Source of the DNA: a virus
Length of the DNA: 64,000 nucleotides
Direction: 5' to 3' (one strand)
Virus record (IMG/VR): IMGVR_UViG_3300044722_000002
Span: 9,123-73,122 of that record
In this document: piece after piece, positions 1 through 64,000 of the stretch
Numbering within the stretch: position 1 is the first letter of the stretch
How the letters are laid out: every line of letters begins with the position of its first letter
Position numbers and translations under genes: made by a program
Notes under the pieces: model-generated
What the model was told of the DNA's origin: nothing
Databases searched by the model: none
Seen by the model: only the letters and a program-made list of their open reading frames with translations

Positions 1-1
1 C

Positions 2-1972
2 GGTAATTCGTCACAGAAGGATTTTGAAGTTGCGTGGTGGGGCGCGGACTCGGCAGCAAGCGGAGCGGCAACATCGACAGCGTTGAACGCGGCGTTTGCG
101 GCGTGGCCAGATGGTGCTACCATGCACTTGAGTCCCCATGTAGTTTACACGCATGCAGGGATAACGATTGATCGTAAGTTCGCCTCAACGCTTCTTGGTG
201 TCGATACGCTGGACGGGTATCTCGATGCGGTGACAGCTCCTAAATTTGTCTACTCAGGTACTGATGGCGGTGATGCAATCACAATCTCGAATTGTTTCGC
301 TGTGACGTTTAGGGGATTTGGTAGCTGGGGAGCAGTGACTAATACCGTGCCGGGAACGACCGGGGCGGCCAAGAACCTTTATGTGACGATGACACCCGGC
401 GGCTATCCGCCGATTTCCAGTCAGAACGTTTTCCAGTCGGTATTTCTCTACGCCGCATCTACCCGAGCGGACTACATAAGTGTGGACGTTGACAACGCTA
501 CTGGCGTAAACAACGAGTTTCACCAGTTTAATGACTGCATCATCGTTGGCGGTACGGATGTCTTTGGAAACATTGTTGGCACGGGTCTGCACTTAGGGCA
601 CGCTAATGCCAAGCAGATAAAGATCAATAGAACAACTTTCGGATCGTTGGCCAAGGCTATCGATAGTCACGGCGGGAACTTCCGAGGATTTGGTAACACC
701 TACGGAAATTGTGGCGTGGTCTATTCGGGCCGTTTTACCGATGCGGTCGTCGATGTTGGGAGCGATTCTGAAAGTTGTGTTCAGATAATTGACGCAGAGG
801 GTTCGGGTAATCAGCCCTTTACTTTGATCGCCGGGCGGTTCGATGCGATCCGAGGAGGGGCGGTATCGGCCTCGGCATCCAGAACTACTGATCACGTCGT
901 TCGCTACACAACAAGACTGACTTTAATTGGCTGTACTTTTGGCGCATGGAACGAAACGGGAAACAATAGTTTCAGTAATCATTTTATTGACGGCACGGAT
1001 GGGGTTAGCGCGGTAGGAACCTTGAAATGGATCAACAGCAGCGTGGGAGGGGATGGCGGCCCGATCCCATTGTTGAACTTTACTCAAGGGCTAGGAACCT
1101 TTGCGCGATACGATGTTGACAGCGACGACTATGGGCCGTTGCAAGGTAGTGCGGTTAACGCCGTGCAGCGATCCTACACGGGGTTGAGTACGAGCGGGTC
1201 GATTCGAGACTTGCTCGGCGTTGAGAGCACTGATAGTTCAGTGTTTGGCACGGGCCGAGTAGCAGCGTTCGATAGTACGGTGATTGGACCATCGGCTGAG
1301 ATTGAGATCGCCGGTTTCGCCGCACCGCAACGGCCTGATGTAAGTTACGCGGGCGCAAACGACGCTGCTCTGAATCTATCGTCCCTTGCTGTCATTGCCC
1401 GCGACGCGTTGGGTAATCGCACAATGCCCTCTGTGATCAATCAGAACGTTCACGGGAATACCACACTCTCAGGCTCGAACTATATTCGGGTAACGTGGCC
1501 TGCCGTGAAGTGGAACCAGGTAACGGCCACTGACTACTTGCTTTTGCAGTTCTCTGGTGGCTGGCGAATTATTGCAACGGTCACACCCAGCGGGACTGCC
1601 ACGGAGCACTATGATATCATAGCGAACCCCGCAGGCGCATTCACCTATGTTATCCCTACCTACAATGAGACAGCAGCGGTAAAGACACGCGGGGCGTTAG
1701 TGGCACCTATTGAACGCGCTTTTACATCGCTGGACACTTCACCAAGTGTTATTGGATCAAGTGATTTTGTGACTGCGAATGCTGGTGCGACATCAATTAC
1801 TACCCTCGATAACGGTATAACAGGACAGGCCGTCTACGTTCGCATCAACGACGCAAATACGACCTTTGTTAATGGCAGTGGTATTATCACTACCACCGGA
1901 TCAAATGTCGCAGCTACCAATGGGCGTATTTACGCATTCAAATACCGTGGCGGTAATTGGATTCAGTTATAG
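2..1972 (+). CDS. Tail spike / beta-helix (pectate lyase-like) protein, 5'-truncated by the window
   Basis: Frame is open from position 2 (...FEVAWWGADSAASGAATSTALNAAF), resembling the N-terminal motif of Pectate_lyase_3-type spikes. G/T/N/S-rich beta-strand composition. Confidence 0.7.
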   Translation, partial: GNSSQKDFEVAWWGADSAASGAATSTALNAAFAAWPDGATMHLSPHVVYTHAGITIDRKFASTLLGVDTLDGYLDAVTAPKFVYSGTDGGDAITISNCFAVTFRGFGSWGAVTNTVPGTTGAAKNLYVTMTPGGYPPISSQNVFQSVFLYAASTRADYISVDVDNATGVNNEFHQFNDCIIVGGTDVFGNIVGTGLHLGHANAKQIKINRTTFGSLAKAIDSHGGNFRGFGNTYGNCGVVYSGRFTDAVVDVGSDSESCVQIIDAEGSGNQPFTLIAGRFDAIRGGAVSASASRTTDHVVRYTTRLTLIGCTFGAWNETGNNSFSNHFIDGTDGVSAVGTLKWINSSVGGDGGPIPLLNFTQGLGTFARYDVDSDDYGPLQGSAVNAVQRSYTGLSTSGSIRDLLGVESTDSSVFGTGRVAAFDSTVIGPSAEIEIAGFAAPQRPDVSYAGANDAALNLSSLAVIARDALGNRTMPSVINQNVHGNTTLSGSNYIRVTWPAVKWNQVTATDYLLLQFSGGWRIIATVTPSGTATEHYDIIANPAGAFTYVIPTYNETAAVKTRGALVAPIERAFTSLDTSPSVIGSSDFVTANAGATSITTLDNGITGQAVYVRINDANTTFVNGSGIITTTGSNVAATNGRIYAFKYRGGNWIQL

Positions 1973-1986
1973 AGGAGAAATAAATT

Positions 1987-3111
1987 ATGCCCGGCCCCGG
2001 ATCGTATGGCCCTGGACCCCAACAATCGTTGACGGTCAAAGAAGAAGATGGCTCACCCTCGATTTCAGGTGTGCGTATTATCAAAGTTTCAAACGGCTCG
2101 CTCACTGACGACGGGGCGGGGATTGTGTCGATTGATACCAGCGGAGGCTCGGGAGACGTGGTTGGGCCAGCCTCAGCAGTCTCAGGTCATCTTGCGGTGT
2201 TCAGTGGAACTACCGGAAAGTTAATTGCAGATGGCGGGGTAGTGCCGACAGGGATTACTAACGGAGCAGGGACGAACGTAGTTCCTGTAAGCGACGGAAC
2301 GAACCTCGTTGGCCCAGCCGGACTTGCCGCAACTCTTCCGCTCACTACGGGAAGTCTGGCGATTACCGGCACGCCTACTAGCGGGAACCTTACATCAATC
2401 GCGGCCTCAGGCACGGGCGCAACTTCCAACACCAAGACCGGACTGAACGTCGCCACCAGTGGGGCGAATGCTACTTCATCGCAGACAACGTTTGGCATAC
2501 AGGTATCCAACCTCTCCACGGGCACTTCGTCCAAGAACATCGCCGCGAGTTTCAATGCAGACAACGGGGCAACCAACTGGGACGCACAGTTTGGAACGGG
2601 CGGTGCGGGTAACTCAGGAGTATGGGTAGAAAACATTGCAGGGTTCCGTCGGATAGGTTTAGACCGGACAGGGACGTTGACCTACCTCGAAGGCGACGGT
2701 CTTTTTATGGAGAATTCCAGCAGTGGGTCTGCGCTGGTGCAGTGGCGAGCAGACACAGCGATTGGAAGATCGGCGGCGGGGCTAGTCGAAGCCAATAACG
2801 GCACGCCGGGAACCTTTCGAGATTTCAAGGCCCGTGAGTTCATTGCCGACGCAACGGTCACTGCCGGAGGAACTACGGGCGCGCAGACTATTAACAAATC
2901 TGCCGGTTCGGTAAACTTCGCCGCTACTGCCACGTCCTTAGTCGTAACAAACTCACTGGTGACGGCTTCCAGTGTGATCATTTGCACGGTTGCCGCTAAT
3001 GACACAACTTTCAAATCTTGCCAAGTGGTAGCAGGAGCGGGATTCTTTACTATTTTTGCAAACGCAGCAGCCACAGGTGAAACAAGGGTAAATTTCTGGA
3101 TTACCAACTAG
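1987..3111 (+). CDS. Tail fibre-like structural protein
   Basis: RBS GAGGAG; G/T/A/S-rich; GDVVGPASAVSGHLAVFSGTTGKLIADG and GTTGAQTINKSAGSVNFAA segments resemble phage fibre proteins. Confidence 0.65.
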   Translation: MPGPGSYGPGPQQSLTVKEEDGSPSISGVRIIKVSNGSLTDDGAGIVSIDTSGGSGDVVGPASAVSGHLAVFSGTTGKLIADGGVVPTGITNGAGTNVVPVSDGTNLVGPAGLAATLPLTTGSLAITGTPTSGNLTSIAASGTGATSNTKTGLNVATSGANATSSQTTFGIQVSNLSTGTSSKNIAASFNADNGATNWDAQFGTGGAGNSGVWVENIAGFRRIGLDRTGTLTYLEGDGLFMENSSSGSALVQWRADTAIGRSAAGLVEANNGTPGTFRDFKAREFIADATVTAGGTTGAQTINKSAGSVNFAATATSLVVTNSLVTASSVIICTVAANDTTFKSCQVVAGAGFFTIFANAAATGETRVNFWITN

Positions 3112-3120
3112 GAGTCTGTT

Positions 3121-3570
3121 ATGTCAATCTTATCTCTAACGCTAAACGACTCAACGAAACTGTACGAGCTGGGCAATGGCGCACCAAAGTCTGTCTATCA
3201 ATTCGTTTGGGACTTTGCGGTCTTAGGAGGCGCGGTAGGCTCAATCCCGCTCACGCAAATCAATGGCCCACTCCCAAACAATTTCATGATCCAGAACGCC
3301 TGTCTTGATGTTATCACGGGAATGACAGGCGACATCGGAGCGACTGGGGCGGTGACAAGCGGTCAAGGCGCAAACGATCTAGTAGTCGCTACTGTAGTTG
3401 CTGGTGCGCCATTCTCGACTACCGGGCCTAAAGTGACACTACCTTTACTCGGAACTATCGCAACCTGGGTCAAGACCACGGCGCAGAGATCACCTGCATT
3501 GGTAATCGCCGTCAACGCGTTCACGGCCGGGAAGTTCAATCTTTGGGTTGAAGGTGTTGTGAGTTCGTGA
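3121..3570 (+). CDS. Putative virion structural protein
   Basis: RBS AGGAG; beta-rich; last gene of the plus-strand tail block; its stop abuts the convergent gene. Confidence 0.5.
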   Translation: MSILSLTLNDSTKLYELGNGAPKSVYQFVWDFAVLGGAVGSIPLTQINGPLPNNFMIQNACLDVITGMTGDIGATGAVTSGQGANDLVVATVVAGAPFSTTGPKVTLPLLGTIATWVKTTAQRSPALVIAVNAFTAGKFNLWVEGVVSS

Positions 3571-4089
3571 TTAGTAGTTACGCCGCGCCGCAAGAATATC
3601 GGCCTCAGTAATCCTCGGCCCCGGCCGGTTCAACCCGTGGTCAAAGTGCCCCATAATGGACTTCCCGCTGTTTACGTCCGGCAATCCCAACGAATGCCCT
3701 GTCTCATGCCCCACGAAGCTCTCAATCGCGTCCAGAGCCTGTGTGCGAGGGTCTAGCTCGATTACCGCACAGCCGATGAATTGAGTGTTGATAATCGGCC
3801 ACGCGGTCAGGTGAGCGAGTTCTGAGGGGTTGGACGAGACGGCACGGGTGAGGGTTAGGCAATTTTCACACTTCATTACTTCAGATGTGTTGCCCGCCTC
3901 CGTGAAGGCTATGTTCGCGACATTCCACAATCTCATGCCGCGAAATGCGGCTGCTCGCTGTTCAGGTGAGAATCCAGGCATGAAGTAGACGGGAACGTTG
4001 GTATCCGGTCGCCAGCGATAGAACGACTGGCAGTGGGTCAGTGTCCAGCAGGTAAGGAGGATGATGATTGTCCAGACTGCGCGTTTCAT
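3571..4089 (-). CDS. Secreted matrixin-like (metzincin) zinc metalloprotease
   Basis: N-terminal hydrophobic signal; HETGHSLGLPD (HExxHxxGxxD) and SIM Met-turn. Confidence 0.8.
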   Translation of the reverse strand: MKRAVWTIIILLTCWTLTHCQSFYRWRPDTNVPVYFMPGFSPEQRAAAFRGMRLWNVANIAFTEAGNTSEVMKCENCLTLTRAVSSNPSELAHLTAWPIINTQFIGCAVIELDPRTQALDAIESFVGHETGHSLGLPDVNSGKSIMGHFDHGLNRPGPRITEADILAARRNY

Positions 4090-4095
4090 GGAGCG

Positions 4096-4674
4096 TTATA
4101 CTTTCTTGAATTCGATTACCCACACGAACGGGTTACTCTCCCATGAGTAGCCGCGCTTGGCGCTGAGCGCGTTCCATCCCTCCGCCCACAATCTTCGCTC
4201 CCAATCAAACTCTGAAATGTAAGTGCCGTTAGGGTAGTCTTTAGGCAAAATTCCCTCAGCCTGAATGTCCGCGCTACTTATCTCCTGCAATCGCTCAACG
4301 CGAATATTTGTGATTTCTAAAGTGATGCGTGATGCGATTCGCGGGAGGAAGATTGAGGGATACCATCGCGCTACATCAGCGTTTTCACTGGCTGCTCTGT
4401 ATACGTATGTGACGTTTTTGCCGGTTTTCCAATTTCCGATTTGACCGCTCGGTGCGTAGGCACTGAAAGTCTCGCGCACCCAAAGACGATCACCGGGCTT
4501 GCCGTAGGGACACTTCACATCAATGAAGCCTGCTTCCCAAGCAGCCGAAACAACTTCTTCTTGACCGCTGTGTAGCTTCGGCTGCGGTTTCACAACCCGC
4601 CGCGACTGAGTCTTTCGCCCTTCCAGAATCGCGCGCACCATAGCTCCTGCAAATAGAATCGGGTGTTCCGTCAT
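4096..4674 (-). CDS. ASCH/PUA-like phage protein
   Basis: PILF..MVRAILEGRKTQ.RR, CPYGKPGDRLWVRET, ERLQEIS and W..NPFVWVIEF motifs. Confidence 0.8.
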   Translation of the reverse strand: MTEHPILFAGAMVRAILEGRKTQSRRVVKPQPKLHSGQEEVVSAAWEAGFIDVKCPYGKPGDRLWVRETFSAYAPSGQIGNWKTGKNVTYVYRAASENADVARWYPSIFLPRIASRITLEITNIRVERLQEISSADIQAEGILPKDYPNGTYISEFDWERRLWAEGWNALSAKRGYSWESNPFVWVIEFKKV

Positions 4675-5111
4675 TACTCAACCTCCCTAACGCTCACAAG
4701 TGCAGCGCGGAATTCTTTATAGTCGTAGTAGCGAATGCGAAGAGTAATCCACTTACCCTTAACCATTCCTTTAGCTTCATTCCACTGAGGTAGAAGATAA
4801 AACAGTGCTCCCGGTGCTGCGCGCCACACGGCATACCTCAGGTGCACGTTCGTCCAGATATCTCCCCCAGTAGAAGGCTGGGCGTTACCTGACAATATCT
4901 CCGGATCACGAAGCGATGGCCAGTCAAGTTTCAGATGACCAACCATCACAACGTCACGTTCTACTCGACGCAAGTGATCGTCAAACGTGAACGTGGAAGT
5001 TCGGGTGACTGTGTGACCTTCACTCTCGACTGTAACCTCACGCTTGTAGGCGTAGTTCACCTGGGCGTTGATTGAGACAGCGAAGAGGAAGATGAGCGCG
5101 ACTTTAATCAT
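4674..5111 (-). CDS. Hypothetical secreted protein
   Basis: Start MIKVALIFLFAVSINAQ (signal peptide); ATGA coupling to the upstream gene. Confidence 0.6.
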   Translation of the reverse strand: MIKVALIFLFAVSINAQVNYAYKREVTVESEGHTVTRTSTFTFDDHLRRVERDVVMVGHLKLDWPSLRDPEILSGNAQPSTGGDIWTNVHLRYAVWRAAPGALFYLLPQWNEAKGMVKGKWITLRIRYYDYKEFRAALVSVREVE

Positions 5112-5518
5112 GGGCGCCCTTTCGCGTGTTTTGTCTGCATATGGCGAGAAACGTTGGTGAACGTTCGGTTGCATTCGGGGCAGACGCCGTTATCCACGCG
5201 GGCGAGCTTCTTCTTGGCCTTGGTAACAACACCCTTGAGTGCGGTTATCTTATGAAAGCGACTGACGGATTCCCGTTGCGCGACTCGCCGCTGACCGGTC
5301 TCCCATTCCAGCGCGCGCTCCTTGGCGGCTAACCGCTCGCGTAACTCCTCTGCTTCGCTCTTGCCTGTGAAGTGTTGCCCGTGTCCAGTCGGGCAATAGA
5401 ACGAATCGCGCAAGCGGCGTCGTTCTTGATAAAACTGCTCGGACATTGCGAACGTCATATAACATTGACAGCATTCGATCTGCTTTAGGTTGAATTGAAA
5501 CTGTAGTACCGCACTCAT
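5108..5518 (-). CDS. Zinc-finger/coiled-coil phage protein
   Basis: CCQC...FYCPTGH, a coiled coil, and C-terminal CPECNRTF...HMQTKH (C2H2-like); RBS GAGG. Confidence 0.7.
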   Translation of the reverse strand: MSAVLQFQFNLKQIECCQCYMTFAMSEQFYQERRRLRDSFYCPTGHGQHFTGKSEAEELRERLAAKERALEWETGQRRVAQRESVSRFHKITALKGVVTKAKKKLARVDNGVCPECNRTFTNVSRHMQTKHAKGRP

Positions 5519-5578
5519 AAAACCTCTCCTATTTTCACCTGACCCCGGGAGACTGCTTCTTCTCTTCCTGATACCGTG

Positions 5579-6238
5579 CTATAGCTGCACGGGCATCCAG
5601 TGAGTCGCCCAATGTTTACACTGATCGCCTCCTGAGACGGTGAACAGTCCGCCCTTGGTTTTACGGACAAGAGCGCAACGCACTGGACCATAGTCCCTTA
5701 TGTCGGCCACGATGATCGGGTCGCATACGGTAGCCTCTGGCGCAGTTCCTATCGGTTGCCACGCTGGTTGGTCTGCTGGAGCGTGTCTCAGTAAGTTCAG
5801 CGCCGCCTCCGCGTCTTCTTCTGATTCGTAGTAGGCTATTAGCTTCCATTCATCATCGCCGCAATCTGTGATCGTGCTTGAAAGCGGAGCCGTAGAGGCT
5901 GGATGAGAAGCCGCCCACTTTCTAACTTTTGCCATTGCTTTAGCCGGTGTTGCGCCTTCGCATTCCCACATGGCTACCTCAATCAATACGCGACGCTCTG
6001 TGCCGTCGTGTAAGGTCCTGCTATCGCGTACTCTGACATGGACATCTGGATTGGGGAACATGTCTCGCAACTCAGCTAATGCCGACTCAACGCTTTGCTC
6101 TGCTCTGGCATTAGCAATGGCTTGGGCAATGGCGGCCACTAAATCCTTTCCAACTTCCGCCGTTGTCTCTTGAGCGACAATGAACGGTGTGATCAGGTCA
6201 GCCGCCTTCTCCCGATCTTTATCTTTTATCCGGGCCAT
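5579..6238 (-). CDS. Mosaic hypothetical protein with DUF551-like C-terminus
   Basis: WQPIGTAP...THWMP motif; RBS AAGGAG. Confidence 0.6.
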   Translation of the reverse strand: MARIKDKDREKAADLITPFIVAQETTAEVGKDLVAAIAQAIANARAEQSVESALAELRDMFPNPDVHVRVRDSRTLHDGTERRVLIEVAMWECEGATPAKAMAKVRKWAASHPASTAPLSSTITDCGDDEWKLIAYYESEEDAEAALNLLRHAPADQPAWQPIGTAPEATVCDPIIVADIRDYGPVRCALVRKTKGGLFTVSGGDQCKHWATHWMPVQL

Positions 6239-6258
6239 TGGGTTTACTCTCCTTCCAA

Positions 6259-6582
6259 TTACTGCGGATTGGGTTCATCGATAGGCTCATAGGGATGAAT
6301 CACGCGAGGCTGGCATAGGCAGTTATTATCACCATCGCAACCGTGCTTGTGGACGACTACCATGCTGCCATCTGCCGCCGCCCGTTCAGAGGCCACCGTA
6401 ACCATTTCCTTAAAGCTACCTACGTCGATTAGCGATGCTGGCTCACCTATTGAGCGCCCAGCGGTCCCTGTAGCGGGCTTAACGTGCTTCAGGGAGTTGC
6501 ATCGCCAGCACATGATGAAGTCCCCCGAAGTGTGATCCTTATGCCCAACGAGCTGACACCAAATCCAATGGAGCGGCTTCAT
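6259..6582 (-). CDS. Hypothetical protein (DUF1660-like N-terminus)
   Basis: C.L.GH...C.RC motif; RBS AAGGAG. Confidence 0.55.
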   Translation of the reverse strand: MKPLHWIWCQLVGHKDHTSGDFIMCWRCNSLKHVKPATGTAGRSIGEPASLIDVGSFKEMVTVASERAAADGSMVVVHKHGCDGDNNCLCQPRVIHPYEPIDEPNPQ

Positions 6583-7119
6583 TTATTTACTCTCCTTGTA
6601 ATCGAGCGCGACGAACGCGGCCAGTTCTTTCTCAGCCATCGTGTCGAGTCGCCAGCGAGCGGCAAAGATGGAGATCCAATCGTCGTTTATTTGGGCCATT
6701 GGGTATTTCTCACCTGATTCCTCTCGAATGGCAGTCGCGTCAGCGTAGTCAACCAATGCTTGCCGCAAAATATCGTGCGCTTGCCGTTGCTCGGAATCGT
6801 TAATCGTCACGTTCAGCAATCCAACTGCCTGGCAGATAGCCGTGTGCAATATGGAAGTCAACTTGCTAGTGGGTCTGCCTTCCTTTACTCGGCACTCCTG
6901 ACCGCATTTCACGCAGTAGCGGTACCGCACTTCGGCATCACAGCATTTAGACACCAACCCCCGCTCTCTTTGCTCTGCTCTGGCATCAGCAAGGGCAGCG
7001 TTGATGTAGGTCACTAAGGCGTCAGTGCAGTCGGAGTTGGAATGAGCGTAGTCATGAAGAATCGCTCTTACCTTTCTCCGCGTCGCCTTCTCCGCTGCTT
7101 CATCACCTACCTGGGCCAT
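6583..7119 (-). CDS. Mosaic hypothetical protein
   Basis: RBS AAGGAG; SKCC...CVKC Zn ribbon; N-terminal module paralogous to 5579..6238. Confidence 0.6.
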   Translation of the reverse strand: MAQVGDEAAEKATRRKVRAILHDYAHSNSDCTDALVTYINAALADARAEQRERGLVSKCCDAEVRYRYCVKCGQECRVKEGRPTSKLTSILHTAICQAVGLLNVTINDSEQRQAHDILRQALVDYADATAIREESGEKYPMAQINDDWISIFAARWRLDTMAEKELAAFVALDYKESK

Positions 7120-7297
7120 TGGGTTTACTCTCCTTCGCTAGTTCGTGATCGTAGCCTACTGGAAAACAGGCGCAGTCGAGTGGATGAAGTCCACACCCAA
7201 CGCAGCCATGTTGATTCACCTTGCGGCCACAGCCACAGTTGGGCAACTTATCGTAATACTCACGATAGCGGCGGTCCGCCTCAGCTTTTGTCACCAT
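7103..7297 (-). CDS. Small Cys-rich hypothetical protein
   Basis: CGCG...CVGCG...CAC; operon-coupled. Confidence 0.5.
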   Translation of the reverse strand: MVTKAEADRRYREYYDKLPNCGCGRKVNQHGCVGCGLHPLDCACFPVGYDHELAKESKPNGPGR

Positions 7298-8005
7298 TTA
7301 CTCACTCTCCTTGTTGCGGATAACAGCGCAATAAACACAGCAGCCAGTATCGTCATAGACGTGTTCCGGTTGCAGGGCAAAGGTTCCTCCACTAAGGGGC
7401 ACGATACACGTCTCTGGATTGAGAATGTGTGCCGCAAATTTACCTTCCTGTTTGATGGAGTCGTTTACAATTTCTGCAATCCTTGCGTTTCGCACGCGTT
7501 CTGCTGCTACTGCTGCATCCCGAACCTTGTCTATGATGGCTGCTATCTGACTTAAAATAGCTTTAGCCCGGCCTTCGTTACGGTAATCCGGCTCGTCATA
7601 TACTACCGCAATGCGAACGTCCTCAAACTGAGTACTGTCCAACGCTCGCGCAATTTGTCGACTCGCTTCCATTGCAATCTCACTTACTTTGGCCGGCATC
7701 GCTACTGACTGTTGTGCCGCTTTAATCGTCTCATCCAACGCCACATCCAGAACGTAGTTGCCTATGATGGCAGCGGAATGGCCGGGCGTGACGCTGCCTG
7801 TCCCCGCCGATTTACCCAGTTTGTCGAGCATCGCGCCACCGACACCAATTAGATCGTCCGCGTGGTGCTTTAACGTTTGCCGATCCGGCTCGTCAATGCC
7901 CTCTGAGAACAGGTCAAGGAACTCAGACAGGCATCTGTCAAGCCTGCCGATGCGATTATCAAACTCGGCTCGTTCACACTGCTCATTGCTTACCCTCTCT
8001 TTCAT
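7298..8005 (-). CDS. Hypothetical protein
   Basis: ATGA coupling; long ORF within the operon. Confidence 0.6.
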   Translation of the reverse strand: MKERVSNEQCERAEFDNRIGRLDRCLSEFLDLFSEGIDEPDRQTLKHHADDLIGVGGAMLDKLGKSAGTGSVTPGHSAAIIGNYVLDVALDETIKAAQQSVAMPAKVSEIAMEASRQIARALDSTQFEDVRIAVVYDEPDYRNEGRAKAILSQIAAIIDKVRDAAVAAERVRNARIAEIVNDSIKQEGKFAAHILNPETCIVPLSGGTFALQPEHVYDDTGCCVYCAVIRNKESE

Positions 8006-8481
8006 AGATCATCCGTAACGACGCAGCCTTCACAATGAGGCGGTTCGGTTGGCGGCAAAAGCTCAGCGGAGCAGATGGCGCAAGTGTCGCGTCCGTTCAA
8101 CCGGTCTATCTCTTCCTTTGCTGCTGATAATTCAGAGCGGAGGAAGTCTATTTGTTTATCTTTAACGCCTTGGTCTCCCAGCGTTGTTATGATTACCCCA
8201 ATTTCCCCGCGACAGATGGCGCACGCGGCACAACACGACGGCCTTCGCTCACTCTCTTCTAATGCCGAGAGTAGGTAGTCGATGTCAGCGGGAGCGTTGG
8301 CGATAAACTCCGCGTCATACTGGCGTCTTACTTCCCTGCCAAATTCCTGAATGTACGCACCGTTAGCAGATTTTATGTGCGGATATTTTCTGCCCTGCTG
8401 TACGATCCACGGCGCAGGTGTAATTCCCGCTCGCCGTTCTCTTATAGCTTTGATAGCGTCAGTTGAATTAGTTTTACTCAT
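8002..8481 (-). CDS. Ead/Ea22-like phage protein
   Basis: TPAPW...DAEFIANAPADIDYLL motif. Confidence 0.65.
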   Translation of the reverse strand: MSKTNSTDAIKAIRERRAGITPAPWIVQQGRKYPHIKSANGAYIQEFGREVRRQYDAEFIANAPADIDYLLSALEESERRPSCCAACAICRGEIGVIITTLGDQGVKDKQIDFLRSELSAAKEEIDRLNGRDTCAICSAELLPPTEPPHCEGCVVTDDL

Positions 8482-8553
8482 TGAGACCTCGGATCATTGT
8501 TCTCTGGTTGGACGCCAGTAGTGAGTAGAGCGCGGATTTGCTTGGCAATAAAC

Positions 8554-9654
8554 TCAGCCGCCGTCTAGCTCTGGCATTCTTGCGTCATACCGATCATATT
8601 CATCTGCAACCTTCGCTGCTGCTTCTATCCCGGCCCGCTGTCCTGCGCGATACATGTCTGAGCCTGTAAGGGCTGATTCAACCAAAAATCTCACAGCGGC
8701 TAAGTCTTGGGACTCAGAATCGACCGACGTACCCAACAGTCCTGCGTTAGTAAGCTTCTCCGCGATCTCGCTTGCCATCGCTGTAGCTTGAGCAGTGTCC
8801 TGCGGTCTCCATGACGACTCGATCCATTCTTCAAACTTTATTCGCGTGTGAATTTCGAGTGCGGTGTGGTCAGGCGCACATTCTCCCGTCTCTATCCAGT
8901 GTGTTAGATATTTAGCCGCGTCGTCGCGCATCCCTGTGAAAAGATTTGGCCCCAATGATTCGTCAAACCAGTGATGAACAAGTTCAAGAAACCATCGCAC
9001 GACTGTTTCGGGGTGGGCGCGAGATGTCATGTAATAGCCCTTCGGAGCAGCATCCAACACTTTGTATTTGGTAATAACAACCGAGGAATGCCCTAGGTCG
9101 GCGTCCTTCCCTGAATCTTGTACTGGTTGGTTAAGTTGATGGCGGGTGTTCCAAGTTGTAACAGCCTCCGAGACGCTGCTGTAGTTTGGAAAACCCCCTT
9201 CTGCCAGCCGCTGGCAATTACAGGACGGGCAGTGAACCTGCCAGCAGTTATCAATCAGCATAATCTTACCGTGCTCAATTACAGCCTCTTGTTCTAGCGA
9301 TGGCTCTCCGCCGCAAAATGGACACGGCAATAGTTCTTGTTCTCTAATTGGCCCACGACCACCACCCCACCCGAGCGGCTGATCATAGGCGGGCGATGCT
9401 GGTGATGGCTCTTGCTCTCCACCCTGAGAGGGAACTTCTGGTTCCCACTGGCTATCATCGTAACTTTCGCCGCCAACTATGCTCCCTAGTCGCGGACTCA
9501 ACACCTGTGGGTAATCAAAGGTGTACTTGAAGCCGCGCTCCGTTATCTCAGTCACGGTCGCTGGCGGATAATAGATTGCATGGCGATTCTTAATGCGGCT
9601 ACCAACGCTGAACCGCGTAGGCTGAGAGGAAGCATCTGATTTATCTGTGGTCAT
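8554..9654 (-). CDS. Mosaic protein with Lar (restriction alleviation)-like Zn domain
   Basis: LLPCPFCGG...CPSC...EAVTTWNTR. The C-terminus may be frameshifted (see findings). Confidence 0.7.
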   Translation of the reverse strand: MTTDKSDASSQPTRFSVGSRIKNRHAIYYPPATVTEITERGFKYTFDYPQVLSPRLGSIVGGESYDDSQWEPEVPSQGGEQEPSPASPAYDQPLGWGGGRGPIREQELLPCPFCGGEPSLEQEAVIEHGKIMLIDNCWQVHCPSCNCQRLAEGGFPNYSSVSEAVTTWNTRHQLNQPVQDSGKDADLGHSSVVITKYKVLDAAPKGYYMTSRAHPETVVRWFLELVHHWFDESLGPNLFTGMRDDAAKYLTHWIETGECAPDHTALEIHTRIKFEEWIESSWRPQDTAQATAMASEIAEKLTNAGLLGTSVDSESQDLAAVRFLVESALTGSDMYRAGQRAGIEAAAKVADEYDRYDARMPELDGG

Positions 9655-9836
9655 TAGAATAAGTCCTCGTAAATTGAATTCACCTCTTCGTCGGTCGCGT
9701 CCGCTACTTTTGAAAAGTCAACGCGGCTGAAATCGACACCGGCAGATACCAAGTGTTTTGCGACTCCCGCCATAATGAGTGGAAGCCGTTCGCGGAATCT
9801 AATCTTGGCAATCTCTCGCAGGATAGCGATGTTCAC
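9654..9836 (-). CDS. Hypothetical protein
   Basis: Probable GTG start just after the upstream stop; stop overlaps the next start (TAATG). Confidence 0.4.
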   Translation of the reverse strand: MNIAILREIAKIRFRERLPLIMAGVAKHLVSAGVDFSRVDFSKVADATDEEVNSIYEDLF

Positions 9837-9837
9837 G

Positions 9838-10497
9838 TCAACACGCTTCTCTGTTGTTTCGAAGGTGAATAAGGGCAGTGGACGCTTCCGGCTGGGTCTC
9901 GGCAGTTTTTTCCATCGCACGGGCCTGCTCGTAAAACTTCATGCAGATCGAGTGACTAAAGCCACAGCAAAACGACTTCTTGAACGATACCATCCACCAG
10001 CGAAAGGTTGCGCCGGAATAACCCCAGGTATTTCGGGCTTTGCACTTTTCTCGTTGCTCGTCTCGGTTGTCCTTGGCGGCTTTCTCCGCAAGGTCTAAAG
10101 CCAGCCTTGTGAAGTAGCGGTAAAGTGACAAGCAGATAGAACGGTCAGACGGCCTGCCAACAAAGCAAACGGAATTGCAATGTTGGGTAATAAGTAGCGC
10201 GCAGTTGTTATTGCGAGCAATCGCTTCTGCTAGCTCTTCTTGCCATTCGACGCGACGGGTCTCATATGGCACGCTACTGTCGTCGTGGTGCGTGTGAGCC
10301 CACTCTAGATCAATTGGCTCGGACGCCTGCTCCTCGAATTCAATTTCGCTCATTTCCAAACCGTGCTTAGTGAGCAGGGTTTGAACCTGAGAAGCAAAAG
10401 CCTCGGCTTCGGCGATACTGCCAATGTCACGTGCACCTTGTTCGTGACGAACCATCTTCGCCAGTTTTTCAATAATCTCTGCTTTTGGCCGTAACAT
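9838..10497 (-). CDS. DUF2786-domain protein
   Basis: IIEKLAKM...EAEAF...LLTKHGL N-terminus; FVG and KKSF..GF motifs. Confidence 0.75.
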   Translation of the reverse strand: MLRPKAEIIEKLAKMVRHEQGARDIGSIAEAEAFASQVQTLLTKHGLEMSEIEFEEQASEPIDLEWAHTHHDDSSVPYETRRVEWQEELAEAIARNNNCALLITQHCNSVCFVGRPSDRSICLSLYRYFTRLALDLAEKAAKDNRDEQREKCKARNTWGYSGATFRWWMVSFKKSFCCGFSHSICMKFYEQARAMEKTAETQPEASTALIHLRNNREAC

Positions 10498-10703
10498 TAC
10501 CCCGCCTTCCTTCGATAGGTGATCACTCGCTCAAAATTCAGCGCGCGCAGTATCCGCGATCCAACCGGAAGCCGGCCCCGCAACACATCAGACAGATACT
10601 GCTCGGAAACCTCCGCCTTGGCGGCAAAGTTCTTCTGCGATCCGAGAGCCGCAACGGTTTTCCGCAAGTACTCCAATACGTCTTCTTCGTCATACTGTTT
10701 CAT
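10497..10703 (-). CDS. Cro/XRE-like HTH regulator
   Basis: SQKNFAAKAEVSEQYLSDVLRGR helix-turn-helix. Confidence 0.8.
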   Translation of the reverse strand: MKQYDEEDVLEYLRKTVAALGSQKNFAAKAEVSEQYLSDVLRGRLPVGSRILRALNFERVITYRRKAG

Positions 10704-10711
10704 GGGGTATG

Positions 10712-10740
10712 CTTATATACGGATTCACGGAGAGTGTCAA
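10712..10740 (-). promoter_or_regulatory. sigma70-type promoter, leaderless geometry
   Basis: TTGACA-N17-TATAAG-N8-ATG. Confidence 0.7.
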
Positions 10741-10765
10741 CAGTTATTTTCATGTAGACACAACG

Positions 10766-10796
10766 ACGCCTCTCAAGTTTCCCTGAGAGGCGTTTT
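10766..10796. terminator. Intrinsic terminator-like hairpin
   Basis: ACGCCTCTCA-agtttccc-TGAGAGGCGT followed by TTT on the plus strand. Confidence 0.6.
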
Positions 10797-10827
10797 CGTC
10801 TTTGGCTGAAGCCCGGCGACGCTGGTC

Positions 10828-10872
10828 TTAGTTATTTGCCGAATTGAAGGTTCGTAGTCGCCTAACGCTCAT
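10828..10872 (-). CDS. Putative 14-aa peptide MSVRRLRTFNSANN
   Basis: AGGAG RBS 9 nt upstream; lies in its own promoter-to-hairpin unit. Confidence 0.3.
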   Translation of the reverse strand: MSVRRLRTFNSANN

Positions 10873-10930
10873 TTTCTTTTTCTCCTGTTTCAAACGGTTG
10901 AAGATTGAATTCATACTTCACAAGGGCAGC

Positions 10931-10958
10931 ATCATACTCTCATGGCCCATGCAGTCAA
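10931..10958 (-). promoter_or_regulatory. sigma70-type promoter
   Basis: TTGACT-N16-TATGAT. Confidence 0.55.
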
Positions 10959-10981
10959 GATACTATTTCGTGTAGATACAG

Positions 10982-11015
10982 AAAAGCCGGAAGGGATTGC
11001 TCCGCCACCGGCTTT
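10982..11015 (-). terminator. Terminator of RNA ligase transcript
   Basis: AAAGCCGG...CCGGCTTTT hairpin about 30 nt after the stop. Confidence 0.6.
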
Positions 11016-11045
11016 AGAGGAGATAAGACTTGTCCGTCCGTTTCG

Positions 11046-11663
11046 CTAAAAGTCTTTCGTCTTAAGCTTCACTATCAACCGACTTCCCTTCTTGTCGAAC
11101 AGCGTCTCTGCCGGACGGCCTACAAGCCCTTCTGCTCGCATCTGGCCTTCGCCTAGAAGTGACGGAAATCCTTGCTTAACCATTTCCGTTGCCTGCTCAA
11201 GTGAAAACTCGCCTATGAATGGTACCGCGTCGAGTCCGAGTCTTGCGGCCACGTCGCAAGTGTTATCCCAGTTCAGCCACCAGCGATCCGCAACGAGAAC
11301 GTCAAATGCGATAAACTTTTTGGTCGGCGAATACAGTCCGCCTTTCTGGATGCCCGCGCCGTACCCCTCGCCATAAATCACCGCGCTTGATTCGGGGAAA
11401 ATCTCAGCCATCTTTGCCGTTGATACGTTCTCGTAAAGATACCTGATCAGGTCGCTATGAATTTGCGCGTTATCCGTCTTACCGCCAAAGGTCAACGTAC
11501 CGTTAGCCCAAATTGCGCGGATATTCGTACCGTCGATTTTTTCTGTCCACTGCCAGGACTTTAGGAGCGAGTAGGTGGGGTTTTTGAGCTTGGAAGAGTC
11601 AACCTTAAAGGTTGTCATGTCCCGCTCGTAGAGGGTTTCGATTTTATGATAGGTGTTGTCCAT
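11046..11663 (-). CDS. ATP-dependent RNA ligase (Rnl2-like adenylation domain only)
   Basis: Nucleotidyltransferase motifs EKIDGTN (I), IYGE (III), FDV (IIIa), EGLV (IV), KLK (V). Confidence 0.85.
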   Translation of the reverse strand: MDNTYHKIETLYERDMTTFKVDSSKLKNPTYSLLKSWQWTEKIDGTNIRAIWANGTLTFGGKTDNAQIHSDLIRYLYENVSTAKMAEIFPESSAVIYGEGYGAGIQKGGLYSPTKKFIAFDVLVADRWWLNWDNTCDVAARLGLDAVPFIGEFSLEQATEMVKQGFPSLLGEGQMRAEGLVGRPAETLFDKKGSRLIVKLKTKDF

Positions 11664-11710
11664 TATTCAGTCTCCCGCTGTAACTTTGGTTTCGTAACTT
11701 GTGAAAGAGC

Positions 11711-11780
11711 TGGTTGCGGTCGCCGGTAACGATCCGGCTTTCAGGATTATGAAATGCGTGACCCTGTTCACTTCCCCGCA
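11711..11780 (-). tRNA. Degenerate tRNA-like element (CAT loop, encoded CCA end)
   Basis: 5' TGCGG pairs with CCGCA-A-CCA 3'; T-arm GCCGG-ATCGTTA-CCGGC; TTCATAA loop. Anticodon stem and D-arm are disrupted. Confidence 0.5.
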
Positions 11781-11812
11781 ACAGAGACTATAACACGGCT
11801 GTCAAGACCTTT

Positions 11813-11989
11813 TCAGTAACACTGTGTCGAGACGATCACCGTGCAGCCGCCTTCGCAGCACACCGTAGTCGTAGTCGTGATACAACTACCTGACTGTTCG
11901 TGGGTTGTGGTTGAGATGCAGCCTGTCCGGGCAGACGTGGTAAGCGCGAGGGTGAAGGCGAAAACGACGGCTAGCAGTAGTTTCTTCAT
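11813..11989 (-). CDS. Secreted 6-cysteine peptide (58 aa; not in the ORF track)
   Basis: MKKLLLAVVFAFTLALTTSA|RTGCISTTTHEQSGSCITTTTTVCCEGGCTVIVSTQCY; RBS AAGGA. Confidence 0.75.
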   Translation of the reverse strand: MKKLLLAVVFAFTLALTTSARTGCISTTTHEQSGSCITTTTTVCCEGGCTVIVSTQCY

Positions 11990-12030
11990 TTTGAGTTTTC
12001 CTTTTTAGTGAGACATAAGAGACGATTGAG

Positions 12031-12059
12031 GTTATACTCTCCGCGCTCGTTCTAGTCAA
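12031..12059 (-). promoter_or_regulatory. sigma70-type promoter
   Basis: TTGACT-N17-TATAAC upstream of the Cys peptide. Confidence 0.65.
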
Positions 12060-12087
12060 AGGGTAACCCTTACTGTAACTTTCACCT

Positions 12088-12537
12088 ATGAGCGGAGAAA
12101 CCCAACAATGTCCCTCGCCGTGGACGGTAGACACGCTTAAGACTTTAACCGATGAGCAGATCAATAGAGTGCGGGGAGAGCTGGCCGCGCTAAAGGAACT
12201 CCTGCAAGCGGAGAACCGCGCTACAGCCGTGGCCGTCGTGGTAGCCCGGACAGAGTTGGAACGCAGGGTGGAACTGTTGAATAACCTGCGAACAGAAGTC
12301 GAGAACGACCGCGCGCAATTTGTGAAAACCGATGTCTACGCACCTGCGCATGAGGAACTAAGGCGGCAGAGGGTTACGGACGCTGAGAAGATCACGATCA
12401 TTCAGGGAGACGTGAAGAGCAACGCTACTGACATAGCAGGAATGAAGAACTCCCTAATGTGGATGACCCGGCTAATTGTTGGAGCATTGGTAATGGGGGT
12501 GATAGCTTACGCGTTTCAGGCGTTGACAGGGAAGTGA
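12088..12537 (+). CDS. Coiled-coil protein with C-terminal TM (holin/lysis-accessory-like)
   Basis: Coiled coil followed by WMTRLIVGALVMGVIAYAF. Confidence 0.6.
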   Translation: MSGETQQCPSPWTVDTLKTLTDEQINRVRGELAALKELLQAENRATAVAVVVARTELERRVELLNNLRTEVENDRAQFVKTDVYAPAHEELRRQRVTDAEKITIIQGDVKSNATDIAGMKNSLMWMTRLIVGALVMGVIAYAFQALTGK

Positions 12538-12617
12538 GACAAAGGAAAAGGCGAGAATTTCATTGCTTAATCCGCACGGAGAGAGCATAATCCGGCGTAG
12601 AAAGTTGAGGATCACAA

Positions 12618-12890
12618 ATGACAGAAATCGTTAAAACCTCCGGCGGTCGCGACGTAACCACAACCGGCGACTACAAAGCTCTCCTGCACGCCCCTACACA
12701 GGCACAGCACAGTCTGGCAGGCTCGCTGATCAACCTCATCCCAATGGACGTGCTACTCCCTCTGGTTATCTCTGCCGCGCTGAAGATCGCCACGAGTGGG
12801 ACGGGCACGCGCAGTAAGCAGATCAAAAAAGTCCTCATCCAGGTAGCGCAGTCAACGGAATCCACCTTCCCGGGCGAGGTATGCGGATGA
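12618..12890 (+). CDS. Hypothetical protein
   Basis: RBS GAGG; promoter-like TTGCTT-N17-CATAAT upstream. Confidence 0.55.
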   Translation: MTEIVKTSGGRDVTTTGDYKALLHAPTQAQHSLAGSLINLIPMDVLLPLVISAALKIATSGTGTRSKQIKKVLIQVAQSTESTFPGEVCG

Positions 12891-13060
12891 AGCTAACTCT
12901 GTGGAGCGCGGGCGATAAACCCCAGCGAGTTGGGACAGTAACTGTGGCGATGGTCAACGGCATGCCACCGGAGTTGATCTACCACGACGGCACCCCCTAC
13001 GGGCGAGCATACTACGGCGGGTGGGCTTATGATGAGTTAACCGTGGGAGAGGCTGGTTAA
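12887..13060 (+). CDS. Small hypothetical protein (57 aa)
   Basis: ATGA overlap with the upstream stop; RBS GAGG. Confidence 0.45.
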   Translation: MKLTLWSAGDKPQRVGTVTVAMVNGMPPELIYHDGTPYGRAYYGGWAYDELTVGEAG

Positions 13061-13070
13061 GGGAGTAAAC

Positions 13071-13214
13071 ATGAGCGACGAAAAAGACAGGGACGAGAGC
13101 AAGAACGAAAAGGCTAAAGAGTCCACGACAACTACTACGACTTCACCTCCGGCTGAACCGCCGCCGCCAGCCGATGGAGACGTGGAAAGTCCAGGTAAGA
13201 CTGGGGGCGGTTAA
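13071..13214 (+). CDS. Small disordered peptide (47 aa) ending KTGGG
   Basis: RBS GGGAG; MSDEKDRDESKNEKAKESTTTTTTSPPAEPPPPADGDVESPGKTGGG. Confidence 0.55.
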   Translation: MSDEKDRDESKNEKAKESTTTTTTSPPAEPPPPADGDVESPGKTGGG

Positions 13215-13217
13215 CCC

Positions 13218-13679
13218 GTGGTAGCAGCAGAATCATCGTTCAGTATTCCCAGCGAGGAAGTCCACCTTGTCTCGCAACGGAAGTACAACCTTGATGAGGG
13301 TCGCCCGTGGTGGGAGACGGCCTTCTTTCGGCTTGTATGGCTCCCGGTGGTTCGTTTTGGGTTTAAGTGGATGCATGTAGCCGCTCCGAGCGCAATGCGT
13401 CCTGACGGCTCGATAGTGCTGATTGAGCAGCAAGGGGTTTACTTTGATAAAGAGCGTGCGGCCCGAACTTGCGAGAATGAGTTTTGGACGGTGAAAACGC
13501 TACCAATCGACATACCTCTTCCAAAGGAAAGCGTGCAGTATAAAGGGCACCGTTCGCCACAATCCGTCATGCCCGACCGCTATCGCCGCCGCACCTTCCC
13601 TGCGCCCGTACCGGTCCACCAACTCAAACAGATAGAACGAGCATTCAAGACGATCAGTGAGAAGGCCACTGGGATATGA
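13218..13679 (+). CDS. Hypothetical protein
   Basis: ORF in the plus-strand island; overlaps the next gene. Confidence 0.5.
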   Translation: MVAAESSFSIPSEEVHLVSQRKYNLDEGRPWWETAFFRLVWLPVVRFGFKWMHVAAPSAMRPDGSIVLIEQQGVYFDKERAARTCENEFWTVKTLPIDIPLPKESVQYKGHRSPQSVMPDRYRRRTFPAPVPVHQLKQIERAFKTISEKATGI

Positions 13680-14037
13680 CTCCATGTACCAAGGCGCAAC
13701 CACCTCACCGCACTCGTGGCTGGAACTTGTTTACCTTATCGCAGTAGCGATCCTTGCATCCGGCTCAACGTACTTATTCCCAAAACTTAAGCGTAAACAG
13801 ACGGAAGCGGACATTCATAAGATAGACGCTGAGACTCGGCAGATCGATCTGTCGTCAATGAGTTCAGGCGGTGACCTCATGCTGGGACTGATGAAGCAGG
13901 CAGCGATTGCAATGGCGGATGTTGAGCGGTTGCGGGCGCAGAAGGAGTTCTGGCAAGCAAAGGCTGAGGCGTCTGAGACTGAGTGTGAGTTATTGCGGTT
14001 GCAGCTGGATAAGAGGATTAGGATAGGCGATTCCTAA
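13657..14037 (+). CDS. N-terminal TM plus coiled-coil protein (lysis-module-like)
   Basis: LVYLIAVAILASGSTYLF TM segment followed by a coiled coil. Confidence 0.55.
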   Translation: MRRPLGYDSMYQGATTSPHSWLELVYLIAVAILASGSTYLFPKLKRKQTEADIHKIDAETRQIDLSSMSSGGDLMLGLMKQAAIAMADVERLRAQKEFWQAKAEASETECELLRLQLDKRIRIGDS

Positions 14038-15206
14038 GCGCGTTCAAAACACAGGACATTCTCATGGTCGATTTCCGTGCCCGGATACTTCTTTTCGTGG
14101 AGTCTCCTGAAAAAGCTTTTACGAGAGATTGTTTTCACGTCTGCTCCGCCGTCAATCCTGCCTTGATCTCCGTACCGCTCCACTAACAAAGCGTGATGAT
14201 CGTGAATAAGTTTGAAGCCGACAGATTGGCATAGCAGTGTCCACTGTGCGGGAAAGTCTACGATCTGCTTATTGCGGACAAACCGCTTGACGACAAAGAC
14301 GGCGTGAGCGTTAGGAGTTAAGACCTGGTGGAGTTGTTCGAGGATGGTTCGGGATGCTGACCAGAAGGTGTCGCCAGACTGCTTTCCTAAATTATCAACG
14401 TGTCCACCGTAAGGGTCGCGGTCATTACTGCGTCGCATATTTGCTGCATTGCCGCCCTCACCGGCTTGCTGTATGCGTGAACCTTCATACGGGGGACTAC
14501 TTACCGCGCACTCAAACCTCCCTGCCCGCATTGCCCCCAACTGTCCAACTGTCTCACCGTAGCGAGTATCACTACGATTCATCTGTGAGTTTGGCCCACC
14601 TGTGTGAGCCGACTTCTCCGCATCAATGCCGCCGGCATGATTCAGACTTTCGGCATAAGGTGGAGACGATACAGCGAGGCTTGCATGTAGATTGCCTTCT
14701 TTCATTGCTCCAAGTTGGCCTTCGGTCTGTCCGTAAAACTCTCGTCGCGTATACAGCCGTTTCTCGTTGTCAATCGCGGTCTGTCCGCCGTGTCCAAGCC
14801 CGTCTGAATACGGCGGACTCGACACACAACAGCTCGCTTCACCGATCACGCTCGCCAGATTCCGCGAATCACCTTGAACTAATCGCGCACTGCCCCACTT
14901 CGGTAAACGTGAGTAGCGATCATTCCAGAGAGCGATGTTCTGGTTTCCAAGCGCATGGAACCGAGGCTCCAATTCGCATCCTGTCCAATGCAGTCCACTT
15001 TGCATGGCATCAAAACCGCCGAGTGCGACACCTCCAAACGGATCAACCACGTAATCGTTCTGATGTACCCATTGCTCGTCAATGACGTGTTGATAAATAT
15101 GACGAATGAGAGTGCGAGAGTATTTGGCAGGATGAGCGAAGGACTCAGGTGTAATCACGCCTGTCCATCCTTCTCCGTACATACCGTGCCATTCGTCTTG
15201 AACCAT
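14034..15206 (-). CDS. DNA amino-methyltransferase (N4-C type SPPY) with triplicated motif IV
   Basis: HPAK, DPFGG (motif I), GCELE, QGDSR and three SSPPY copies. Start codon uncertain. Confidence 0.8.
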   Translation of the reverse strand: MVQDEWHGMYGEGWTGVITPESFAHPAKYSRTLIRHIYQHVIDEQWVHQNDYVVDPFGGVALGGFDAMQSGLHWTGCELEPRFHALGNQNIALWNDRYSRLPKWGSARLVQGDSRNLASVIGEASCCVSSPPYSDGLGHGGQTAIDNEKRLYTRREFYGQTEGQLGAMKEGNLHASLAVSSPPYAESLNHAGGIDAEKSAHTGGPNSQMNRSDTRYGETVGQLGAMRAGRFECAVSSPPYEGSRIQQAGEGGNAANMRRSNDRDPYGGHVDNLGKQSGDTFWSASRTILEQLHQVLTPNAHAVFVVKRFVRNKQIVDFPAQWTLLCQSVGFKLIHDHHALLVERYGDQGRIDGGADVKTISRKSFFRRLHEKKYPGTEIDHENVLCFERA

Positions 15207-15210
15207 CTGC

Positions 15211-15783
15211 TCAACTTTGTCCCACTTCAAACTTAGGGTTGCGCTCAATGACGATCGTTCCTTCCTTGTGTTTCTCCCAAACCATCCAAGCACAGGTAAC
15301 GCTGTCGGTTTTCCCGTCGCCCGTGAACGAGATCCGCGGTAGTACGATCATTTGGGTTGGCGGATGTTCGTTTAACCAGTATCCGCGATCTTTCGTAGGT
15401 TCCAGGTAGCTCAGGCGCAGCAACATGGCGATACCGACAGACGCGTGCTCGTAGGCCAACGGAATAATTTGCGCGGCTTGGTTGAATGGAGGGTTAGAAA
15501 CGACCCAATCAAACCCTGTCCACACCTTTTCCCAGTTTAGGACATCCGTAGCGTCCAGCGTCCAAGCAAGATGTGGCATTGATAGGTCAATATCGTTACG
15601 CCAGATCGCACCGGGTTGGTATCGCAGAACATCAGCTATCGCGCCGTCGCCCGCGCAGCACTCAAACATCTGGCCGCGAATAGGCACGCGAGCGGTAAGT
15701 GACAGAGTTGCAGATACGGGAGTGAAGTACTGATCCAACTCGCGCCTGTTGGCTCGTTTTGTAATCGCTGCGCTATGTCCCAT
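15211..15783 (-). CDS. Small phage DNA N6-adenine methyltransferase
   Basis: DQYFTP, ECCAGDGAI, SNPPF, AMLLRLSYLE, RISF motifs. Confidence 0.8.
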   Translation of the reverse strand: MGHSAAITKRANRRELDQYFTPVSATLSLTARVPIRGQMFECCAGDGAIADVLRYQPGAIWRNDIDLSMPHLAWTLDATDVLNWEKVWTGFDWVVSNPPFNQAAQIIPLAYEHASVGIAMLLRLSYLEPTKDRGYWLNEHPPTQMIVLPRISFTGDGKTDSVTCAWMVWEKHKEGTIVIERNPKFEVGQS

Positions 15784-16698
15784 TTACTCTACAACTTCTT
15801 TAGCATAACTAACAGCAGGCCATTCCTTCATTGCCCAAACGTCGTCAGGTACGCGACCTTGCATTCCCGGTCGTGGCCCACTGTCTTGCTTGAAGTAGAC
15901 AGCGATTCCCGCCTCCTTTGCGTTAAGCGCGAGACTGATCGCCGAGGTTAGCGGCATCTCTCTGTGACCGTGTCCCGACTCGCCACCGATCACGATGCCG
16001 TCTAGAGTCGGCGTTGATTGCCTCAGCCCGAACCGCGCATCGTTGGAAAAGTACACATCAAGAGTGAGTTCACCTAACAGCGGCTCAACGCTGGCCCACC
16101 GCACCGCCGCCGGGGTTTCAAGCAATAGCTGAATGCGTTCGTCAGCGGTCTTTTGATCTTCGACGGACACGCCAAGGTGGACGTTCGGAAGCGAGCGGAT
16201 CGGGTTAACGCCATGCGCCAAATTGGCCAACAAAACTAGTTGATCAATGCTGCCAAGACTACGGGCCACTGTATAAACGCGATCCGCGAAACTCACGGTG
16301 TCTATGTACTCTCGCATCCGCTTCGCGCGCTTCGTCAAGACCTGAAACGTCACATCAGGCCGGAGTGCGAACAGCGCGAAATGCTGATCAATAATTTCAT
16401 CTGAAACCCATTCGCCAAACAGGTCTGTCATATCGTCAACAAACACCTTCTTGCCTGCGATCTTCTTTGACTTTAGAACCTCTCCTGCTTCGCTAAGGTC
16501 AAAAAACGACGTTAACGATTTCATGTTCTCAGCGGTGAACGCTTCGCCCCGGCCCCAACGTTTCGCCAGTGCTTCGCTGTAGCAGAATCGACAGCCTTCA
16601 GAAGCATGGACACACGCCCAAACCGTCTTGCCTTCGGCGTTGCGATACTTCAACAGGTTTGTGGAGAAGTCTGTCCAGCCGATTGATGTTTCTTGCAT
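15784..16698 (-). CDS. DUF5131 (Gp37/Gp68) radical-SAM-like protein
   Basis: TSIGWTD, C...SEGCRFCY, MTDLF, FQVLTKR, LGVSVEDQ, SVEPLL, IVIGGESG, YFKQ. Confidence 0.9.
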   Translation of the reverse strand: MQETSIGWTDFSTNLLKYRNAEGKTVWACVHASEGCRFCYSEALAKRWGRGEAFTAENMKSLTSFFDLSEAGEVLKSKKIAGKKVFVDDMTDLFGEWVSDEIIDQHFALFALRPDVTFQVLTKRAKRMREYIDTVSFADRVYTVARSLGSIDQLVLLANLAHGVNPIRSLPNVHLGVSVEDQKTADERIQLLLETPAAVRWASVEPLLGELTLDVYFSNDARFGLRQSTPTLDGIVIGGESGHGHREMPLTSAISLALNAKEAGIAVYFKQDSGPRPGMQGRVPDDVWAMKEWPAVSYAKEVVE

Positions 16699-17060
16699 TC
16701 GGAACCCTTTACTCCAAAGTGTCTGAGTGTTAATTCCAGCCAAGCCGTCGGCTGTGCGGGCGTGATCGTCGTACCGCACGTCTGGCAGGCAAAATAGAAT
16801 CCCGTGTTAAGCGCGCCGGTGAACTCCGGTCGCCACGAGTGGCTGAGACGGCAGCGGAAGACTCGATGGATAGCGCGCCTCACTACGATTGTGCCTGCGC
16901 TTCGTCGGCCCACATACGGGCCTCTTGCAACTTGGTCGGTAAGTTCACACTTGCATTTCGGACAGAAAACGTAGTCGGCGCATGTGCCTTCTTCTCCTGT
17001 AAGCGCGCCACAGTTAACGCAGTAGAGGGGGGTAATTTCAAAATGGCATTCATTGCTCAT
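16650..17060 (-). CDS. Cys-rich hypothetical protein
   Basis: Several CxxC pairs; ATGA coupling. Confidence 0.45.
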   Translation of the reverse strand: MSNECHFEITPLYCVNCGALTGEEGTCADYVFCPKCKCELTDQVARGPYVGRRSAGTIVVRRAIHRVFRCRLSHSWRPEFTGALNTGFYFACQTCGTTITPAQPTAWLELTLRHFGVKGSECKKHQSAGQTSPQTC

Positions 17061-17242
17061 AGCCCTAACTCTCCCTGCTCTGCTTCCACCGCGTCGCGCG
17101 GGTATGGCTCACCGTGTAACTCAGTCAACGGATCGAACGCACCTGGTGGCAGTGAGATCGTGCCGTCGTCCATTGGGTCAATCAGACCAACTGAAGTGCA
17201 ACAGGGACATTCAGGGTCGCTTGCATCAAAGTGTGGGGCCAT
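17057..17242 (-). CDS. Hypothetical protein
   Basis: RBS GGAG; ends with an RBS for the next gene. Confidence 0.45.
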   Translation of the reverse strand: MAPHFDASDPECPCCTSVGLIDPMDDGTISLPPGAFDPLTELHGEPYPRDAVEAEQGELGL

Positions 17243-17284
17243 TATTGAGCTTCTCCCTTCGCAACCTTCACGTCTCGTTCTGCT

Positions 17285-17839
17285 CTACGCTTTTGCAAGC
17301 ATGAGTTCCTTATTTTCAAGAAAATCGTACACTCGCTTGTTCCATCTAGCGTCCGCGAGTGCGTGATGTTCACTCTTCCCCTGTTCAGGTAGTTTCGGGT
17401 TACCGAGATCGTCGCACCACTGCTTCAGATCACGCGTGTACATCGGCCAGCCTTTCGGCAGATCCATCATCGTGCCAAATAGTTGACAGAGAGCGACGTG
17501 ATCATAGTCTGCGTAGTAGCCCCACAGTTCGAATTTTCCCTGTTCGGGTTGTGGTCCATTTCGAAAGAACGCTAGCAGGTCGTTGGCTATCTGCTTGCGT
17601 GGGCGCCATGCCATCGCCTCGTCTTTAATTCGCGGAGCTACCGAGAGATCGCTGAAATTTACATAACGATCTGGCAAGTGGGCGAGCACGTTATCTTTTA
17701 CCCACTGACTCGCTTTGCTTGGCTTAAATTCCGTGCTGATCGCATAATACGAACGACCATCTTCAGCAACCACGCCGATACTGATTAGGTCGATGGTCTT
17801 GCCATCTTCAATGAATTCCGTATCATAATAGTAGCGCAT
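17285..17839 (-). CDS. DEDDh 3'-5' exoribonuclease, RNase AS (Rv2179c)-like
   Basis: YDTEFIEDG, LISIG, WVKDNVL, WGYYADYDHVALCQLFG, HHALADARW. Confidence 0.9.
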   Translation of the reverse strand: MRYYYDTEFIEDGKTIDLISIGVVAEDGRSYYAISTEFKPSKASQWVKDNVLAHLPDRYVNFSDLSVAPRIKDEAMAWRPRKQIANDLLAFFRNGPQPEQGKFELWGYYADYDHVALCQLFGTMMDLPKGWPMYTRDLKQWCDDLGNPKLPEQGKSEHHALADARWNKRVYDFLENKELMLAKA

Positions 17840-17844
17840 GTAGA

Positions 17845-18237
17845 TTACTCCTTCTCTTTCACATCTCGTCCCGCCTGTACTCGCTGCATTTCAAGGCCCA
17901 GTTCCGCGATTCGCTTTCCATCCTCAGCTTCGAGGGCCGCCTTCAGCTGATCGTTCAGTTCGGCCATTCGTTTTGGAATGCCAATGAGGCTGCCGTAACC
18001 AAGAGCGTCTAATTCTGCCTCCGCCCAATCGACAACTTCATCATGGCTGCCATCGCGATCAAGTAAAGGGCCGTCAAACGTATCCAACACCGCCCTGAGT
18101 GCTAACGCCAGCCGTCGCTCTCGACTGATCGCTGCGCGTGGAGTGGTCTCCGTTTTCACCTTTTTGCTTGCCATTGCGTTCCTTTCAGTTGCCAGCTCGA
18201 TTGAACGTCGTAGTTGGAATTCGAGATCACCGCTCAT
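17845..18237 (-). CDS. Hypothetical protein
   Basis: ATGA coupling; an internal start MASKK with AAGGA RBS is also possible. Confidence 0.55.
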   Translation of the reverse strand: MSGDLEFQLRRSIELATERNAMASKKVKTETTPRAAISRERRLALALRAVLDTFDGPLLDRDGSHDEVVDWAEAELDALGYGSLIGIPKRMAELNDQLKAALEAEDGKRIAELGLEMQRVQAGRDVKEKE

Positions 18238-18503
18238 TGTGTATACGACTTAAACAGTCGCTCCCTCGCGCCGGGAAACTTCGCCTCGTATTCGGGATCG
18301 ACCTCGCCTAACTCGTATAGCGTTCCGGATTTCGTGCGCACGACTCCATTCTCTACGCCAGCAATAGGGGACGTGACAATCGACTTGCCGTCAGACTTGC
18401 GATGATGGCCCGTTACCGTCCCCGTCAACGACGGCTGCGCCCATTCTGGCGGATCGTAAGGCCCTCGTGTGTCTATCACAGACCACTGCTCTAGTTTTGG
18501 CAT
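18234..18503 (-). CDS. Conserved phage hypothetical protein
   Basis: LEQWSV...GTVTGH...DG..IVTSPI...T.SGT.YEL motif; RBS AAGGAG. Confidence 0.65.
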   Translation of the reverse strand: MPKLEQWSVIDTRGPYDPPEWAQPSLTGTVTGHHRKSDGKSIVTSPIAGVENGVVRTKSGTLYELGEVDPEYEAKFPGARERLFKSYTQ

Positions 18504-18544
18504 AGAGACTCACTCCTTTGCGCGCTCAACGTCCAATGTAATTA

Positions 18545-18935
18545 TTCTGCGGACAGGTCACGTTAATTCGAGCTTTATCTTCGGCTCAAGCAGGGTTACC
18601 CCAGAGAGCTGGCCTGTCCGCAAAAGGGCGGGCTGTGAGGGTCTTTAACCCCCGGCTCGCGCTTCCCGCTACCCGCAGGCCTGACTCTGGCAGCCCAGAA
18701 AAATTGTCAACGACCGTCTCTCCGATCTGTCACGCCATAGTCTGTGCGTCCGCCAAGCTTAGCCGTGCTGGTTAGGCTCGGCGTCAGGCGGCCTTCTGGT
18801 TCCCGGCGTCCTCGTACCGCGATATCTCCCTTGCACTCGGGGGCCAGATCGTACCGTGTCTCTCCGCTGGCAATGAATCCTTAGGTGCAGCAACCAAGCA
18901 CCCTTAGGGACACGTCATGTATTTCGTTGTCATCT
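18545..18935 (-). ncRNA. Putative structured non-coding RNA cluster, including a tRNA-like domain at 18626-18696
   Basis: About 430-nt gap with no ORF of 60 aa or more on the operon strand, containing many nested helices (see findings). Confidence 0.5.
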
Positions 18936-18938
18936 ACG

Positions 18939-19154
18939 CTACCAATCGCCGCCATCGTTTTCAATTGGAATAGCATCCAAGGCGTAGTCCTGATCCATGC
19001 CACCTGTTCGCGTAACCGCACGCTGCCCGTCCTTCTTCCGCATCACCCACAAAGTCCCGTCGGCGGAGAAGAGCCATAAGGACCTGGGCCAGATTCTCGC
19101 CGTTGCCAATAGCGCATCAACAGCACGTCGCTCTTCTTTGTTTAATTCGCGCAT
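18939..19154 (-). CDS. Hypothetical protein
   Basis: WP.SLWLFSA.G.L.VM...I.NDGGDW phage family-like motif. Confidence 0.6.
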   Translation of the reverse strand: MRELNKEERRAVDALLATARIWPRSLWLFSADGTLWVMRKKDGQRAVTRTGGMDQDYALDAIPIENDGGDW

Positions 19155-19487
19155 CGCCCACCCCGAACAGTAAACCGAGTGAAATCACTTTGCGCGGCCA
19201 CTTTGTCGGCAGGATGCCCTCATCCGCGCCCCGGCGTTTAAGCACAAGCCGCGCAAGCTGATTCTTTGTTTCAACCTAAAAAGTCTTTCAAGCTGGCAAC
19301 GGCCTCTTCAAGGGTAGCGTATCCCGTTACCGGAGACGCGGCACGCACGCGCGCCCATTCGCGTGCCCACGGAACCATCGCGGACTCGGGTAGCGCAATG
19401 CTTTTGCCCCGCTTGATTCTCGACGAGATACTCCGCGAGCCTGACAATGAATTGTGTCTTGTGCCGTCCATTTGCATTCCCTTCTCC

Positions 19488-19742
19488 TTACGCCTTAACC
19501 ATCCCTGCCGCTATCTCCGCATCCTCTAGGACGTTGTAGCGATCGTCAAGTTCGCCAATCTCTTTTGTTAGCCGGTCAATTTCCGTGACGCGAAGTTTCC
19601 GTGCGGCGATGATTGCCTCTTTTTCAGAGTTGAACAAGCAGTCAGATGGATACAGATGGCATACCAGAGCGTCAATCCAAAAAACCGGCGGCCCCTTCAA
19701 GCCGGTAGACGCTAACCATGAATCACTTGCTCGACGAGTCAT
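19488..19742 (-). CDS. Hypothetical protein
   Basis: Coupled to the upstream HTH gene. Confidence 0.5.
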   Translation of the reverse strand: MTRRASDSWLASTGLKGPPVFWIDALVCHLYPSDCLFNSEKEAIIAARKLRVTEIDRLTKEIGELDDRYNVLEDAEIAAGMVKA

Positions 19743-19743
19743 T

Positions 19744-19944
19744 TCACTTCCCGCCCTTTCGTGGCCCAGGCTTTGTGTTCCGTTTCTTCATTCGCGCTAC
19801 CTGGGCCGGCGTGTAGGCGCTAACAGGCTGCCCCCACGCGTTTCGGCTCCTTGCTGCCGCTATCCCCGTCGCCCCGGCAATTTGACTAACGCGTGAAGGG
19901 GTAACGTTCAACATGGCCGCAACTTCCTGTCTTGTGTATCTCAT
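19744..19944 (-). CDS. Small HTH DNA-binding protein
   Basis: YTRQEVAAMLNVTPSRVSQIA; C-terminal KPGPRK. Confidence 0.75.
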   Translation of the reverse strand: MRYTRQEVAAMLNVTPSRVSQIAGATGIAAARSRNAWGQPVSAYTPAQVARMKKRNTKPGPRKGGK

Positions 19945-19951
19945 GGAACGG

Positions 19952-19981
19952 ACTCTAGCATGGTAGTTACTAACCTGTCAA
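19952..19981 (-). promoter_or_regulatory. sigma70-type promoter, leaderless geometry
   Basis: TTGACA-N18-TAGAGT (extended TG)-N7-ATG; imperfect palindrome in the spacer. Confidence 0.7.
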
Positions 19982-19990
19982 GGGAATAAG

Positions 19991-20299
19991 TCACTCCCTG
20001 CCTCTGTGCGCTTCACGCCACGAAGCGGGACAGCGTGTTTCCTCGATACCCTCTTCAGTGATTCCTTCGATTATCATTTTGGCCTGTTTCTTAATCTCAC
20101 GCGCCTTCTCGCACTCCGCACACGCGCAGGTTCTTATGTCGTGCTTGGTGGTCAATGCATGATTTAAGGCAGACAGGAGGTCGTTAACAACACCCTCCGC
20201 TCTATGCGCCCGTTCCATGTAAGTTTTTATGCGTTCACCGCGCGCCTTGAAGCTTGTGCGGTAGATCGCGTCTCGGATTTCGCTTGGACGATCATCCAT
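19991..20299 (-). CDS. Hypothetical protein
   Basis: RBS GGAG. Confidence 0.55.
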   Translation of the reverse strand: MDDRPSEIRDAIYRTSFKARGERIKTYMERAHRAEGVVNDLLSALNHALTTKHDIRTCACAECEKAREIKKQAKMIIEGITEEGIEETRCPASWREAHRGRE

Positions 20300-20506
20300 C
20301 TTTTAAGTCTCCGGTATTCTCAATAGAGTTGCGCGAAGTTCAGGTCGCTCGACAAGCCGGGGCAGGTTCGACAAGGATACCGTTCGCTCCACACGGCACG
20401 TTACCGCTACCTGTCGCCCTCAATGCCCCACGCGACTCATCAGAAAACCAACCAGCCGACCGCTCCCATCCCCGAGATAGGTCGTACAGACCGGTTTTAC
20501 TTAATC

Positions 20507-20707
20507 TTACTGGATGGCTTTCTGATCAATCGCGCGAACAAGATCATCGAACAGTTGTTTGATCAGGGACTTCAAAGCGGCTCTCTCTGCCTCCCGCTCA
20601 CGGACTAACGCCCGGGCAAACTCGCGCCACTGGCTTGCGTCGCCAACTGCCACGTCAGGGCCGCCCAGCAACGTCAACATCATTTCATGTTCATGGCGCA
20701 GGCTCAT
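20507..20707 (-). CDS. Hypothetical protein
   Basis: ATGA coupling. Confidence 0.5.
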   Translation of the reverse strand: MSLRHEHEMMLTLLGGPDVAVGDASQWREFARALVREREAERAALKSLIKQLFDDLVRAIDQKAIQ

Positions 20708-20931
20708 TGCTCAGCCCTCTCGGCCCGTACGCCCGCGTAGGGATTATAACCGTCATTGCGCGCATCGCGGCACCACTTAAACCTGCTGCCGTTGCGAGCA
20801 AAGTCACCGTAAGGAGCACGGAGCATTTCACGGACACCCAACGCAATCGCGTCTCGCTTTGTTTCAGCCGTGATCTCAATCACGTCGCAGCCATATTCCG
20901 TTGGCCCAGTGCCGTAATCGAGAACCGGCAC
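20704..20931 (-). CDS. Hypothetical protein
   Basis: Coupled ORF; true start may lie further upstream. Confidence 0.45.
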   Translation of the reverse strand: MPVLDYGTGPTEYGCDVIEITAETKRDAIALGVREMLRAPYGDFARNGSRFKWCRDARNDGYNPYAGVRAERAEQ

Positions 20932-21198
20932 GACTACTCCGTATTCAGGGGTGATAACTAACCAGCGTTTCAGACGTGTTATTGCTCAACCCTCTCTTAC
21001 CGTTCCGGCAATCAGCATCGTCACTGGCTCAGGCGTGTCCACCTCAGCGGTTACCCAGTAGAGCGCAGGATCATCCAGGGTAATGGACATGCTTTTCAAA
21101 AGCAAATTCTTTAGCTTGGGATGGTTTCATCCAAGAGGCTCCCGAGCAGTTCCATTCGCCTTTAGGGCCTACCGCGACTGCGATTTTAATTTGAACCT

Positions 21199-21606
21199 TC
21201 ATACCGTCACGACCCGCTGTTCTTCAACGCGCTCGACTTCTTCCGTGATCGTAATAAACCCCAGCTTCTCTTCCTCCATGTATAGCCAGTCCGCGATTGC
21301 TTCGCGCGTCCAGCGATGCTCGTCGTTTAGATGGACTATCGCGTCAACGGCGTGCGAATAATTAAAACTTCCACGCGGGCACCTTAAGTTCGGGCATTCA
21401 TTGAAAAGAATCTTTTGAAGATAGGAAAACTCAGCACAAACAGCCTCGCGCACCTCCCCGGTCCGGGCCCCTCTCTTGCCCGCTATAGCCTCGTACCCCG
21501 CGCCAAGCGCGCAACTTCCACCCTTGGAAAACGTAGCGGTAAACGTTTGCAGTCTCAACTTTGCTCCATCCCTGATCGCCTCCGAAAAACAACAGTGCTG
21601 TTTCAT
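21199..21606 (-). CDS. Phage hypothetical protein (CALGA...LND...IADWL family)
   Basis: RBS GAGGAG; recurrent motif. Confidence 0.65.
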   Translation of the reverse strand: MKQHCCFSEAIRDGAKLRLQTFTATFSKGGSCALGAGYEAIAGKRGARTGEVREAVCAEFSYLQKILFNECPNLRCPRGSFNYSHAVDAIVHLNDEHRWTREAIADWLYMEEEKLGFITITEEVERVEEQRVVTV

Positions 21607-21618
21607 CTCGTTCTCCTC

Positions 21619-21816
21619 TTAACCCACTAAGTATCCCACCAAATACCCCAACCCGATCAGCCCACAGAGACACAACACCACCCGTCCCGTGCTCCACCGC
21701 TCTCGTTTGAACCGTATCCCTGACGAGTACACCGGTCGCACGCTGCTGGTTATCTGTGCCGTCTGGTAGTAGCGAGGCTTGCGTTCGATGTAGTTGAAAT
21801 TCCAGTTAAGGCTCAT
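21619..21816 (-). CDS. Small membrane protein
   Basis: C-terminal TM segment. Confidence 0.5.
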   Translation of the reverse strand: MSLNWNFNYIERKPRYYQTAQITSSVRPVYSSGIRFKRERWSTGRVVLCLCGLIGLGYLVGYLVG

Positions 21817-21819
21817 AGC

Positions 21820-22260
21820 TTATGCTGCTTTCCTTTTCTGCTGCTTGTCGATTTTCGCGGCCCTCTCGACGATCAGATCACAGGCGGCGTCGAATAAGAC
21901 GTTATCCAGCGCGGGCGGCTCTTCGTAGTCGTTGCATTCGTAACACTCACACCCGCTGCCATGTGTGTTTGGACGATCTACCGATAGCCCGATTAACTGT
22001 TCACGGAGACTGTCGGCTTGCGCGAACTTGAAATTCTTAAGAAAGTCGGTGAAAGAGTTCAGATCGGATCGTCGTCCTCCGCCTGCGTCAAAGTTGCAGC
22101 CACCGTTATTTCCAACGTCGTAAACCACGTTACCCATAACGCGCAACATTTCGCCCGCCTCGGTTTCCGCTTCACCGACATCTGGAACGAGTTTTTGGAC
22201 AAGTCGGTCATAAGTCTTTTGACGTTTGCCGTTGCTGTACCAGTATTTCATTAGAGACAT
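21820..22260 (-). CDS. Phage hypothetical protein
   Basis: YW...G..Q..YD.L...LVP..G.A.T..GE.LR...YD..NNG motif; RBS GGGAG. Confidence 0.65.
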   Translation of the reverse strand: MSLMKYWYSNGKRQKTYDRLVQKLVPDVGEAETEAGEMLRVMGNVVYDVGNNGGCNFDAGGGRRSDLNSFTDFLKNFKFAQADSLREQLIGLSVDRPNTHGSGCECYECNDYEEPPALDNVLFDAACDLIVERAAKIDKQQKRKAA

Positions 22261-22325
22261 CTCCCTTGCTTTGTACCTCGATAGGTAACGTAGGAATAGG
22301 AGTAGTTGATCATTTCGCTTGCTCT

Positions 22326-22778
22326 TTACTCTGTTACTTTACCCGTGTTGAGAATGTGGGTTAAGTAACGAATTGCCACCCGTGCCTGTCCGCGTTGTGT
22401 TTTGGCTTTTTCCCACTGAGAGTTGAACGGACTGGGCCATGCGTGCTCAGGTGAAGGATCGAATAAAACCGCTCGCTCTGTGCGGTACTCAGACACCCAG
22501 TTCTCCCCTGTGAGACCTAAACTCTCGGCAGCGCGATCTAGATCAACTCTTGCCCACTTAAGACTACCCCTTCCTGAGAGTATGTCTGCCCAACCCCCAA
22601 TACACGCGGCTGTACCGCAAGGAGCATTGTCGTCAAAGATCGCTTCCTGTCCCTGATCGTAGGCCATCGGAGCCGCTTCCAGTTTCCTGATCACCTTGCG
22701 GAACAACGCAAAGTTCAACGGTGGTAATCCAGCCTGCTTGCGTTCCGAGTTAATCTGCCGTGATGTTTTCTTTTTCAT
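22326..22778 (-). CDS. Phage hypothetical protein (CGTAACIGGW family)
   Basis: RBS GAGGG; recurrent motif. Confidence 0.65.
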   Translation of the reverse strand: MKKKTSRQINSERKQAGLPPLNFALFRKVIRKLEAAPMAYDQGQEAIFDDNAPCGTAACIGGWADILSGRGSLKWARVDLDRAAESLGLTGENWVSEYRTERAVLFDPSPEHAWPSPFNSQWEKAKTQRGQARVAIRYLTHILNTGKVTE

Positions 22779-22980
22779 TTCACCCTCTCCATTGAGTAAG
22801 AAGCAAATCGTTTACCGTTCTTCTTGATCATTGCCGAGAGAATCTTATGGCCCTCTCGTTTCAAGTCCCACACTCTTGCGCCGAGACGGAAACAACCAAA
22901 CTCTCCTAAAGCCCCTCCGTCTGGCTATTCGCTCTGCGATAGGCGCAAACGGATTCAAGCTGGCGAGATTAGCCGATAGT

Positions 22981-23445
22981 CTACCAGCGTGAACGAACAA
23001 AAGTATCGGTAGCAAGAGGTCTGCACCTCGTCGCGGCTGCAAGTGTCGCGACGAGGTGTTTGACTGTCTGGTTGGTTCTTATGCGCGCTTCCTCGGGCGT
23101 GGCGCATTCGCTGGCGTCGATCTCCACGATCCAGTTATCCTCGTGAACAAGGTCACGTTCAGGATTCCATACTGGGAACATTGCAAATCCCGCCGTCAGA
23201 ATGCCCGGCAACGCAGTTCGCGAAATCTCCCGAATCCAACTATGGAGTAGAGCCCGATCCAGGGCCACGAAAACCACGTTCGGCTTGGCGTGGCGGAACT
23301 CTTGCGGTCTAAAATGACCTTCGCATGAGGAAACCGTATCAAACCCTTGTTCGCGCATAGCTGTGACAAGGATGGCGATCCCGGCGTCTATTTCACCAGC
23401 AAGCGGGTTGATTGACTCTGTTATTGATTTTGCGAGCCTTGGCAT
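22981..23445 (-). CDS. Protein with TYW3-like N-terminal motif
   Basis: IDAGIAILV...GFDTVSSCEGH; TAGACT-N6-ATG leaderless-type start. Confidence 0.55.
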   Translation of the reverse strand: MPRLAKSITESINPLAGEIDAGIAILVTAMREQGFDTVSSCEGHFRPQEFRHAKPNVVFVALDRALLHSWIREISRTALPGILTAGFAMFPVWNPERDLVHEDNWIVEIDASECATPEEARIRTNQTVKHLVATLAAATRCRPLATDTFVRSRW

Positions 23446-23653
23446 TGGGACAGTCTACCCCAGAGCCTTTATTTTTGGGATTTCAAATTAAGACACTACC
23501 GGAGCCACGATACGCCACAGGGGATCGCCGATCCATCTGGTAACATTGCGAGCGCGAGTCTTTGCAGCGTCCGCGCTAACGTGCGTAGAGTGCCCGCGCC
23601 ACGACGTGCCGTTGATCCCTCTTTCCAGCCGCCACATGTTCACTTCTTCTCCT

Positions 23654-24396
<743 letters not shown>

Positions 24397-24400
<4 letters not shown>

Positions 24401-24900
24401 TGCTGCTCTTTCTCCTTCATCAGCCAGTTGAAAATCTTCATCAGGTTTTTGCCGTCGGGAACCGTCTCGCCATTTTCAATTCGACTTATCGACGGGGCGG
24501 ACAATCCTATTTCTCGGCCGGCCCCGCGGAGGCCAAGCCGCGACATTGCCCGCCACTTGTACAGCACGTCACCTAAATTCAAGGTAACTGGCTCAAGGCA
24601 AGGCGACGTACCGTTCCAGCTCGGCTTAAGGCTAGCAATATAAAAGTCCTCGCCGCTCTCAATGTCCGCACACGGCATTGCGTCCCAGTAGATTCGCACC
24701 CCTGTCAAATTCTTAATCCATTGCCATCGCATGTGCGTAGCCCAGCGCACGCGCAGGTTTACCGATCGACCAACGTATAAAACCTCCTGCTCGTCTGAAA
24801 CCACAATATAAACACCAGATGAATCAGGCAGAGACGCTCTTTCCTCTGCTGGAAGAGACGGCAATTGGAACAGCTTACACTCGGTCATTTCTTCCTCCAT
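24397..24900 (-). CDS. GIY-YIG nuclease domain fused to C-terminal XRE HTH
   Basis: SGVYIV...LYVGRSVNLRVRW..H...E...I..LKP.WN, then LGLRGAGREIGLSAPSISRIENG. Confidence 0.8.
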
Positions 24901-25097
24901 CTCGCGTTAGCCGCGTTGGTGGCGATTTCCTTCCGCCGTTTCTTGCTCAGCTTTTTAGCCCGCGCCGCGCCCCCCGCACGTGCGCCATTCATTAGCCGCT
25001 CGAAACTGTCCGCAAGTTTCTCCATGCCCTTGATCGTTCGGAGCTTGGCGACATTGCGCCTCGCTCTCAACTCCGTGTCTGCTGTTTTCTTGTTCAT
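24885..25097 (-). CDS. Small basic protein (GG.ARA.KL...RR.EIA..AA.ARW family)
   Basis: Motif present; has its own promoter. Confidence 0.7.
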   Translation of the reverse strand: MNKKTADTELRARRNVAKLRTIKGMEKLADSFERLMNGARAGGAARAKKLSKKRRKEIATNAANARWRKK

Positions 25098-25105
25098 GGG
25101 CAGTA

Positions 25106-25134
25106 AGCATAGCTTAGAGGGTAAGCAGTGTCAA
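25106..25134 (-). promoter_or_regulatory. sigma70-type promoter, leaderless geometry
   Basis: TTGACA-N17-TATGCT-N8-ATG; TGCTTAC direct repeat. Confidence 0.7.
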
Positions 25135-25137
25135 TAC

Positions 25138-25593
25138 TTATTTTTCAACCAGCGGATTATTTTTATTCAGGCTGGAATAGCGGGTAAATAAATCTCCGAG
25201 TTCGGTTGCGCCCCATTTGTGGGTATGGTTGTTTTGTTCGATTAGACGATCAATCGTGCCCTGTCCGAACCTGGCGAGCATCCACTTGTAGTACAGAACG
25301 ACATTGCCTTGTGCGCCGACATTACAGCCATAACATTGTGGCCAAACCCCGGTCTCGTTAAAGAGAGTTGCGTTTAGTCGGCCTCTGATAAAATGTCCCG
25401 CCTGAAGGTCGCGCCAGAACTTTCTAACTCCACAGGTTACGCAAGTGTTCCAACCTTCAGAGTCTGCTCCGCGAGTTCGGATGAAGATTGAAAACTGAAC
25501 CCATACCTTCTTTTTGGTCTGGCTAACTGAGGGTTTTTTCTTCTTGACAGACTTTGACTTGAAAGCGGTTCGCTTCATAAAACCGCGTTTCAT
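25138..25593 (-). CDS. ninG: NinG/Rap-like recombination nuclease
   Basis: FSIFIR.R...CVTCG...QAGHFI.R...F.E..V.PQC..CN...GN...Y. Confidence 0.8.
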   Translation of the reverse strand: MKRGFMKRTAFKSKSVKKKKPSVSQTKKKVWVQFSIFIRTRGADSEGWNTCVTCGVRKFWRDLQAGHFIRGRLNATLFNETGVWPQCYGCNVGAQGNVVLYYKWMLARFGQGTIDRLIEQNNHTHKWGATELGDLFTRYSSLNKNNPLVEK

Positions 25594-25850
25594 ATCTTTA
25601 CTCGGTAGTTTCTGAATTGTGGGCCAGACTTCATTTTATCGACCTTCCGCATTCGGGATCGTGGGCCACGTGCTTTAACTTCGCTACTGATTGTCTCAAG
25701 CTGACTACCCCACGATCTTCCCGAAGTAAGTTTTCCAATACAACAGTCGCCGATTATCCCAAGACCAGGTACGTCAACAGCCATTACGTCCTCTTCTGGT
25801 ATCTTCCGTCCACAGGGAGTACCAGGTACACCAAAGCATCTAGAAACCAT
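25590..25850 (-). CDS. Hypothetical protein
   Basis: Probable start MVSRCFG with GGAG RBS. Confidence 0.45.
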   Translation of the reverse strand: MVSRCFGVPGTPCGRKIPEEDVMAVDVPGLGIIGDCCIGKLTSGRSWGSQLETISSEVKARGPRSRMRKVDKMKSGPQFRNYRVKI

Positions 25851-26109
25851 TTCGTTCTCTCCGATCTCGTGGGGTAACAAGTTCAACCTTCTGTCCGCAT
25901 TTTTTACAAACAGGAAATCCGTTAGCAAGACAATCCGCGATCTCTGAAACAGAGCAAGGGCGTTCTTTATCACAGAGATTACACCTGAGAGTTGAGCCGT
26001 CAGGGAAAGCATGTTGGGCGATCATTTTCAGAGCGCGCCCGGCTACAGATTTGAATGATTCCGGTTGGCTATAATTCATGTGAACACGTTCGCGCCGCGT
26101 CATAGCCAT
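25840..26109 (-). CDS. Zinc-ribbon protein
   Basis: CNLC...GFPVCKKCG. Confidence 0.55.
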   Translation of the reverse strand: MAMTRRERVHMNYSQPESFKSVAGRALKMIAQHAFPDGSTLRCNLCDKERPCSVSEIADCLANGFPVCKKCGQKVELVTPRDRRERNGF

Positions 26110-26509
26110 TTTGCTGTTTAACTATTTCGTACCCGGTGTTAAAGCATCGTTCGCAAAACCCGTGCGTGATCTGTTTATGGCCAGAACGGTTCGACGCAGA
26201 CGCGGACTCTCTAATCGCATTCAGTGCCGCGCATAGCTCGGAAGCGTCGAGTGGATAACTGGACAGCCTTGTTCGTCGAGCATGAAGATAACAATCGTTC
26301 AGCAGGATTTCAGGTACGTGGCCGTACAGGACTTCAAGCCATCCGGCAGTAGCAACTTTCAGCTCAGTGGCTGACAGTGGCATCCCAACTGGGCGTGACT
26401 TCGTGATTATTTCCGCCACCTTCGCCGCGTAGCTCTGCGATGACCTCGAAGCTCTCTCTAAGGTTTCGTTCTGACTTTGATTCAGGGTGTTCAGGGTGTC
26501 CATTTCCAT
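26069..26509 (-). CDS. Putative helicase loader-like protein
   Basis: Position directly after the initiator; W..VL...P...EL pattern plus CERC.NTG. Confidence 0.45.
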   Translation of the reverse strand: MEMDTLNTLNQSQNETLERASRSSQSYAAKVAEIITKSRPVGMPLSATELKVATAGWLEVLYGHVPEILLNDCYLHARRTRLSSYPLDASELCAALNAIRESASASNRSGHKQITHGFCERCFNTGYEIVKQQNGYDAARTCSHEL

Positions 26510-27269
26510 TTTGCGCCCTCGCTATAAACTGTTCCACGTGTTTTACGTCCCGGCAGATAAGTTCAATGTCATCGTAAACCGCCCCGGAGTCATTTTGCCC
26601 TTGGTGGTAAGGTGACGCCCGACAACCCGCGACCGCCAGCGTGAGATCGTCAACCGAAAACCCGTCAACAAGGCGAGCCTCAATCTTACTTAGCCGCTCC
26701 TTGCTTAATCTTGCGCTGGGGTGATTCATAACCACCTTCCACTTCTCAAACACTAAATGCGCTTTATTCTCAGAAGAAGTCTCAGTTGTAGTCTCTTGGT
26801 TAGTCTCAGTAAAGGATGCCGCCATTTTGGCGTGATCGGATGACGACAACTTGGCGCGATCCATAGCGCCAACTTGGCGTGTTCCATGCCGCCATTTTGG
26901 CGTCCTCGATGACGACAACTTGGCGTGATCCAGAACCATACGGTCAGAGAGTTTGCCTAGCTCCTCGTATTCAACTGAATACCAGTTTTTTTGGTCTCGA
27001 TCGGTGGCTGTGAATTGGTGAACGACGATGAGATTTTGATCCAGTAGGCTGCGGACTATTCTTTGCATCGTTCGGAGTGACCAAAAGGGAAATTGCTCAT
27101 GCCACTCCTCATAGGTGTTGTATGTCCATCGACGCTCATCGTGTTCGTGTCTGGACTTCACTAGCCAGTAGTGGAGCTGCTGAAGGAATATTGCTTCGTT
27201 TAGCCCGATCTGTTTGGCGAGCTGGGGTAAGACCTGAAGGGGCTGTTCGTCGATAAGTAGTTTCGGCAA
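26364..27269 (-). CDS. Phage replication initiator (lambda O-like)
   Basis: LLIDE.PLQVLP.LA..IGLNEAI.LQQLHYWL...WTYNTYEEW..QFPFWS winged HTH; internal iterons; RBS AGGAG. Confidence 0.9.
   Translation of the reverse strand: MPKLLIDEQPLQVLPQLAKQIGLNEAIFLQQLHYWLVKSRHEHDERRWTYNTYEEWHEQFPFWSLRTMQRIVRSLLDQNLIVVHQFTATDRDQKNWYSVEYEELGKLSDRMVLDHAKLSSSRTPKWRHGTRQVGAMDRAKLSSSDHAKMAASFTETNQETTTETSSENKAHLVFEKWKVVMNHPSARLSKERLSKIEARLVDGFSVDDLTLAVAGCRASPYHQGQNDSGAVYDDIELICRDVKHVEQFIARAQNGNGHPEHPESKSERNLRESFEVIAELRGEGGGNNHEVTPSWDATVSH
26815..26930. repeat. Five 23-bp iterons (probable replication origin)
   Basis: Units at 26815, 26839, 26862, 26885 and 26908 with core CG(C/A)CA..TTGGCG. Confidence 0.85.
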
Positions 27270-27284
27270 TAGGTGTGCTCCTAC

Positions 27285-27410
27285 GAAAAAGCGACTAACA
27301 GAATCGCGTCACGTCTTTTGCCCGCCTTCTCTTGGACCCGAGTAGTCAAGATAAGCTGACGCAAACGCGACTCTGTTAGTCGCACTCGGAATGGAATAAC
27401 CGGGGCAAAT
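27285..27410 (-). promoter_or_regulatory. Structured 5' leader/attenuator of the initiator gene
   Basis: 19-bp inverted repeat 27291-27309 / 27365-27383 followed by a T tract just before the RBS. Confidence 0.6.
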
Positions 27411-27477
27411 CGGTGTTTCTCAAAAGCTCAGAACTAAGCTACAGAGAAGTTATCAAAGAACCGTTTCGGAATCAATG

Positions 27478-27513
27478 AAAAAGTTTGGGGGCACCCTCCC
27501 AGCAGGTGCCCTT
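27478..27513 (-). terminator. Terminator after SSB
   Basis: GGGCACC...GGTGCCC hairpin followed by a T tract on the minus strand. Confidence 0.55.
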
Positions 27514-27525
27514 CCTTCCAAAAAG

Positions 27526-28146
27526 TCAGAACGGGATTTCGTTATCGTCATCGGAGAAATCGGACTTAGTGTCCGGCTGTCCGTAGTTGCCGTCGGCGAT
27601 GTCGGGGTACTCCTCCGACTTTTCGATAATCTTCTTGATCCCGTCGCTTAGTTGGTTGAATTTGTCCTCATCATACTCGTCCAGCCAAAAAGCTGACGAC
27701 GGGTTTATTTGTTCCGGGCATTGTGTGTTCTTAGGTAGACCCATGACGCCCGCAATCTTTGTTTTTCCGTTTTCCCCGCCCACGATTGTCAGCATACAGG
27801 GTTTACTGAGGATGCTTTCGAGATCAAACCGGCGAAGTTCATCGTCGGTGAAAACCCTCCCACGCCACGACTCAAGGTCTTTTCGCAGGTTAGCCTTTTC
27901 TCCCAGCGAATTCGTGTAGAACCTGCTCGTGGTAATCGGTACTTGTTTACCTTCGATTTCGATGGTCTCCTCGGGCAGTTCCCATGAAATCAATACCTGG
28001 CTTCGGCGTGTTGGTTGCCCTTTGTACTCTCCGTGCTGTGTTCCTAGGTCCGTGATTCGGAAGCAGCGCGCAAGGTGTGTTCCGGTTGGTGCTGGCGTAA
28101 AAGAACCGCCTCCACTGTCACTAGCGTAACGTCCCATGATATTCAT
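27526..28146 (-). CDS. Phage single-stranded DNA-binding protein
   Basis: F.PAP.GTHLARC..I.DLGTQ, SLGEKANLRKDLESWRG..F; acidic tail DDDNEIPF. Confidence 0.8.
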   Translation of the reverse strand: MNIMGRYASDSGGGSFTPAPTGTHLARCFRITDLGTQHGEYKGQPTRRSQVLISWELPEETIEIEGKQVPITTSRFYTNSLGEKANLRKDLESWRGRVFTDDELRRFDLESILSKPCMLTIVGGENGKTKIAGVMGLPKNTQCPEQINPSSAFWLDEYDEDKFNQLSDGIKKIIEKSEEYPDIADGNYGQPDTKSDFSDDDNEIPF

Positions 28147-28164
28147 TCTCCTTCTTCTACTGGT

Positions 28165-28944
28165 TTATGTGATTTTTACTTCACCCGCGCCTAGTTTTAG
28201 GCAGGGGGATCGGAAATCGCAATATTGACAGGGCCAGCGAGTAATTGCGGGGTTGTCAAGGATTTTCCCTTGGTATTCTCGATCCGGTATCCGGCCCTCA
28301 CTCACCGTCTCGACAATCTGTTTCAGTCTGGCGATCTCCGCTTGAATCTCCGTCTCCCATTGTTCGATCTTAAATCTCCATTCCCAGGTTACGACTTCGT
28401 CTTTCGTCGCGGTCTTTCTCGCGTAGACGATAGCCAGGTACTCAGCGTCAAGACCCTTAGCGGAGATTCCTACCTGTAAGATATGCTCTATCTTCGGCCC
28501 TTCGCCAACTTGATCTTTCTTGTTCCATTGACCGTTACTCTTGAGCTTTGCCCCGGTAGCTAGCTTGAACCCAAAATCGCTTGTCGTTTTGATTTCACAG
28601 CAGACTTTTTTGGAATCTTCCGCTAGGTAACTCAGATCAGCTCGACATGTGATAAAATCTCCGATTACTCCGTTGACCTCAGCCTTCGCTCCGGGCACCT
28701 TTACTAGCAGGGCGGTTTGAATTAGATCGTGAACCGCGTTCCCGATGTGGAAATTGAATAGCGAGTCTCCGGTCAGCGGTGCCCCTTCAAGGCCCGTAAT
28801 TCTGAAAGCGATAGCACGGGCACATCCACCGGCAGAAGAAGCGTTAGCGTGCAGTTTCCCCTCAAGTAAGGACGGCGGCCGGGTTCGCTTCGTCCGCTCA
28901 GACTCAAGATACTCGAATACGATTTTTTCTACGGTTGGCAACAT
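28165..28944 (-). CDS. Cas4-like PD-(D/E)xK exonuclease
   Basis: ASSAGGCAR, G.AVH, D...EIKT, H..Q, WPCQYCDFRSPC (4 Cys). Confidence 0.85.
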   Translation of the reverse strand: MLPTVEKIVFEYLESERTKRTRPPSLLEGKLHANASSAGGCARAIAFRITGLEGAPLTGDSLFNFHIGNAVHDLIQTALLVKVPGAKAEVNGVIGDFITCRADLSYLAEDSKKVCCEIKTTSDFGFKLATGAKLKSNGQWNKKDQVGEGPKIEHILQVGISAKGLDAEYLAIVYARKTATKDEVVTWEWRFKIEQWETEIQAEIARLKQIVETVSEGRIPDREYQGKILDNPAITRWPCQYCDFRSPCLKLGAGEVKIT

Positions 28945-28970
28945 AGGACTATCCTTATCAAAAGCTGGGT

Positions 28971-29177
28971 TTATAAATTGTTATCTTCTCTCCACGGTAG
29001 TCCGTTACGCTTCGCCCATTCTTGAATGAATAGAAGCAGGGATTGATCCCCAAAGTGGTTTGCGTAGTTGTAAATCGCTCTTTCAAGATCAGCGGAGATT
29101 GCGGCATTCAGTCGAATCCCCTCTTCTACGTCTCCGACATAGGCCTCGAAATCAAAATCCGGGAGTTCTGTGTCCAT
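28971..29177 (-). CDS. Hypothetical protein
   Basis: RBS GGGG; operon-coupled. Confidence 0.5.
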   Translation of the reverse strand: MDTELPDFDFEAYVGDVEEGIRLNAAISADLERAIYNYANHFGDQSLLLFIQEWAKRNGLPWREDNNL

Positions 29178-29523
29178 GCCTTACCCCTTCTGTCCCAACC
29201 CGAGCACCCTCATCGATCCATTTAAGGCGCGACTGGTGAACCGTAAGCAGCGATTCAATAGCGCGAATTCTTTCCTTTGCGGAGTCGCGTATGCTCTCGG
29301 CGATTCGCGCTTCCCTCATGTACTTCTGACACGCTAGCGTAGCTTCGGCTTCTCTGACTTTTTGGGTTCCTTCTGCGCGAAGTAAGGACTTGGACCACTC
29401 AACATCATAGTCGGTTCGAGCGTCAGCCGCGACTCGACACAGGCCTTCAAAGTCTTGGGTTAGATCGTCCAGATTGGTGGCCAGCCGGACGAGTTCTTTT
29501 TCAATTTGAATTAAGTCGCTCAT
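29152..29523 (-). CDS. Helical coiled-coil protein, possibly a UvsY-like recombination mediator
   Basis: All-helical pattern; located in the recombination cluster. Confidence 0.45.
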   Translation of the reverse strand: MSDLIQIEKELVRLATNLDDLTQDFEGLCRVAADARTDYDVEWSKSLLRAEGTQKVREAEATLACQKYMREARIAESIRDSAKERIRAIESLLTVHQSRLKWIDEGARVGTEGVRHGHRTPGF

Positions 29524-29541
29524 GGTTTTTGTGACTGGCGT

Positions 29542-29763
29542 TTAGCTTCCAGTGCCGCAAAGCAAATTGCAGTCGGCAACGATAAATCGGTAGCATGTCC
29601 CGCCGTTCTCAAAAAGAAGATCGTCGCTTCCGTATGGCGTCCATCCCATTAGACGCGCAACCGCCGCGTTGAACTCTCTCCACCCCAAGACCGCTCGTCC
29701 GTCCGCTTCGGCGGCTAGTTCCCCTTCAAGGTTCGCTAGTGAGTTCTGTGTTTCATTTTCCAT
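29542..29763 (-). CDS. Hypothetical protein
   Basis: TAATG coupling; RBS AGGAG. Confidence 0.5.
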   Translation of the reverse strand: MENETQNSLANLEGELAAEADGRAVLGWREFNAAVARLMGWTPYGSDDLLFENGGTCYRFIVADCNLLCGTGS

Positions 29764-30086
29764 TAACTCTTCTCCTGAATCTCTCGCCTTACAGCTTCAA
29801 TCGCAGCAACCGCCGCATCTTCCATGTCTGCTTCGGGAGACTCGTCGTACTCCCTGCGTATTAACTGCGCCGTGTTTCTATGCGACTCTTCCCAGCGGTG
29901 GCAGGTATCGACCACGTTCGCCGTGCAGTCTTTCTGGGCGGCAGCTAGCGCGGACTCACAATCAGCCAGCTTTGGGCGCAGAGTGTTCAGTTGTAATTCG
30001 CAGCCTCTTAGCCGCTCAATTTCCGCGTCCTTGTAAGCGACAGCTAACAGTAGATCGTCATAATCACGTTCTCTATTCATGGTCAA
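29763..30086 (-). CDS. Coiled-coil hypothetical protein
   Basis: Operon-coupled. Confidence 0.5.
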   Translation of the reverse strand: MTMNRERDYDDLLLAVAYKDAEIERLRGCELQLNTLRPKLADCESALAAAQKDCTANVVDTCHRWEESHRNTAQLIRREYDESPEADMEDAAVAAIEAVRREIQEKS

Positions 30087-30243
30087 TCCTTTCCGCGATC
30101 AATAACGCCGCTCCCCAAATTGAGAAAAACAATATCCATGCTCCTGACACGGCGGCACCCTCGTATTGGTGTAAGACGGCGAAACGCGTAAAGATTGCTA
30201 GCATTAGCGTCGCCATAAGGAAAAAAATCAGGGAATTACGCAT
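30073..30243 (-). CDS. Small 2-TM membrane protein (56 aa; not in the ORF track)
   Basis: MRNSLIFFLMATLMLAIF...AWILFFSIWGAALLIAE. Confidence 0.5.
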   Translation of the reverse strand: MRNSLIFFLMATLMLAIFTRFAVLHQYEGAAVSGAWILFFSIWGAALLIAERIDHE

Positions 30244-30284
30244 CCTTCACCTTCCTTTCAAGTATTCGCCTTGAGTTCGTCGTT

Positions 30285-30620
30285 TTATAGGGCCTCGTAG
30301 CCATCGTGCTGAATAGATAGAGCGTCATCAAACCTGACTGAATTATCAAAACACCATTCCTTGATCACCTTGCGTTGTCTAGCAGTCGGACGCTTCTCGC
30401 AAATCCATGTTTGCGTTGGCGCATGAAGCCGAATCCAGCCAAGCGATTCTAAGTATTCGTAGCCGTATTCTGATTCGCTGCGGTGGAAATCTTCGTACTT
30501 CCCGATCTCTTTCAAAATGTCAAACGCTTCGCTTTCGTGGTTGGGCCAGCACTCTCTTATTTCGCCGCCAGGGGAAAGCCAGCACTGGCGCAACTGCCGG
30601 AAGTCAATATCGGCATTCAT
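30285..30620 (-). CDS. Phage hypothetical protein
   Basis: WLSP.G...H...A...L...GWIRL...PT..Q motif. Confidence 0.65.
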   Translation of the reverse strand: MNADIDFRQLRQCWLSPGGEIRECWPNHESEAFDILKEIGKYEDFHRSESEYGYEYLESLGWIRLHAPTQTWICEKRPTARQRKVIKEWCFDNSVRFDDALSIQHDGYEAL

Positions 30621-31126
30621 GCTTCAACCTTCCTTTCAATCCAGATTTAGACCGCCCGGCTGTTGAGTTGAAGGCCGCGTCGAAACGCCTCACCGGACGT
30701 GTGTATCATTTTTTCCTTTCAATCCACGCATCAATCAACGCTTCAATCTCTCCACCCAACTCCTCTGCCGCCGCATCCCACTCAGCGTTACTCAGTGTGG
30801 GCCAGAGGGGTGATTCGCGAATACGGGAGTAGGCAAAGTCCGTGGCGGCACTCTGGACGCGCCTGAACCACTGTTGTTGCATGGTTTCCAGTTGTCGCAA
30901 AAACATCTGTTCGCGTCGATCATGGATAGTGTTCTTCATTTTGCCTCCACGGTTTCGTCTTTCAGGTTCAACGCAATAACGTCCCCCGCTTCGTGGGTAC
31001 AGTGCCCGCGCGTCAACCTCGCCGTACTCGCCGTCCATCGTTACCACCCGCGCGGTTCCGAGCACGACGTTATGGGACAGACACCGCACTTTCAGCGGCT
31101 GTCCGGTTGTATTAGCGATCCACCAG

Positions 31127-31282
31127 TCACGATTTGTTATGTTTGCCATTGCCATCCTTCCGTCTTTTGATATCCCAGTAAGGCGAATTACAGCTTGCGC
31201 AGGTGCGCGGTTTCTCGGTTGCGCGCGGCCACCATTTATGACCACAGCGGAGACAGAGTAGCTGTTTAAGAGTTTCAGCCAT
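31127..31282 (-). CDS. Small Zn-ribbon protein, paralog A
   Basis: MAETLKQLLCLRCGHKWWPR..KPRTCASCNSPYWD; RBS GAGG. Confidence 0.75.
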   Translation of the reverse strand: MAETLKQLLCLRCGHKWWPRATEKPRTCASCNSPYWDIKRRKDGNGKHNKS

Positions 31283-31373
31283 TATCTTAGCCTCTTGATT
31301 ATTCGCATGATCGCGGAACCAAAGAAGATTACAGCAGCGGTCCCAACGTCGTTGGTGTTGAAGGTTTCTGTAG

Positions 31374-31670
31374 TCATGGTTTTGGCAGCGCCCTTTCTCC
31401 CGCAGTTTCAGGACTGTTTGCAACACAGTCCGTAGCGGAGGACGCCATAAGGTCAGCAGCAATTCGCTCAAGCGTGCCGTTAATTATTGTCGCCCAAAGT
31501 GCACAAGCATTTCGCCAATGTTCCGGCACTTCCTTCTCGTTGGCAATCTCACGAAGCCAACGCGCAGCGTCCTCTAGTCGAGGTTTGGCGCGAGCTGTTG
31601 CGATAGACAGCGCTTGGGTAATTTCGCACTCGCCAGCGCATGAGTCGCAGTAATGGATTCCTTCTGACAT
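31374..31670 (-). CDS. Hypothetical protein
   Basis: TAATG coupling; RBS GAGG. Confidence 0.55.
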   Translation of the reverse strand: MSEGIHYCDSCAGECEITQALSIATARAKPRLEDAARWLREIANEKEVPEHWRNACALWATIINGTLERIAADLMASSATDCVANSPETAGERALPKP

Positions 31671-31915
31671 TACGCGGTAACCTCGATTCGCGGTAGCGGC
31701 TCGTAAGTGTAGAAGCAGTCGCCAGACTGATTGGCGTACCAGAACTGATCATCAACTTGGGTGAGAAACCAGACCGGAGCCTGCTCGCTACCTACTTGTC
31801 CATCGCGGTAGGTTGTCGCAGTATCAAGAGAATCAGGCTTGCAGGAAAAAATAGCGTTCATACCCAGTCGTTGCATTGGACTCATTTCGACTGTGCCGTG
31901 TTTTTGGTTTGTCAT
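31670..31915 (-). CDS. Hypothetical protein
   Basis: Start MTNQKHG 9 nt after a -10 box. Confidence 0.55.
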   Translation of the reverse strand: MTNQKHGTVEMSPMQRLGMNAIFSCKPDSLDTATTYRDGQVGSEQAPVWFLTQVDDQFWYANQSGDCFYTYEPLPRIEVTA

Positions 31916-31924
31916 AATGAAATC

Positions 31925-31953
31925 AAGATACACTAACTATATCGCCTTGTCAA
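31925..31953 (-). promoter_or_regulatory. sigma70-type promoter, leaderless geometry
   Basis: TTGACA-N17-TATCTT-N9-ATG. Confidence 0.65.
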
Positions 31954-31992
31954 CAGGGTAGGCAAATATAATTTAGCCTAACCGGAAACTGA

Positions 31993-32259
31993 CTACTCCA
32001 ACTCTATTCCCAGTCTCTCTGCTTCCCGTTTCATGGCGTCCCGGTTTGACTGAGGGTGACTACTGCCCCACATGTTGCCCCACAGGTCGCGCAGCCGTGC
32101 TTCCAGTACCTCATGTTCCTCCGGTATTTCCTCTATCGTGACGCGGTAGCGACGGATCAAACAGTGGCCGTTGAATGCGGCAGGGACGGACAGTGGAAAG
32201 TTACCGCCGGTTCCGATGAGGTCGGGGAAAAACGTCTCAAAGGTTCTGTTTTTGTTCAC
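31993..32259 (-). CDS. Hypothetical protein
   Basis: GTG start with AAGGG RBS. Confidence 0.55.
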   Translation of the reverse strand: MNKNRTFETFFPDLIGTGGNFPLSVPAAFNGHCLIRRYRVTIEEIPEEHEVLEARLRDLWGNMWGSSHPQSNRDAMKREAERLGIELE

Positions 32260-32386
32260 GGTTTAACCCTTTTTCTTTTTCTTGGGCACGTTCCATTTGA
32301 GAGACTTGCATCGTGGACACTGCACTGGCAGTTCACCCTCTTTACGACGCTCCCAGGTTGCGTCACATTTATTACAGTGGAGTTTT

Positions 32387-32884
32387 TTAATCATCTGACT
32401 CCTTTGATTCCTTTATTTCGAACTCACGGCCTGCGTGTTCAACGATCGCCATGCCGCGTTCAGCGTTAACCCCAACGCGAAGTCCCGCCTCGACTAAAAA
32501 CGACGCTAGTTCCGCAAGGCGCGCCAGTCGTCGATCTCGTGCGGTAGATCGCTCGGCTTCTTCCTTTTTTCGCTGTGCCTTTCTTTCCTCGGTTTGGCGC
32601 AACTCCCATGTCCTGTATTCAGCGAGAGCCTGTTCGAACTCAAGGACAGTGCCGCACCTTTTGCACAAACGAGCCGTATTAAGGGACAGGGTCAGGTGCC
32701 AAATGTGATGGTCGGGATTCATCGCGCGGCCGCATCGAGTAAACGATTTATGTGTCCCGTTGTGAAAGCAACTCTGGGTGGAAATATGCAACGGCCCGCT
32801 ACCTGTCTTTGGATCATAGTTCCAGATAATGTCAGGGCGAGGCGTTGCCTCAACGTTGCTCACTGGACGAGTTCGTTTTCTCAT
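32387..32884 (-). CDS. Hypothetical Zn-binding protein
   Basis: H...CGR...CKRC; has its own promoter. Confidence 0.6.
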   Translation of the reverse strand: MRKRTRPVSNVEATPRPDIIWNYDPKTGSGPLHISTQSCFHNGTHKSFTRCGRAMNPDHHIWHLTLSLNTARLCKRCGTVLEFEQALAEYRTWELRQTEERKAQRKKEEAERSTARDRRLARLAELASFLVEAGLRVGVNAERGMAIVEHAGREFEIKESKESDD

Positions 32885-32890
32885 GGTCTT

Positions 32891-32920
32891 ATCATAATCC
32901 TAATAATAATATATTGTCAA
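32891..32920 (-). promoter_or_regulatory. sigma70-type promoter, leaderless geometry
   Basis: TTGACA-N18-TATGAT-N6-ATG. Confidence 0.7.
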
Positions 32921-33107
32921 CAGTTAATTTGTGAGAACTACTCGTCCTTTTCCAGCCCTTCGCGCTCTGCGCACGTGGGGCACACGCGATCATCGTCCGC
33001 GTCGCGTACCCAACACGCAGCATCCTCCGGGGAGTCGTCATGACCACAGTGGGCGCAGACGTTGATTGGGAGATGAGAGCCGTGCTCGGTAGAGACTAAT
33101 TCACTGA

Positions 33108-33665
33108 TCATGGCTTCACGTCCTTTACGAGCGCGAGCGCAGCGCGAGCCTGCACCATCGCAGGATCGCCCATCCACGCTTCGTTTGTTTGTTCAAAGCG
33201 AACCATTAAGGTTTCCAGTGCGGCGAGCAGATCAGGTGCGGCAATTATCAGGCGAGCGTTGGCTTTTCCTGTGACAGTGCGCCTGATCCTACAAACAGTT
33301 TCCCACTGGGGGCCGTTGATCACTAAGTCCTGCGTGTGCGATCCCACGGTCCACGGCCCCGGCGTGAACGATGGAGCACTAGTTGGCAGATCGCAATCAG
33401 GCGGTGGCGCAGGCTCATCCCAATGGCCCATTACGGTGTAGTCGTTATCACCTTGCGGGTCCGTCCACCGCCAACCCTCGACCCCTTCCTCGTCGTACAG
33501 TGAAGCTCTCTCGGCTTTCCATCCGGCGGCCACAAACGCATCCGCTCTTGCCTGTTCATCGCTCAACTCGGAAGCGGTCCGCGACTCCGACCGAGGAATG
33601 GCTGAGGTTTTTGCAGCGGATTTCCCTAAAACAGCGTTGGCGTAAGCTTGATCCTTGAATGTCAT
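33108..33665 (-). CDS. Phage protein with TPGPW...ANARLI.AAPDLL.AL domain
   Basis: Recurrent phage motif; RBS AAGGA. Confidence 0.7.
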   Translation of the reverse strand: MTFKDQAYANAVLGKSAAKTSAIPRSESRTASELSDEQARADAFVAAGWKAERASLYDEEGVEGWRWTDPQGDNDYTVMGHWDEPAPPPDCDLPTSAPSFTPGPWTVGSHTQDLVINGPQWETVCRIRRTVTGKANARLIIAAPDLLAALETLMVRFEQTNEAWMGDPAMVQARAALALVKDVKP

Positions 33666-33703
33666 TTTTGATTCCTTTCAGATATTTAACAGGTGGCTTG
33701 TCT

Positions 33704-33949
33704 TTAATCGGCGTCTGCGCCCTTGGCGGCACAGGGAAAGCAATAGCGTTGATTTCCTGATTCAATGAAGTTGCCTGTTTGCACCTTTGCGCCGCACTCG
33801 TAACAGCGGTCCCGCATCATTGCTCGGTTGCCAGCCTTCAATTCTTCGATTCGGGCGAGTTTTGCGGCATGGTCAGCACTCAACGAATTGTCTTTAGTGG
33901 CGTTGCCCGTTGGGGTGGCGAGTTCTTGGGTTTCATTGACCTTTTGCAT
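33704..33949 (-). CDS. Hypothetical Zn-finger protein
   Basis: CYECG...YCFPC; RBS AAGGAG. Confidence 0.55.
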   Translation of the reverse strand: MQKVNETQELATPTGNATKDNSLSADHAAKLARIEELKAGNRAMMRDRCYECGAKVQTGNFIESGNQRYCFPCAAKGADAD

Positions 33950-33988
33950 GATCTTCTTCTCCTTAATCAGTCGGCTTTACGGGATTGC

Positions 33989-34258
33989 TTAGAGCGCATT
34001 CGCCTGGAGCCACGCTTCAAACTTGAGGTTGTTGCGAGCGATACGGCGAAAGTCTTTAAGATTGAAAGTGGCGATACTCCAAACGTGTGAGTCGCCGTGA
34101 CGTTTGCGGGACAGGTGGCTTTTTTCGTTAAGCTGTCCAATGTTCTCAACGTAGCCCAGGCGGGTAGCTGAGACCTGATCGCCGTCGACTCGATCAATGC
34201 GGAAATAGTTACCAGAGTATTGTGAGAGCCAAACTTCCCCGGCTTTTAATGTATTCAT
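33989..34258 (-). CDS. Hypothetical protein
   Basis: RBS AAGGAG. Confidence 0.55.
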   Translation of the reverse strand: MNTLKAGEVWLSQYSGNYFRIDRVDGDQVSATRLGYVENIGQLNEKSHLSRKRHGDSHVWSIATFNLKDFRRIARNNLKFEAWLQANAL

Positions 34259-34312
34259 TTCCAGCTCCTTTATCAGTTTGATCTATCAACACGTCAGTCC
34301 TCGTCATTCTCT

Positions 34313-34639
34313 TCAGTAAATCTTCGTACCCTTCTCGTCCGTCAGACCCGCATCCTGTTCAATCTCTGAAGGGTCGCACTCGTGGTTATTTCCCGCCTTG
34401 TGTTCAGCCTCAGTTGAGCAGCGCATAGTTCGAGCTACGGCTGAGAGAACGCGCACGTACTCAGCCTCTACGGCGTGATCGGTATTATCTTTGGTTACTT
34501 TGATCAGTTTCAGGCAGTTGGTTTCGACCGATTTATCTATGAACGCCTGTTCGTCAGTCTGACCAGTGCGGTAGCCCAGCATCCAGATGACTATGCTGAG
34601 AATTGCCAGCAGGACAGTTGTTGCGATTTTGGCTTTCAT
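34313..34639 (-). CDS. Membrane-anchored hypothetical protein
   Basis: RBS AAGGAG; N-terminal TM segment. Confidence 0.6.
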   Translation of the reverse strand: MKAKIATTVLLAILSIVIWMLGYRTGQTDEQAFIDKSVETNCLKLIKVTKDNTDHAVEAEYVRVLSAVARTMRCSTEAEHKAGNNHECDPSEIEQDAGLTDEKGTKIY

Positions 34640-34679
34640 GTTTTTCTCCTTTGGGATGGAAGTTATTTGGAGCCAGTTG

Positions 34680-35516
34680 TTAGATTGCGACTAAGCCCCA
34701 ATCCTCACTAACACGCTTACGCTCGTGCAGTGTATTCTTTGGCTTGCGGTAGTTTTTCTGGCCCCACGCGATCACGTCTCCGGGCTGACAGCGAATCATA
34801 AGAACTTCCGATGCCAGGTCGTACTCGGCAGCATCGAAATCGTAATGGTCCTTACCTCGGGATGCTGTGACGGTTGCGCCCCACGGCGTACCCCACTCCC
34901 GCGATTCTCCCCGCGTGATAGAAATCTCTACGGCGTTAATCTCGGCACGACGAGCTTTTTTGAGTTTGAGCACGTCCGCTCTTGCTTGCTTCTCTGCGGC
35001 CTCCCGCGCTTCTTTCGCTTCTCGCGCGGCTCTAATTTGTGGTTCTGCTGCGAGTAGAGCCTCGGCCTTAGTTTGCTCGCTCAGGCGCGCCGCCTCATCC
35101 TTCAGTGCGGCGTATCGCGCGGCGTAGGCAGCTTTGACCTCTTCGCTGGCCCCGTAGGGACTATGAGAGGGCGCGATAAAGTACGTGTACTCTACCCGCA
35201 CTTCCTCGGAAAATACCGCACTGGTCGCTGTAGTCAGCTCGGCAGTCTCGATCCATTTTGTAATTTCAGCATCCTTTGCGGCTTGCTCTTGTGCGCTCTT
35301 TTCTGCCGCTGCTTGTCGCGCGAGCACTTCCGCGGAGAGAGCGTCTATTGCTGCCTCCGCTGTCGCCGAGATAATCGTTGGTACGAATCCAGCAGCCAAT
35401 AACTCGCGCTGCTCTATAGGTAGGTCAGCTAGGCTGATTGATACTGTGGTTGTTTCCCACGGCTCTACGCCTGCGAGAATTTGCGCTTGTCGATTGCCCT
35501 TTACCTGTATGTCCAT
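34680..35516 (-). CDS. Hypothetical early protein
   Basis: RBS GGAG before MDIQV; Ala/Glu-rich coiled coil; C-terminal GDVIAWGQKNYRK. Confidence 0.65.
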   Translation of the reverse strand: MDIQVKGNRQAQILAGVEPWETTTVSISLADLPIEQRELLAAGFVPTIISATAEAAIDALSAEVLARQAAAEKSAQEQAAKDAEITKWIETAELTTATSAVFSEEVRVEYTYFIAPSHSPYGASEEVKAAYAARYAALKDEAARLSEQTKAEALLAAEPQIRAAREAKEAREAAEKQARADVLKLKKARRAEINAVEISITRGESREWGTPWGATVTASRGKDHYDFDAAEYDLASEVLMIRCQPGDVIAWGQKNYRKPKNTLHERKRVSEDWGLVAI

Positions 35517-35579
35517 TTTAAATCTCCAGTCCAAGTCCAGTCCAGATGTGCCGTGTCGGTCTCGGCTACGACGATTGAC

Positions 35580-35608
35580 ACTCTACTCTCTATGTATTGA
35601 CTTGTCAA
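35580..35608 (-). promoter_or_regulatory. sigma70-type promoter
   Basis: TTGACA-N17-TAGAGT, with three ATTGAC half-sites. Confidence 0.65.
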
Positions 35609-35659
35609 TAGCTTTCACGAAAATAGCTCTCTCGGGGCGTATGTCCCTTGTTCGCCTTC

Positions 35660-35851
35660 CTACTTAGTTCGCGAGGGTGCTGGCAGTGCTTGGATCTTTG
35701 TTTGTGGGCCTACGGTGCCATCCCTGCGCTTTTTGTCCCAGAAGGGTGAGTTACACAGCCGGTTAGCGCAGGCTTTGGGCTTCTCAGGGCTTCGGGGATA
35801 CCATCTGTTACCACAGCGGAGGCAGAGAAGTTGTTTAAGAGTTTCAGTCAT
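35660..35851 (-). CDS. Small Zn-ribbon protein, paralog B
   Basis: MTETLKQLLCLRCGNRWYPR..KPKACA...CNSPFWD. Confidence 0.75.
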   Translation of the reverse strand: MTETLKQLLCLRCGNRWYPRSPEKPKACANRLCNSPFWDKKRRDGTVGPQTKIQALPAPSRTK

Positions 35852-35855
35852 GATC

Positions 35856-36122
35856 TCAAAAGTTATTGCAGTCCGCGTAGTTAGTTAACGCTGATTCGGC
35901 TTGCGGCTTTTCTTCGGACATTAGTCGGGCGCAAGGCTTCGTTGTGTCAATGACCGTTCCGCCAAACTTACACGCTACGTCATAGGTAAAGCGAACGGCA
36001 CGGTTTAGGCAGAAATTGCAAACGAGCAGGTTGTTGATATTCTGCAACTGTCCCGCGTTTGGATCGCAACGACGATGCCCGCCGCAAAGGTCACACGCTG
36101 AATGTCCGCATTGATATTTCAT
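35856..36122 (-). CDS. Cys-rich hypothetical protein
   Basis: CGH..CDLC...C...CNFC. Confidence 0.55.
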   Translation of the reverse strand: MKYQCGHSACDLCGGHRRCDPNAGQLQNINNLLVCNFCLNRAVRFTYDVACKFGGTVIDTTKPCARLMSEEKPQAESALTNYADCNNF

Positions 36123-36128
36123 AGTTGT

Positions 36129-36719
36129 TTAAGAGTTTGAGTCAGCGAAGGTCGGACGTTTACGTGAATGCACATTCTCAGTGTTACCGCAGATGTCACA
36201 CGTTAGTCCGCCTTGGAATGGCTGAAATACGTGGCCGTGGATGTAGGGACGCGGAGACTCCGAAGCGCGCTCGCTAATTCCTTCGACATAGAGCGCGTAT
36301 TTACCCTCTTCATCGTTAGGGTCTAAAGGCTTTTGGCTGTCAGAAGAAGTAGGTATCTTTTCTGACGGGCCTTTGTGGTCTTGTTCTGTTTCCAGCTCTG
36401 TAACTCCTTGCTTTGCTTGCTCTTGCTCCAGCCAAGTTTTTATTTCATCGAACGAGTGCGGCACGGTTTGAGCGATAGCAGGGTTGGTTGTCTTTATATC
36501 CCAACGGCCTGTTCGTAACCAGTCCTCAGCGGCCTCGTGATAACCATCAACGTAGCCACGATCATAGTCTGCGTTCTCCGCTGGTTCCCTGCTCTCCCGA
36601 TCATTATTGAGACTCTCCACCGTCGCGCAAAGACAAGCGCACTCCACATGCTCACCCTCCGGGCAACCGTTGTGAAAGCCGCAGATACACCGCCCACCCA
36701 CATTAGACTGAGGTTTCAT
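36129..36719 (-). CDS. Hypothetical protein
   Basis: Cys clusters and YDRGYVDGY motif. Confidence 0.55.
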   Translation of the reverse strand: MKPQSNVGGRCICGFHNGCPEGEHVECACLCATVESLNNDRESREPAENADYDRGYVDGYHEAAEDWLRTGRWDIKTTNPAIAQTVPHSFDEIKTWLEQEQAKQGVTELETEQDHKGPSEKIPTSSDSQKPLDPNDEEGKYALYVEGISERASESPRPYIHGHVFQPFQGGLTCDICGNTENVHSRKRPTFADSNS

Positions 36720-36862
36720 GGTTTAGTTTCCTAACGTCGCACTGTCAGGCCACAGACTCAGCCACCAACGAGCAGAGCGCAGATTCCGCTCCCCCGGCTT
36801 GTCGTATCGGTTTGAGGCTATAAACAGCGCCACTATTTGCAATCGTTGTCTGAATGTTCGTT

Positions 36863-37177
36863 TCATGCGTTGAATCCGTCGAAGCAGTTTGTGTCGCCGT
36901 AGTTCGTTAGAACGCTCTCTCTGTCGGTAAGTTCGGCAATCTCAACCTCGCGCTCAGTGGCAGGGATAATCCAGCCCTTGCGTACCATTGCTTCCCGAAT
37001 GTCATTGGCAAGCATTTGCTCCCGTAACTCCCGCTCAAAAACATTAACCTCTTCGACTGTCTCTAAGGAGTCGCCAGCAAATTCGGTCGCGCCGGTATAG
37101 TCAGCGGGATACCAGCCGAGCCACATTTTAAAGTTTTCAAGTGCGTGGAGTACATTGCTGTTTGGCTTTGTCGTCAT
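36863..37177 (-). CDS. Hypothetical protein
   Basis: RBS GGAG. Confidence 0.55.
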   Translation of the reverse strand: MTTKPNSNVLHALENFKMWLGWYPADYTGATEFAGDSLETVEEVNVFERELREQMLANDIREAMVRKGWIIPATEREVEIAELTDRESVLTNYGDTNCFDGFNA

Positions 37178-37192
37178 GGTTTCTCCGATTTG

Positions 37193-37477
37193 TTAGTCGC
37201 GTAAACTTTGGATGAATTTCTGCTTAGGACTTGACGGAAACGCTTTCAACGCCAACACGGTCAGACCGCTATTTCGCTGCTCTACCGTGTCGCGTCCAAG
37301 TACTTTGATGAGACTGCGACGATAAGCTGGCGTCAGTTTTCCGTATTGCAATTCATAGGTTTTTAGTTTCCTTGCGATGGTTTCAGCCTCCATGTAATCG
37401 TGTGACGCATTGTGAAGATCAACGTCTTCAATATCGGCCAACTTATCGTCGCAGCGGTTGCAAGTTGTATTTTCCAT
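37193..37477 (-). CDS. Hypothetical protein, first gene of the leftward operon
   Basis: Start MENTTC 6 nt after a -10 box. Confidence 0.55.
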   Translation of the reverse strand: MENTTCNRCDDKLADIEDVDLHNASHDYMEAETIARKLKTYELQYGKLTPAYRRSLIKVLGRDTVEQRNSGLTVLALKAFPSSPKQKFIQSLRD

Positions 37478-37483
37478 GCGCCC

Positions 37484-37512
37484 AATATAATCCAACTATA
37501 TCGGTCTGTCAA
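37484..37512 (-). promoter_or_regulatory. Leftward promoter at the strand switch, leaderless geometry
   Basis: TTGACA-N17-TATATT-N6-ATG. Confidence 0.7.
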
Positions 37513-37992
37513 TACACCATTTCAGGCGAGCAATCAACCGGAATTATCTTGCACGAGGAAGGTATTGTGAGGTACGATGGAAACTCTTTAGCGAACCGGG
37601 TGCAGCGACGGAAGAGAGGGGTAAAAATGAACGACAACGATTTTATCTACAAAAAGGACTTACCGCTTTATATTGACGAGTTAGCTGAGTTTCGGCCCAA
37701 TCCTAACAAGCAGTCGTGTGGACGGCGGAAGGTAGCGGACCCGGTTGATGGCGGCCCAAGAACGTGCGCAAAGGTGAAAGGAATGGTGACGCTGTGAACA
37801 CTCAATCACTCCTACTGATCTCCACGAATCGCTGCCTGTCTCTCGGGTTAGCACTGGTGACGCTGGCGCAGTTGATTGGAAGGTAGAGGTGGCTGGAAAA
37901 TGACGGCACTCCGAGAGATAGTCGTTGGGACTTTGGCGTGGCTGGACACAAGGAAAATCCGCCATGAACGCAACACTAAAGGCCGGTAACAA

Positions 37993-38610
37993 ATGGCCGC
38001 ACAGGAAATAGAAATAATTCCTCCCGATCTAACGGCTCCCCTTAGCCTCTCAGACTCGCTCAAGCCCAAGCAGAAGTCCTTTATTCGCCACTACTTAGAG
38101 ACTGGAAACGGAACTCAATCAACCCGTCTCGCTGGCTACAAGGGTGACGATAACTCCTTGGCCGTCATGGCATCCAACCTATTAAGGAATCCTAAGGTCA
38201 GAGCGGAACTAACACGATTGCTCAATCCGATAGCAGAAGCTGAGGAGATCCTTGCTCGTCTAACTAAGTACTCTCGCTCGTCTATTGCTGATGTTTTGGA
38301 CGGTTCTGGTGAATTTGACATTGACTACGCAAAGGCTAACCACAGTGACGATTTGATCAAAAAGCTCAAGATAAAGCGCAGAATTATCCCGGTGAAAGAC
38401 GGAGAGCCGGAGACTGAGATTACGCACGAGATTGAGCTGCACGACGCTAAGGACGCAACGATTCAGCTGGGCAAATTCCGGGGATTATTCGCTGACCGAA
38501 CGGAATCAGTGAATATAAACGTCGATCTCACCGGCACAGACCTGAACGGAATACTCCAGGGAATGCTCAATGCGGCGATCGACGTGGAGGTGGTTGACGA
38601 AGCTAATTGA
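37993..38610 (+). CDS. terS: Terminase small subunit
   Basis: LKPKQKSFIRHYL..GNGTQS.RLAGY...ASNLLRNPKV; EIELHD...A...LGK..GLF. Confidence 0.9.
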   Translation: MAAQEIEIIPPDLTAPLSLSDSLKPKQKSFIRHYLETGNGTQSTRLAGYKGDDNSLAVMASNLLRNPKVRAELTRLLNPIAEAEEILARLTKYSRSSIADVLDGSGEFDIDYAKANHSDDLIKKLKIKRRIIPVKDGEPETEITHEIELHDAKDATIQLGKFRGLFADRTESVNINVDLTGTDLNGILQGMLNAAIDVEVVDEAN

Positions 38611-39033
38611 CCGACAACGTAGATTATACACTCTCAAGTGTTTAACTCGTTGTGAACACAATGTTTATCTGCTATTTCCTCGCTCCCGGACATATTGGCT
38701 ATTATCAGACCCTCCTTACCTGCCAACAGTTACAGCCAGTCAATTACCGTCTCACGTTAAACACGTGAGCATCGTACTCGATTAGGTCGGTGTCCATACG
38801 GTGGGCGTACCCCATAATCATTAGGAAATTCGCGTGTTTTGCCCCCGGGGCGGGGGATCGATTTTCTCGCCCTGGACGATTTACTCCCCCGCCCCTTTCG
38901 CGAGGCCCCGGTCAACAGGGAAGCGCGCTATAGCGCGCTCTGAGAGGTTTCCGGATGTTAACCGCTATAGAAAGCTATTGTGGTTCCTATTGTGTTATGT
39001 TACTGTTCTTTCTGCGCAAAGCGGTCAAGATTT

Positions 39034-39252
39034 ATGGCAAAGTCTCCTAAAGTTCCATTCAGTTGTTTACTTCCGGCTAGTGCGGTGGAGGCGATTCGCA
39101 GGCAAGCTAAGGCTGATAAATGCTCTCAGGCGGACGTGGTTCACCGGGCGGTAGCTTTACTGTGCTTTGGGGAAGAAATCGCGGGACAGGCGATTGCTCC
39201 GCGCTTGGCGTACTCTTCTGAGTTGGCTCGAAATTACCAGAGTGAGGGTTGA
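39034..39252 (+). CDS. Ribbon-helix-helix (Arc/CopG-like) protein
   Basis: KVPFSCLLP...EAIRRQA....SQADVVHRAV. Confidence 0.6.
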   Translation: MAKSPKVPFSCLLPASAVEAIRRQAKADKCSQADVVHRAVALLCFGEEIAGQAIAPRLAYSSELARNYQSEG

Positions 39253-39303
39253 GGTTTACTTTGGGACGGCCGAGAACTTGCACGCTCCATTTGAGGAAAA
39301 ACA

Positions 39304-39546
39304 ATGAACATATCACGACAAAGTGAACGACGGGCGAGATTTAAGTTTGCGTTTTCCCGTATGCCCTTATGGGAAACCTGGACCACTGAACGTCCGCCGC
39401 GTCTACAACTTCCCGACGACAAAGCGGAGCGTAGGACAATAAACCACTGTAAGTCGATCCCTCGATCTCTACGAAGAAGCATGGCGCGCGAGCGATCCCT
39501 GCGAGAGTTCCGTGCCGATCATGGAATATCAAAGAATCAGGTGTGA
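39304..39546 (+). CDS. Basic hypothetical protein
   Basis: RBS GAGG. Confidence 0.5.
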   Translation: MNISRQSERRARFKFAFSRMPLWETWTTERPPRLQLPDDKAERRTINHCKSIPRSLRRSMARERSLREFRADHGISKNQV

Positions 39547-39826
39547 TTCTACCACAGAAAGAAGGGTAAAAGTGGATAATTGCGCGCAAAAGGTTACCCG
39601 CGATCCCGTGATCTGTTACCTTGTTATGTGCAAAGAGTGCACGGCCATTCACGGCGTTGACGTACTTCACGAGCCAGGTTCTCACACCGAGGCTGCGCAG
39701 TGGTTGAACCGAGACCGCGTTATCCCTCAAGGAATCGTGCACCCCCACGTAGATCTATCACGCGTCCCCGTTTGGCGACGGTGGCTGAACAACTTAACCT
39801 ACTGGATAAGGGAGAATCTTCAATGA
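39520..39826 (+). CDS. Hypothetical protein
   Basis: Ends in an ATGA overlap with the next gene. Confidence 0.4.
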
Positions 39827-40035
39827 CTACACTTCTACTCGCTAGCGGAACACTTTCAATTGGCGTGGTGTTCTGGATACTGATGTTGCTGGTTTTGGTG
39901 TTTGGGTTCTGGACAGGATGGCCTGCGACCGGGCAGCCTGCTTCGTGGCGTCCACTGGGGTTTAACCTTCTCTTGTGGTTTCTGTTATTTCTCTTAGGCT
40001 GGGCTGAGTTTGGGTTCCCGATAGGTGGACGGTAA
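39823..40035 (+). CDS. Small 2-TM membrane protein
   Basis: RBS GGAG; FWILMLLVLVFGFW...LLLWFLLFLLGWAEFGFPI. Confidence 0.7.
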   Translation: MTTLLLASGTLSIGVVFWILMLLVLVFGFWTGWPATGQPASWRPLGFNLLLWFLLFLLGWAEFGFPIGGR

Positions 40036-40516
40036 GGAACTCTCTTCGGAGCCCCACGGCACCAACCTCGCTTTACTCGGTGTATCGCTATTAGATTCGA
40101 GTGGACGCAGTTTACCCACCCTTGGGGAAGGTAAACCAAGTGTACGCCACTGAGTTCTCGCGTTACTTGTACCGAGTTCTCCAGACGGGTTACTCAGACA
40201 GACATCCTCTGCCAACGAGGAGCTGTTTACCATATCTGAGCTGGCCGCATCGGTAAGCGACTTGTTCTGAGTCTCCCGATGTGATTAACGTGCTGTCTCT
40301 GGACGCAGGGCCAAAAGCAATTCCATGCGGCTGTCTCTCCGCGGGCTCCTACCTACAGGCTGGCTTGACGCAGCTTTATCGGCAGGGGATTCATTTGGCT
40401 TCGTATTTCGGTGAGCGCCACCATGCACGGACGATCCTTTGTAAGTCAGTAAATATCGTCAGTTTTTGGGTGATTGAGAGGATTCAAGGAGAATCTTTGT
40501 TTCAACCATCCTGAAC
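40025..40516 (-). ncRNA. Putative large structured ncRNA (about 490 nt)
   Basis: At least 12 nested helices; G-U pairs favour the minus strand; promoter-like TTGCTT-N18-TATCCT at 40552-40523; no credible CDS. Confidence 0.55.
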
Positions 40517-40577
40517 GTGGATAGGATATCGCACGATTTGTATTGAAAGCAAGAAGTATTTTTGCTAGACTGATCTT

Positions 40578-40656
40578 AACGTGCTGCACTCAACTGTCCT
40601 GAACAACAGTTAACCTTCGCCCCGTGAGAGAAATCTTTCGGGGCGTTGGTGTTTTG
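40578..40656 (+). ncRNA. Putative small RNA 1
   Basis: TTGAAA-N17-TAGACT promoter, an AACTGT/ACAGTT hairpin, then a CGCCCCG/CGGGGCG hairpin and T tract. Confidence 0.4.
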
Positions 40657-40671
40657 TGATAGAATCCTTTC

Positions 40672-40812
40672 TGCGCAATCAGCTGTTAGACAGAGACGCC
40701 GATCCATCTGACTGTTAACCGCTACTAATGTGAGCATGGCGAGATCGGGTTGCTGATGTCAGTCGCTTCACTTAAAAAGACGCTTTGATTTTCGGATCGA
40801 GGCGTCTTTGTG
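40672..40812 (+). ncRNA. Putative small RNA 2 with terminator
   Basis: Extended -10 TGaTAGAAT; ATCAGC/GCTGAT and CCGATC/GATCGG stems; UUCG-capped terminator at 40776-40809. Confidence 0.45.
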
Positions 40813-40833
40813 TATTCAACTAAAATAAATTGT

Positions 40834-40863
40834 TTGCAATTTAGTTATAAACGGTTGTACACT
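40834..40863 (+). promoter_or_regulatory. Promoter of the head operon, leaderless geometry
   Basis: TTGCAA-N18-TACACT-N8-ATG; no SD. Confidence 0.6.
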
Positions 40864-40871
40864 CCCGTTCG

Positions 40872-42362
40872 ATGTCTACACCTGAAGGCGGACTACCTTC
40901 CGCCACCCCCGATGTATCTAGTCAATCCGTAGCAACTAGCGGTTCACAACCGGCAGACTCGTCACCTGCGCCGGCTACGGCGGATTCTTCGTTGGCGGAC
41001 GTACAACCGCAATCCGTTCAAGGAGAGCCTGATCCACTTGCAGGACTGCCTACTGAGGAAGAAATTCAGGAAGCAATCAAACAAGGGACACCCTTCGCAA
41101 AAGGGTTGGCTCAGATCAAGGGTGCTTACGACCCGCTCAAAACCCAATTCGACGAACTTTCCGGTAAGCACAAAATCTTCGAGAATGTAGCGGATCGCTT
41201 TCAGACTCCTGAAGAAGTGCAGGAAACCGTCGATTTTCGCGAACGGTTCTTAGGTTGGAAACGAGATGATTCAGGTCAACTCGAACCCGCCACGGAACCC
41301 GCTGCCCAGTTTCTGGTTGAAAAGTATCCCGATCACGCTCGCTATCTCTGGGCTGACATGTCCGAGATGCAAGTACCGAATCCGAATACCGGACAACTCA
41401 TGCCTTTGATGGACATTGCCTTAGAAGGCATTGCCGCCGATCCTACGGAGAGGCAGAAGGCGTTAAGGATTCTAGGGGGAGTTGAGCCGTCCCAAGTGGC
41501 CCCACAGTGGCAAGCTACCGCCGAAGAGTTGGAGTCTGTCAAACCAGAGCTTCAGGACATTTATAAGAAGCTTCCGTATGAGGAACGCGAGGAACTCCGC
41601 GCTAATAGTCCTGAGTTTATCAATCGCCATCTGGAAAGAGAAAAATTCCAGCAGGAGTTGATTGCTCAGAACCAACAAGCTCAGGAGCGCGAGTCTCGAC
41701 AACTTCAAGCCCGTGAACAGTATCAGCGGGAACAAGCAAAGCAGGCTGGCAATACGCGAGTCGAGCAGGGCTTTCGGCAGGTATTCACTGAGTTTAAACA
41801 ATCTATTGTAGAACGAAGCAAGTTCGTTGCTCCACTTGATCCGCAATCTCAGGAAGCGCAGCAGATGCCTCCCGAACAAGTGCAGCAATTCAACCAACTA
41901 GCAGAGAGAGTCAACACCGGTATGGGTTCAATGATTGCTCTGGTTACGGCAGCAATGTCCGTTCCGGACACTCAATGGCTTGCACTGGACTTCTTTAAGG
42001 CAATCGGACTTCCTGAAAAAACAATTCAGGATTTTGACGGTGCCAGGAAGGAGTTTGCCAACAATTCTCGTGAATTTGGCGAGTTGGAATTTCTGAAACA
42101 ACCCGGAGGACAACTTCAGTCCAACGCCACTCGTGCGAGTAAAAGCATGAAGGGTTATGGGAATCTGATCGCAGCTCCGTTGTTTGAGTTGGTTGGGAAA
42201 TTATTCGAGATGAAAGCTTCAGGCTACAATTCAACCTTGAACGGCAGCCCTCAAGTCAGACCGTCGATAACTGGATCAGCTTTCGACCCGACCAGGGAAG
42301 CCAGCGGCCAGCCTCCTGCGTCCTTTAGGACAAAGCAGGAGATTGACGCCCTATACGGTTAG
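40872..42362 (+). CDS. Putative capsid scaffolding protein
   Basis: Disordered N-terminus, Q/E-rich coiled coils, directly upstream of the capsid gene. Confidence 0.6.
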   Translation: MSTPEGGLPSATPDVSSQSVATSGSQPADSSPAPATADSSLADVQPQSVQGEPDPLAGLPTEEEIQEAIKQGTPFAKGLAQIKGAYDPLKTQFDELSGKHKIFENVADRFQTPEEVQETVDFRERFLGWKRDDSGQLEPATEPAAQFLVEKYPDHARYLWADMSEMQVPNPNTGQLMPLMDIALEGIAADPTERQKALRILGGVEPSQVAPQWQATAEELESVKPELQDIYKKLPYEEREELRANSPEFINRHLEREKFQQELIAQNQQAQERESRQLQAREQYQREQAKQAGNTRVEQGFRQVFTEFKQSIVERSKFVAPLDPQSQEAQQMPPEQVQQFNQLAERVNTGMGSMIALVTAAMSVPDTQWLALDFFKAIGLPEKTIQDFDGARKEFANNSREFGELEFLKQPGGQLQSNATRASKSMKGYGNLIAAPLFELVGKLFEMKASGYNSTLNGSPQVRPSITGSAFDPTREASGQPPASFRTKQEIDALYG

Positions 42363-42376
42363 AGGAGCTAAAATCC

Positions 42377-43669
42377 ATGCCCGAAGTAACTAGTGTAACT
42401 AATCTACTCGATCTGTATCAACAGCAGATCGTGATGGCAAAAAATCAATATGTTGTTAGAGCCCCGCTTTGGCACGCTATTGGCACGATGACTCGCGGTG
42501 AGGTTGTTTCACAGCGAGGCATCAGATACGCCTACGGTAAGAGCCAGCCCGGAGGCCACGGTAACCCTACCCTAAGCCAGCCGGACAACAATAGAGCAAT
42601 CCCTGAGCAGACGGATTCGATGTGGGCGGTGCCCCAGTGGTACACCATTCCTATCGAGATTGACTATTCGCTGCTAAACGATGCTGGTGGAGCGCGAGGC
42701 CCGAAGAAGGCCCAGGCGATGTTCAATATCGAGCGCATCATCAAAAACGTCACTGACGTTGCGGCACAACGACAGGAGTTCTACGCTTGCGGTAACGGAT
42801 CAGGTGCGTTGGCTTACGCTTCTGCGTCCTTGACCGTAGCCGGTGCGGGTCAGACGCTAACTTGTGAAACCGCCGCCGCCGCCGCTCCCGGCCACACCAA
42901 GGGTGCCGTGCGGTTGAAACAGAATCAATACTACCAGTCATGGGACACCGCGACCGGGTTACCTGAAGGCACGATCCTTGTAACCTCCGCGAACAACAAG
43001 ACTCAGGCAACCGTGACGCTGCTAAGCGGCGTGGTCACTTCGGGTAACCCAATTACCGATGTCGGTTCCTACAACGCCGTACCGATGGGAATTACGGGAT
43101 TGATCGATGACACAAACCGTATCGTTCAAGGCCGTGATTCAGCAGTGGACACGATTATGAACGTTCCGACGATTGACTTGAACGGCAACAAGTTCACAAT
43201 CAGCGATCGGGAGACGGTCAAGACCATGCTTGTCACACTTAATCTTGAGAAAGGCGCTCGCAGCGGGTTAACGAATATCACGACCCCCGGCCTGATGTCC
43301 GACTTGAGAAAGCAGGGATTTGGTCAACGTCGCCTGACTGCCGATGACGCAGTGACGGACATTGCGGCGATATACAAGGATGTGGACGGAACTCGCATGA
43401 TGGAGATTGCCAACTATGACGAAGATCGTTCGACGTTCTTCCAGGACAACCTCCAGAAATTCACCGAGTTTGAGTTTGACGATATCAATCCTGACGGCCT
43501 TAGTTGGAGAAATCTCCCCGGCGTCAACGCCACAGGTTCACGCAATTTCTACCGCTTCTGGGGAACGAGCTGGACTTTTGGTATAGACGACTTTTTGACT
43601 TGTTCGACAATCAAACGCGCCAGCAGCACAGGAATTGTCCGACAGGTTGATACGGGTCTTGGGAATTAA
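42377..43669 (+). CDS. Major capsid protein
   Basis: 430 aa, strong RBS GAGGAG; GNGSGALA, PMGITGLID, ..GRD segments typical of HK97-fold capsids with an insertion domain; position after the scaffold. Confidence 0.75.
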   Translation: MPEVTSVTNLLDLYQQQIVMAKNQYVVRAPLWHAIGTMTRGEVVSQRGIRYAYGKSQPGGHGNPTLSQPDNNRAIPEQTDSMWAVPQWYTIPIEIDYSLLNDAGGARGPKKAQAMFNIERIIKNVTDVAAQRQEFYACGNGSGALAYASASLTVAGAGQTLTCETAAAAAPGHTKGAVRLKQNQYYQSWDTATGLPEGTILVTSANNKTQATVTLLSGVVTSGNPITDVGSYNAVPMGITGLIDDTNRIVQGRDSAVDTIMNVPTIDLNGNKFTISDRETVKTMLVTLNLEKGARSGLTNITTPGLMSDLRKQGFGQRRLTADDAVTDIAAIYKDVDGTRMMEIANYDEDRSTFFQDNLQKFTEFEFDDINPDGLSWRNLPGVNATGSRNFYRFWGTSWTFGIDDFLTCSTIKRASSTGIVRQVDTGLGN

Positions 43670-44398
43670 CTTTTTTGGCCTACCGCCTTTGCCTTTTCGG
43701 GAGGGCGGCAACTCAAACCCAAACGCTTGTTCGGGGGTCCAGTTTCGTTTCAGTCTATAACTGGCAGTTGCGGATAGGACTCCCGATATTTCAGACCATT
43801 CGGACATACACTTTACTTGATCGCCGATAGTAATCAGGCGATTGGTTCGACGGTTTCGATTGTTGATCTTTGAAGATGACCATTTGATATTCATCGGCCA
43901 ACCGTTTTCAATGCATTCAGAGCATTCTCCGCATGAGTAATGACCGTCGTTCTCAATGCGGTCGGTCTGATCGGTTGGCAACGGATCGCCTAAGAGTCTG
44001 TAGTAGTTCTCGAACCTTGTCAGACCTTGACATGCTCGAATTCCACGTCCAACGTAATTGTGCTGGGTTTTGACGTTAGGATTACGGGCTCGCGTAAGCA
44101 TCCCTACCCAGCGGCTATAGACAGGTGTTTGACGCATTCCGTGAGTTCTTTGAACGGCGCTACGGCAACCACAGGAAGTGGTTCGCTTCTGACCCAACTT
44201 GTTACGGTTAACGATTGACCAATTACCGCACGAGCAGCGACACAGCCAATATCCGGTACGTTCTTTGACGTGGTAGCCAACAAGGCCGAATACGGTTAAG
44301 TGATGGAACTTACGCCCTACAATGGTGATTCGGTGCGTGAAGCTGACAGGTGAACGCGGACGAAGTTTGGCGAGAATGCTATAGTTGAGAATCTGCAT
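43538..44398 (-). mobile_element. Free-standing HNH-type homing endonuclease gene (antisense)
   Basis: GRKF..LTV...WLCRCSCGN...TTSCGC, HGM..TP.Y..W..M..R..NP....YVGRGI, DRIENDGHY...N.KW...N.RNRR. Confidence 0.85.
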
Positions 44399-44492
44399 CC
44401 AAAGATTTCCTTTAACACGGTGATTTGGGTGTAACGTGGGAGACGGTTCATGCCGTCTCTCACACCTAAGTATAACACTTTCGGAGGTAGAA

Positions 44493-44741
44493 ATGGCAGA
44501 TCACGCAATTACTTTAGCGACCGGACAGGTCGGTTCAAACCCCGACGATCAGGGGATGATTAACGAGGACGTGAAGGTGGTTGGCACGGGCGGAACGAGT
44601 GGAACCTACACGACAAAATACGTGAAACAACCGCAGAGAGTTCGGGGTCCATTCTCCTCGTCCATTAGTGGACAAGTAGTTACACTGACGAGTGCTGCCT
44701 TTACCGGCACTGAGTACGCGACTATTGTTGGTTACGCATGA
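44493..44741 (+). CDS. Small virion protein (decoration-like)
   Basis: RBS GGAGG; beta-rich; ATGA coupling. Confidence 0.55.
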   Translation: MADHAITLATGQVGSNPDDQGMINEDVKVVGTGGTSGTYTTKYVKQPQRVRGPFSSSISGQVVTLTSAAFTGTEYATIVGYA

Positions 44742-45505
44742 GTTTTTACGATGACGTTTATAATCAATCTGCGCAGTGGTATCCCCAAATGCCACCGCCT
44801 GAATCTTTCACGTCGAAAGACGCGACAAGGTTTCAGACGCTTATTGATAACGCGACCGGGACTCGGGATGGACGCCCGATAAATAAACTCGCCTGGGCTC
44901 CCTACGAGTTTCGTTGGTACCCGCACCGGATGGAAGAATCTCCCAAGGGTTACACGCTTCCAATTTTCTACTACGGTAACGATGGTGACGGGGGAAAGGT
45001 GGCAGCCCCGCGATGGGTTTTACTTGAAAGACTTGAACCGGAACAGTATGCGGGGACTTGGGAAGTTGGCCGTTACTCCGTTTACGACGGAACGGTCTGG
45101 GACTGGAAAGGTCCATGCCCCTCAGAGCGTTACGTTGAGCTGAGGGCTCACTGCTACCATAACGGAGAGTGCTGTCCCTGTCACGGTGCGGAGTGCCGGT
45201 GTATGGGAGCACTCGAACATTGTTGGGGTTACTACCTTGACCCAAACAGCAATTTGTTAGACTGGATAAAGCGTACCATTAAGGCGGCAATGGGCGACCC
45301 TGAAGTTCGACCTGGTGACGACGTGCGATACCTCGACGCGCCACAAGGCCAGCGAGACGCCCTAACGCGATCACAAACACTCGCGGAAAAGCAAGAGGAC
45401 GAAAGACGTAAAGCGGCAGAGGAAATTCGAGACCATCTTTTGCGAAGCCCTACAAGCGTAGGAGGCTTTACGAAAACGGAAAGTGGTCTATACCTGCTCA
45501 ACTAA
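44738..45505 (+). CDS. Hypothetical protein in the head module
   Basis: Coupled ORF containing a Cys/His cluster. Confidence 0.65.
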   Translation: MSFYDDVYNQSAQWYPQMPPPESFTSKDATRFQTLIDNATGTRDGRPINKLAWAPYEFRWYPHRMEESPKGYTLPIFYYGNDGDGGKVAAPRWVLLERLEPEQYAGTWEVGRYSVYDGTVWDWKGPCPSERYVELRAHCYHNGECCPCHGAECRCMGALEHCWGYYLDPNSNLLDWIKRTIKAAMGDPEVRPGDDVRYLDAPQGQRDALTRSQTLAEKQEDERRKAAEEIRDHLLRSPTSVGGFTKTESGLYLLN

Positions 45506-45524
45506 GAGCAACTGAAAGGATCGT

Positions 45525-46694
45525 ATGAGTCAAGTTTTGGAAGTGTCAGAGGGAATCCCTGTTGACGGCAGAGTGTTTGAGCCGCCGCAATCGAACATCG
45601 ACAACGAAGCCCCGCTCTATCTGGCTTTTGTTGGAAGTTTGATTGATCCACAAACGGCCAAAGATCGTCCGTGGACGAAGGCGGGGGGCATCGAGGTGTC
45701 CAATCCCTGTCTGCGATTTGTGAAACATTTCCTTCGTAAGGGTCGAATCACTCCCTTGCTGAAAGATACGCATGATTTCATCCCTTACGACATTGCCAAA
45801 AAAATCGTGGATGGAGAGCCGACGCAGCATGGATATTTCCGACAGGCAATTCCTCCCGGTTACGTGTCGCCCAATCTTCCTCCGTCGAGAGGTGTAGGTT
45901 ACGGTAAAGATCCGTCACCTGTTGGAACGTTAGTTGGCAAAATTGCGTATCCCGGCGATCAGGTCAATGGGATTCTTGTCGGCAGTGCAAATGTTTCAAG
46001 TGAAGGATACCGGCGGGGAATAGTCGAGATCGCGTCTCTAAAATCTCACCCGTACAAGCCTCGCCAAATGGGCGGAATGTACGTTGATCCCGAAATCTGG
46101 CGGATACAACAAACGATCTTTCCTGACTACCCGTTTTTCTACGATAAGAACAGACAGCCGACGGTTCTAATTAGTGAAGTCGAGCGGGTTCTTGATGATG
46201 CCGCCGAACATTCCAGCCTTCGAGAAATTATTGACAGTTTCATGCTGTCGTTAACTGAATTTCGGGACTACGCGAGCACGACCATTCAGAACTCTCACGC
46301 CAAGATGCGAGAGATTGGAGCAAAAACCGAAGGCTACATCCCTCGTTACACGGCAATGGATTTAGTGCTGCTTGATCAGCTTGGCCTGCAACGTCAGGAT
46401 CGTGAAATCCGACAAGTTGTAGCGAGCGGTGGCGGAAATCAAAAACTAGAGAACATGTTTGAGCAATGGCTGGCAATCTCCCTTGAGGAAAAGCAAGCTA
46501 ACCTCGAACGGCAAAAACGCGCCGGCGAGGTAGCTACGCCTTTAGTTGACGAAGATACTATGAAGGCGGAACCGGAGATCGAGCCTGATCCGGTTGAACT
46601 ACCGTCATACGATTGTGAGTGTGGAAAACCTTTCGACACCGCGCGCGCGATTCAGATGCATAAAACTCGCTGGTGCGAACTAAGGGAGAAATAG
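45525..46694 (+). CDS. Hypothetical protein with C-terminal C2HC zinc finger
   Basis: YDCECGKPF....AIQMHKTRWC; RBS AAGGA. Confidence 0.65.
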   Translation: MSQVLEVSEGIPVDGRVFEPPQSNIDNEAPLYLAFVGSLIDPQTAKDRPWTKAGGIEVSNPCLRFVKHFLRKGRITPLLKDTHDFIPYDIAKKIVDGEPTQHGYFRQAIPPGYVSPNLPPSRGVGYGKDPSPVGTLVGKIAYPGDQVNGILVGSANVSSEGYRRGIVEIASLKSHPYKPRQMGGMYVDPEIWRIQQTIFPDYPFFYDKNRQPTVLISEVERVLDDAAEHSSLREIIDSFMLSLTEFRDYASTTIQNSHAKMREIGAKTEGYIPRYTAMDLVLLDQLGLQRQDREIRQVVASGGGNQKLENMFEQWLAISLEEKQANLERQKRAGEVATPLVDEDTMKAEPEIEPDPVELPSYDCECGKPFDTARAIQMHKTRWCELREK

Positions 46695-47450
46695 TTGCCG
46701 ACTATAACTGAGCTTTGCGACAATGTTCTCCTAAGACTTGGGGACCCTAGGAGTAACCGACCCTCCTACGCGCAAGCTCTCAATACCGTCTGTACGAACG
46801 TTCGGACAATCAAACGTCACCAGCGAAACACTTCAAATCCGTGGAACTACAATGACACGATAGTTCAAGTCGCCCCGGGTGTTCCGTCGTATCAGATTAC
46901 AGCAGCGGACTTCGGCACTCCTTTGGTAGTGCTTACCTGGGACCCGACTAACCCAGCGTGGATTGCCCGTCCTGTCCCGTTCTTCCAACCACAGAACATT
47001 GACACCTACGACTGGGGTTATCAACAGAATTCCGCTTTCGCGTTCACTCCTTATGATGGTTCGAACTGTACAGCCCAACGATGTGCTTTCTATTGGCGAG
47101 ACAATCAAGCCTACGTTGACTTTCTGCCTTTGCCGATGTCAGGTGCGTCATACAAAATACGTTACCTTCAATCAGCTAATGGAGTGAACTCGGCCGCGTT
47201 AACATCCTCTCCGCTTACCAATGAGGATGCTGATCTGTGCGAAGTCCGATCTGCCTTAGGACTGCTGGCTTTAACTGAATGGTCTGATTCGTCCGCTAAA
47301 GATGGACGTGATTACAACGCGGAACGTAGACGTGATCTATCCGCAACCCTGCAAGGTGAAGAAGCGGAACTACGTCGTCAATTCGAAGCAAGTCAACTGA
47401 TCACAACCGGGCCAAGAGTCTATGAGCGATGGAACAACATCACGGGTTGA
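46695..47450 (+). CDS. Putative head-tail adaptor protein
   Basis: T..EL...V..RLGD, PWN, T.....G...Y.I..DF, ..LP.P...Y.IRY pattern. Confidence 0.6.
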   Translation: MPTITELCDNVLLRLGDPRSNRPSYAQALNTVCTNVRTIKRHQRNTSNPWNYNDTIVQVAPGVPSYQITAADFGTPLVVLTWDPTNPAWIARPVPFFQPQNIDTYDWGYQQNSAFAFTPYDGSNCTAQRCAFYWRDNQAYVDFLPLPMSGASYKIRYLQSANGVNSAALTSSPLTNEDADLCEVRSALGLLALTEWSDSSAKDGRDYNAERRRDLSATLQGEEAELRRQFEASQLITTGPRVYERWNNITG

Positions 47451-47718
47451 CGATGTAACCGAGTTGTTGGCCAACGGCGCACGGTTACCCGAACATCCCG
47501 CTTCGACTAACTCGTTAAAAGTAGTCTCGTTTGGCACCGTAAGAGACGATGGTGACGGGACGATCCTTAAGGGTGGATTACATGAGAATGAGGTTCGAAT
47601 CTTGATGAGCGGGCATCCGGGAGCGTTGGGCCACCTTTACCGATTTGTGATTCGAAACCAGCGAATCTACCACACTCGTTCACTGGTTACGATTGACGTT
47701 CTCTGCGAAGATGCCTGA
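47422..47718 (+). CDS. Hypothetical protein
   Basis: Fills the gap and overlaps the TerL start. Confidence 0.4.
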   Translation: MSDGTTSRVDDVTELLANGARLPEHPASTNSLKVVSFGTVRDDGDGTILKGGLHENEVRILMSGHPGALGHLYRFVIRNQRIYHTRSLVTIDVLCEDA

Positions 47719-50700
47719 ACCAACCCTAGAACATGTACTTGATCTTCTCGCCAGTTCGACGCCTGAGCAGGTTGACAAAACAATGTCATGGCTCAAGGCG
47801 AACATTCCTGATACCTATAAAAGACTCAGCGCCTACCTTAAACTAAACAAAGGTATTTTTATTGAGCGGCGCGGGCCGGAGCATTGGTTAAAGACTCTTG
47901 GTGCGCAGACGTTCACCCGTCCCTTTGCTCCAATTCAACGAAGATTTTGGGAGTGGAACTGGGGAGCGTTAAATAAAGTACGAAACGGAGTCCCGCTTGA
48001 TCCGAAAGAGACGGTTGGGTTTCTACCGTGGCCCAGAGAAACAGGAAAGTCGAGCCACGTGGAGTGGGCGGCAATAGCCGAGGGAGCCATACTTAAAAGC
48101 GGCTATGTTATTTACCTCTCCGCAAAACTCTCACAAGCAATAGACCACGTGGTTGCGATTCGTGATCGCATCGAGTCGGAACACGTGGCTGAGACCTACC
48201 CGTGGCTGGGAAAACCAAAACTAGGAGCGCACGGAAATAAGTTCGGCTGGGGGCAGGAGTTTTTAATGACTTCGGGCGGCTGGTCTATTCGACCAGTCGG
48301 AGCGGATGTAGCGATGCGCGGCGGGAAGTCAATCAACCTTAGACCATCTATGGTGATTTGTCATGAACGCGGCACGCGAATGCTGCATGAGAGCCAGTGG
48401 ATCAAAGTAGAAGATCACCCCACGGCCAAAGAGCACCGATCTGATGGCGTTGAGGTGCAACTGCACGGACTTCCATTCAGGGAAACGGTTTCGCTGGATC
48501 ATCGGTATAAGGTTATTAGCAAGAGACGAACTACGGTTAACGGAGAGAAGAATGTTTATGTTTGGACTGCGCCAGCGTGGGTGAAAGGCAGTGATCTTTC
48601 CGAAGAGTGTTACGTCGGTCTGCCTATTGATTTCTCTGTGAAACCGCTCCAGCCTGTCTTAAAAGATTTTAGTCGGAAGAAAATTGTTGGACGTGATAAA
48701 AAGGGCCGAATCACTAAATATGAGAACGTGGGTTTGGAGCGTGTGGTTATTGAGGAGTTTTTTGATCCCGATTGGTGGTGGCTAATTGGATTGTGGTGGG
48801 GAGACGGACACTTAACAAAAACTCAGGTTGGGTGGACCATCGCCACTGCAGAGCCAGAGATATTTGCCCGCGTATCGTCCATTCTTCGTCGCTGGAATAA
48901 GCCCTATTCAGTCGTACCGAAGTCTGGATGCTCTCAAATTGTTATCGCGCATACAGCTATGAGCCGATGGCTGCGAACGTGGAAGTTAAGCAAAAAGCAA
49001 GGACATAAAGCCCCTCCCGCATGGGTGGAAAAACTTAACAGCGTCTATCAAGAGCGATTGATTCAAGGCTACGTAGCAGCGGACGGTTTTATTGACATCG
49101 CGGGGAACGGGGTTCGTATCACAAGCGTGAGTTTAGAAGGTCTGCTTGCGTTACGACGAATCCTTTTGCGATTTGGTATCTGTTCGTCTATCCGACGGGG
49201 TGTCGGGCCAGGGCAGATAGTTATCAAAGGAAGGACTTGCCAAACCCAACAAAAATATGACCTGAGATTTAGGGGTGGAGCAAGAAGTCTTGGATACCCG
49301 TTTGATGATCAAACTCGCTATGACTTTGTTCAGTATTTTATTGAGGACGGGTGGCTATGGTCGAAAATTAGATCGCTAGCCCCCGCGCTCGATAAAGTTT
49401 TCGTGCCGATAAAAACGGAAGATCATACATATGTAACGGCATTTGGTCAGTCGCACAATTGCGACGACTACGACGAGCTGGGCGACTCTCCGCACGTGGT
49501 TGAGCATAAGGAGCACATGCTAACGCGGGCCATCCTTCCGATGGGCAACGCTAACACCCGTGTGCTCGTTCCGCAGAACCCAATTCATCCGAATTCAGTG
49601 GTTAACCGAATGCTGACGGGCGCATCTCTTGCTTTGGCTATCCGTACTATCTTTGGGGAGATTAACGAAGAGGGCTCACTTAGCGCGAGACCAATCCAAG
49701 CCGTTAAGGGATTAGTGTACGAAGTTCGTCAGGCCGACGAAGGCCCGTACTCGGTCATCACGCAGGGCGAGTCTAACTGGCCCGGTATCACGGTTTCTGA
49801 CTGGGAAGGCACAATGAACAGGGTAAGCCCGGACGCGTTTGCCGCTGAATACCAGCACGATATGACGGTAGTAAAAGAGGAAAGAGTACTACCTGAATAC
49901 GATGATCGTGTTTTACGTTTACACGTAATTACCTGGAGTCAGTTTGAGGCGAAATATAAGATACGTCGAATTCCGAGAGACTGGCCCTGCGATGTTGGGC
50001 TGGACATTGGTTACACGGTGGCCCACAAGTCAGCATGGTCGTTCATTAGTAAAGTACCGCAAGCATATGAATTGTCGGGCTCAATCTTCCGCTACCGAGG
50101 CCGCACGTTCACCGGCATTGGCATAGACGAACAGGCGGTAATCATTCGCAGTGAACTTTGGCCGGAAGAAAAGATTGAGCGAGAGTACATGAGCCATGAA
50201 AAACTAGGCGAGCGAATGGTTCTGAATTCCAAGCATGACTGGCACTTTAATCCATTTCCTGATATTGGAAAATTTGCAGGGGTGGCCCAGTGGCGACACT
50301 TTTTAATGTCCGATCATTCTCAACCGCATCCGTTTCATCCTGACAGAAAAGGGATAGACGGACGTTGGGAGCTTGGTCGTCCGGCATGGTTTGACGTGGT
50401 CGATGATCGACAGTTTATCGCCCCAGTGGACGATGCGGGCATGAAAGGGCATCGCGACGGTGCTTATAACTGGCGTAAAGTGCCGGTTAAGTTAACGGAT
50501 AAAGGATTAACTATTGAGCAGCCAGCTAAGAAGGATGACGATGAATGCTTTGTGGCTGGAACTCTGATTACGACCGCGAGAGGCGAAGTCCCGATTGAAG
50601 AAATAGGCCAAAAAGATGTAGTCCTGACACGACAGGGATGGTATAGTGTTCTCGCTTGTGGCAAGACTAAATCTGAGGCTGAAATATGGACAATAACCCT

Positions 50701-51727
50701 AAGCAGTGGAAGCCAATTGAGCGGGACGAAAACACATCCGATTTGGGTTGTGGGTTACGGGTGGAAACCGTTATCGGAGATAAGGGCAGGCGAGAGGTTG
50801 TTGTCTTTAACGGAGTGCGCTTCTATCGCTACCCAGAGTCAAAGCATTGGGCGCACCGAGCCTATTTCAAGCCCCACGTACACGCCGTTCGTAAGGGAAT
50901 TGGTGCGTTACACATCGAGCTTTGGAAGTCTGTTCACGGAGATATTCCAGAAGATCACGCGGTTCATCACAGGGACCATAATCCGCTTAACAACGCCGAT
51001 TCCAATTTTGAATTACTTACCCGTTCCGAACATAGCAGCCATCACGGGAATAACATGCAGCCTGAAGTTAAGGCGCGAATGCGCGCAAATATTATCAGCC
51101 AGCAGGAATTGGCAAAGATCTGGCATCGAAGCGACGAAGGAAGGGAGTGGCACAGAAAACACGCTTACCAAAGCATTCAGCCGCCACCTAAAATTGAAAT
51201 GCAATGCATGTACTTCTTTTGTCAAAAGCTTTTTCAGGGGCGTAAGGGGGTTAGTAAGTTTTGTTCGACGGTCTGTAAGCAGCGCGATTACGACGGAGTT
51301 GTTCCCACATGGCGATTATGTTTACAGTGTAATACGCCGTTTGAAGTCGGAACCAAGGATCGCGTCCACTTATACTGCGGAGGTTTTCGTTGTAAGCAAT
51401 CAGAGGATAGATGAACTTTCCACTGTTTACAATCTTTCAGTAGAGCGTCATTCTGAGTATTTCGCTAACGGCGTGCTGGTTCATAATTGTGACAGCACAC
51501 GCGGAATTTTAACGGGTTTTGGGCCATCTGAACAGGCGATGACGCAATCACAGAAAATACAGCAAATCATCCCCGCTGGCTATCATAAATCTGAGTTGCT
51601 TTTGAGAAACGATATCCCTCCCGACGTTGCTCACATGACCGGGGAGATGGCTGACTGGCTGGCGCGAAGGACGCTTGCTTTAAGACAACCAAAAGCAGTA
51701 GACGATTATGGTCAGATTATTTCGTAA
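47711..51727 (+). CDS. terL: Terminase large subunit with two inteins
   Basis: Walker A PRETGKS; Walker B MVI|CDD interrupted by intein 1; F.AEYQ; nuclease GLDIG and DDE|CDSTR interrupted by intein 2. Confidence 0.9.
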   Translation: MPEPTLEHVLDLLASSTPEQVDKTMSWLKANIPDTYKRLSAYLKLNKGIFIERRGPEHWLKTLGAQTFTRPFAPIQRRFWEWNWGALNKVRNGVPLDPKETVGFLPWPRETGKSSHVEWAAIAEGAILKSGYVIYLSAKLSQAIDHVVAIRDRIESEHVAETYPWLGKPKLGAHGNKFGWGQEFLMTSGGWSIRPVGADVAMRGGKSINLRPSMVICHERGTRMLHESQWIKVEDHPTAKEHRSDGVEVQLHGLPFRETVSLDHRYKVISKRRTTVNGEKNVYVWTAPAWVKGSDLSEECYVGLPIDFSVKPLQPVLKDFSRKKIVGRDKKGRITKYENVGLERVVIEEFFDPDWWWLIGLWWGDGHLTKTQVGWTIATAEPEIFARVSSILRRWNKPYSVVPKSGCSQIVIAHTAMSRWLRTWKLSKKQGHKAPPAWVEKLNSVYQERLIQGYVAADGFIDIAGNGVRITSVSLEGLLALRRILLRFGICSSIRRGVGPGQIVIKGRTCQTQQKYDLRFRGGARSLGYPFDDQTRYDFVQYFIEDGWLWSKIRSLAPALDKVFVPIKTEDHTYVTAFGQSHNCDDYDELGDSPHVVEHKEHMLTRAILPMGNANTRVLVPQNPIHPNSVVNRMLTGASLALAIRTIFGEINEEGSLSARPIQAVKGLVYEVRQADEGPYSVITQGESNWPGITVSDWEGTMNRVSPDAFAAEYQHDMTVVKEERVLPEYDDRVLRLHVITWSQFEAKYKIRRIPRDWPCDVGLDIGYTVAHKSAWSFISKVPQAYELSGSIFRYRGRTFTGIGIDEQAVIIRSELWPEEKIEREYMSHEKLGERMVLNSKHDWHFNPFPDIGKFAGVAQWRHFLMSDHSQPHPFHPDRKGIDGRWELGRPAWFDVVDDRQFIAPVDDAGMKGHRDGAYNWRKVPVKLTDKGLTIEQPAKKDDDECFVAGTLITTARGEVPIEEIGQKDVVLTRQGWYSVLACGKTKSEAEIWTITLSSGSQLSGTKTHPIWVVGYGWKPLSEIRAGERLLSLTECASIATQSQSIGRTEPISSPTYTPFVRELVRYTSSFGSLFTEIFQKITRFITGTIIRLTTPIPILNYLPVPNIAAITGITCSLKLRRECAQILSASRNWQRSGIEATKEGSGTENTLTKAFSRHLKLKCNACTSFVKSFFRGVRGLVSFVRRSVSSAITTELFPHGDYVYSVIRRLKSEPRIASTYTAEVFVVSNQRIDELSTVYNLSVERHSEYFANGVLVHNCDSTRGILTGFGPSEQAMTQSQKIQQIIPAGYHKSELLLRNDIPPDVAHMTGEMADWLARRTLALRQPKAVDDYGQIIS
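48359..49459 (+). mobile_element. Intein 1 (367 aa) with LAGLIDADG endonuclease
   Basis: C1 (CHERGT), SLDH block B, LIGLWWGDG and LIQGYVAADG motifs, ends SHN|C. Confidence 0.92.
50546..51487 (+). mobile_element. Intein 2 (314 aa), no in-frame endonuclease
   Basis: CFVAGTLITTARG.VPIE, TKTHPIW, VYNLSVE..EYFANGVLVHN|C. Confidence 0.92.
50686..51414 (+). CDS. HNH endonuclease with two Zn-finger repeats, nested out of frame in intein 2
   Basis: LH..LW...HG.IP....VHHRDHNPLNN..SNFELL...EH..HH; C....CQK.F...KFCS..C; CLQCN.PF...YC...C; RBS GAGG 7 nt before ATG. Confidence 0.88.
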   Translation: MDNNPKQWKPIERDENTSDLGCGLRVETVIGDKGRREVVVFNGVRFYRYPESKHWAHRAYFKPHVHAVRKGIGALHIELWKSVHGDIPEDHAVHHRDHNPLNNADSNFELLTRSEHSSHHGNNMQPEVKARMRANIISQQELAKIWHRSDEGREWHRKHAYQSIQPPPKIEMQCMYFFCQKLFQGRKGVSKFCSTVCKQRDYDGVVPTWRLCLQCNTPFEVGTKDRVHLYCGGFRCKQSEDR

Positions 51728-51815
51728 CTAAATCATTGCGGTTACGGGCCTTCTAACGTATATTTCAGTTCGATGCGGCGACTCCCCGCAAAACCAAAGA
51801 GAGAGGTAAATAAAC

Positions 51816-52169
51816 ATGAGCGGTCTTTTAAGCTATAACAGTGCGTATCAAGTTCAGAGTGCTGACGTTGGTTACGCAATCCTTCAAGCTGGCAAGCAGG
51901 GGTATCTCACTGACGCGCTGATCGTCGCCGCGACTTCTGCCGACGATCTCATTGCCGACGTGAATGCCGCGATCGTCAGCCCCGGCGCAGAGGCTAACCC
52001 GCAGCGTAACTCCATCGCTCGTGCACTCAAGGTCGGTCAAGGGCTTGGAGACTTGTCGAACGCGAGAGTTCAGGGCGCAACCAGCGTCCAGACACTAGCG
52101 GAACTTACCTGGGTTACGAACGATCAAAGTTATCTTACTGGGCATCTAGGGCCAAATCTTTTACCGTAG
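51816..52169 (+). CDS. Hypothetical virion protein
   Basis: RBS GAGGT; promoter-like TTGCGG-N17-TATATT upstream. Confidence 0.6.
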   Translation: MSGLLSYNSAYQVQSADVGYAILQAGKQGYLTDALIVAATSADDLIADVNAAIVSPGAEANPQRNSIARALKVGQGLGDLSNARVQGATSVQTLAELTWVTNDQSYLTGHLGPNLLP

Positions 52170-52199
52170 CGATTCCAAGGGTAGAAAGGAGTAGATTCC

Positions 52200-52568
52200 T
52201 TGTTCGGTCGCTACAGTGTTTTCAAGTGGCAGTTCTGGCGGTGGCGTTATCGCTACTGGCGCAAGCGTGCGGTAAAGGCTGAAAAGCTTTTAACTGCCGA
52301 GACTAACCGCAATCGTGAACGTGAGGACGAGCTAGCCACCGCCCCGATACGCTTGGGAGGATTATTTGCCCCGCCTCCCCGAGTGACGCAAGCACCGCCT
52401 ATTGCTCAACCCGTACAGAGTGAAGGGTTGTCGTGGGCAGATAATCAGGAGTTTGAGATGTACTGGAAGCCGGACGCCGAAGCAGCCAATATCCCCGTAT
52501 CTCAAGCCATGCAAAAGTTTCGTCAAGAGTTGGCAAGCCGTCATCTAAATGACGATCCTTTCAATTAG
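52200..52568 (+). CDS. Hypothetical protein
   Basis: RBS AAGGAG, TTG start. Confidence 0.55.
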   Translation: MFGRYSVFKWQFWRWRYRYWRKRAVKAEKLLTAETNRNREREDELATAPIRLGGLFAPPPRVTQAPPIAQPVQSEGLSWADNQEFEMYWKPDAEAANIPVSQAMQKFRQELASRHLNDDPFN

Positions 52569-52574
52569 GAATGA

Positions 52575-55154
52575 ATGTCCCCCGAAAGTTATTTCACACA
52601 ACTCTCAGTTCCTCTAGCGCGCACGGCCCAAAACTTCGCGCCGCGCAAGCCGTTGGACGATACCGTCCGCAATAAAAAACTCCCCAAGACTCCCACTAAG
52701 TTTGAGCAGTCCATCCGTGAGTGGTACCAGTCAAAATTAAACTACGAAAAACTCGCGTGGGAAGAAATGATTTCAATGGCCCAACTGGTGGCCATGTTCC
52801 GCAAGGGTCAGCAGTTACTGGTTCGCCGTCCCTACGGCCCCGGTTACTATGTTCGTCCCGTTAAGGACGACTCGACTGACCGGCAGACCGCGATGAACCT
52901 TATGTCCTTTCACTCTCAGGTGAGCGAGGCAAAGGTGATTGCGTCTAACCCTACGGTCAGCATGCGCGCGGGTGATGACACCCCGGAAGCTATCGCTGCT
53001 GCGCAAGCCTGTAGGCCGACTGTAGATAATTATGAAACTGAGTGGTACACGGCAAAGTTCTCTCGTCGCGAAGCTATCCGATTCCTTACGGATGGAATGG
53101 TTATCCATCAGGTTCGCTGGAATCCGTTTAAGGGAGGGTATGAAGTTCAGGAGCGGAAAGTCTCTCGACAGGAGGTAATGATCGATCCGGGTGCGGGGAT
53201 TTGTGCTGATTGTCAACACGAAGCCGATGCCGATGAGTTCCAGCCTAGTGAGTACGGAAATAAATGTCCTAACTGTGGGAGTGAGGCGGTGGACGTTCGC
53301 AAATCCGTAAAACAAAACCTTCCACAAATCGGCATGGGCGCAAAGAAACTGGCAGGTGAACCGGAAATCATCTCAAGTCCCTTTGCATCTTGGCGTTGGG
53401 ATTTATCAAGAGACTTGGAGTTGTCCTCATGGGCCATTAAACGTCAGCGAATAACTCAGGGCGCAATCAACCTCATGTTGGGAAACGTTACCGTCCCGGA
53501 CAGTGCTAGTAGTGAAGATTACGGACTGGAACTAGTACACGCCGTTACCTATGGTGGACAAGCCTTTCAAGGAATTTCTCATACTGCTAATAATCAAAGC
53601 CAATGGGACAAACGCCCGACAATGGTTGAGGCGTGGATGTCCGCCGAAGATCAAGCAACTATTGAATGTGAAGAAGGTGACACGATCTGTGGAGTTACCA
53701 TGCCGAAAGGTCGCATGTCGGACTTCTTCAAAGGTGCGCCGGTTTGTCTTGTCGGATTAAATGATATGTCGCTGATCGTAGGGACTTTCGCGAATGAATC
53801 CCACATGCAGGAAGTAGAAACAGCTCAGTGGTTCATGGATGCCGAGTCTGGCGGTGGACGAGGAATGGAAGATACCGCCGCTGTGCAGAAAAGGTTCAAC
53901 GCGGTTGATGGGCATGTGTATAAAGGTCTGGCAACAACGGCCACCCCTCCTGTGTTCGTTGATATGCGAATGATTAAAGAGGACACTGGGCAGTACTTAT
54001 TTAAGCCCGGCGTTAATCATGACGTGAACCTTTCCATGCTTCCGGTAGGAATGAAACTGCCTGATGCTATTTACATGCCGTCTCCCGGCGCGGTGTCTCA
54101 GCAGTACATTCAATACGGCTCTCAGTTTCTCATGCAGATGCTTACGATGTCGTCGCTTTCCGTGGACTTTTCTGAGAACGTACTTCCGGTAGACAATCGA
54201 ACCGCTACAGGGGCACAGATTACCGCCCAACTGGCAAACTCACTCTATGGCCCAATGCTTATCTCGAAAGGTGAATCAAGAGTAGGGATCGCCAAGAAGA
54301 TCGTATCACTTGTAGCTAAGCATGGAGTAGCGTCGAGGTTCTTTCCGGGTAAGAGTAATGCACGTGGCCGATCAGTTTCCGGGCAGGACTTGAAGGGAAA
54401 GGTGATATTTGAACTAGTCGAGAACTCTCACCTTCCGGTAACTCCGTTTAGTCAACAGAGTGATGTGCAGAACATGTTCTTAGCGTATGGAAATGCGCAG
54501 GTGGCAATGGAGATCAAGAAGGCTGATCCTGAATTCTTCCGGGCTACATCTAAGCCTTACAACATTAACTGGGGCAGTGAGTCGGACGATAGTATTTCAA
54601 CTCTTTGTCTGTCTCGATTGGAGCAGATGAAGCAAGCGTTACAGGCGGGTGTTGACGATCCGAACATGTTGACGCAGATGATTCGACCTCCTGTGTCTAT
54701 GTACGAACCAAAGCAAGCAGAAAAGAAGCAGTGGTGGAGCGACTGGCTTGACCTCGACAGCGCGCAGAAGTCCCCGCAGGTACTCCGACAAGCGGCGGAA
54801 GCGATGTACAATCTTCATTTGAACCTTGAGACACAGAGACAGATGCCGGAATCGGTCAACGAAGGCCTTGTGGCTGGTTTGGGACAAGCCGCCGCCGCTG
54901 CCCCCTCGGCGCTCGGGGCGCAGGCGTTACAACAGAACGCCCCGCAAACTCAGGATGATCAGGAATTAGGGCTGGAAGCCGAGCATGCCATGCAACAGGA
55001 AGAGCAGGATCAGGAGGTGAAGTTAAAGGGTATGGAGTCGCATACAGCAATCAGGGTTGCAGAGATTCAAGGGGAGTCTCAGTTGAAGAACACAAAACTG
55101 GCCGGGGAAAACCAGTTGAAAGTTGCTAAAGCTAAACCAAAGAAGGTGGCGTAG
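52575..55154 (+). CDS. Portal protein (P22-like) with Zn-ribbon insertion
   Basis: 859 aa, downstream of TerL; G+Q, N.M, RTATGAQI motifs; Q/E-rich barrel tail; CADC...CPNCGS insertion. Confidence 0.8.
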   Translation: MSPESYFTQLSVPLARTAQNFAPRKPLDDTVRNKKLPKTPTKFEQSIREWYQSKLNYEKLAWEEMISMAQLVAMFRKGQQLLVRRPYGPGYYVRPVKDDSTDRQTAMNLMSFHSQVSEAKVIASNPTVSMRAGDDTPEAIAAAQACRPTVDNYETEWYTAKFSRREAIRFLTDGMVIHQVRWNPFKGGYEVQERKVSRQEVMIDPGAGICADCQHEADADEFQPSEYGNKCPNCGSEAVDVRKSVKQNLPQIGMGAKKLAGEPEIISSPFASWRWDLSRDLELSSWAIKRQRITQGAINLMLGNVTVPDSASSEDYGLELVHAVTYGGQAFQGISHTANNQSQWDKRPTMVEAWMSAEDQATIECEEGDTICGVTMPKGRMSDFFKGAPVCLVGLNDMSLIVGTFANESHMQEVETAQWFMDAESGGGRGMEDTAAVQKRFNAVDGHVYKGLATTATPPVFVDMRMIKEDTGQYLFKPGVNHDVNLSMLPVGMKLPDAIYMPSPGAVSQQYIQYGSQFLMQMLTMSSLSVDFSENVLPVDNRTATGAQITAQLANSLYGPMLISKGESRVGIAKKIVSLVAKHGVASRFFPGKSNARGRSVSGQDLKGKVIFELVENSHLPVTPFSQQSDVQNMFLAYGNAQVAMEIKKADPEFFRATSKPYNINWGSESDDSISTLCLSRLEQMKQALQAGVDDPNMLTQMIRPPVSMYEPKQAEKKQWWSDWLDLDSAQKSPQVLRQAAEAMYNLHLNLETQRQMPESVNEGLVAGLGQAAAAAPSALGAQALQQNAPQTQDDQELGLEAEHAMQQEEQDQEVKLKGMESHTAIRVAEIQGESQLKNTKLAGENQLKVAKAKPKKVA

Positions 55155-55155
55155 A

Positions 55156-55377
55156 TTGACAAAACCTCTCTCACCCTTTTTAAGAGGATTCAAGAAACGG
55201 CCCTCTCAGGATCAGGATCGTGTGGTGCGTAAGAATGAAGAAACGTACGAAGATAAAGGTTATGATCCTGAGGCAGTTGAGCGTGAAGCGGAGGTAGATA
55301 ATCAAGTGGCACGGCGGTTGGGTAAGAAGAAACGTGGACTGAAGGGTATTACCCCCGGGAAACCGGACTGGTTCTAA
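55156..55377 (+). CDS. Hypothetical protein
   Basis: TTG start just after the portal stop, with AAGGT RBS. Confidence 0.45.
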   Translation: MTKPLSPFLRGFKKRPSQDQDRVVRKNEETYEDKGYDPEAVEREAEVDNQVARRLGKKKRGLKGITPGKPDWF

Positions 55378-55389
55378 AAGGTAAACAGC

Positions 55390-56817
55390 ATGGCGTTTAG
55401 AGACAGATTACGACGAATGCAACCGTTGGACGATCCTAACGGACAGATGCTCACGCCTGCGAATCGAGACGCAATCACGCGTCCGCGCACTGTGTCGTCT
55501 CCCGATCTACCGGCAGACATGCAGTCCGATCCGAACGCTACCAGGCAGCGCGCCGTCTCGTTTGATCCGCAAACAGGGCAGCCAAACGAAGATTTCTACC
55601 GTGACAAGAATGATCTTGGCGGCCTTTTCGACGCAGAGCAGAACTGGAAGCCCCATGGAGCCAAGCGTGGTTGGAAGAACTCAATTAAATCAGGGCTAAT
55701 GATGGCGTCACAGGCGATTCAGAGCAATCCCAACGATCCGGTAACAGCAGCGGCGGTAGGTTTCGGAGTGGGGGCGGCAGGAACTACGGCGGCCCCGAAC
55801 TTTAAGAATCGGCTTAAGCGTCAATGGAAACTGGGTCAAGTGGGGGGAGAGCTTCAGAACCAGTTAAAACTTCAGGGCGAACAGGCGAAAATCAGCGCGC
55901 TAAATCAAAAACCGGAAGTACAAAATGAGCGCGAAGTTAATAATGCTCTTACCCAGTATAATCGTTTGGAGCATTTCGATCCGGATGATCCGGCGGATGC
56001 GGGATTTGCGCAGTATTTTACACAGCGCGGTCTAAAGTTACCGAAAAAGGATAAGTACCACCGCCCTATTGCCTCATGGGCCAACGGCCAGTTGCTGCTT
56101 ACGGACTCGGAAGGAACGCACCACGCAACCGTCGAAGGCGAAGGCAACGTTTCGGACGCAGGGCGAACGCCAAACGAGCAGGGGTTAAACCCGAATCAGG
56201 CTGCCACGGTTGCCAACGTCGCAGAGAACCGCAGCGCGGCGAACACGCGGGCCGCTAATGTTCAGTCGGGACAGGATCGGCGCGCGGCACGGGCACAGGC
56301 AGGCTCAAACTATCGTGCCGGATTACGCGGAACGAGTGCAGCGCGAAAGGTTTCCGCGGGTGAGCGGAAGGATATCGCGGAAACAGCGGCAACTATCAAT
56401 GCCGTTCGACGGGACTTGTCTGCTGTTGACGATGAAATTAAAAATGCTCCCCCAACCGTAGTGGACACGGACCCGAAAAGCTCGACTTACAAGCAGACCA
56501 TCACTAACCCTCGGCTTACTGTGCTAGGGCGGAAACGTAAAGAGCTAGTCAGTCAGGGGGCGTTACATAGTGATAAACTAAATCGTCTTGATCCTGATAA
56601 TGAGTGGGGTTCCGGTACCGGAGGGTACCCTTACAGCAAACCACGTTCGGGAGCGAGTGACTTGGATCGCCCAAACTACGGAACGCCGCGCAGTGCGTCG
56701 TCAACGGTTGACCCACTCAAGGGTGTCAAGTGGTCTAAGTCACGTTATCGCGGCAGCAAGCCGATTGAGCAGGCAGCGAAGGAAGCGGCAGCGCGGGGAG
56801 CGATTGTGGTGAATTAG
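55390..56817 (+). CDS. Putative DNA ejection/internal virion protein
   Basis: Gly/Ala hydrophobic stretch plus coiled coil; position after the portal. Confidence 0.55.
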   Translation: MAFRDRLRRMQPLDDPNGQMLTPANRDAITRPRTVSSPDLPADMQSDPNATRQRAVSFDPQTGQPNEDFYRDKNDLGGLFDAEQNWKPHGAKRGWKNSIKSGLMMASQAIQSNPNDPVTAAAVGFGVGAAGTTAAPNFKNRLKRQWKLGQVGGELQNQLKLQGEQAKISALNQKPEVQNEREVNNALTQYNRLEHFDPDDPADAGFAQYFTQRGLKLPKKDKYHRPIASWANGQLLLTDSEGTHHATVEGEGNVSDAGRTPNEQGLNPNQAATVANVAENRSAANTRAANVQSGQDRRAARAQAGSNYRAGLRGTSAARKVSAGERKDIAETAATINAVRRDLSAVDDEIKNAPPTVVDTDPKSSTYKQTITNPRLTVLGRKRKELVSQGALHSDKLNRLDPDNEWGSGTGGYPYSKPRSGASDLDRPNYGTPRSASSTVDPLKGVKWSKSRYRGSKPIEQAAKEAAARGAIVVN

Positions 56818-56820
56818 CGA

Positions 56821-59800
56821 ATGCCTGACGACGATCTCCTTTCTGGGATAATAGAATTACCGTCTCCACGGCGATCAGCCGACCCGCGCACGAAAGTTCA
56901 TAGCATTGCCAGTCGCATAGGTCTTTCACCTGATCTTGCTGACGACTTTCTTAAAGTAACAGGTGGAATCGAAAGCGGTAATCAGCACTATGATCGCAGA
57001 GGTCGAGTTAAGCGATCTCCCGCCGGCGCGTTAGGTTTCTCTCAAGTTCTCCCCGCGACGGCGAAACAGTACGGTCTTGACCCTTACAACGAAGATCAAA
57101 ACATCGAAGCCGGGCTACGCTATTTCTCTGAAGGTGGGGACGATCCGGTTGCGCGACGAATAGGTTACCTCTCAGGTCACCACAGTCGTGCGGTCAAGAG
57201 CTATAAGGCCACTGGACGAATCCCGCGTGGTGGCGATCCTTACACTGGGGTTTCGTTTAATCAATACGTCTCAGCTTCACAAGGTGGACAGCCAGCAAAA
57301 CCGGCAATGCAGGTTAATGACGATCTGGCTACTGGCATCGTGAGCGACGACGGTGATGACCTTCTAAGCGGCATTGTTAACGAGTCCCGGTCTGTAACAT
57401 CTTCAGTTACAGTTCCGCAACGCACGTCCTCTCGTTTTGGCACACCACGAACGGCAGGGGTGAGACCGTACCGTCGCCAGTCTCCATTTGCGGGAGTGCG
57501 GAGCGGGGCGGGCGGTGAGACAGGAATATCTCTTGGGGATACCGCTGACTCGCCGTTAGCCGCCGTGTTCAATAAACCTCAACCTGATCTGCCTGTTAAT
57601 CCGCGTAAGATTACTGTTCGCCCAAGATCGTTTACCTTTGACAGCGCAAGCGATAATCAGGTTAAAGCTGAAATTCGCCGTCAGGTTGCTCAAGAGCAGT
57701 CTCAGTACACAATGCCGGGGCGTGCGCCTAATTTAGCCGGACGAGAGTTGGACGCTGAGGTCGAAGCGCGATTCAAAGCGCATAAAGAAGGGCGGTCAGT
57801 GGACACTCAAAACGCGCGACTCGGCCCTTCGGTTAGCGGAGTGCCTGCCAGTAGATTTCAGCGCGCGCGCGAAGTGGTCGAGCCTTACGCCCCCGGGTTA
57901 GCGAACCTGGATACGCCAATGGGTATTCACACGGACGTACTGCGCGGGGCAGCCTCGCTTGGTCTGGCAAACCTTAGACGTGAGATTACGCCGGAAGAGT
58001 CCGTGATTGACCCTGAGGCGCAGGCAAAGGCAGACTTGGCCTACGGGCTTGGCTCCACGGTTCCCTCCGTCTTACCGTACATAGGCGCAGGGAAGTTGGC
58101 CGCCGCGTTCCCCGCCGCAACCAGAGCCGGAGCGGCGGCCCGTACTGGTGCAACGTTTGGAGGGGTGGCGACGGCGAGAGAAGGAGTTCACGCGGCGCAG
58201 ACGGGAGAAGCTCCGAGTCTTTCGAATATAGCGATTGAAACAGCAATTGGGACAGCAATGGGTGGGATCGCTGGTATTGATCCAAGTTTGAAGCGGCAGA
58301 TAGTCGCGTTTGTAACTCCGGGAGTCGTTGCAGGCGTAGCGCGTGGTGAACCACTTAGCGAGATCGCACAGAGCGCGGTAACTAATTTATTGTTTGGGTT
58401 ACACGCAGGTTCGGAACAGAAGTTAACAGCAAAACGCATTGGCGAGATCAGGAATCAATTAGGTGGATCGCGAGTCTCAGAAGTTAGGGGCGCGTTTAAC
58501 GACATTCAGCGAGGAGAGCAAGATGCGAGGCAAACAGAGAGTATTCCAACCGCAAATGAGCGAAGCGGAAATCCAGTTAATGCGACTCCATCTGAGATTC
58601 TACCTGCAAGAACAAACGAATCTCCACAAAGATACCAGCATCTCCAATTCGGAGAAATTGAGGTCTTGCCCGACCAGTCCGGTGCACGACCTGGTAAAAT
58701 CAGAGTTGCCGAAGTAGCCGATCCAACGAAGCAGCATTTTGTCCGTAAGTCAGACATGCAAGGCAGAGGAAAGTCTGCTGATCCGCGCACTGAAAACCCC
58801 AGCATAGTTAATGACGTCTCCGAAAAACCCCAACAAAACGTACTAGCTCCCGACTCTCTGCCGCGCACCCCTGGCACAGTAAAAACCAACCCTGCCGTAC
58901 CCCCCGCTACTGCCGCGCCTACAGTGTTCCCGTCAACTTCAGTAGAGGCGGCAAAGTCTGTCGCCTCCCAACCTCAGTCGTCTGTTGGGCTTTCTGTAGG
59001 AGAAGGAGAGAAACCGTCATACCCAGAAAACGCGAAGGACAGGTCGGTTGAGGACTCTTATTGGAAGTTGAACGACCTGTTCATGGATGAGCGAACATCG
59101 GGACGTGAAGATACTCCGACGGGCCAGCGGGCTCTTTCGTTGTTGGAAACAATGGAAGTCGCCCACACGTCTCCGTCAAGCAGGCGGAGTGGTATCTCGA
59201 TAGAGTTTCAGGACAAGTGGCAAAAAGCAGCAGAGACAGCCATACGGCAGCTAGAATCAAAATCTCCGCCGACTTCCCCTAAAGGAGAAGTGGAGCCTTC
59301 TGTAGTCGAGCGTCCACCTGTAGGGGCGGATGGGTATCCTGTCAGCGTCGCTGATCGTTCCGTTCATGATACTTACGGAAAACTGAACGACTTGTTCATG
59401 AGGGAGCGGAAAGGCGATAGAGAGGACACGCCCGCTGCGCAGGAAGCCTTATCGCTGCTAGAAGCAATAGAAAACACAGCATCAAGTTTATCGTCTCGTA
59501 GGCGGGGGATAACTGCCGATTTCCAAGTCGCGTGGCAGCGCGACGCAGAGGCGGTGATACGAGAGCTAGAAAAGCCTGGACAGTCAGCCGTTCTACCTAT
59601 TGAGTCTCAACAACTTGACCGTCCCGCTATCGCGGGAAAAGAAACGCCTGAACTGATAAACGCCGTACCGAACGGCACGCAAATGCTTCTGAAGTTTACG
59701 CGCAAGGAAGGGCCGGTTGCGGATGCTGATCTGAAGGCCCTGTTCCCTGAATACCACGTAACCATTGAACGGAAGTACAACGCGCTCACGCCCGAACATC

Positions 59801-62800
59801 AAGGCGTTACTCTTACGTTCTGGAACAAAGAGGGAACGCGACAGGTTAAAGCTCCCGCAGACGCCGTGCAGCGATTTGGGCTAGCGAAAACGTTTTACGC
59901 GGGGCAGGAGCCAGAGGTAGTTGCGCGACCATCTGCTTTGCCTGTTGAGAGTGCGGCGCGAAGCGCGGACGCTAAAGAACCGTGGCAGATGAGCCGCGAC
60001 GAATGGTTGCGCTCTCAGGTTACAGATCAGGGTCTACGCTCGCGCAAAAAGCAGGTTGGTAATCTGACACTTAAAGAATGGAAGACACGCGAGCATGAGA
60101 GCCGTGTGCGTCAGGCAGTTCGCGAAGGCAAACCCGTACCGCCGGAAGTGCTAGCTGACTACCCTGATTTACAGGAAAACGCGTTTGGTAATAAGCCTGA
60201 GTCCACTTCAGATCAGAAGGTTCAGAAGGCGAAGGGTAGAGGGCTTGGCGACCGCTCCGACTACGACCGACTTTACCCTCCTGGCAGCACTGAACGAGCA
60301 GCCTACGAAGCTGAAGCTAAAAGAGTTCTTGATGAAAGAATGAGCAAGAAGGGAGATTCCAATGCCCTTGTAGATAAAACAGAGGCGAAAACAACTAAAA
60401 CTGTCTCAAGCAAAGGTGAGGGCGGTGAGACTCCGCCTGAGCCTTCCTTTGTCACCGCAGCACGAGAGCGCAAGGCTAAACGTGAAGCAGAGAAATCTGC
60501 CGGGATAAAACAAATGCGCACGGGCGCAGACCCTTACGAACTTGCCGATAATATCATTATTCGTGGCCATGAGCTTTATTCTCAGCACGTAAAGCCGACT
60601 TTTCAGGAATGGTCGCGGAAGTTACGAGAAGAGTTCGGCCCGAGCGCAAATGAACACCTGCGACCTGTCTGGAAACAGTTATCAGGAAACGAGAATCGCG
60701 GCACGCCTGTAAAGACAGCATCCATTGAAGCGGAGCGTGCGGAAGCGGGACTTGATCCGATTGAGAAACAGCAGTATCGAAATATCGGAGAAGCTTTTAC
60801 CTCGGGTAAAGAAGCCGTTGAAAGTAAGCGCATTGATCCTCGTCTAGTTGCGGCAGAAGTCAGTGGTACTCCCCGCTCGCTTACCGACGAAGAAACAGGG
60901 GCGCTTGGTTACGACCGCGCACGTCTCCGTAACGACTACGATGCAAAGATCGCTGAACTTAATAAGGCTATAGATGCTGGTGATTCTCAGGGCGTCTCTG
61001 CCAGTCGTGCGCAATTGGAGGAAATCGAAAGACTGGCCGACGTGAATGATGCCGCGCTGGAAAAGGGTGGACGTGAACAGTCAATAGCATTTAACGCGCG
61101 TAAGATGCTGGTCGGAAAAGACTACTCGCTATTGGGATCGCTACAACGAGCAAAGGCAGCGCGAGGCGAAGAACTTCCCGCTAATGTTCGCGGACGTATT
61201 GAGACCCTAACCAAGCAACTCACGGAAGCGGAAAAAACAATCGAGAACTACAAGTCCGCTAAAGAGACGGGGAAGTCGGCAAGAGAGATTAAGAAGCTAA
61301 TCTCCGACACTGAGCGCGAGTCTCGCCGCCAAGGTCGAGCGACTTCTCGACAGGCCTTAGACAGTGAGTTCGCCCAACTCTCCCAGCAGTTTCGCGCCAA
61401 GATGAGCGGCGTCCAGCCGGCGGCGATTGACCCGTCACTCATTCCTATCATCGCTAAGATGGCTCGGAACCGTGTTCAGGCAGGATTTAATACGGTGGAT
61501 GGGCTGGTAGACGAATTACACTCCCACTTGAAGGACGTGGTTGACGACAAGAGATCAATTCGCGACGCGTTTTCAGGTCACGGTCAAGAGCCAAAACAGC
61601 GCACTAAGGATGAACTCACAGCGGAGTTAGGCCGACTGAAACGCGAGGCCCGTCAACTTTCAAAAGCAGAAGATCGTGATCCCGTAACTGAGGCGGCAAA
61701 AAAAGAAGCGTCAAAACAGAAGGCAGTTAAGACGCGGCTGACAAAACAGATTTCCGAGTTGGAAGGTCGGATTGCGTCGGGAGACTACAGTAAAACACCG
61801 CGACCCAAACTGGAATACGATCAGGATGCCGAACGTCTATTGGCCCACCGTGATTTATTAAAAGACCGCATCGAGCGTGAAATTGCCAAGCAGAAAAAAC
61901 CGCTTTGGGAGGACTACCTTTCATGGTGGCAGCAGGGTACGATCCTTTCCGGTACCCGAACACTGGCAAAGCTTGGCTCCTATGCTCTAGGGAAAAACGC
62001 CATTATTCCGATTGAAGATGTCTTAAGTGGCGGGATGAGTCACGTTCCCGGGCTTCGCGGGCTCTCGGACGCGTCACCTCGTTATGGTGGAGGCGTGAGA
62101 GAAAACATCGCCGCACAGGGAGCGGCGTTTAGGGAATTTGTTCATAAGGCAATGTACGAGGACGCGTGGACAAGTCTGAAAGAAGGGACAAACGCGCTTA
62201 AGCTAAAGCACGGTGATAGCAGGTATCAATACAGCCCAAGACTGTTAACTTTCATTCGTGGGTTGCATATGGCTGAAAAGGTTTTTGCCAGTCGTCCTGA
62301 GTACTATCGTTCGATTGAAAAAGAAACCCAATGGGCGGTAAGGAACGGTCTCGATCCCGCTGATCCCAAAGTACAATCTCAGATTCTTGCTCGTTCGTAC
62401 ATGAACGGACTACGCGCCCAGTTAATGCAGCCGAACATTCCCTCGAAAATGCTTTCGACTACGAATCAATGGTTAGAGAGTGTCGGGCGTACCGGAAAGA
62501 TCGGGCAAGTGCAGGAGCCGGGAATCGCAGTTGCAGCCCGGGGCATGAGGGCGGGTATTCGCACGCTTTTCCCGATTACTCGCGTTCCTTTTAATTATGT
62601 TAATGAGGCTCTTAGTTATAACCCTGTAGGGGGAGCGTTAAAAGGCGGCGGAAGAATAGGTGCGGAAGCGATCAAGACCCTTCGTTCTAAAGGTTTTGGA
62701 AAGGGAATAGTCGAGCTAGCCCAACAGGGCATGAGAAACATGCCACCAGAGGCGGCGGACGCCACTAAACGGGCACTTGTCAAAGGCTCTCTCGGAGTCC

Positions 62801-63744
62801 CGTTTGCTCTGATTGGCTGGTTTAACTATCAGAATATCGGAGGGTACTATCAACCGGGGCAAAGGAAGGAAGGCGATGTACCCTTTGGTGGACTAAGAAT
62901 TGGAGGTATCGAGATACCGCGAACGTTAGTTCATAATCCACTGTTTGAGACCATGCATTTCTTTGCGACCATGAGGCGAGTGTATGAAGGTGAAAAGGGT
63001 GGCAGCTATGCCAGTGCAGCAGAGCAGGCCGGGAAAGGGCTGATCGAAGAGACCCCATTCGTAGATGTGCCTCGCAGAATCGGAAAGGCGACCGAGGGAA
63101 GGTCAGGGCTTAGAAACATGGCCGGTGAGATAGCTCGCAGCGCGGTGGTTCCACCTGACCTTCAGCGAATTGCCTCAATGTCCGACTCGTCCGAGCCAAC
63201 AACCAAGACCCAAAAGGCACTTCAGCTTACGGGACTGAAGGATATTAAGACTGTCAAGCGTTCGCCTCAGGGGTTCTCTGAAACGTTTTCAATGGGTGTA
63301 CCTGGTTTGCGACAGCGAGTTCCGATCAACGAAAAGTCGATGAAGGCCCAGCGTAAAGCAACGCTCACGGATCAGTTTCGAGATGGAAAGATCGCAGACG
63401 GAGACTTGGACGAACTAGTCAGCCGAGATCAGATTACCGAAGCGGATAAAAAGGCTATCGTGGCAAGTGGTACTCTCCCGCCTTCTCAGGCAGCGTTTAA
63501 TAACATTCAGTATCCCTCGACGGCCTTGGATCGGTTTGAGCGCATGTCTCCGTCTCAACGAGCAGACGTTGAAAGTTTAATGTCCCGCAAGGCGTGGAGT
63601 TTGCTACACTCGGACAGTCTTACTTCTGCTCAGAAGGAAGCGTTTCAGAAGCGAATAGACGCGTTGGGGATAACCCCAACTCCGCCGGGCAGACAATCTA
63701 ATTCCAGTTTCAAGGATGCGTTTAAGAACCGGTTCAAAGGTTAA
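56821..63744 (+). CDS. Giant internal virion / polyvalent protein with N-terminal lytic transglycosylase
   Basis: IESG...SPAGALGFSQVLPATA..YG.DP...QNIEAGLRY (SLT); EPWQM...GKPVPPEVLADYPDL motif; coiled coils. Confidence 0.8.
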   Translation: MPDDDLLSGIIELPSPRRSADPRTKVHSIASRIGLSPDLADDFLKVTGGIESGNQHYDRRGRVKRSPAGALGFSQVLPATAKQYGLDPYNEDQNIEAGLRYFSEGGDDPVARRIGYLSGHHSRAVKSYKATGRIPRGGDPYTGVSFNQYVSASQGGQPAKPAMQVNDDLATGIVSDDGDDLLSGIVNESRSVTSSVTVPQRTSSRFGTPRTAGVRPYRRQSPFAGVRSGAGGETGISLGDTADSPLAAVFNKPQPDLPVNPRKITVRPRSFTFDSASDNQVKAEIRRQVAQEQSQYTMPGRAPNLAGRELDAEVEARFKAHKEGRSVDTQNARLGPSVSGVPASRFQRAREVVEPYAPGLANLDTPMGIHTDVLRGAASLGLANLRREITPEESVIDPEAQAKADLAYGLGSTVPSVLPYIGAGKLAAAFPAATRAGAAARTGATFGGVATAREGVHAAQTGEAPSLSNIAIETAIGTAMGGIAGIDPSLKRQIVAFVTPGVVAGVARGEPLSEIAQSAVTNLLFGLHAGSEQKLTAKRIGEIRNQLGGSRVSEVRGAFNDIQRGEQDARQTESIPTANERSGNPVNATPSEILPARTNESPQRYQHLQFGEIEVLPDQSGARPGKIRVAEVADPTKQHFVRKSDMQGRGKSADPRTENPSIVNDVSEKPQQNVLAPDSLPRTPGTVKTNPAVPPATAAPTVFPSTSVEAAKSVASQPQSSVGLSVGEGEKPSYPENAKDRSVEDSYWKLNDLFMDERTSGREDTPTGQRALSLLETMEVAHTSPSSRRSGISIEFQDKWQKAAETAIRQLESKSPPTSPKGEVEPSVVERPPVGADGYPVSVADRSVHDTYGKLNDLFMRERKGDREDTPAAQEALSLLEAIENTASSLSSRRRGITADFQVAWQRDAEAVIRELEKPGQSAVLPIESQQLDRPAIAGKETPELINAVPNGTQMLLKFTRKEGPVADADLKALFPEYHVTIERKYNALTPEHQGVTLTFWNKEGTRQVKAPADAVQRFGLAKTFYAGQEPEVVARPSALPVESAARSADAKEPWQMSRDEWLRSQVTDQGLRSRKKQVGNLTLKEWKTREHESRVRQAVREGKPVPPEVLADYPDLQENAFGNKPESTSDQKVQKAKGRGLGDRSDYDRLYPPGSTERAAYEAEAKRVLDERMSKKGDSNALVDKTEAKTTKTVSSKGEGGETPPEPSFVTAARERKAKREAEKSAGIKQMRTGADPYELADNIIIRGHELYSQHVKPTFQEWSRKLREEFGPSANEHLRPVWKQLSGNENRGTPVKTASIEAERAEAGLDPIEKQQYRNIGEAFTSGKEAVESKRIDPRLVAAEVSGTPRSLTDEETGALGYDRARLRNDYDAKIAELNKAIDAGDSQGVSASRAQLEEIERLADVNDAALEKGGREQSIAFNARKMLVGKDYSLLGSLQRAKAARGEELPANVRGRIETLTKQLTEAEKTIENYKSAKETGKSAREIKKLISDTERESRRQGRATSRQALDSEFAQLSQQFRAKMSGVQPAAIDPSLIPIIAKMARNRVQAGFNTVDGLVDELHSHLKDVVDDKRSIRDAFSGHGQEPKQRTKDELTAELGRLKREARQLSKAEDRDPVTEAAKKEASKQKAVKTRLTKQISELEGRIASGDYSKTPRPKLEYDQDAERLLAHRDLLKDRIEREIAKQKKPLWEDYLSWWQQGTILSGTRTLAKLGSYALGKNAIIPIEDVLSGGMSHVPGLRGLSDASPRYGGGVRENIAAQGAAFREFVHKAMYEDAWTSLKEGTNALKLKHGDSRYQYSPRLLTFIRGLHMAEKVFASRPEYYRSIEKETQWAVRNGLDPADPKVQSQILARSYMNGLRAQLMQPNIPSKMLSTTNQWLESVGRTGKIGQVQEPGIAVAARGMRAGIRTLFPITRVPFNYVNEALSYNPVGGALKGGGRIGAEAIKTLRSKGFGKGIVELAQQGMRNMPPEAADATKRALVKGSLGVPFALIGWFNYQNIGGYYQPGQRKEGDVPFGGLRIGGIEIPRTLVHNPLFETMHFFATMRRVYEGEKGGSYASAAEQAGKGLIEETPFVDVPRRIGKATEGRSGLRNMAGEIARSAVVPPDLQRIASMSDSSEPTTKTQKALQLTGLKDIKTVKRSPQGFSETFSMGVPGLRQRVPINEKSMKAQRKATLTDQFRDGKIADGDLDELVSRDQITEADKKAIVASGTLPPSQAAFNNIQYPSTALDRFERMSPSQRADVESLMSRKAWSLLHSDSLTSAQKEAFQKRIDALGITPTPPGRQSNSSFKDAFKNRFKG

Positions 63745-63771
63745 TTTGCCAGTCAATTCTAAAGGAGATTT

Positions 63772-64000
63772 ATGCCATACGATCCGACTTCTCGTTTATA
63801 TCGCCCTGATTTTCAGACCAACCAAAACCTGCCCCAATGGACGCCTATGGGCGAACAGGACGATCAGTCAGGACAGAATGCTGGCTCATTCACCGCTTTT
63901 TTGAAGAAGAAAATGGGCGGTACAAGTAAGGGTGCGGGAATGGCCGGAACTGAAGGTAAAGGACTAGTCGGGGCCGAAGGTGGCGGGGGAATGGAGTCGC
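63772..64000 (+). CDS. Hypothetical protein, 3'-truncated by the window
   Basis: RBS AAGGAG; MPYDPTSRLY... open to the window end. Confidence 0.55.
   Translation, partial: MPYDPTSRLYRPDFQTNQNLPQWTPMGEQDDQSGQNAGSFTAFLKKKMGGTSKGAGMAGTEGKGLVGAEGGGGMES

Follow-up and report, generated by a model that had tools for sequence, protein, structure and literature searches.

An out-of-frame nuclease gene inside a phage intein has been in print since 2015, and the published cases appear to carry nuclease families other than the one described here. The terL intein of the brucellaphages Tb and Pr (Perisivirus) contains an HNH gene in another frame, as stated by Tevdoradze et al. 2015 (PMC4422536), and the GenBank entry of Brucella phage Tb (JN939331, 2012) annotates both terL (2347..4893, 'intein present') and ORF_08 (3170..3856), so that the novelty implied by a first-pass annotation of the present locus is not upheld. 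Out-of-frame intein endonucleases of actinophages were reported by Gosselin et al. 2025 (bioRxiv 10.1101/2025.01.02.630785), who call such architectures rare and suggest that they arose when an intein was invaded by a free-standing HEN. A further study (PMC11855218, 2025) describes a hidden HNH gene with zinc fingers in the third frame of an actinophage methylase insertion that is open in the host frame, a case to which the first-pass annotation had correctly pointed. There the insert has no detectable splicing domain and is for this reason thought to stay in the protein, and its authors find no RBS and propose leaderless initiation at GTG. In the fractured genes of Dassa et al. 2009 (PMC2677866), split inteins are parted by a free-standing endonuclease gene.

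The locus described here lies in a window of 64,000 nucleotides (positions 9,123 to 73,122 of IMG/VR record IMGVR_UViG_3300044722_000002), and all of its features given below are on the plus strand. As in the brucellaphages, a complete HNH ORF with zinc ribbons is found inside a terL intein, on the same strand and in another frame. The two cases differ in the offset (+1 in Brucella phage Tb, +2 in the window), in the site of the intein, which in phage Tb spans aa 218–506 of 848 and adjoins the Terminase_6N match, and in the nuclease, which in phage Tb is a C-terminal Pfam HNH domain (PF01844) following the zinc ribbons, whereas that of the window is HNH_3. Since HNH_3 is the sole Pfam match of the window ORF at E ≤ 0.01 and only a 28-residue motif aligned in BLASTP between the two proteins (E 1e-4), the window element appears to work like the published cases with a different nuclease.

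The likeness to the inteins of Gosselin et al. comprises an intact splicing domain, an in-frame middle without recognisable fold, a same-strand endonuclease in 'frame 3' with respect to the intein, and the terminase large subunit among the host genes. Their nuclease was assigned to InterPro IPR004211 (endonuclease VII), with PDB 1E7D over residues 1–67, as against HNH_3 in the window; this separation of the families follows the assignments in the text of that paper, and some overlap between them is possible. None of the 60 listed of 456 tblastn records retrieved with a Tetrasphaera phage member as query came from a Mycobacterium, Gordonia or Arthrobacter phage. Whereas these architectures are called rare by Gosselin et al., no other arrangement is as frequent as nesting among the relatives examined in the HNH family of the window. 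The methylase HNH is described as similar to I-HmuI, to which the window nuclease shows a weak structural match; its insert is described as lacking a splicing domain where the window has a full intein, and ATG is the usual start in the window family (65/73 loci) in place of the leaderless GTG proposed there. In the fractured genes, too, the N- and C-terminal intein parts, carried by essential phage genes such as that of terminase, flank an endonuclease gene that has a start and a stop of its own; in the cases described, however, the host gene is split and the nucleases are GIY-YIG and Vsr-like, whereas the terL frame of the window is unbroken, predicting one polypeptide and splicing in cis, and its nuclease is an HNH.

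The terL gene and its inteins

The terL precursor is encoded by an ORF of 1344 aa (47693..51727) with a putative TTG start, in a frame that has no stops across 47651 to 51724. Its product was identified as the terminase large subunit by PHROGs (phrog_38, E 3e-12, aa 597–734), with a second match to phrog_2 (E 7.2e-7), and the middle extein has six relatives in IMG/VR with identities of 64–80%. Intein 1 (48359..49459, 367 aa) is flanked by ..RPSMVI on one side and CDDYDE.. on the other and carries its LAGLIDADG endonuclease domain in frame (LAGLIDADG_3, E 2.5e-13). Pfam searches with the whole ORF gave Intein_splicing over aa 986–1265 with 39.5 bits and also Hint_2.

Intein 2 (50546..51487, 314 aa), located by motif search and Intein_splicing, is of the class-1 type with a Hint fold and lies between ..KKDDDE and CDSTRG... 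When searched alone it scores 44.3 bits against Intein_splicing, for which the curated cut-off is 35.8. The Cys1 nucleophile (codon 50546–50548) is invariant in 69 aligned sequences, as are G31, H64 and N314, and the Thr-x-x-His of block B corresponds to T61 (at least 90% conserved) and H64 within the segment ..GTKTHP... The intein ends in ..VLVHN with the C-terminal His-Asn, followed by the +1 Cys at 51488–51490. The splicing blocks are intact, as had been claimed, and from these residues and the insertion at a conserved terL motif (..DDDE/C.., the slash marking the insertion) we infer that intein 2 undergoes protein splicing.

The N-terminal splicing part (50546..50812, residues 1–89) contains blocks A and B and was modeled by AlphaFold2 with pLDDT values of 90–98; its conservation is lowest at codon position 3 (0.297), which is an ordinary coding pattern. 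The C-terminal splicing part (51377..51487, residues 278–314, ..VYNLSVERHSEYFANGVLVHN) contains blocks F and G, was modeled with pLDDT 96–98, and shows an amino-acid identity of 0.58 across 73 loci. Between them lies a linker (50816..51376, residues 91–277) that is free of stops in the intein frame, with no protein conservation and no confident fold (pLDDT 36–67 per 10-residue block). In agreement with the earlier description of a middle without a nuclease motif, no nuclease family was matched by Pfam in the host frame of intein 2, where matches were limited to Hint-type families, and none was matched in 69 intein-frame sequences of relatives, of which 67 contain Intein_splicing at E ≤ 0.001.

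The nested HNH gene and its start signals

The nested gene (50686..51414) encodes 242 aa and begins with ATG; (50686 − 47693) mod 3 is 2, which places it in the +2 (equivalent to −1) frame relative to terL. Both frames are open, as first annotated, but the nested ORF ends in TGA (51412–51414) and not in TAG. The predicted HNH domain was borne out by Pfam (HNH_3, E 1.1e-11, 44.7 bits against a cut-off of 24.8) and by PHROGs (phrog_15471, HNH endonuclease, E 1.8e-22), and the motif quoted in the annotation is present. The catalytic core comprises residues 75–120 (50908..51045; HNH_3 residues 75–117) with the pattern LH..W..G, HH.D, NN, N, H..H, in which the family alignment shows no variation at H94, H95, D97, N102, N103, N107, H116 and H120. 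The two Cys-rich repeats noted previously were found at residues 174–235 (51205..51390) and resemble zinc ribbons; C174, C179, C193 and C197 are nearly invariant, and the model of the protein (mean pLDDT 84.8) has β-hairpins at 169–186 and 208–221. The claimed overlap with block B is likewise present, since ..GTKTHPIWV.. (from about 50711) lies inside the ORF, within an unusual N-terminal extension of 42 codons that is also seen in the two closest homologs (P0001 and P0002).

The top match of the HNH model by both structure aligners was I-HmuI (PDB 1U3E), and the match was weak in Foldseek (E 0.35) as in VIA (Z 5.2, rmsd 4.4, 79 aligned residues, 14% identity). The alignment spans the N-terminal sheet and the HNH core, with model residues 22–123 corresponding to chain residues 1–103. 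I-HmuI of phage SPO1 is a nicking HNH homing endonuclease encoded in a group I intron, whereas the window HNH lies in an intein; the C-terminal DNA-binding parts of I-HmuI are helical and it is not known to have zinc ribbons.

Homing endonuclease genes decay once they are fixed. The HNH ORF of this phage might be a recently silenced relic, so that the intein still splices while the nuclease is unmade or inactive, and the unusual N-terminal extension running over block B would fit such decay, which is discussed in the preprint on actinophages (bioRxiv 10.1101/2025.01.02.630785). We consider this unlikely, because the ORF is full length and retains all 21 residues that are invariant in the family, the extension is common to the closest homologs, the HNH model is confident, and the RBS and ATG are intact.

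A Shine-Dalgarno-like GAGG (50675..50678) precedes the ATG at 50686 by 7 nt, as originally annotated, and an in-frame TGA at 50680–50682 closes the HNH frame 3 nt ahead of the start codon. Across the nested loci, the short stretch that is open ahead of the conserved HNH N-terminus contains a start codon in 72/73 cases and an ATG in 65/73, and an SD-like core stands ahead of the candidate start in 33/73, compared with 11.5% of extein codon positions. Neither a promoter-like site above background nor a special RNA structure was found at the HNH start, which leaves the RBS as the only hint of a dedicated expression signal. Programmed −1 frameshifting would require the HNH to lie in the −1 frame of its host, as it does in 66 of 68 nested IMG/VR loci, and a frameshift product would fuse the TerL N-terminus and the N-terminal intein part to the HNH. 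This route is highly unlikely, since a slippery heptamer occurs in only 6/71 loci, four of the six being near-copies of each other, and no canonical one is present in the relevant stretch of the window; the frequency of ATG in that stretch and the other offset of three relatives (L051, L084 and L130) and of Brucella phage Tb also speak against it. With a conserved start codon and rare slippery sites, the HNH looks to be translated independently of the terL frame.

Recurrence of the layout and selection in the two frames

Among the 80 best IMG/VR relatives the HNH is nested in 68 and free-standing in 12, and it is in frame in none; an HNH in frame inside a terL intein, which according to the first-pass annotation would have refuted its reading, was found in none of the relatives examined. 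Within the 68 nested loci the HNH is at host +2 in 66 and at host +1 in two. In prophage and MAG contigs at least 47 of the 80 best relatives are nested (46 by an automatic rule and L114 by inspection). Since the query was built around the window and the census keeps its best-scoring relatives, these fractions are biased as a measure of the family. Four GenBank phages have the element at the same terL site with the same offset, and in none of the four is the HNH annotated. All 73 nested loci retain the block A Cys and the block G Asn followed by Cys or Ser. The N-exteins of 68 loci match Terminase_6N (38), Terminase_3 (31) and GpA_ATPase (8).

Compensating assembly indels that displaced an in-frame HNH were named in the first-pass annotation as an error to be excluded, and nothing was found in support of them. 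The nested layout is present in more than 115 independent assemblies, a Logan contig (72,931 nt) from the possible source run is identical over 49400–51800, and a soil run of another study contains identical short contigs over 51239–51389 and 51410–51560. This recurrence together with the second sequencing run excludes compensating errors, and the stop just before the ATG of the HNH frame points the same way, so that the probability left to an artefact is negligible.

In the nested loci the host frame over the HNH region contains no stop in 15,788 codons, and the corresponding host frame of free-standing relatives contains 135 in 3,109 codons. When the HNH ORF of the window was shuffled by synonymous codons, the intein frame was free of stops in 48 of 20,000 shuffles, with a mean of 3.55 stops; its openness exceeds chance. 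In eight pairs at 89–97% identity, dN/dS was 0.06–0.21 in the HNH frame, 0.85–3.5 in the intein (host) frame over the same DNA and 0–0.20 in the N-terminal splicing part; the informative pairs stem from three lineages and are not independent of one another, and where two frames overlap, the dN/dS of one is not independent of that of the other. Within the overlap, conservation is lowest at HNH position 3 (0.339), equivalent to host position 2 (0.343). The purifying selection expected in the HNH frame and the stop avoidance expected in the intein frame are both seen in these close pairs; the nearest HNH relatives of the window itself are only about 60% identical, so that selection is not measurable in its own lineage. 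The layout is confirmed to be real, under selection and widespread.

A probable homing role and a packaging alternative

The intein probably renders the insertion harmless while homing is driven by an HNH endonuclease that is translated separately and may resemble I-HmuI, a reading based on the sequence features set out above. Intein 2 would then be a mobile element of two genes that share one stretch of DNA in different frames. Ribosomes in frame 0 would read the whole element, giving Hint halves (residues 1–89 and 278–314) joined by an unconstrained and probably disordered linker of about 185 residues, and the halves, once folded, would excise themselves and rejoin the terminase as ..KKDDDE-CDSTRG... 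Ribosomes in the +2 frame would start on the same late mRNA at the ATG at 50686 behind its GAGG, and the product would be a free 242-aa nuclease, perhaps akin to I-HmuI, in which an N-terminal β-sheet is followed by an HNH core and zinc ribbons. When relatives without the intein co-infect the cell, this nuclease may nick or cut their terL alleles, and repair would then copy the intein and the nuclease gene together.

HNH proteins of the HK97 gp74 type are encoded next to the terminase genes of cos phages and are reportedly needed for packaging. The nested HNH could accordingly be a terminase-associated packaging cofactor, placed inside terL for co-expression and not a homing enzyme, and members of its family are always tied to terL, being either nested or free-standing just downstream of it (as in PAE1); in ten free-standing loci the upstream ORF was a terminase in six and the downstream ORF a portal in five. 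The idea was raised for brucellaphages in PMC4422536, which cites Kala et al. 2014. A cofactor role is nevertheless improbable here. Intein 2 is absent from all four terL relatives (64–80% identical) that cover its site, and no HNH was found in the 4–8 kb examined from the closest terL relatives, so this lineage can probably do without the HNH gene. Its position is exactly that of an intein endonuclease, its model is matched best, though weakly, by a homing nickase (I-HmuI), and the same element occurs at one motif in terminases that belong to different Pfam families, as would be expected of an invader more than of a cofactor that co-evolved with its terminase.

Homing is the preferred reading of the nested gene. 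Intein 1 is also missing from the terL relatives of 64–80% identity (six of six). Across loci, similarity of the HNH and of the Hint part is weakly correlated (Spearman 0.15), so strict co-inheritance of the two as one unit is not established. A split-intein form is present in a relative of the family: in Vibrio phage 1.245.O the HNH ORF is flanked by one ORF that ends in an N-intein part and another that holds a C-intein part.

The nested HNH gene and its reading frame

The large terminase gene (terL) of the window is a single ORF of 1344 aa on the plus strand (47693..51727), which contains two inteins and a second ORF and was identified by matches to PHROGs phrog_38 (E 3e-12) and phrog_2 (E 7.2e-7). 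Intein 1 (48359..49459, plus strand, 367 aa) lies between ..RPSMVI and CDDYDE.. and carries an in-frame LAGLIDADG_3 domain; judging from its motif, the insertion site looks like the Walker B region. Intein 2 (50546..51487, plus strand, 314 aa) matches Intein_splicing with 44.3 bits (cut-off 35.8) as well as Hint_2, and no nuclease family in Pfam matched its host frame, i.e. the frame of terL. A nested ORF of 242 aa (50686..51414, plus strand), offset by +2 bases within the terL ORF, matches HNH_3 in Pfam (E 1.1e-11, 44.7 bits, cut-off 24.8) and phrog_15471, 'HNH endonuclease', in PHROGs (E 1.8e-22), so that a canonical intein and one with an out-of-frame nuclease reside in the same terL. The sequence GAGG is found 7 nt upstream of the ATG of the nested ORF, and a TGA 3 nt upstream of this ATG shuts the HNH frame. 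The layout of intein 2 given in the first-pass annotation held in all its details apart from the stop codon, since the nested ORF ends with TGA and not TAG. Two small ORFs of 117 and 122 aa (51816-52568) separate terL from an 859-aa ORF (52575-55154), which by its position looks like a portal protein gene.

The out-of-frame layout is not an assembly error. A Logan contig (soil metagenome, 72,931 nt) from a possible source run is identical to the window over 49400-51800. Four short contigs from a second run (X2), belonging to another study, are identical as well, and two of these reach over the 3' portion of the overlap and the junction between intein and extein; the cover of the stretch by X2 is partial (10 of 30 bins) and leaves the 5' end of the nested ORF outside. 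Stronger still against compensating errors, such as the paired indels considered in the first-pass annotation, is the recurrence of the layout in relatives, described below.

The HNH protein modeled from a 12-sequence alignment has a mean pLDDT of 84.8, with 10-residue blocks at 88–97 over residues 21–200 except for one block at 77. The top PDB match of this model with both aligners is the homing nickase I-HmuI, which is a weak match (Foldseek E 0.35; VIA Z 5.2, rmsd 4.4 over 79 residues), and Foldseek returned no PDB match at E <= 0.001. In the model of intein 2 from a 69-sequence alignment, pLDDT is 90–98 for residues 1–89, 96–98 for residues 278–315 and 36–67 between them, a pattern that suggests a mini-intein-like Hint (splicing) domain whose halves are joined via about 185 residues lacking a confident fold.

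Recurrence of the layout and selection on the two frames

A tblastn search of GenBank phages with the HNH protein matched 23 records, and in Acinetobacter phage Highwayman, Tetrasphaera phage TJE1, Clostridium phage phiCDHM19 and Rhodobacteraceae phage LS06-2018-MD07 the match falls within the annotated terL CDS. In all four the HNH is offset by +2 relative to terL, the terL intein is found at the same motif (..D[DH]x|C....N|C/S), the intein frame stays open across the HNH, and a separate HNH feature is annotated in none. Since neither blastn with the window region nor tblastn with the middle terL extein gave any match among GenBank phages, this phage is without a close sequenced relative there; the closest database homologs of the HNH (P0001-P0003) are 60% identical to it.

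For IMG/VR, an alignment (A1) of the window HNH with 11 database homologs served as the query, and the best 80 of 448 relatives were kept. Sixty-eight of these 80 are nested, the other frame being open for more than 350 codons over the whole HNH match, and 12 are free-standing, although the nested fractions in this and the cellular census are biased because both lists hold the best-scoring relatives of a window-centred query. The host lies at HNH+1 in 66 of the nested loci and at HNH+2 in two, and in none of the best 80 does the HNH share the frame of a long ORF. With the four GenBank phages and the window, the nested set comprises 73 loci, all of which possess the block A Cys and the block G Asn followed by Cys or Ser, with inteins of 268–364 aa (median 318). 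Intein_splicing was matched by 67 of the 69 intein-frame sequences (GenBank loci left out) and a nuclease family by none of these 69. The N-exteins, i.e. the upstream terL parts left after splicing, represent more than one Pfam terminase family (Terminase_6N 38, Terminase_3 31 and GpA_ATPase 8, in 68 loci).

From cellular genomes and MAGs, the best 80 of 105 relatives were kept, and an automatic rule called 46 of them nested at +1, 27 free, five 'nested at +2' and two with a long HNH-frame ORF. On inspection, one locus (L114) turned out to be of the usual nested kind, in GC-rich DNA, and another (L130) a genuine +2 case; the remaining four '+2' calls are ambiguous, with host spans that are short and lack splicing blocks. 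Titles of these records include Streptomyces, Corynebacterium, Bacteroides, Nostoc, Rhizobium and archaeal MAGs.

Two loci from IMG/VR (L051, L084) and L130, from a Candidatus Microsaccharimonas MAG, have the HNH in a terL intein at the other offset (host at HNH+2). Their host ORFs are 755–777 aa long, and an N-terminal ..QEF.G..YY.C motif is common to the three; on the weak HNH tree L051 and L084 group together, with L130 apart amid free-standing relatives. Nested out-of-frame copies with blocks A and G are also found on MAG contigs of Thermoplasmatales, an unclassified archaeon and Halobacteriales (L099, L135 and L147), so that, taking the binning as given, the element may circulate in archaeal viruses too.

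Across the HNH interval of the 73 nested loci, nucleotide identity at codon positions 1, 2 and 3 is 0.515, 0.554 and 0.339 in the HNH frame and 0.546, 0.343 and 0.494 in the host frame. Identity is lowest at HNH position 3, and the overlap therefore wobbles at the HNH third position, where any substitution alters the amino acid read in the intein frame. The N-terminal splicing part displays a normal codon-position pattern in the host frame (0.487, 0.549 and 0.297). We calculated dN/dS for 18 close pairs, three of which were near-identical and uninformative. In eight pairs from two lineages (89–97% identity) dN/dS is 0.06–0.21 for the HNH, 0.85–3.5 for the host frame of the same DNA and 0–0.20 for the N-terminal splicing part, as had been anticipated for purifying selection on the HNH and mere avoidance of stops in the intein frame. 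Five pairs from a third lineage (68–72% identity), among which L025 and L028 are identical, gave 0.13–0.19 for the HNH and 0.87–1.14 for the host frame, and 0.16 for the N-terminal splicing part in two pairs with dS saturated in three. The pair L014-L075 (58% identity, 153 gap columns) gave 0.40, 0.66 and 0.63, respectively; in L034-L050 (62% identity) dS was saturated for both the HNH and the N-terminal splicing part, and the host frame had a dN/dS of 0.98. There is no stop in the host frame among 15,788 codons of the nested loci, against 135 stops in 3,109 codons of the equivalent frame of 14 free-standing relatives, and only 48 of 20,000 synonymous shuffles of the window HNH ORF left the host frame open.

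Probable mode of expression of the HNH and the search for an in-frame nuclease

The HNH frame opens just 9–108 codons ahead of a conserved N-terminal hairpin, and this opening contains a start codon in 72 of the 73 loci (ATG in 65). An SD-like core precedes a candidate start in 33 of 73 loci, as compared with 11.5% of extein codon positions. Among the sequencing runs listed as containing this DNA, none is of RNA. The HNH frame is at -1 relative to terL, and -1 frameshifting was considered as its source and rejected, since a canonical slippery heptamer occurs in the opening in only six of 71 loci, four of which are near-copies, and is absent from the window. No promoter of its own was evident for the HNH, with five promoter-like sites in 47000-52600 against 5.1 expected, nor a regulatory hairpin at its start (z = 0.18; 108 of 200 shuffles fold at least equally well). 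The conserved starts and SD-like cores, the scarcity of slippery sites and the lack of a promoter or RNA-fold signal together make independent initiation on the terL mRNA the simplest reading of how the HNH would be produced.

A HMMER profile search of 1.84 billion representatives gave 42,309 matches at E <= 0.001 and 1,200 at E <= 1e-30, the latter being clusters at 50% identity, which makes the HNH family a large one. Its members come from phages and prophages across many bacterial phyla, as well as from some archaeal MAGs. Homologs whose HNH shares the frame of a terL intein, which would have spoken against a separately encoded nuclease, were found neither among 160 relatives' loci nor among the 150 best database representatives. 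Of the latter, 148 are 186–363 aa in length; the other two, of 1134 and 1662 aa, were discarded as fused forms because they match only the zinc-ribbon part, repeatedly. A word-based search for longer fused proteins found none among 161 candidates, which is weak evidence.

The one true fusion lies in a contig of an uncultured Clostridia MAG (L146), where an HNH of the family follows a PAPS_reduct / PP-loop domain in the same open frame (3104-4543, 480 aa), and the next frame (4152-4691) encodes a C-terminal intein splicing remnant followed by a terminase-like C-extein. This fusion is no in-frame intein nuclease, and the locus looks like a rearranged or decaying copy.

Forms of the element and known cases

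Intein 1 is absent from all six IMG/VR relatives of the window terL (64–80% identity in the middle extein), and the intein 2 site is uninterrupted in all four that reach it (..DDDE|NDST.., ..GDD|PNDS.., ..DED|SCDA..); tblastn (E <= 1) detected neither HNH nor intein anywhere in these six loci. Free-standing copies of the HNH are found directly 3' of terL. Of 10 such loci, 6 have a terminase as the upstream ORF and 5 have a portal as the downstream one, and Pseudomonas phage PAE1 is arranged in the same way. Vibrio phage 1.245.O (L005, NC_055736) represents a split form, in which a terL ORF (3-2519) ending in the N-intein part is followed by an HNH ORF (2384-3118), for which RefSeq has no annotation, and by a 114-aa ORF (3030-3371) with the C-intein part. 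In this phage the upstream terL ORF, which is cut at its 5' end, also contains a portion of another intein close to that end.

On the weakly supported HNH tree (FastTree, 165 sequences; L171 and L172, with 51-residue matches, left out; six rows unlabelled), loci of the nested and the free state are intermixed, with 21 changes counted. This count is soft because only 20 of 157 inner branches are starred, and the starred branches force just 3–4. The similarity of the Hint part correlates too weakly with that of the HNH part (Spearman 0.15; 3 of 500 permutations equally high) for their co-divergence to indicate whether or not the two move together.

No HNH in frame with a terL intein was found among the 160 loci and the 150 best representatives, both alternative offsets occur, and the nested state interchanges repeatedly on a weak tree with the free state just 3' of terL. 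For these reasons we tentatively raise, as a possibility that we consider somewhat doubtful, that the out-of-frame layout is no passing accident and would be the only stable way for an elongated nuclease of HNH plus zinc ribbon to inhabit an intein. If so, free-standing endonuclease genes targeting terL would again and again take inteins as safe harbours, and about 190 codons of meaningless linker would be kept open by selection. There would also be selection against in-frame fusion; the nuclease termini might be too distant for the Hint loop, for instance, or tethering of the nuclease to the TerL precursor might do harm. Standard gene callers keep the long terL ORF only; as a result, counts for a whole class of homing nuclease genes are too low, and inteins of this kind are mistaken for ones that have no endonuclease. 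The overlap is also a clean natural instance of two-frame coding, in which one frame bears all of the protein-level constraint and the other only avoids stops.

Out-of-frame intein nucleases are already in print. Brucella phage Tb (GenBank JN939331) has a terL (2347..4893) noted 'intein present' with a nested ORF_08 (3170..3856) annotated 'putative HNH endonuclease', but there the offset is +1 rather than the +2 of the window, the intein occupies a different site (aa 218–506 of 848), and the nuclease has a C-terminal Pfam HNH (PF01844), of which just a 28-residue motif aligns to the window HNH. Tevdoradze et al. 2015 (PMC4422536) state for the brucellaphages that an HNH lies out of frame inside the terL intein. 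Gosselin et al. 2025 (bioRxiv 10.1101/2025.01.02.630785) propose that free-standing HENs invade inteins and call such architectures rare; the out-of-frame intein nucleases described there are endonuclease VII-like, whereas that of the window is HNH_3. In a methylase insertion that has no intein, Arsenault et al. 2025 (PMC11855218) describe an HNH that is likewise out of frame, and Dassa et al. 2009 (PMC2677866) describe split forms whose nucleases are of other kinds. Among papers outside subscription journals, none was found to describe the nesting of this family of HNH_3 plus zinc ribbon at the nuclease-side motif of terL. As judged by sequence comparison, what is different here is the nuclease family and its strikingly dominant out-of-frame arrangement. 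The mechanism proposed in the first-pass annotation, a splicing intein with an HNH predicted to be separately translated and to drive homing, is supported by the comparative evidence. One nuclease family here takes three forms, free-standing beside terL, nested out of frame and in a split intein, and these would be living intermediates for the model of a free-standing endonuclease gene invading an intein, as set out in that preprint.

Both kinds of homing element are also seen at a single terL in an IMG/VR locus (L046), where a gpA-type terL (1-2601) with a LAGLIDADG-containing intein is directly followed by a free-standing HNH of this family (2620-3291) and then by a portal gene.
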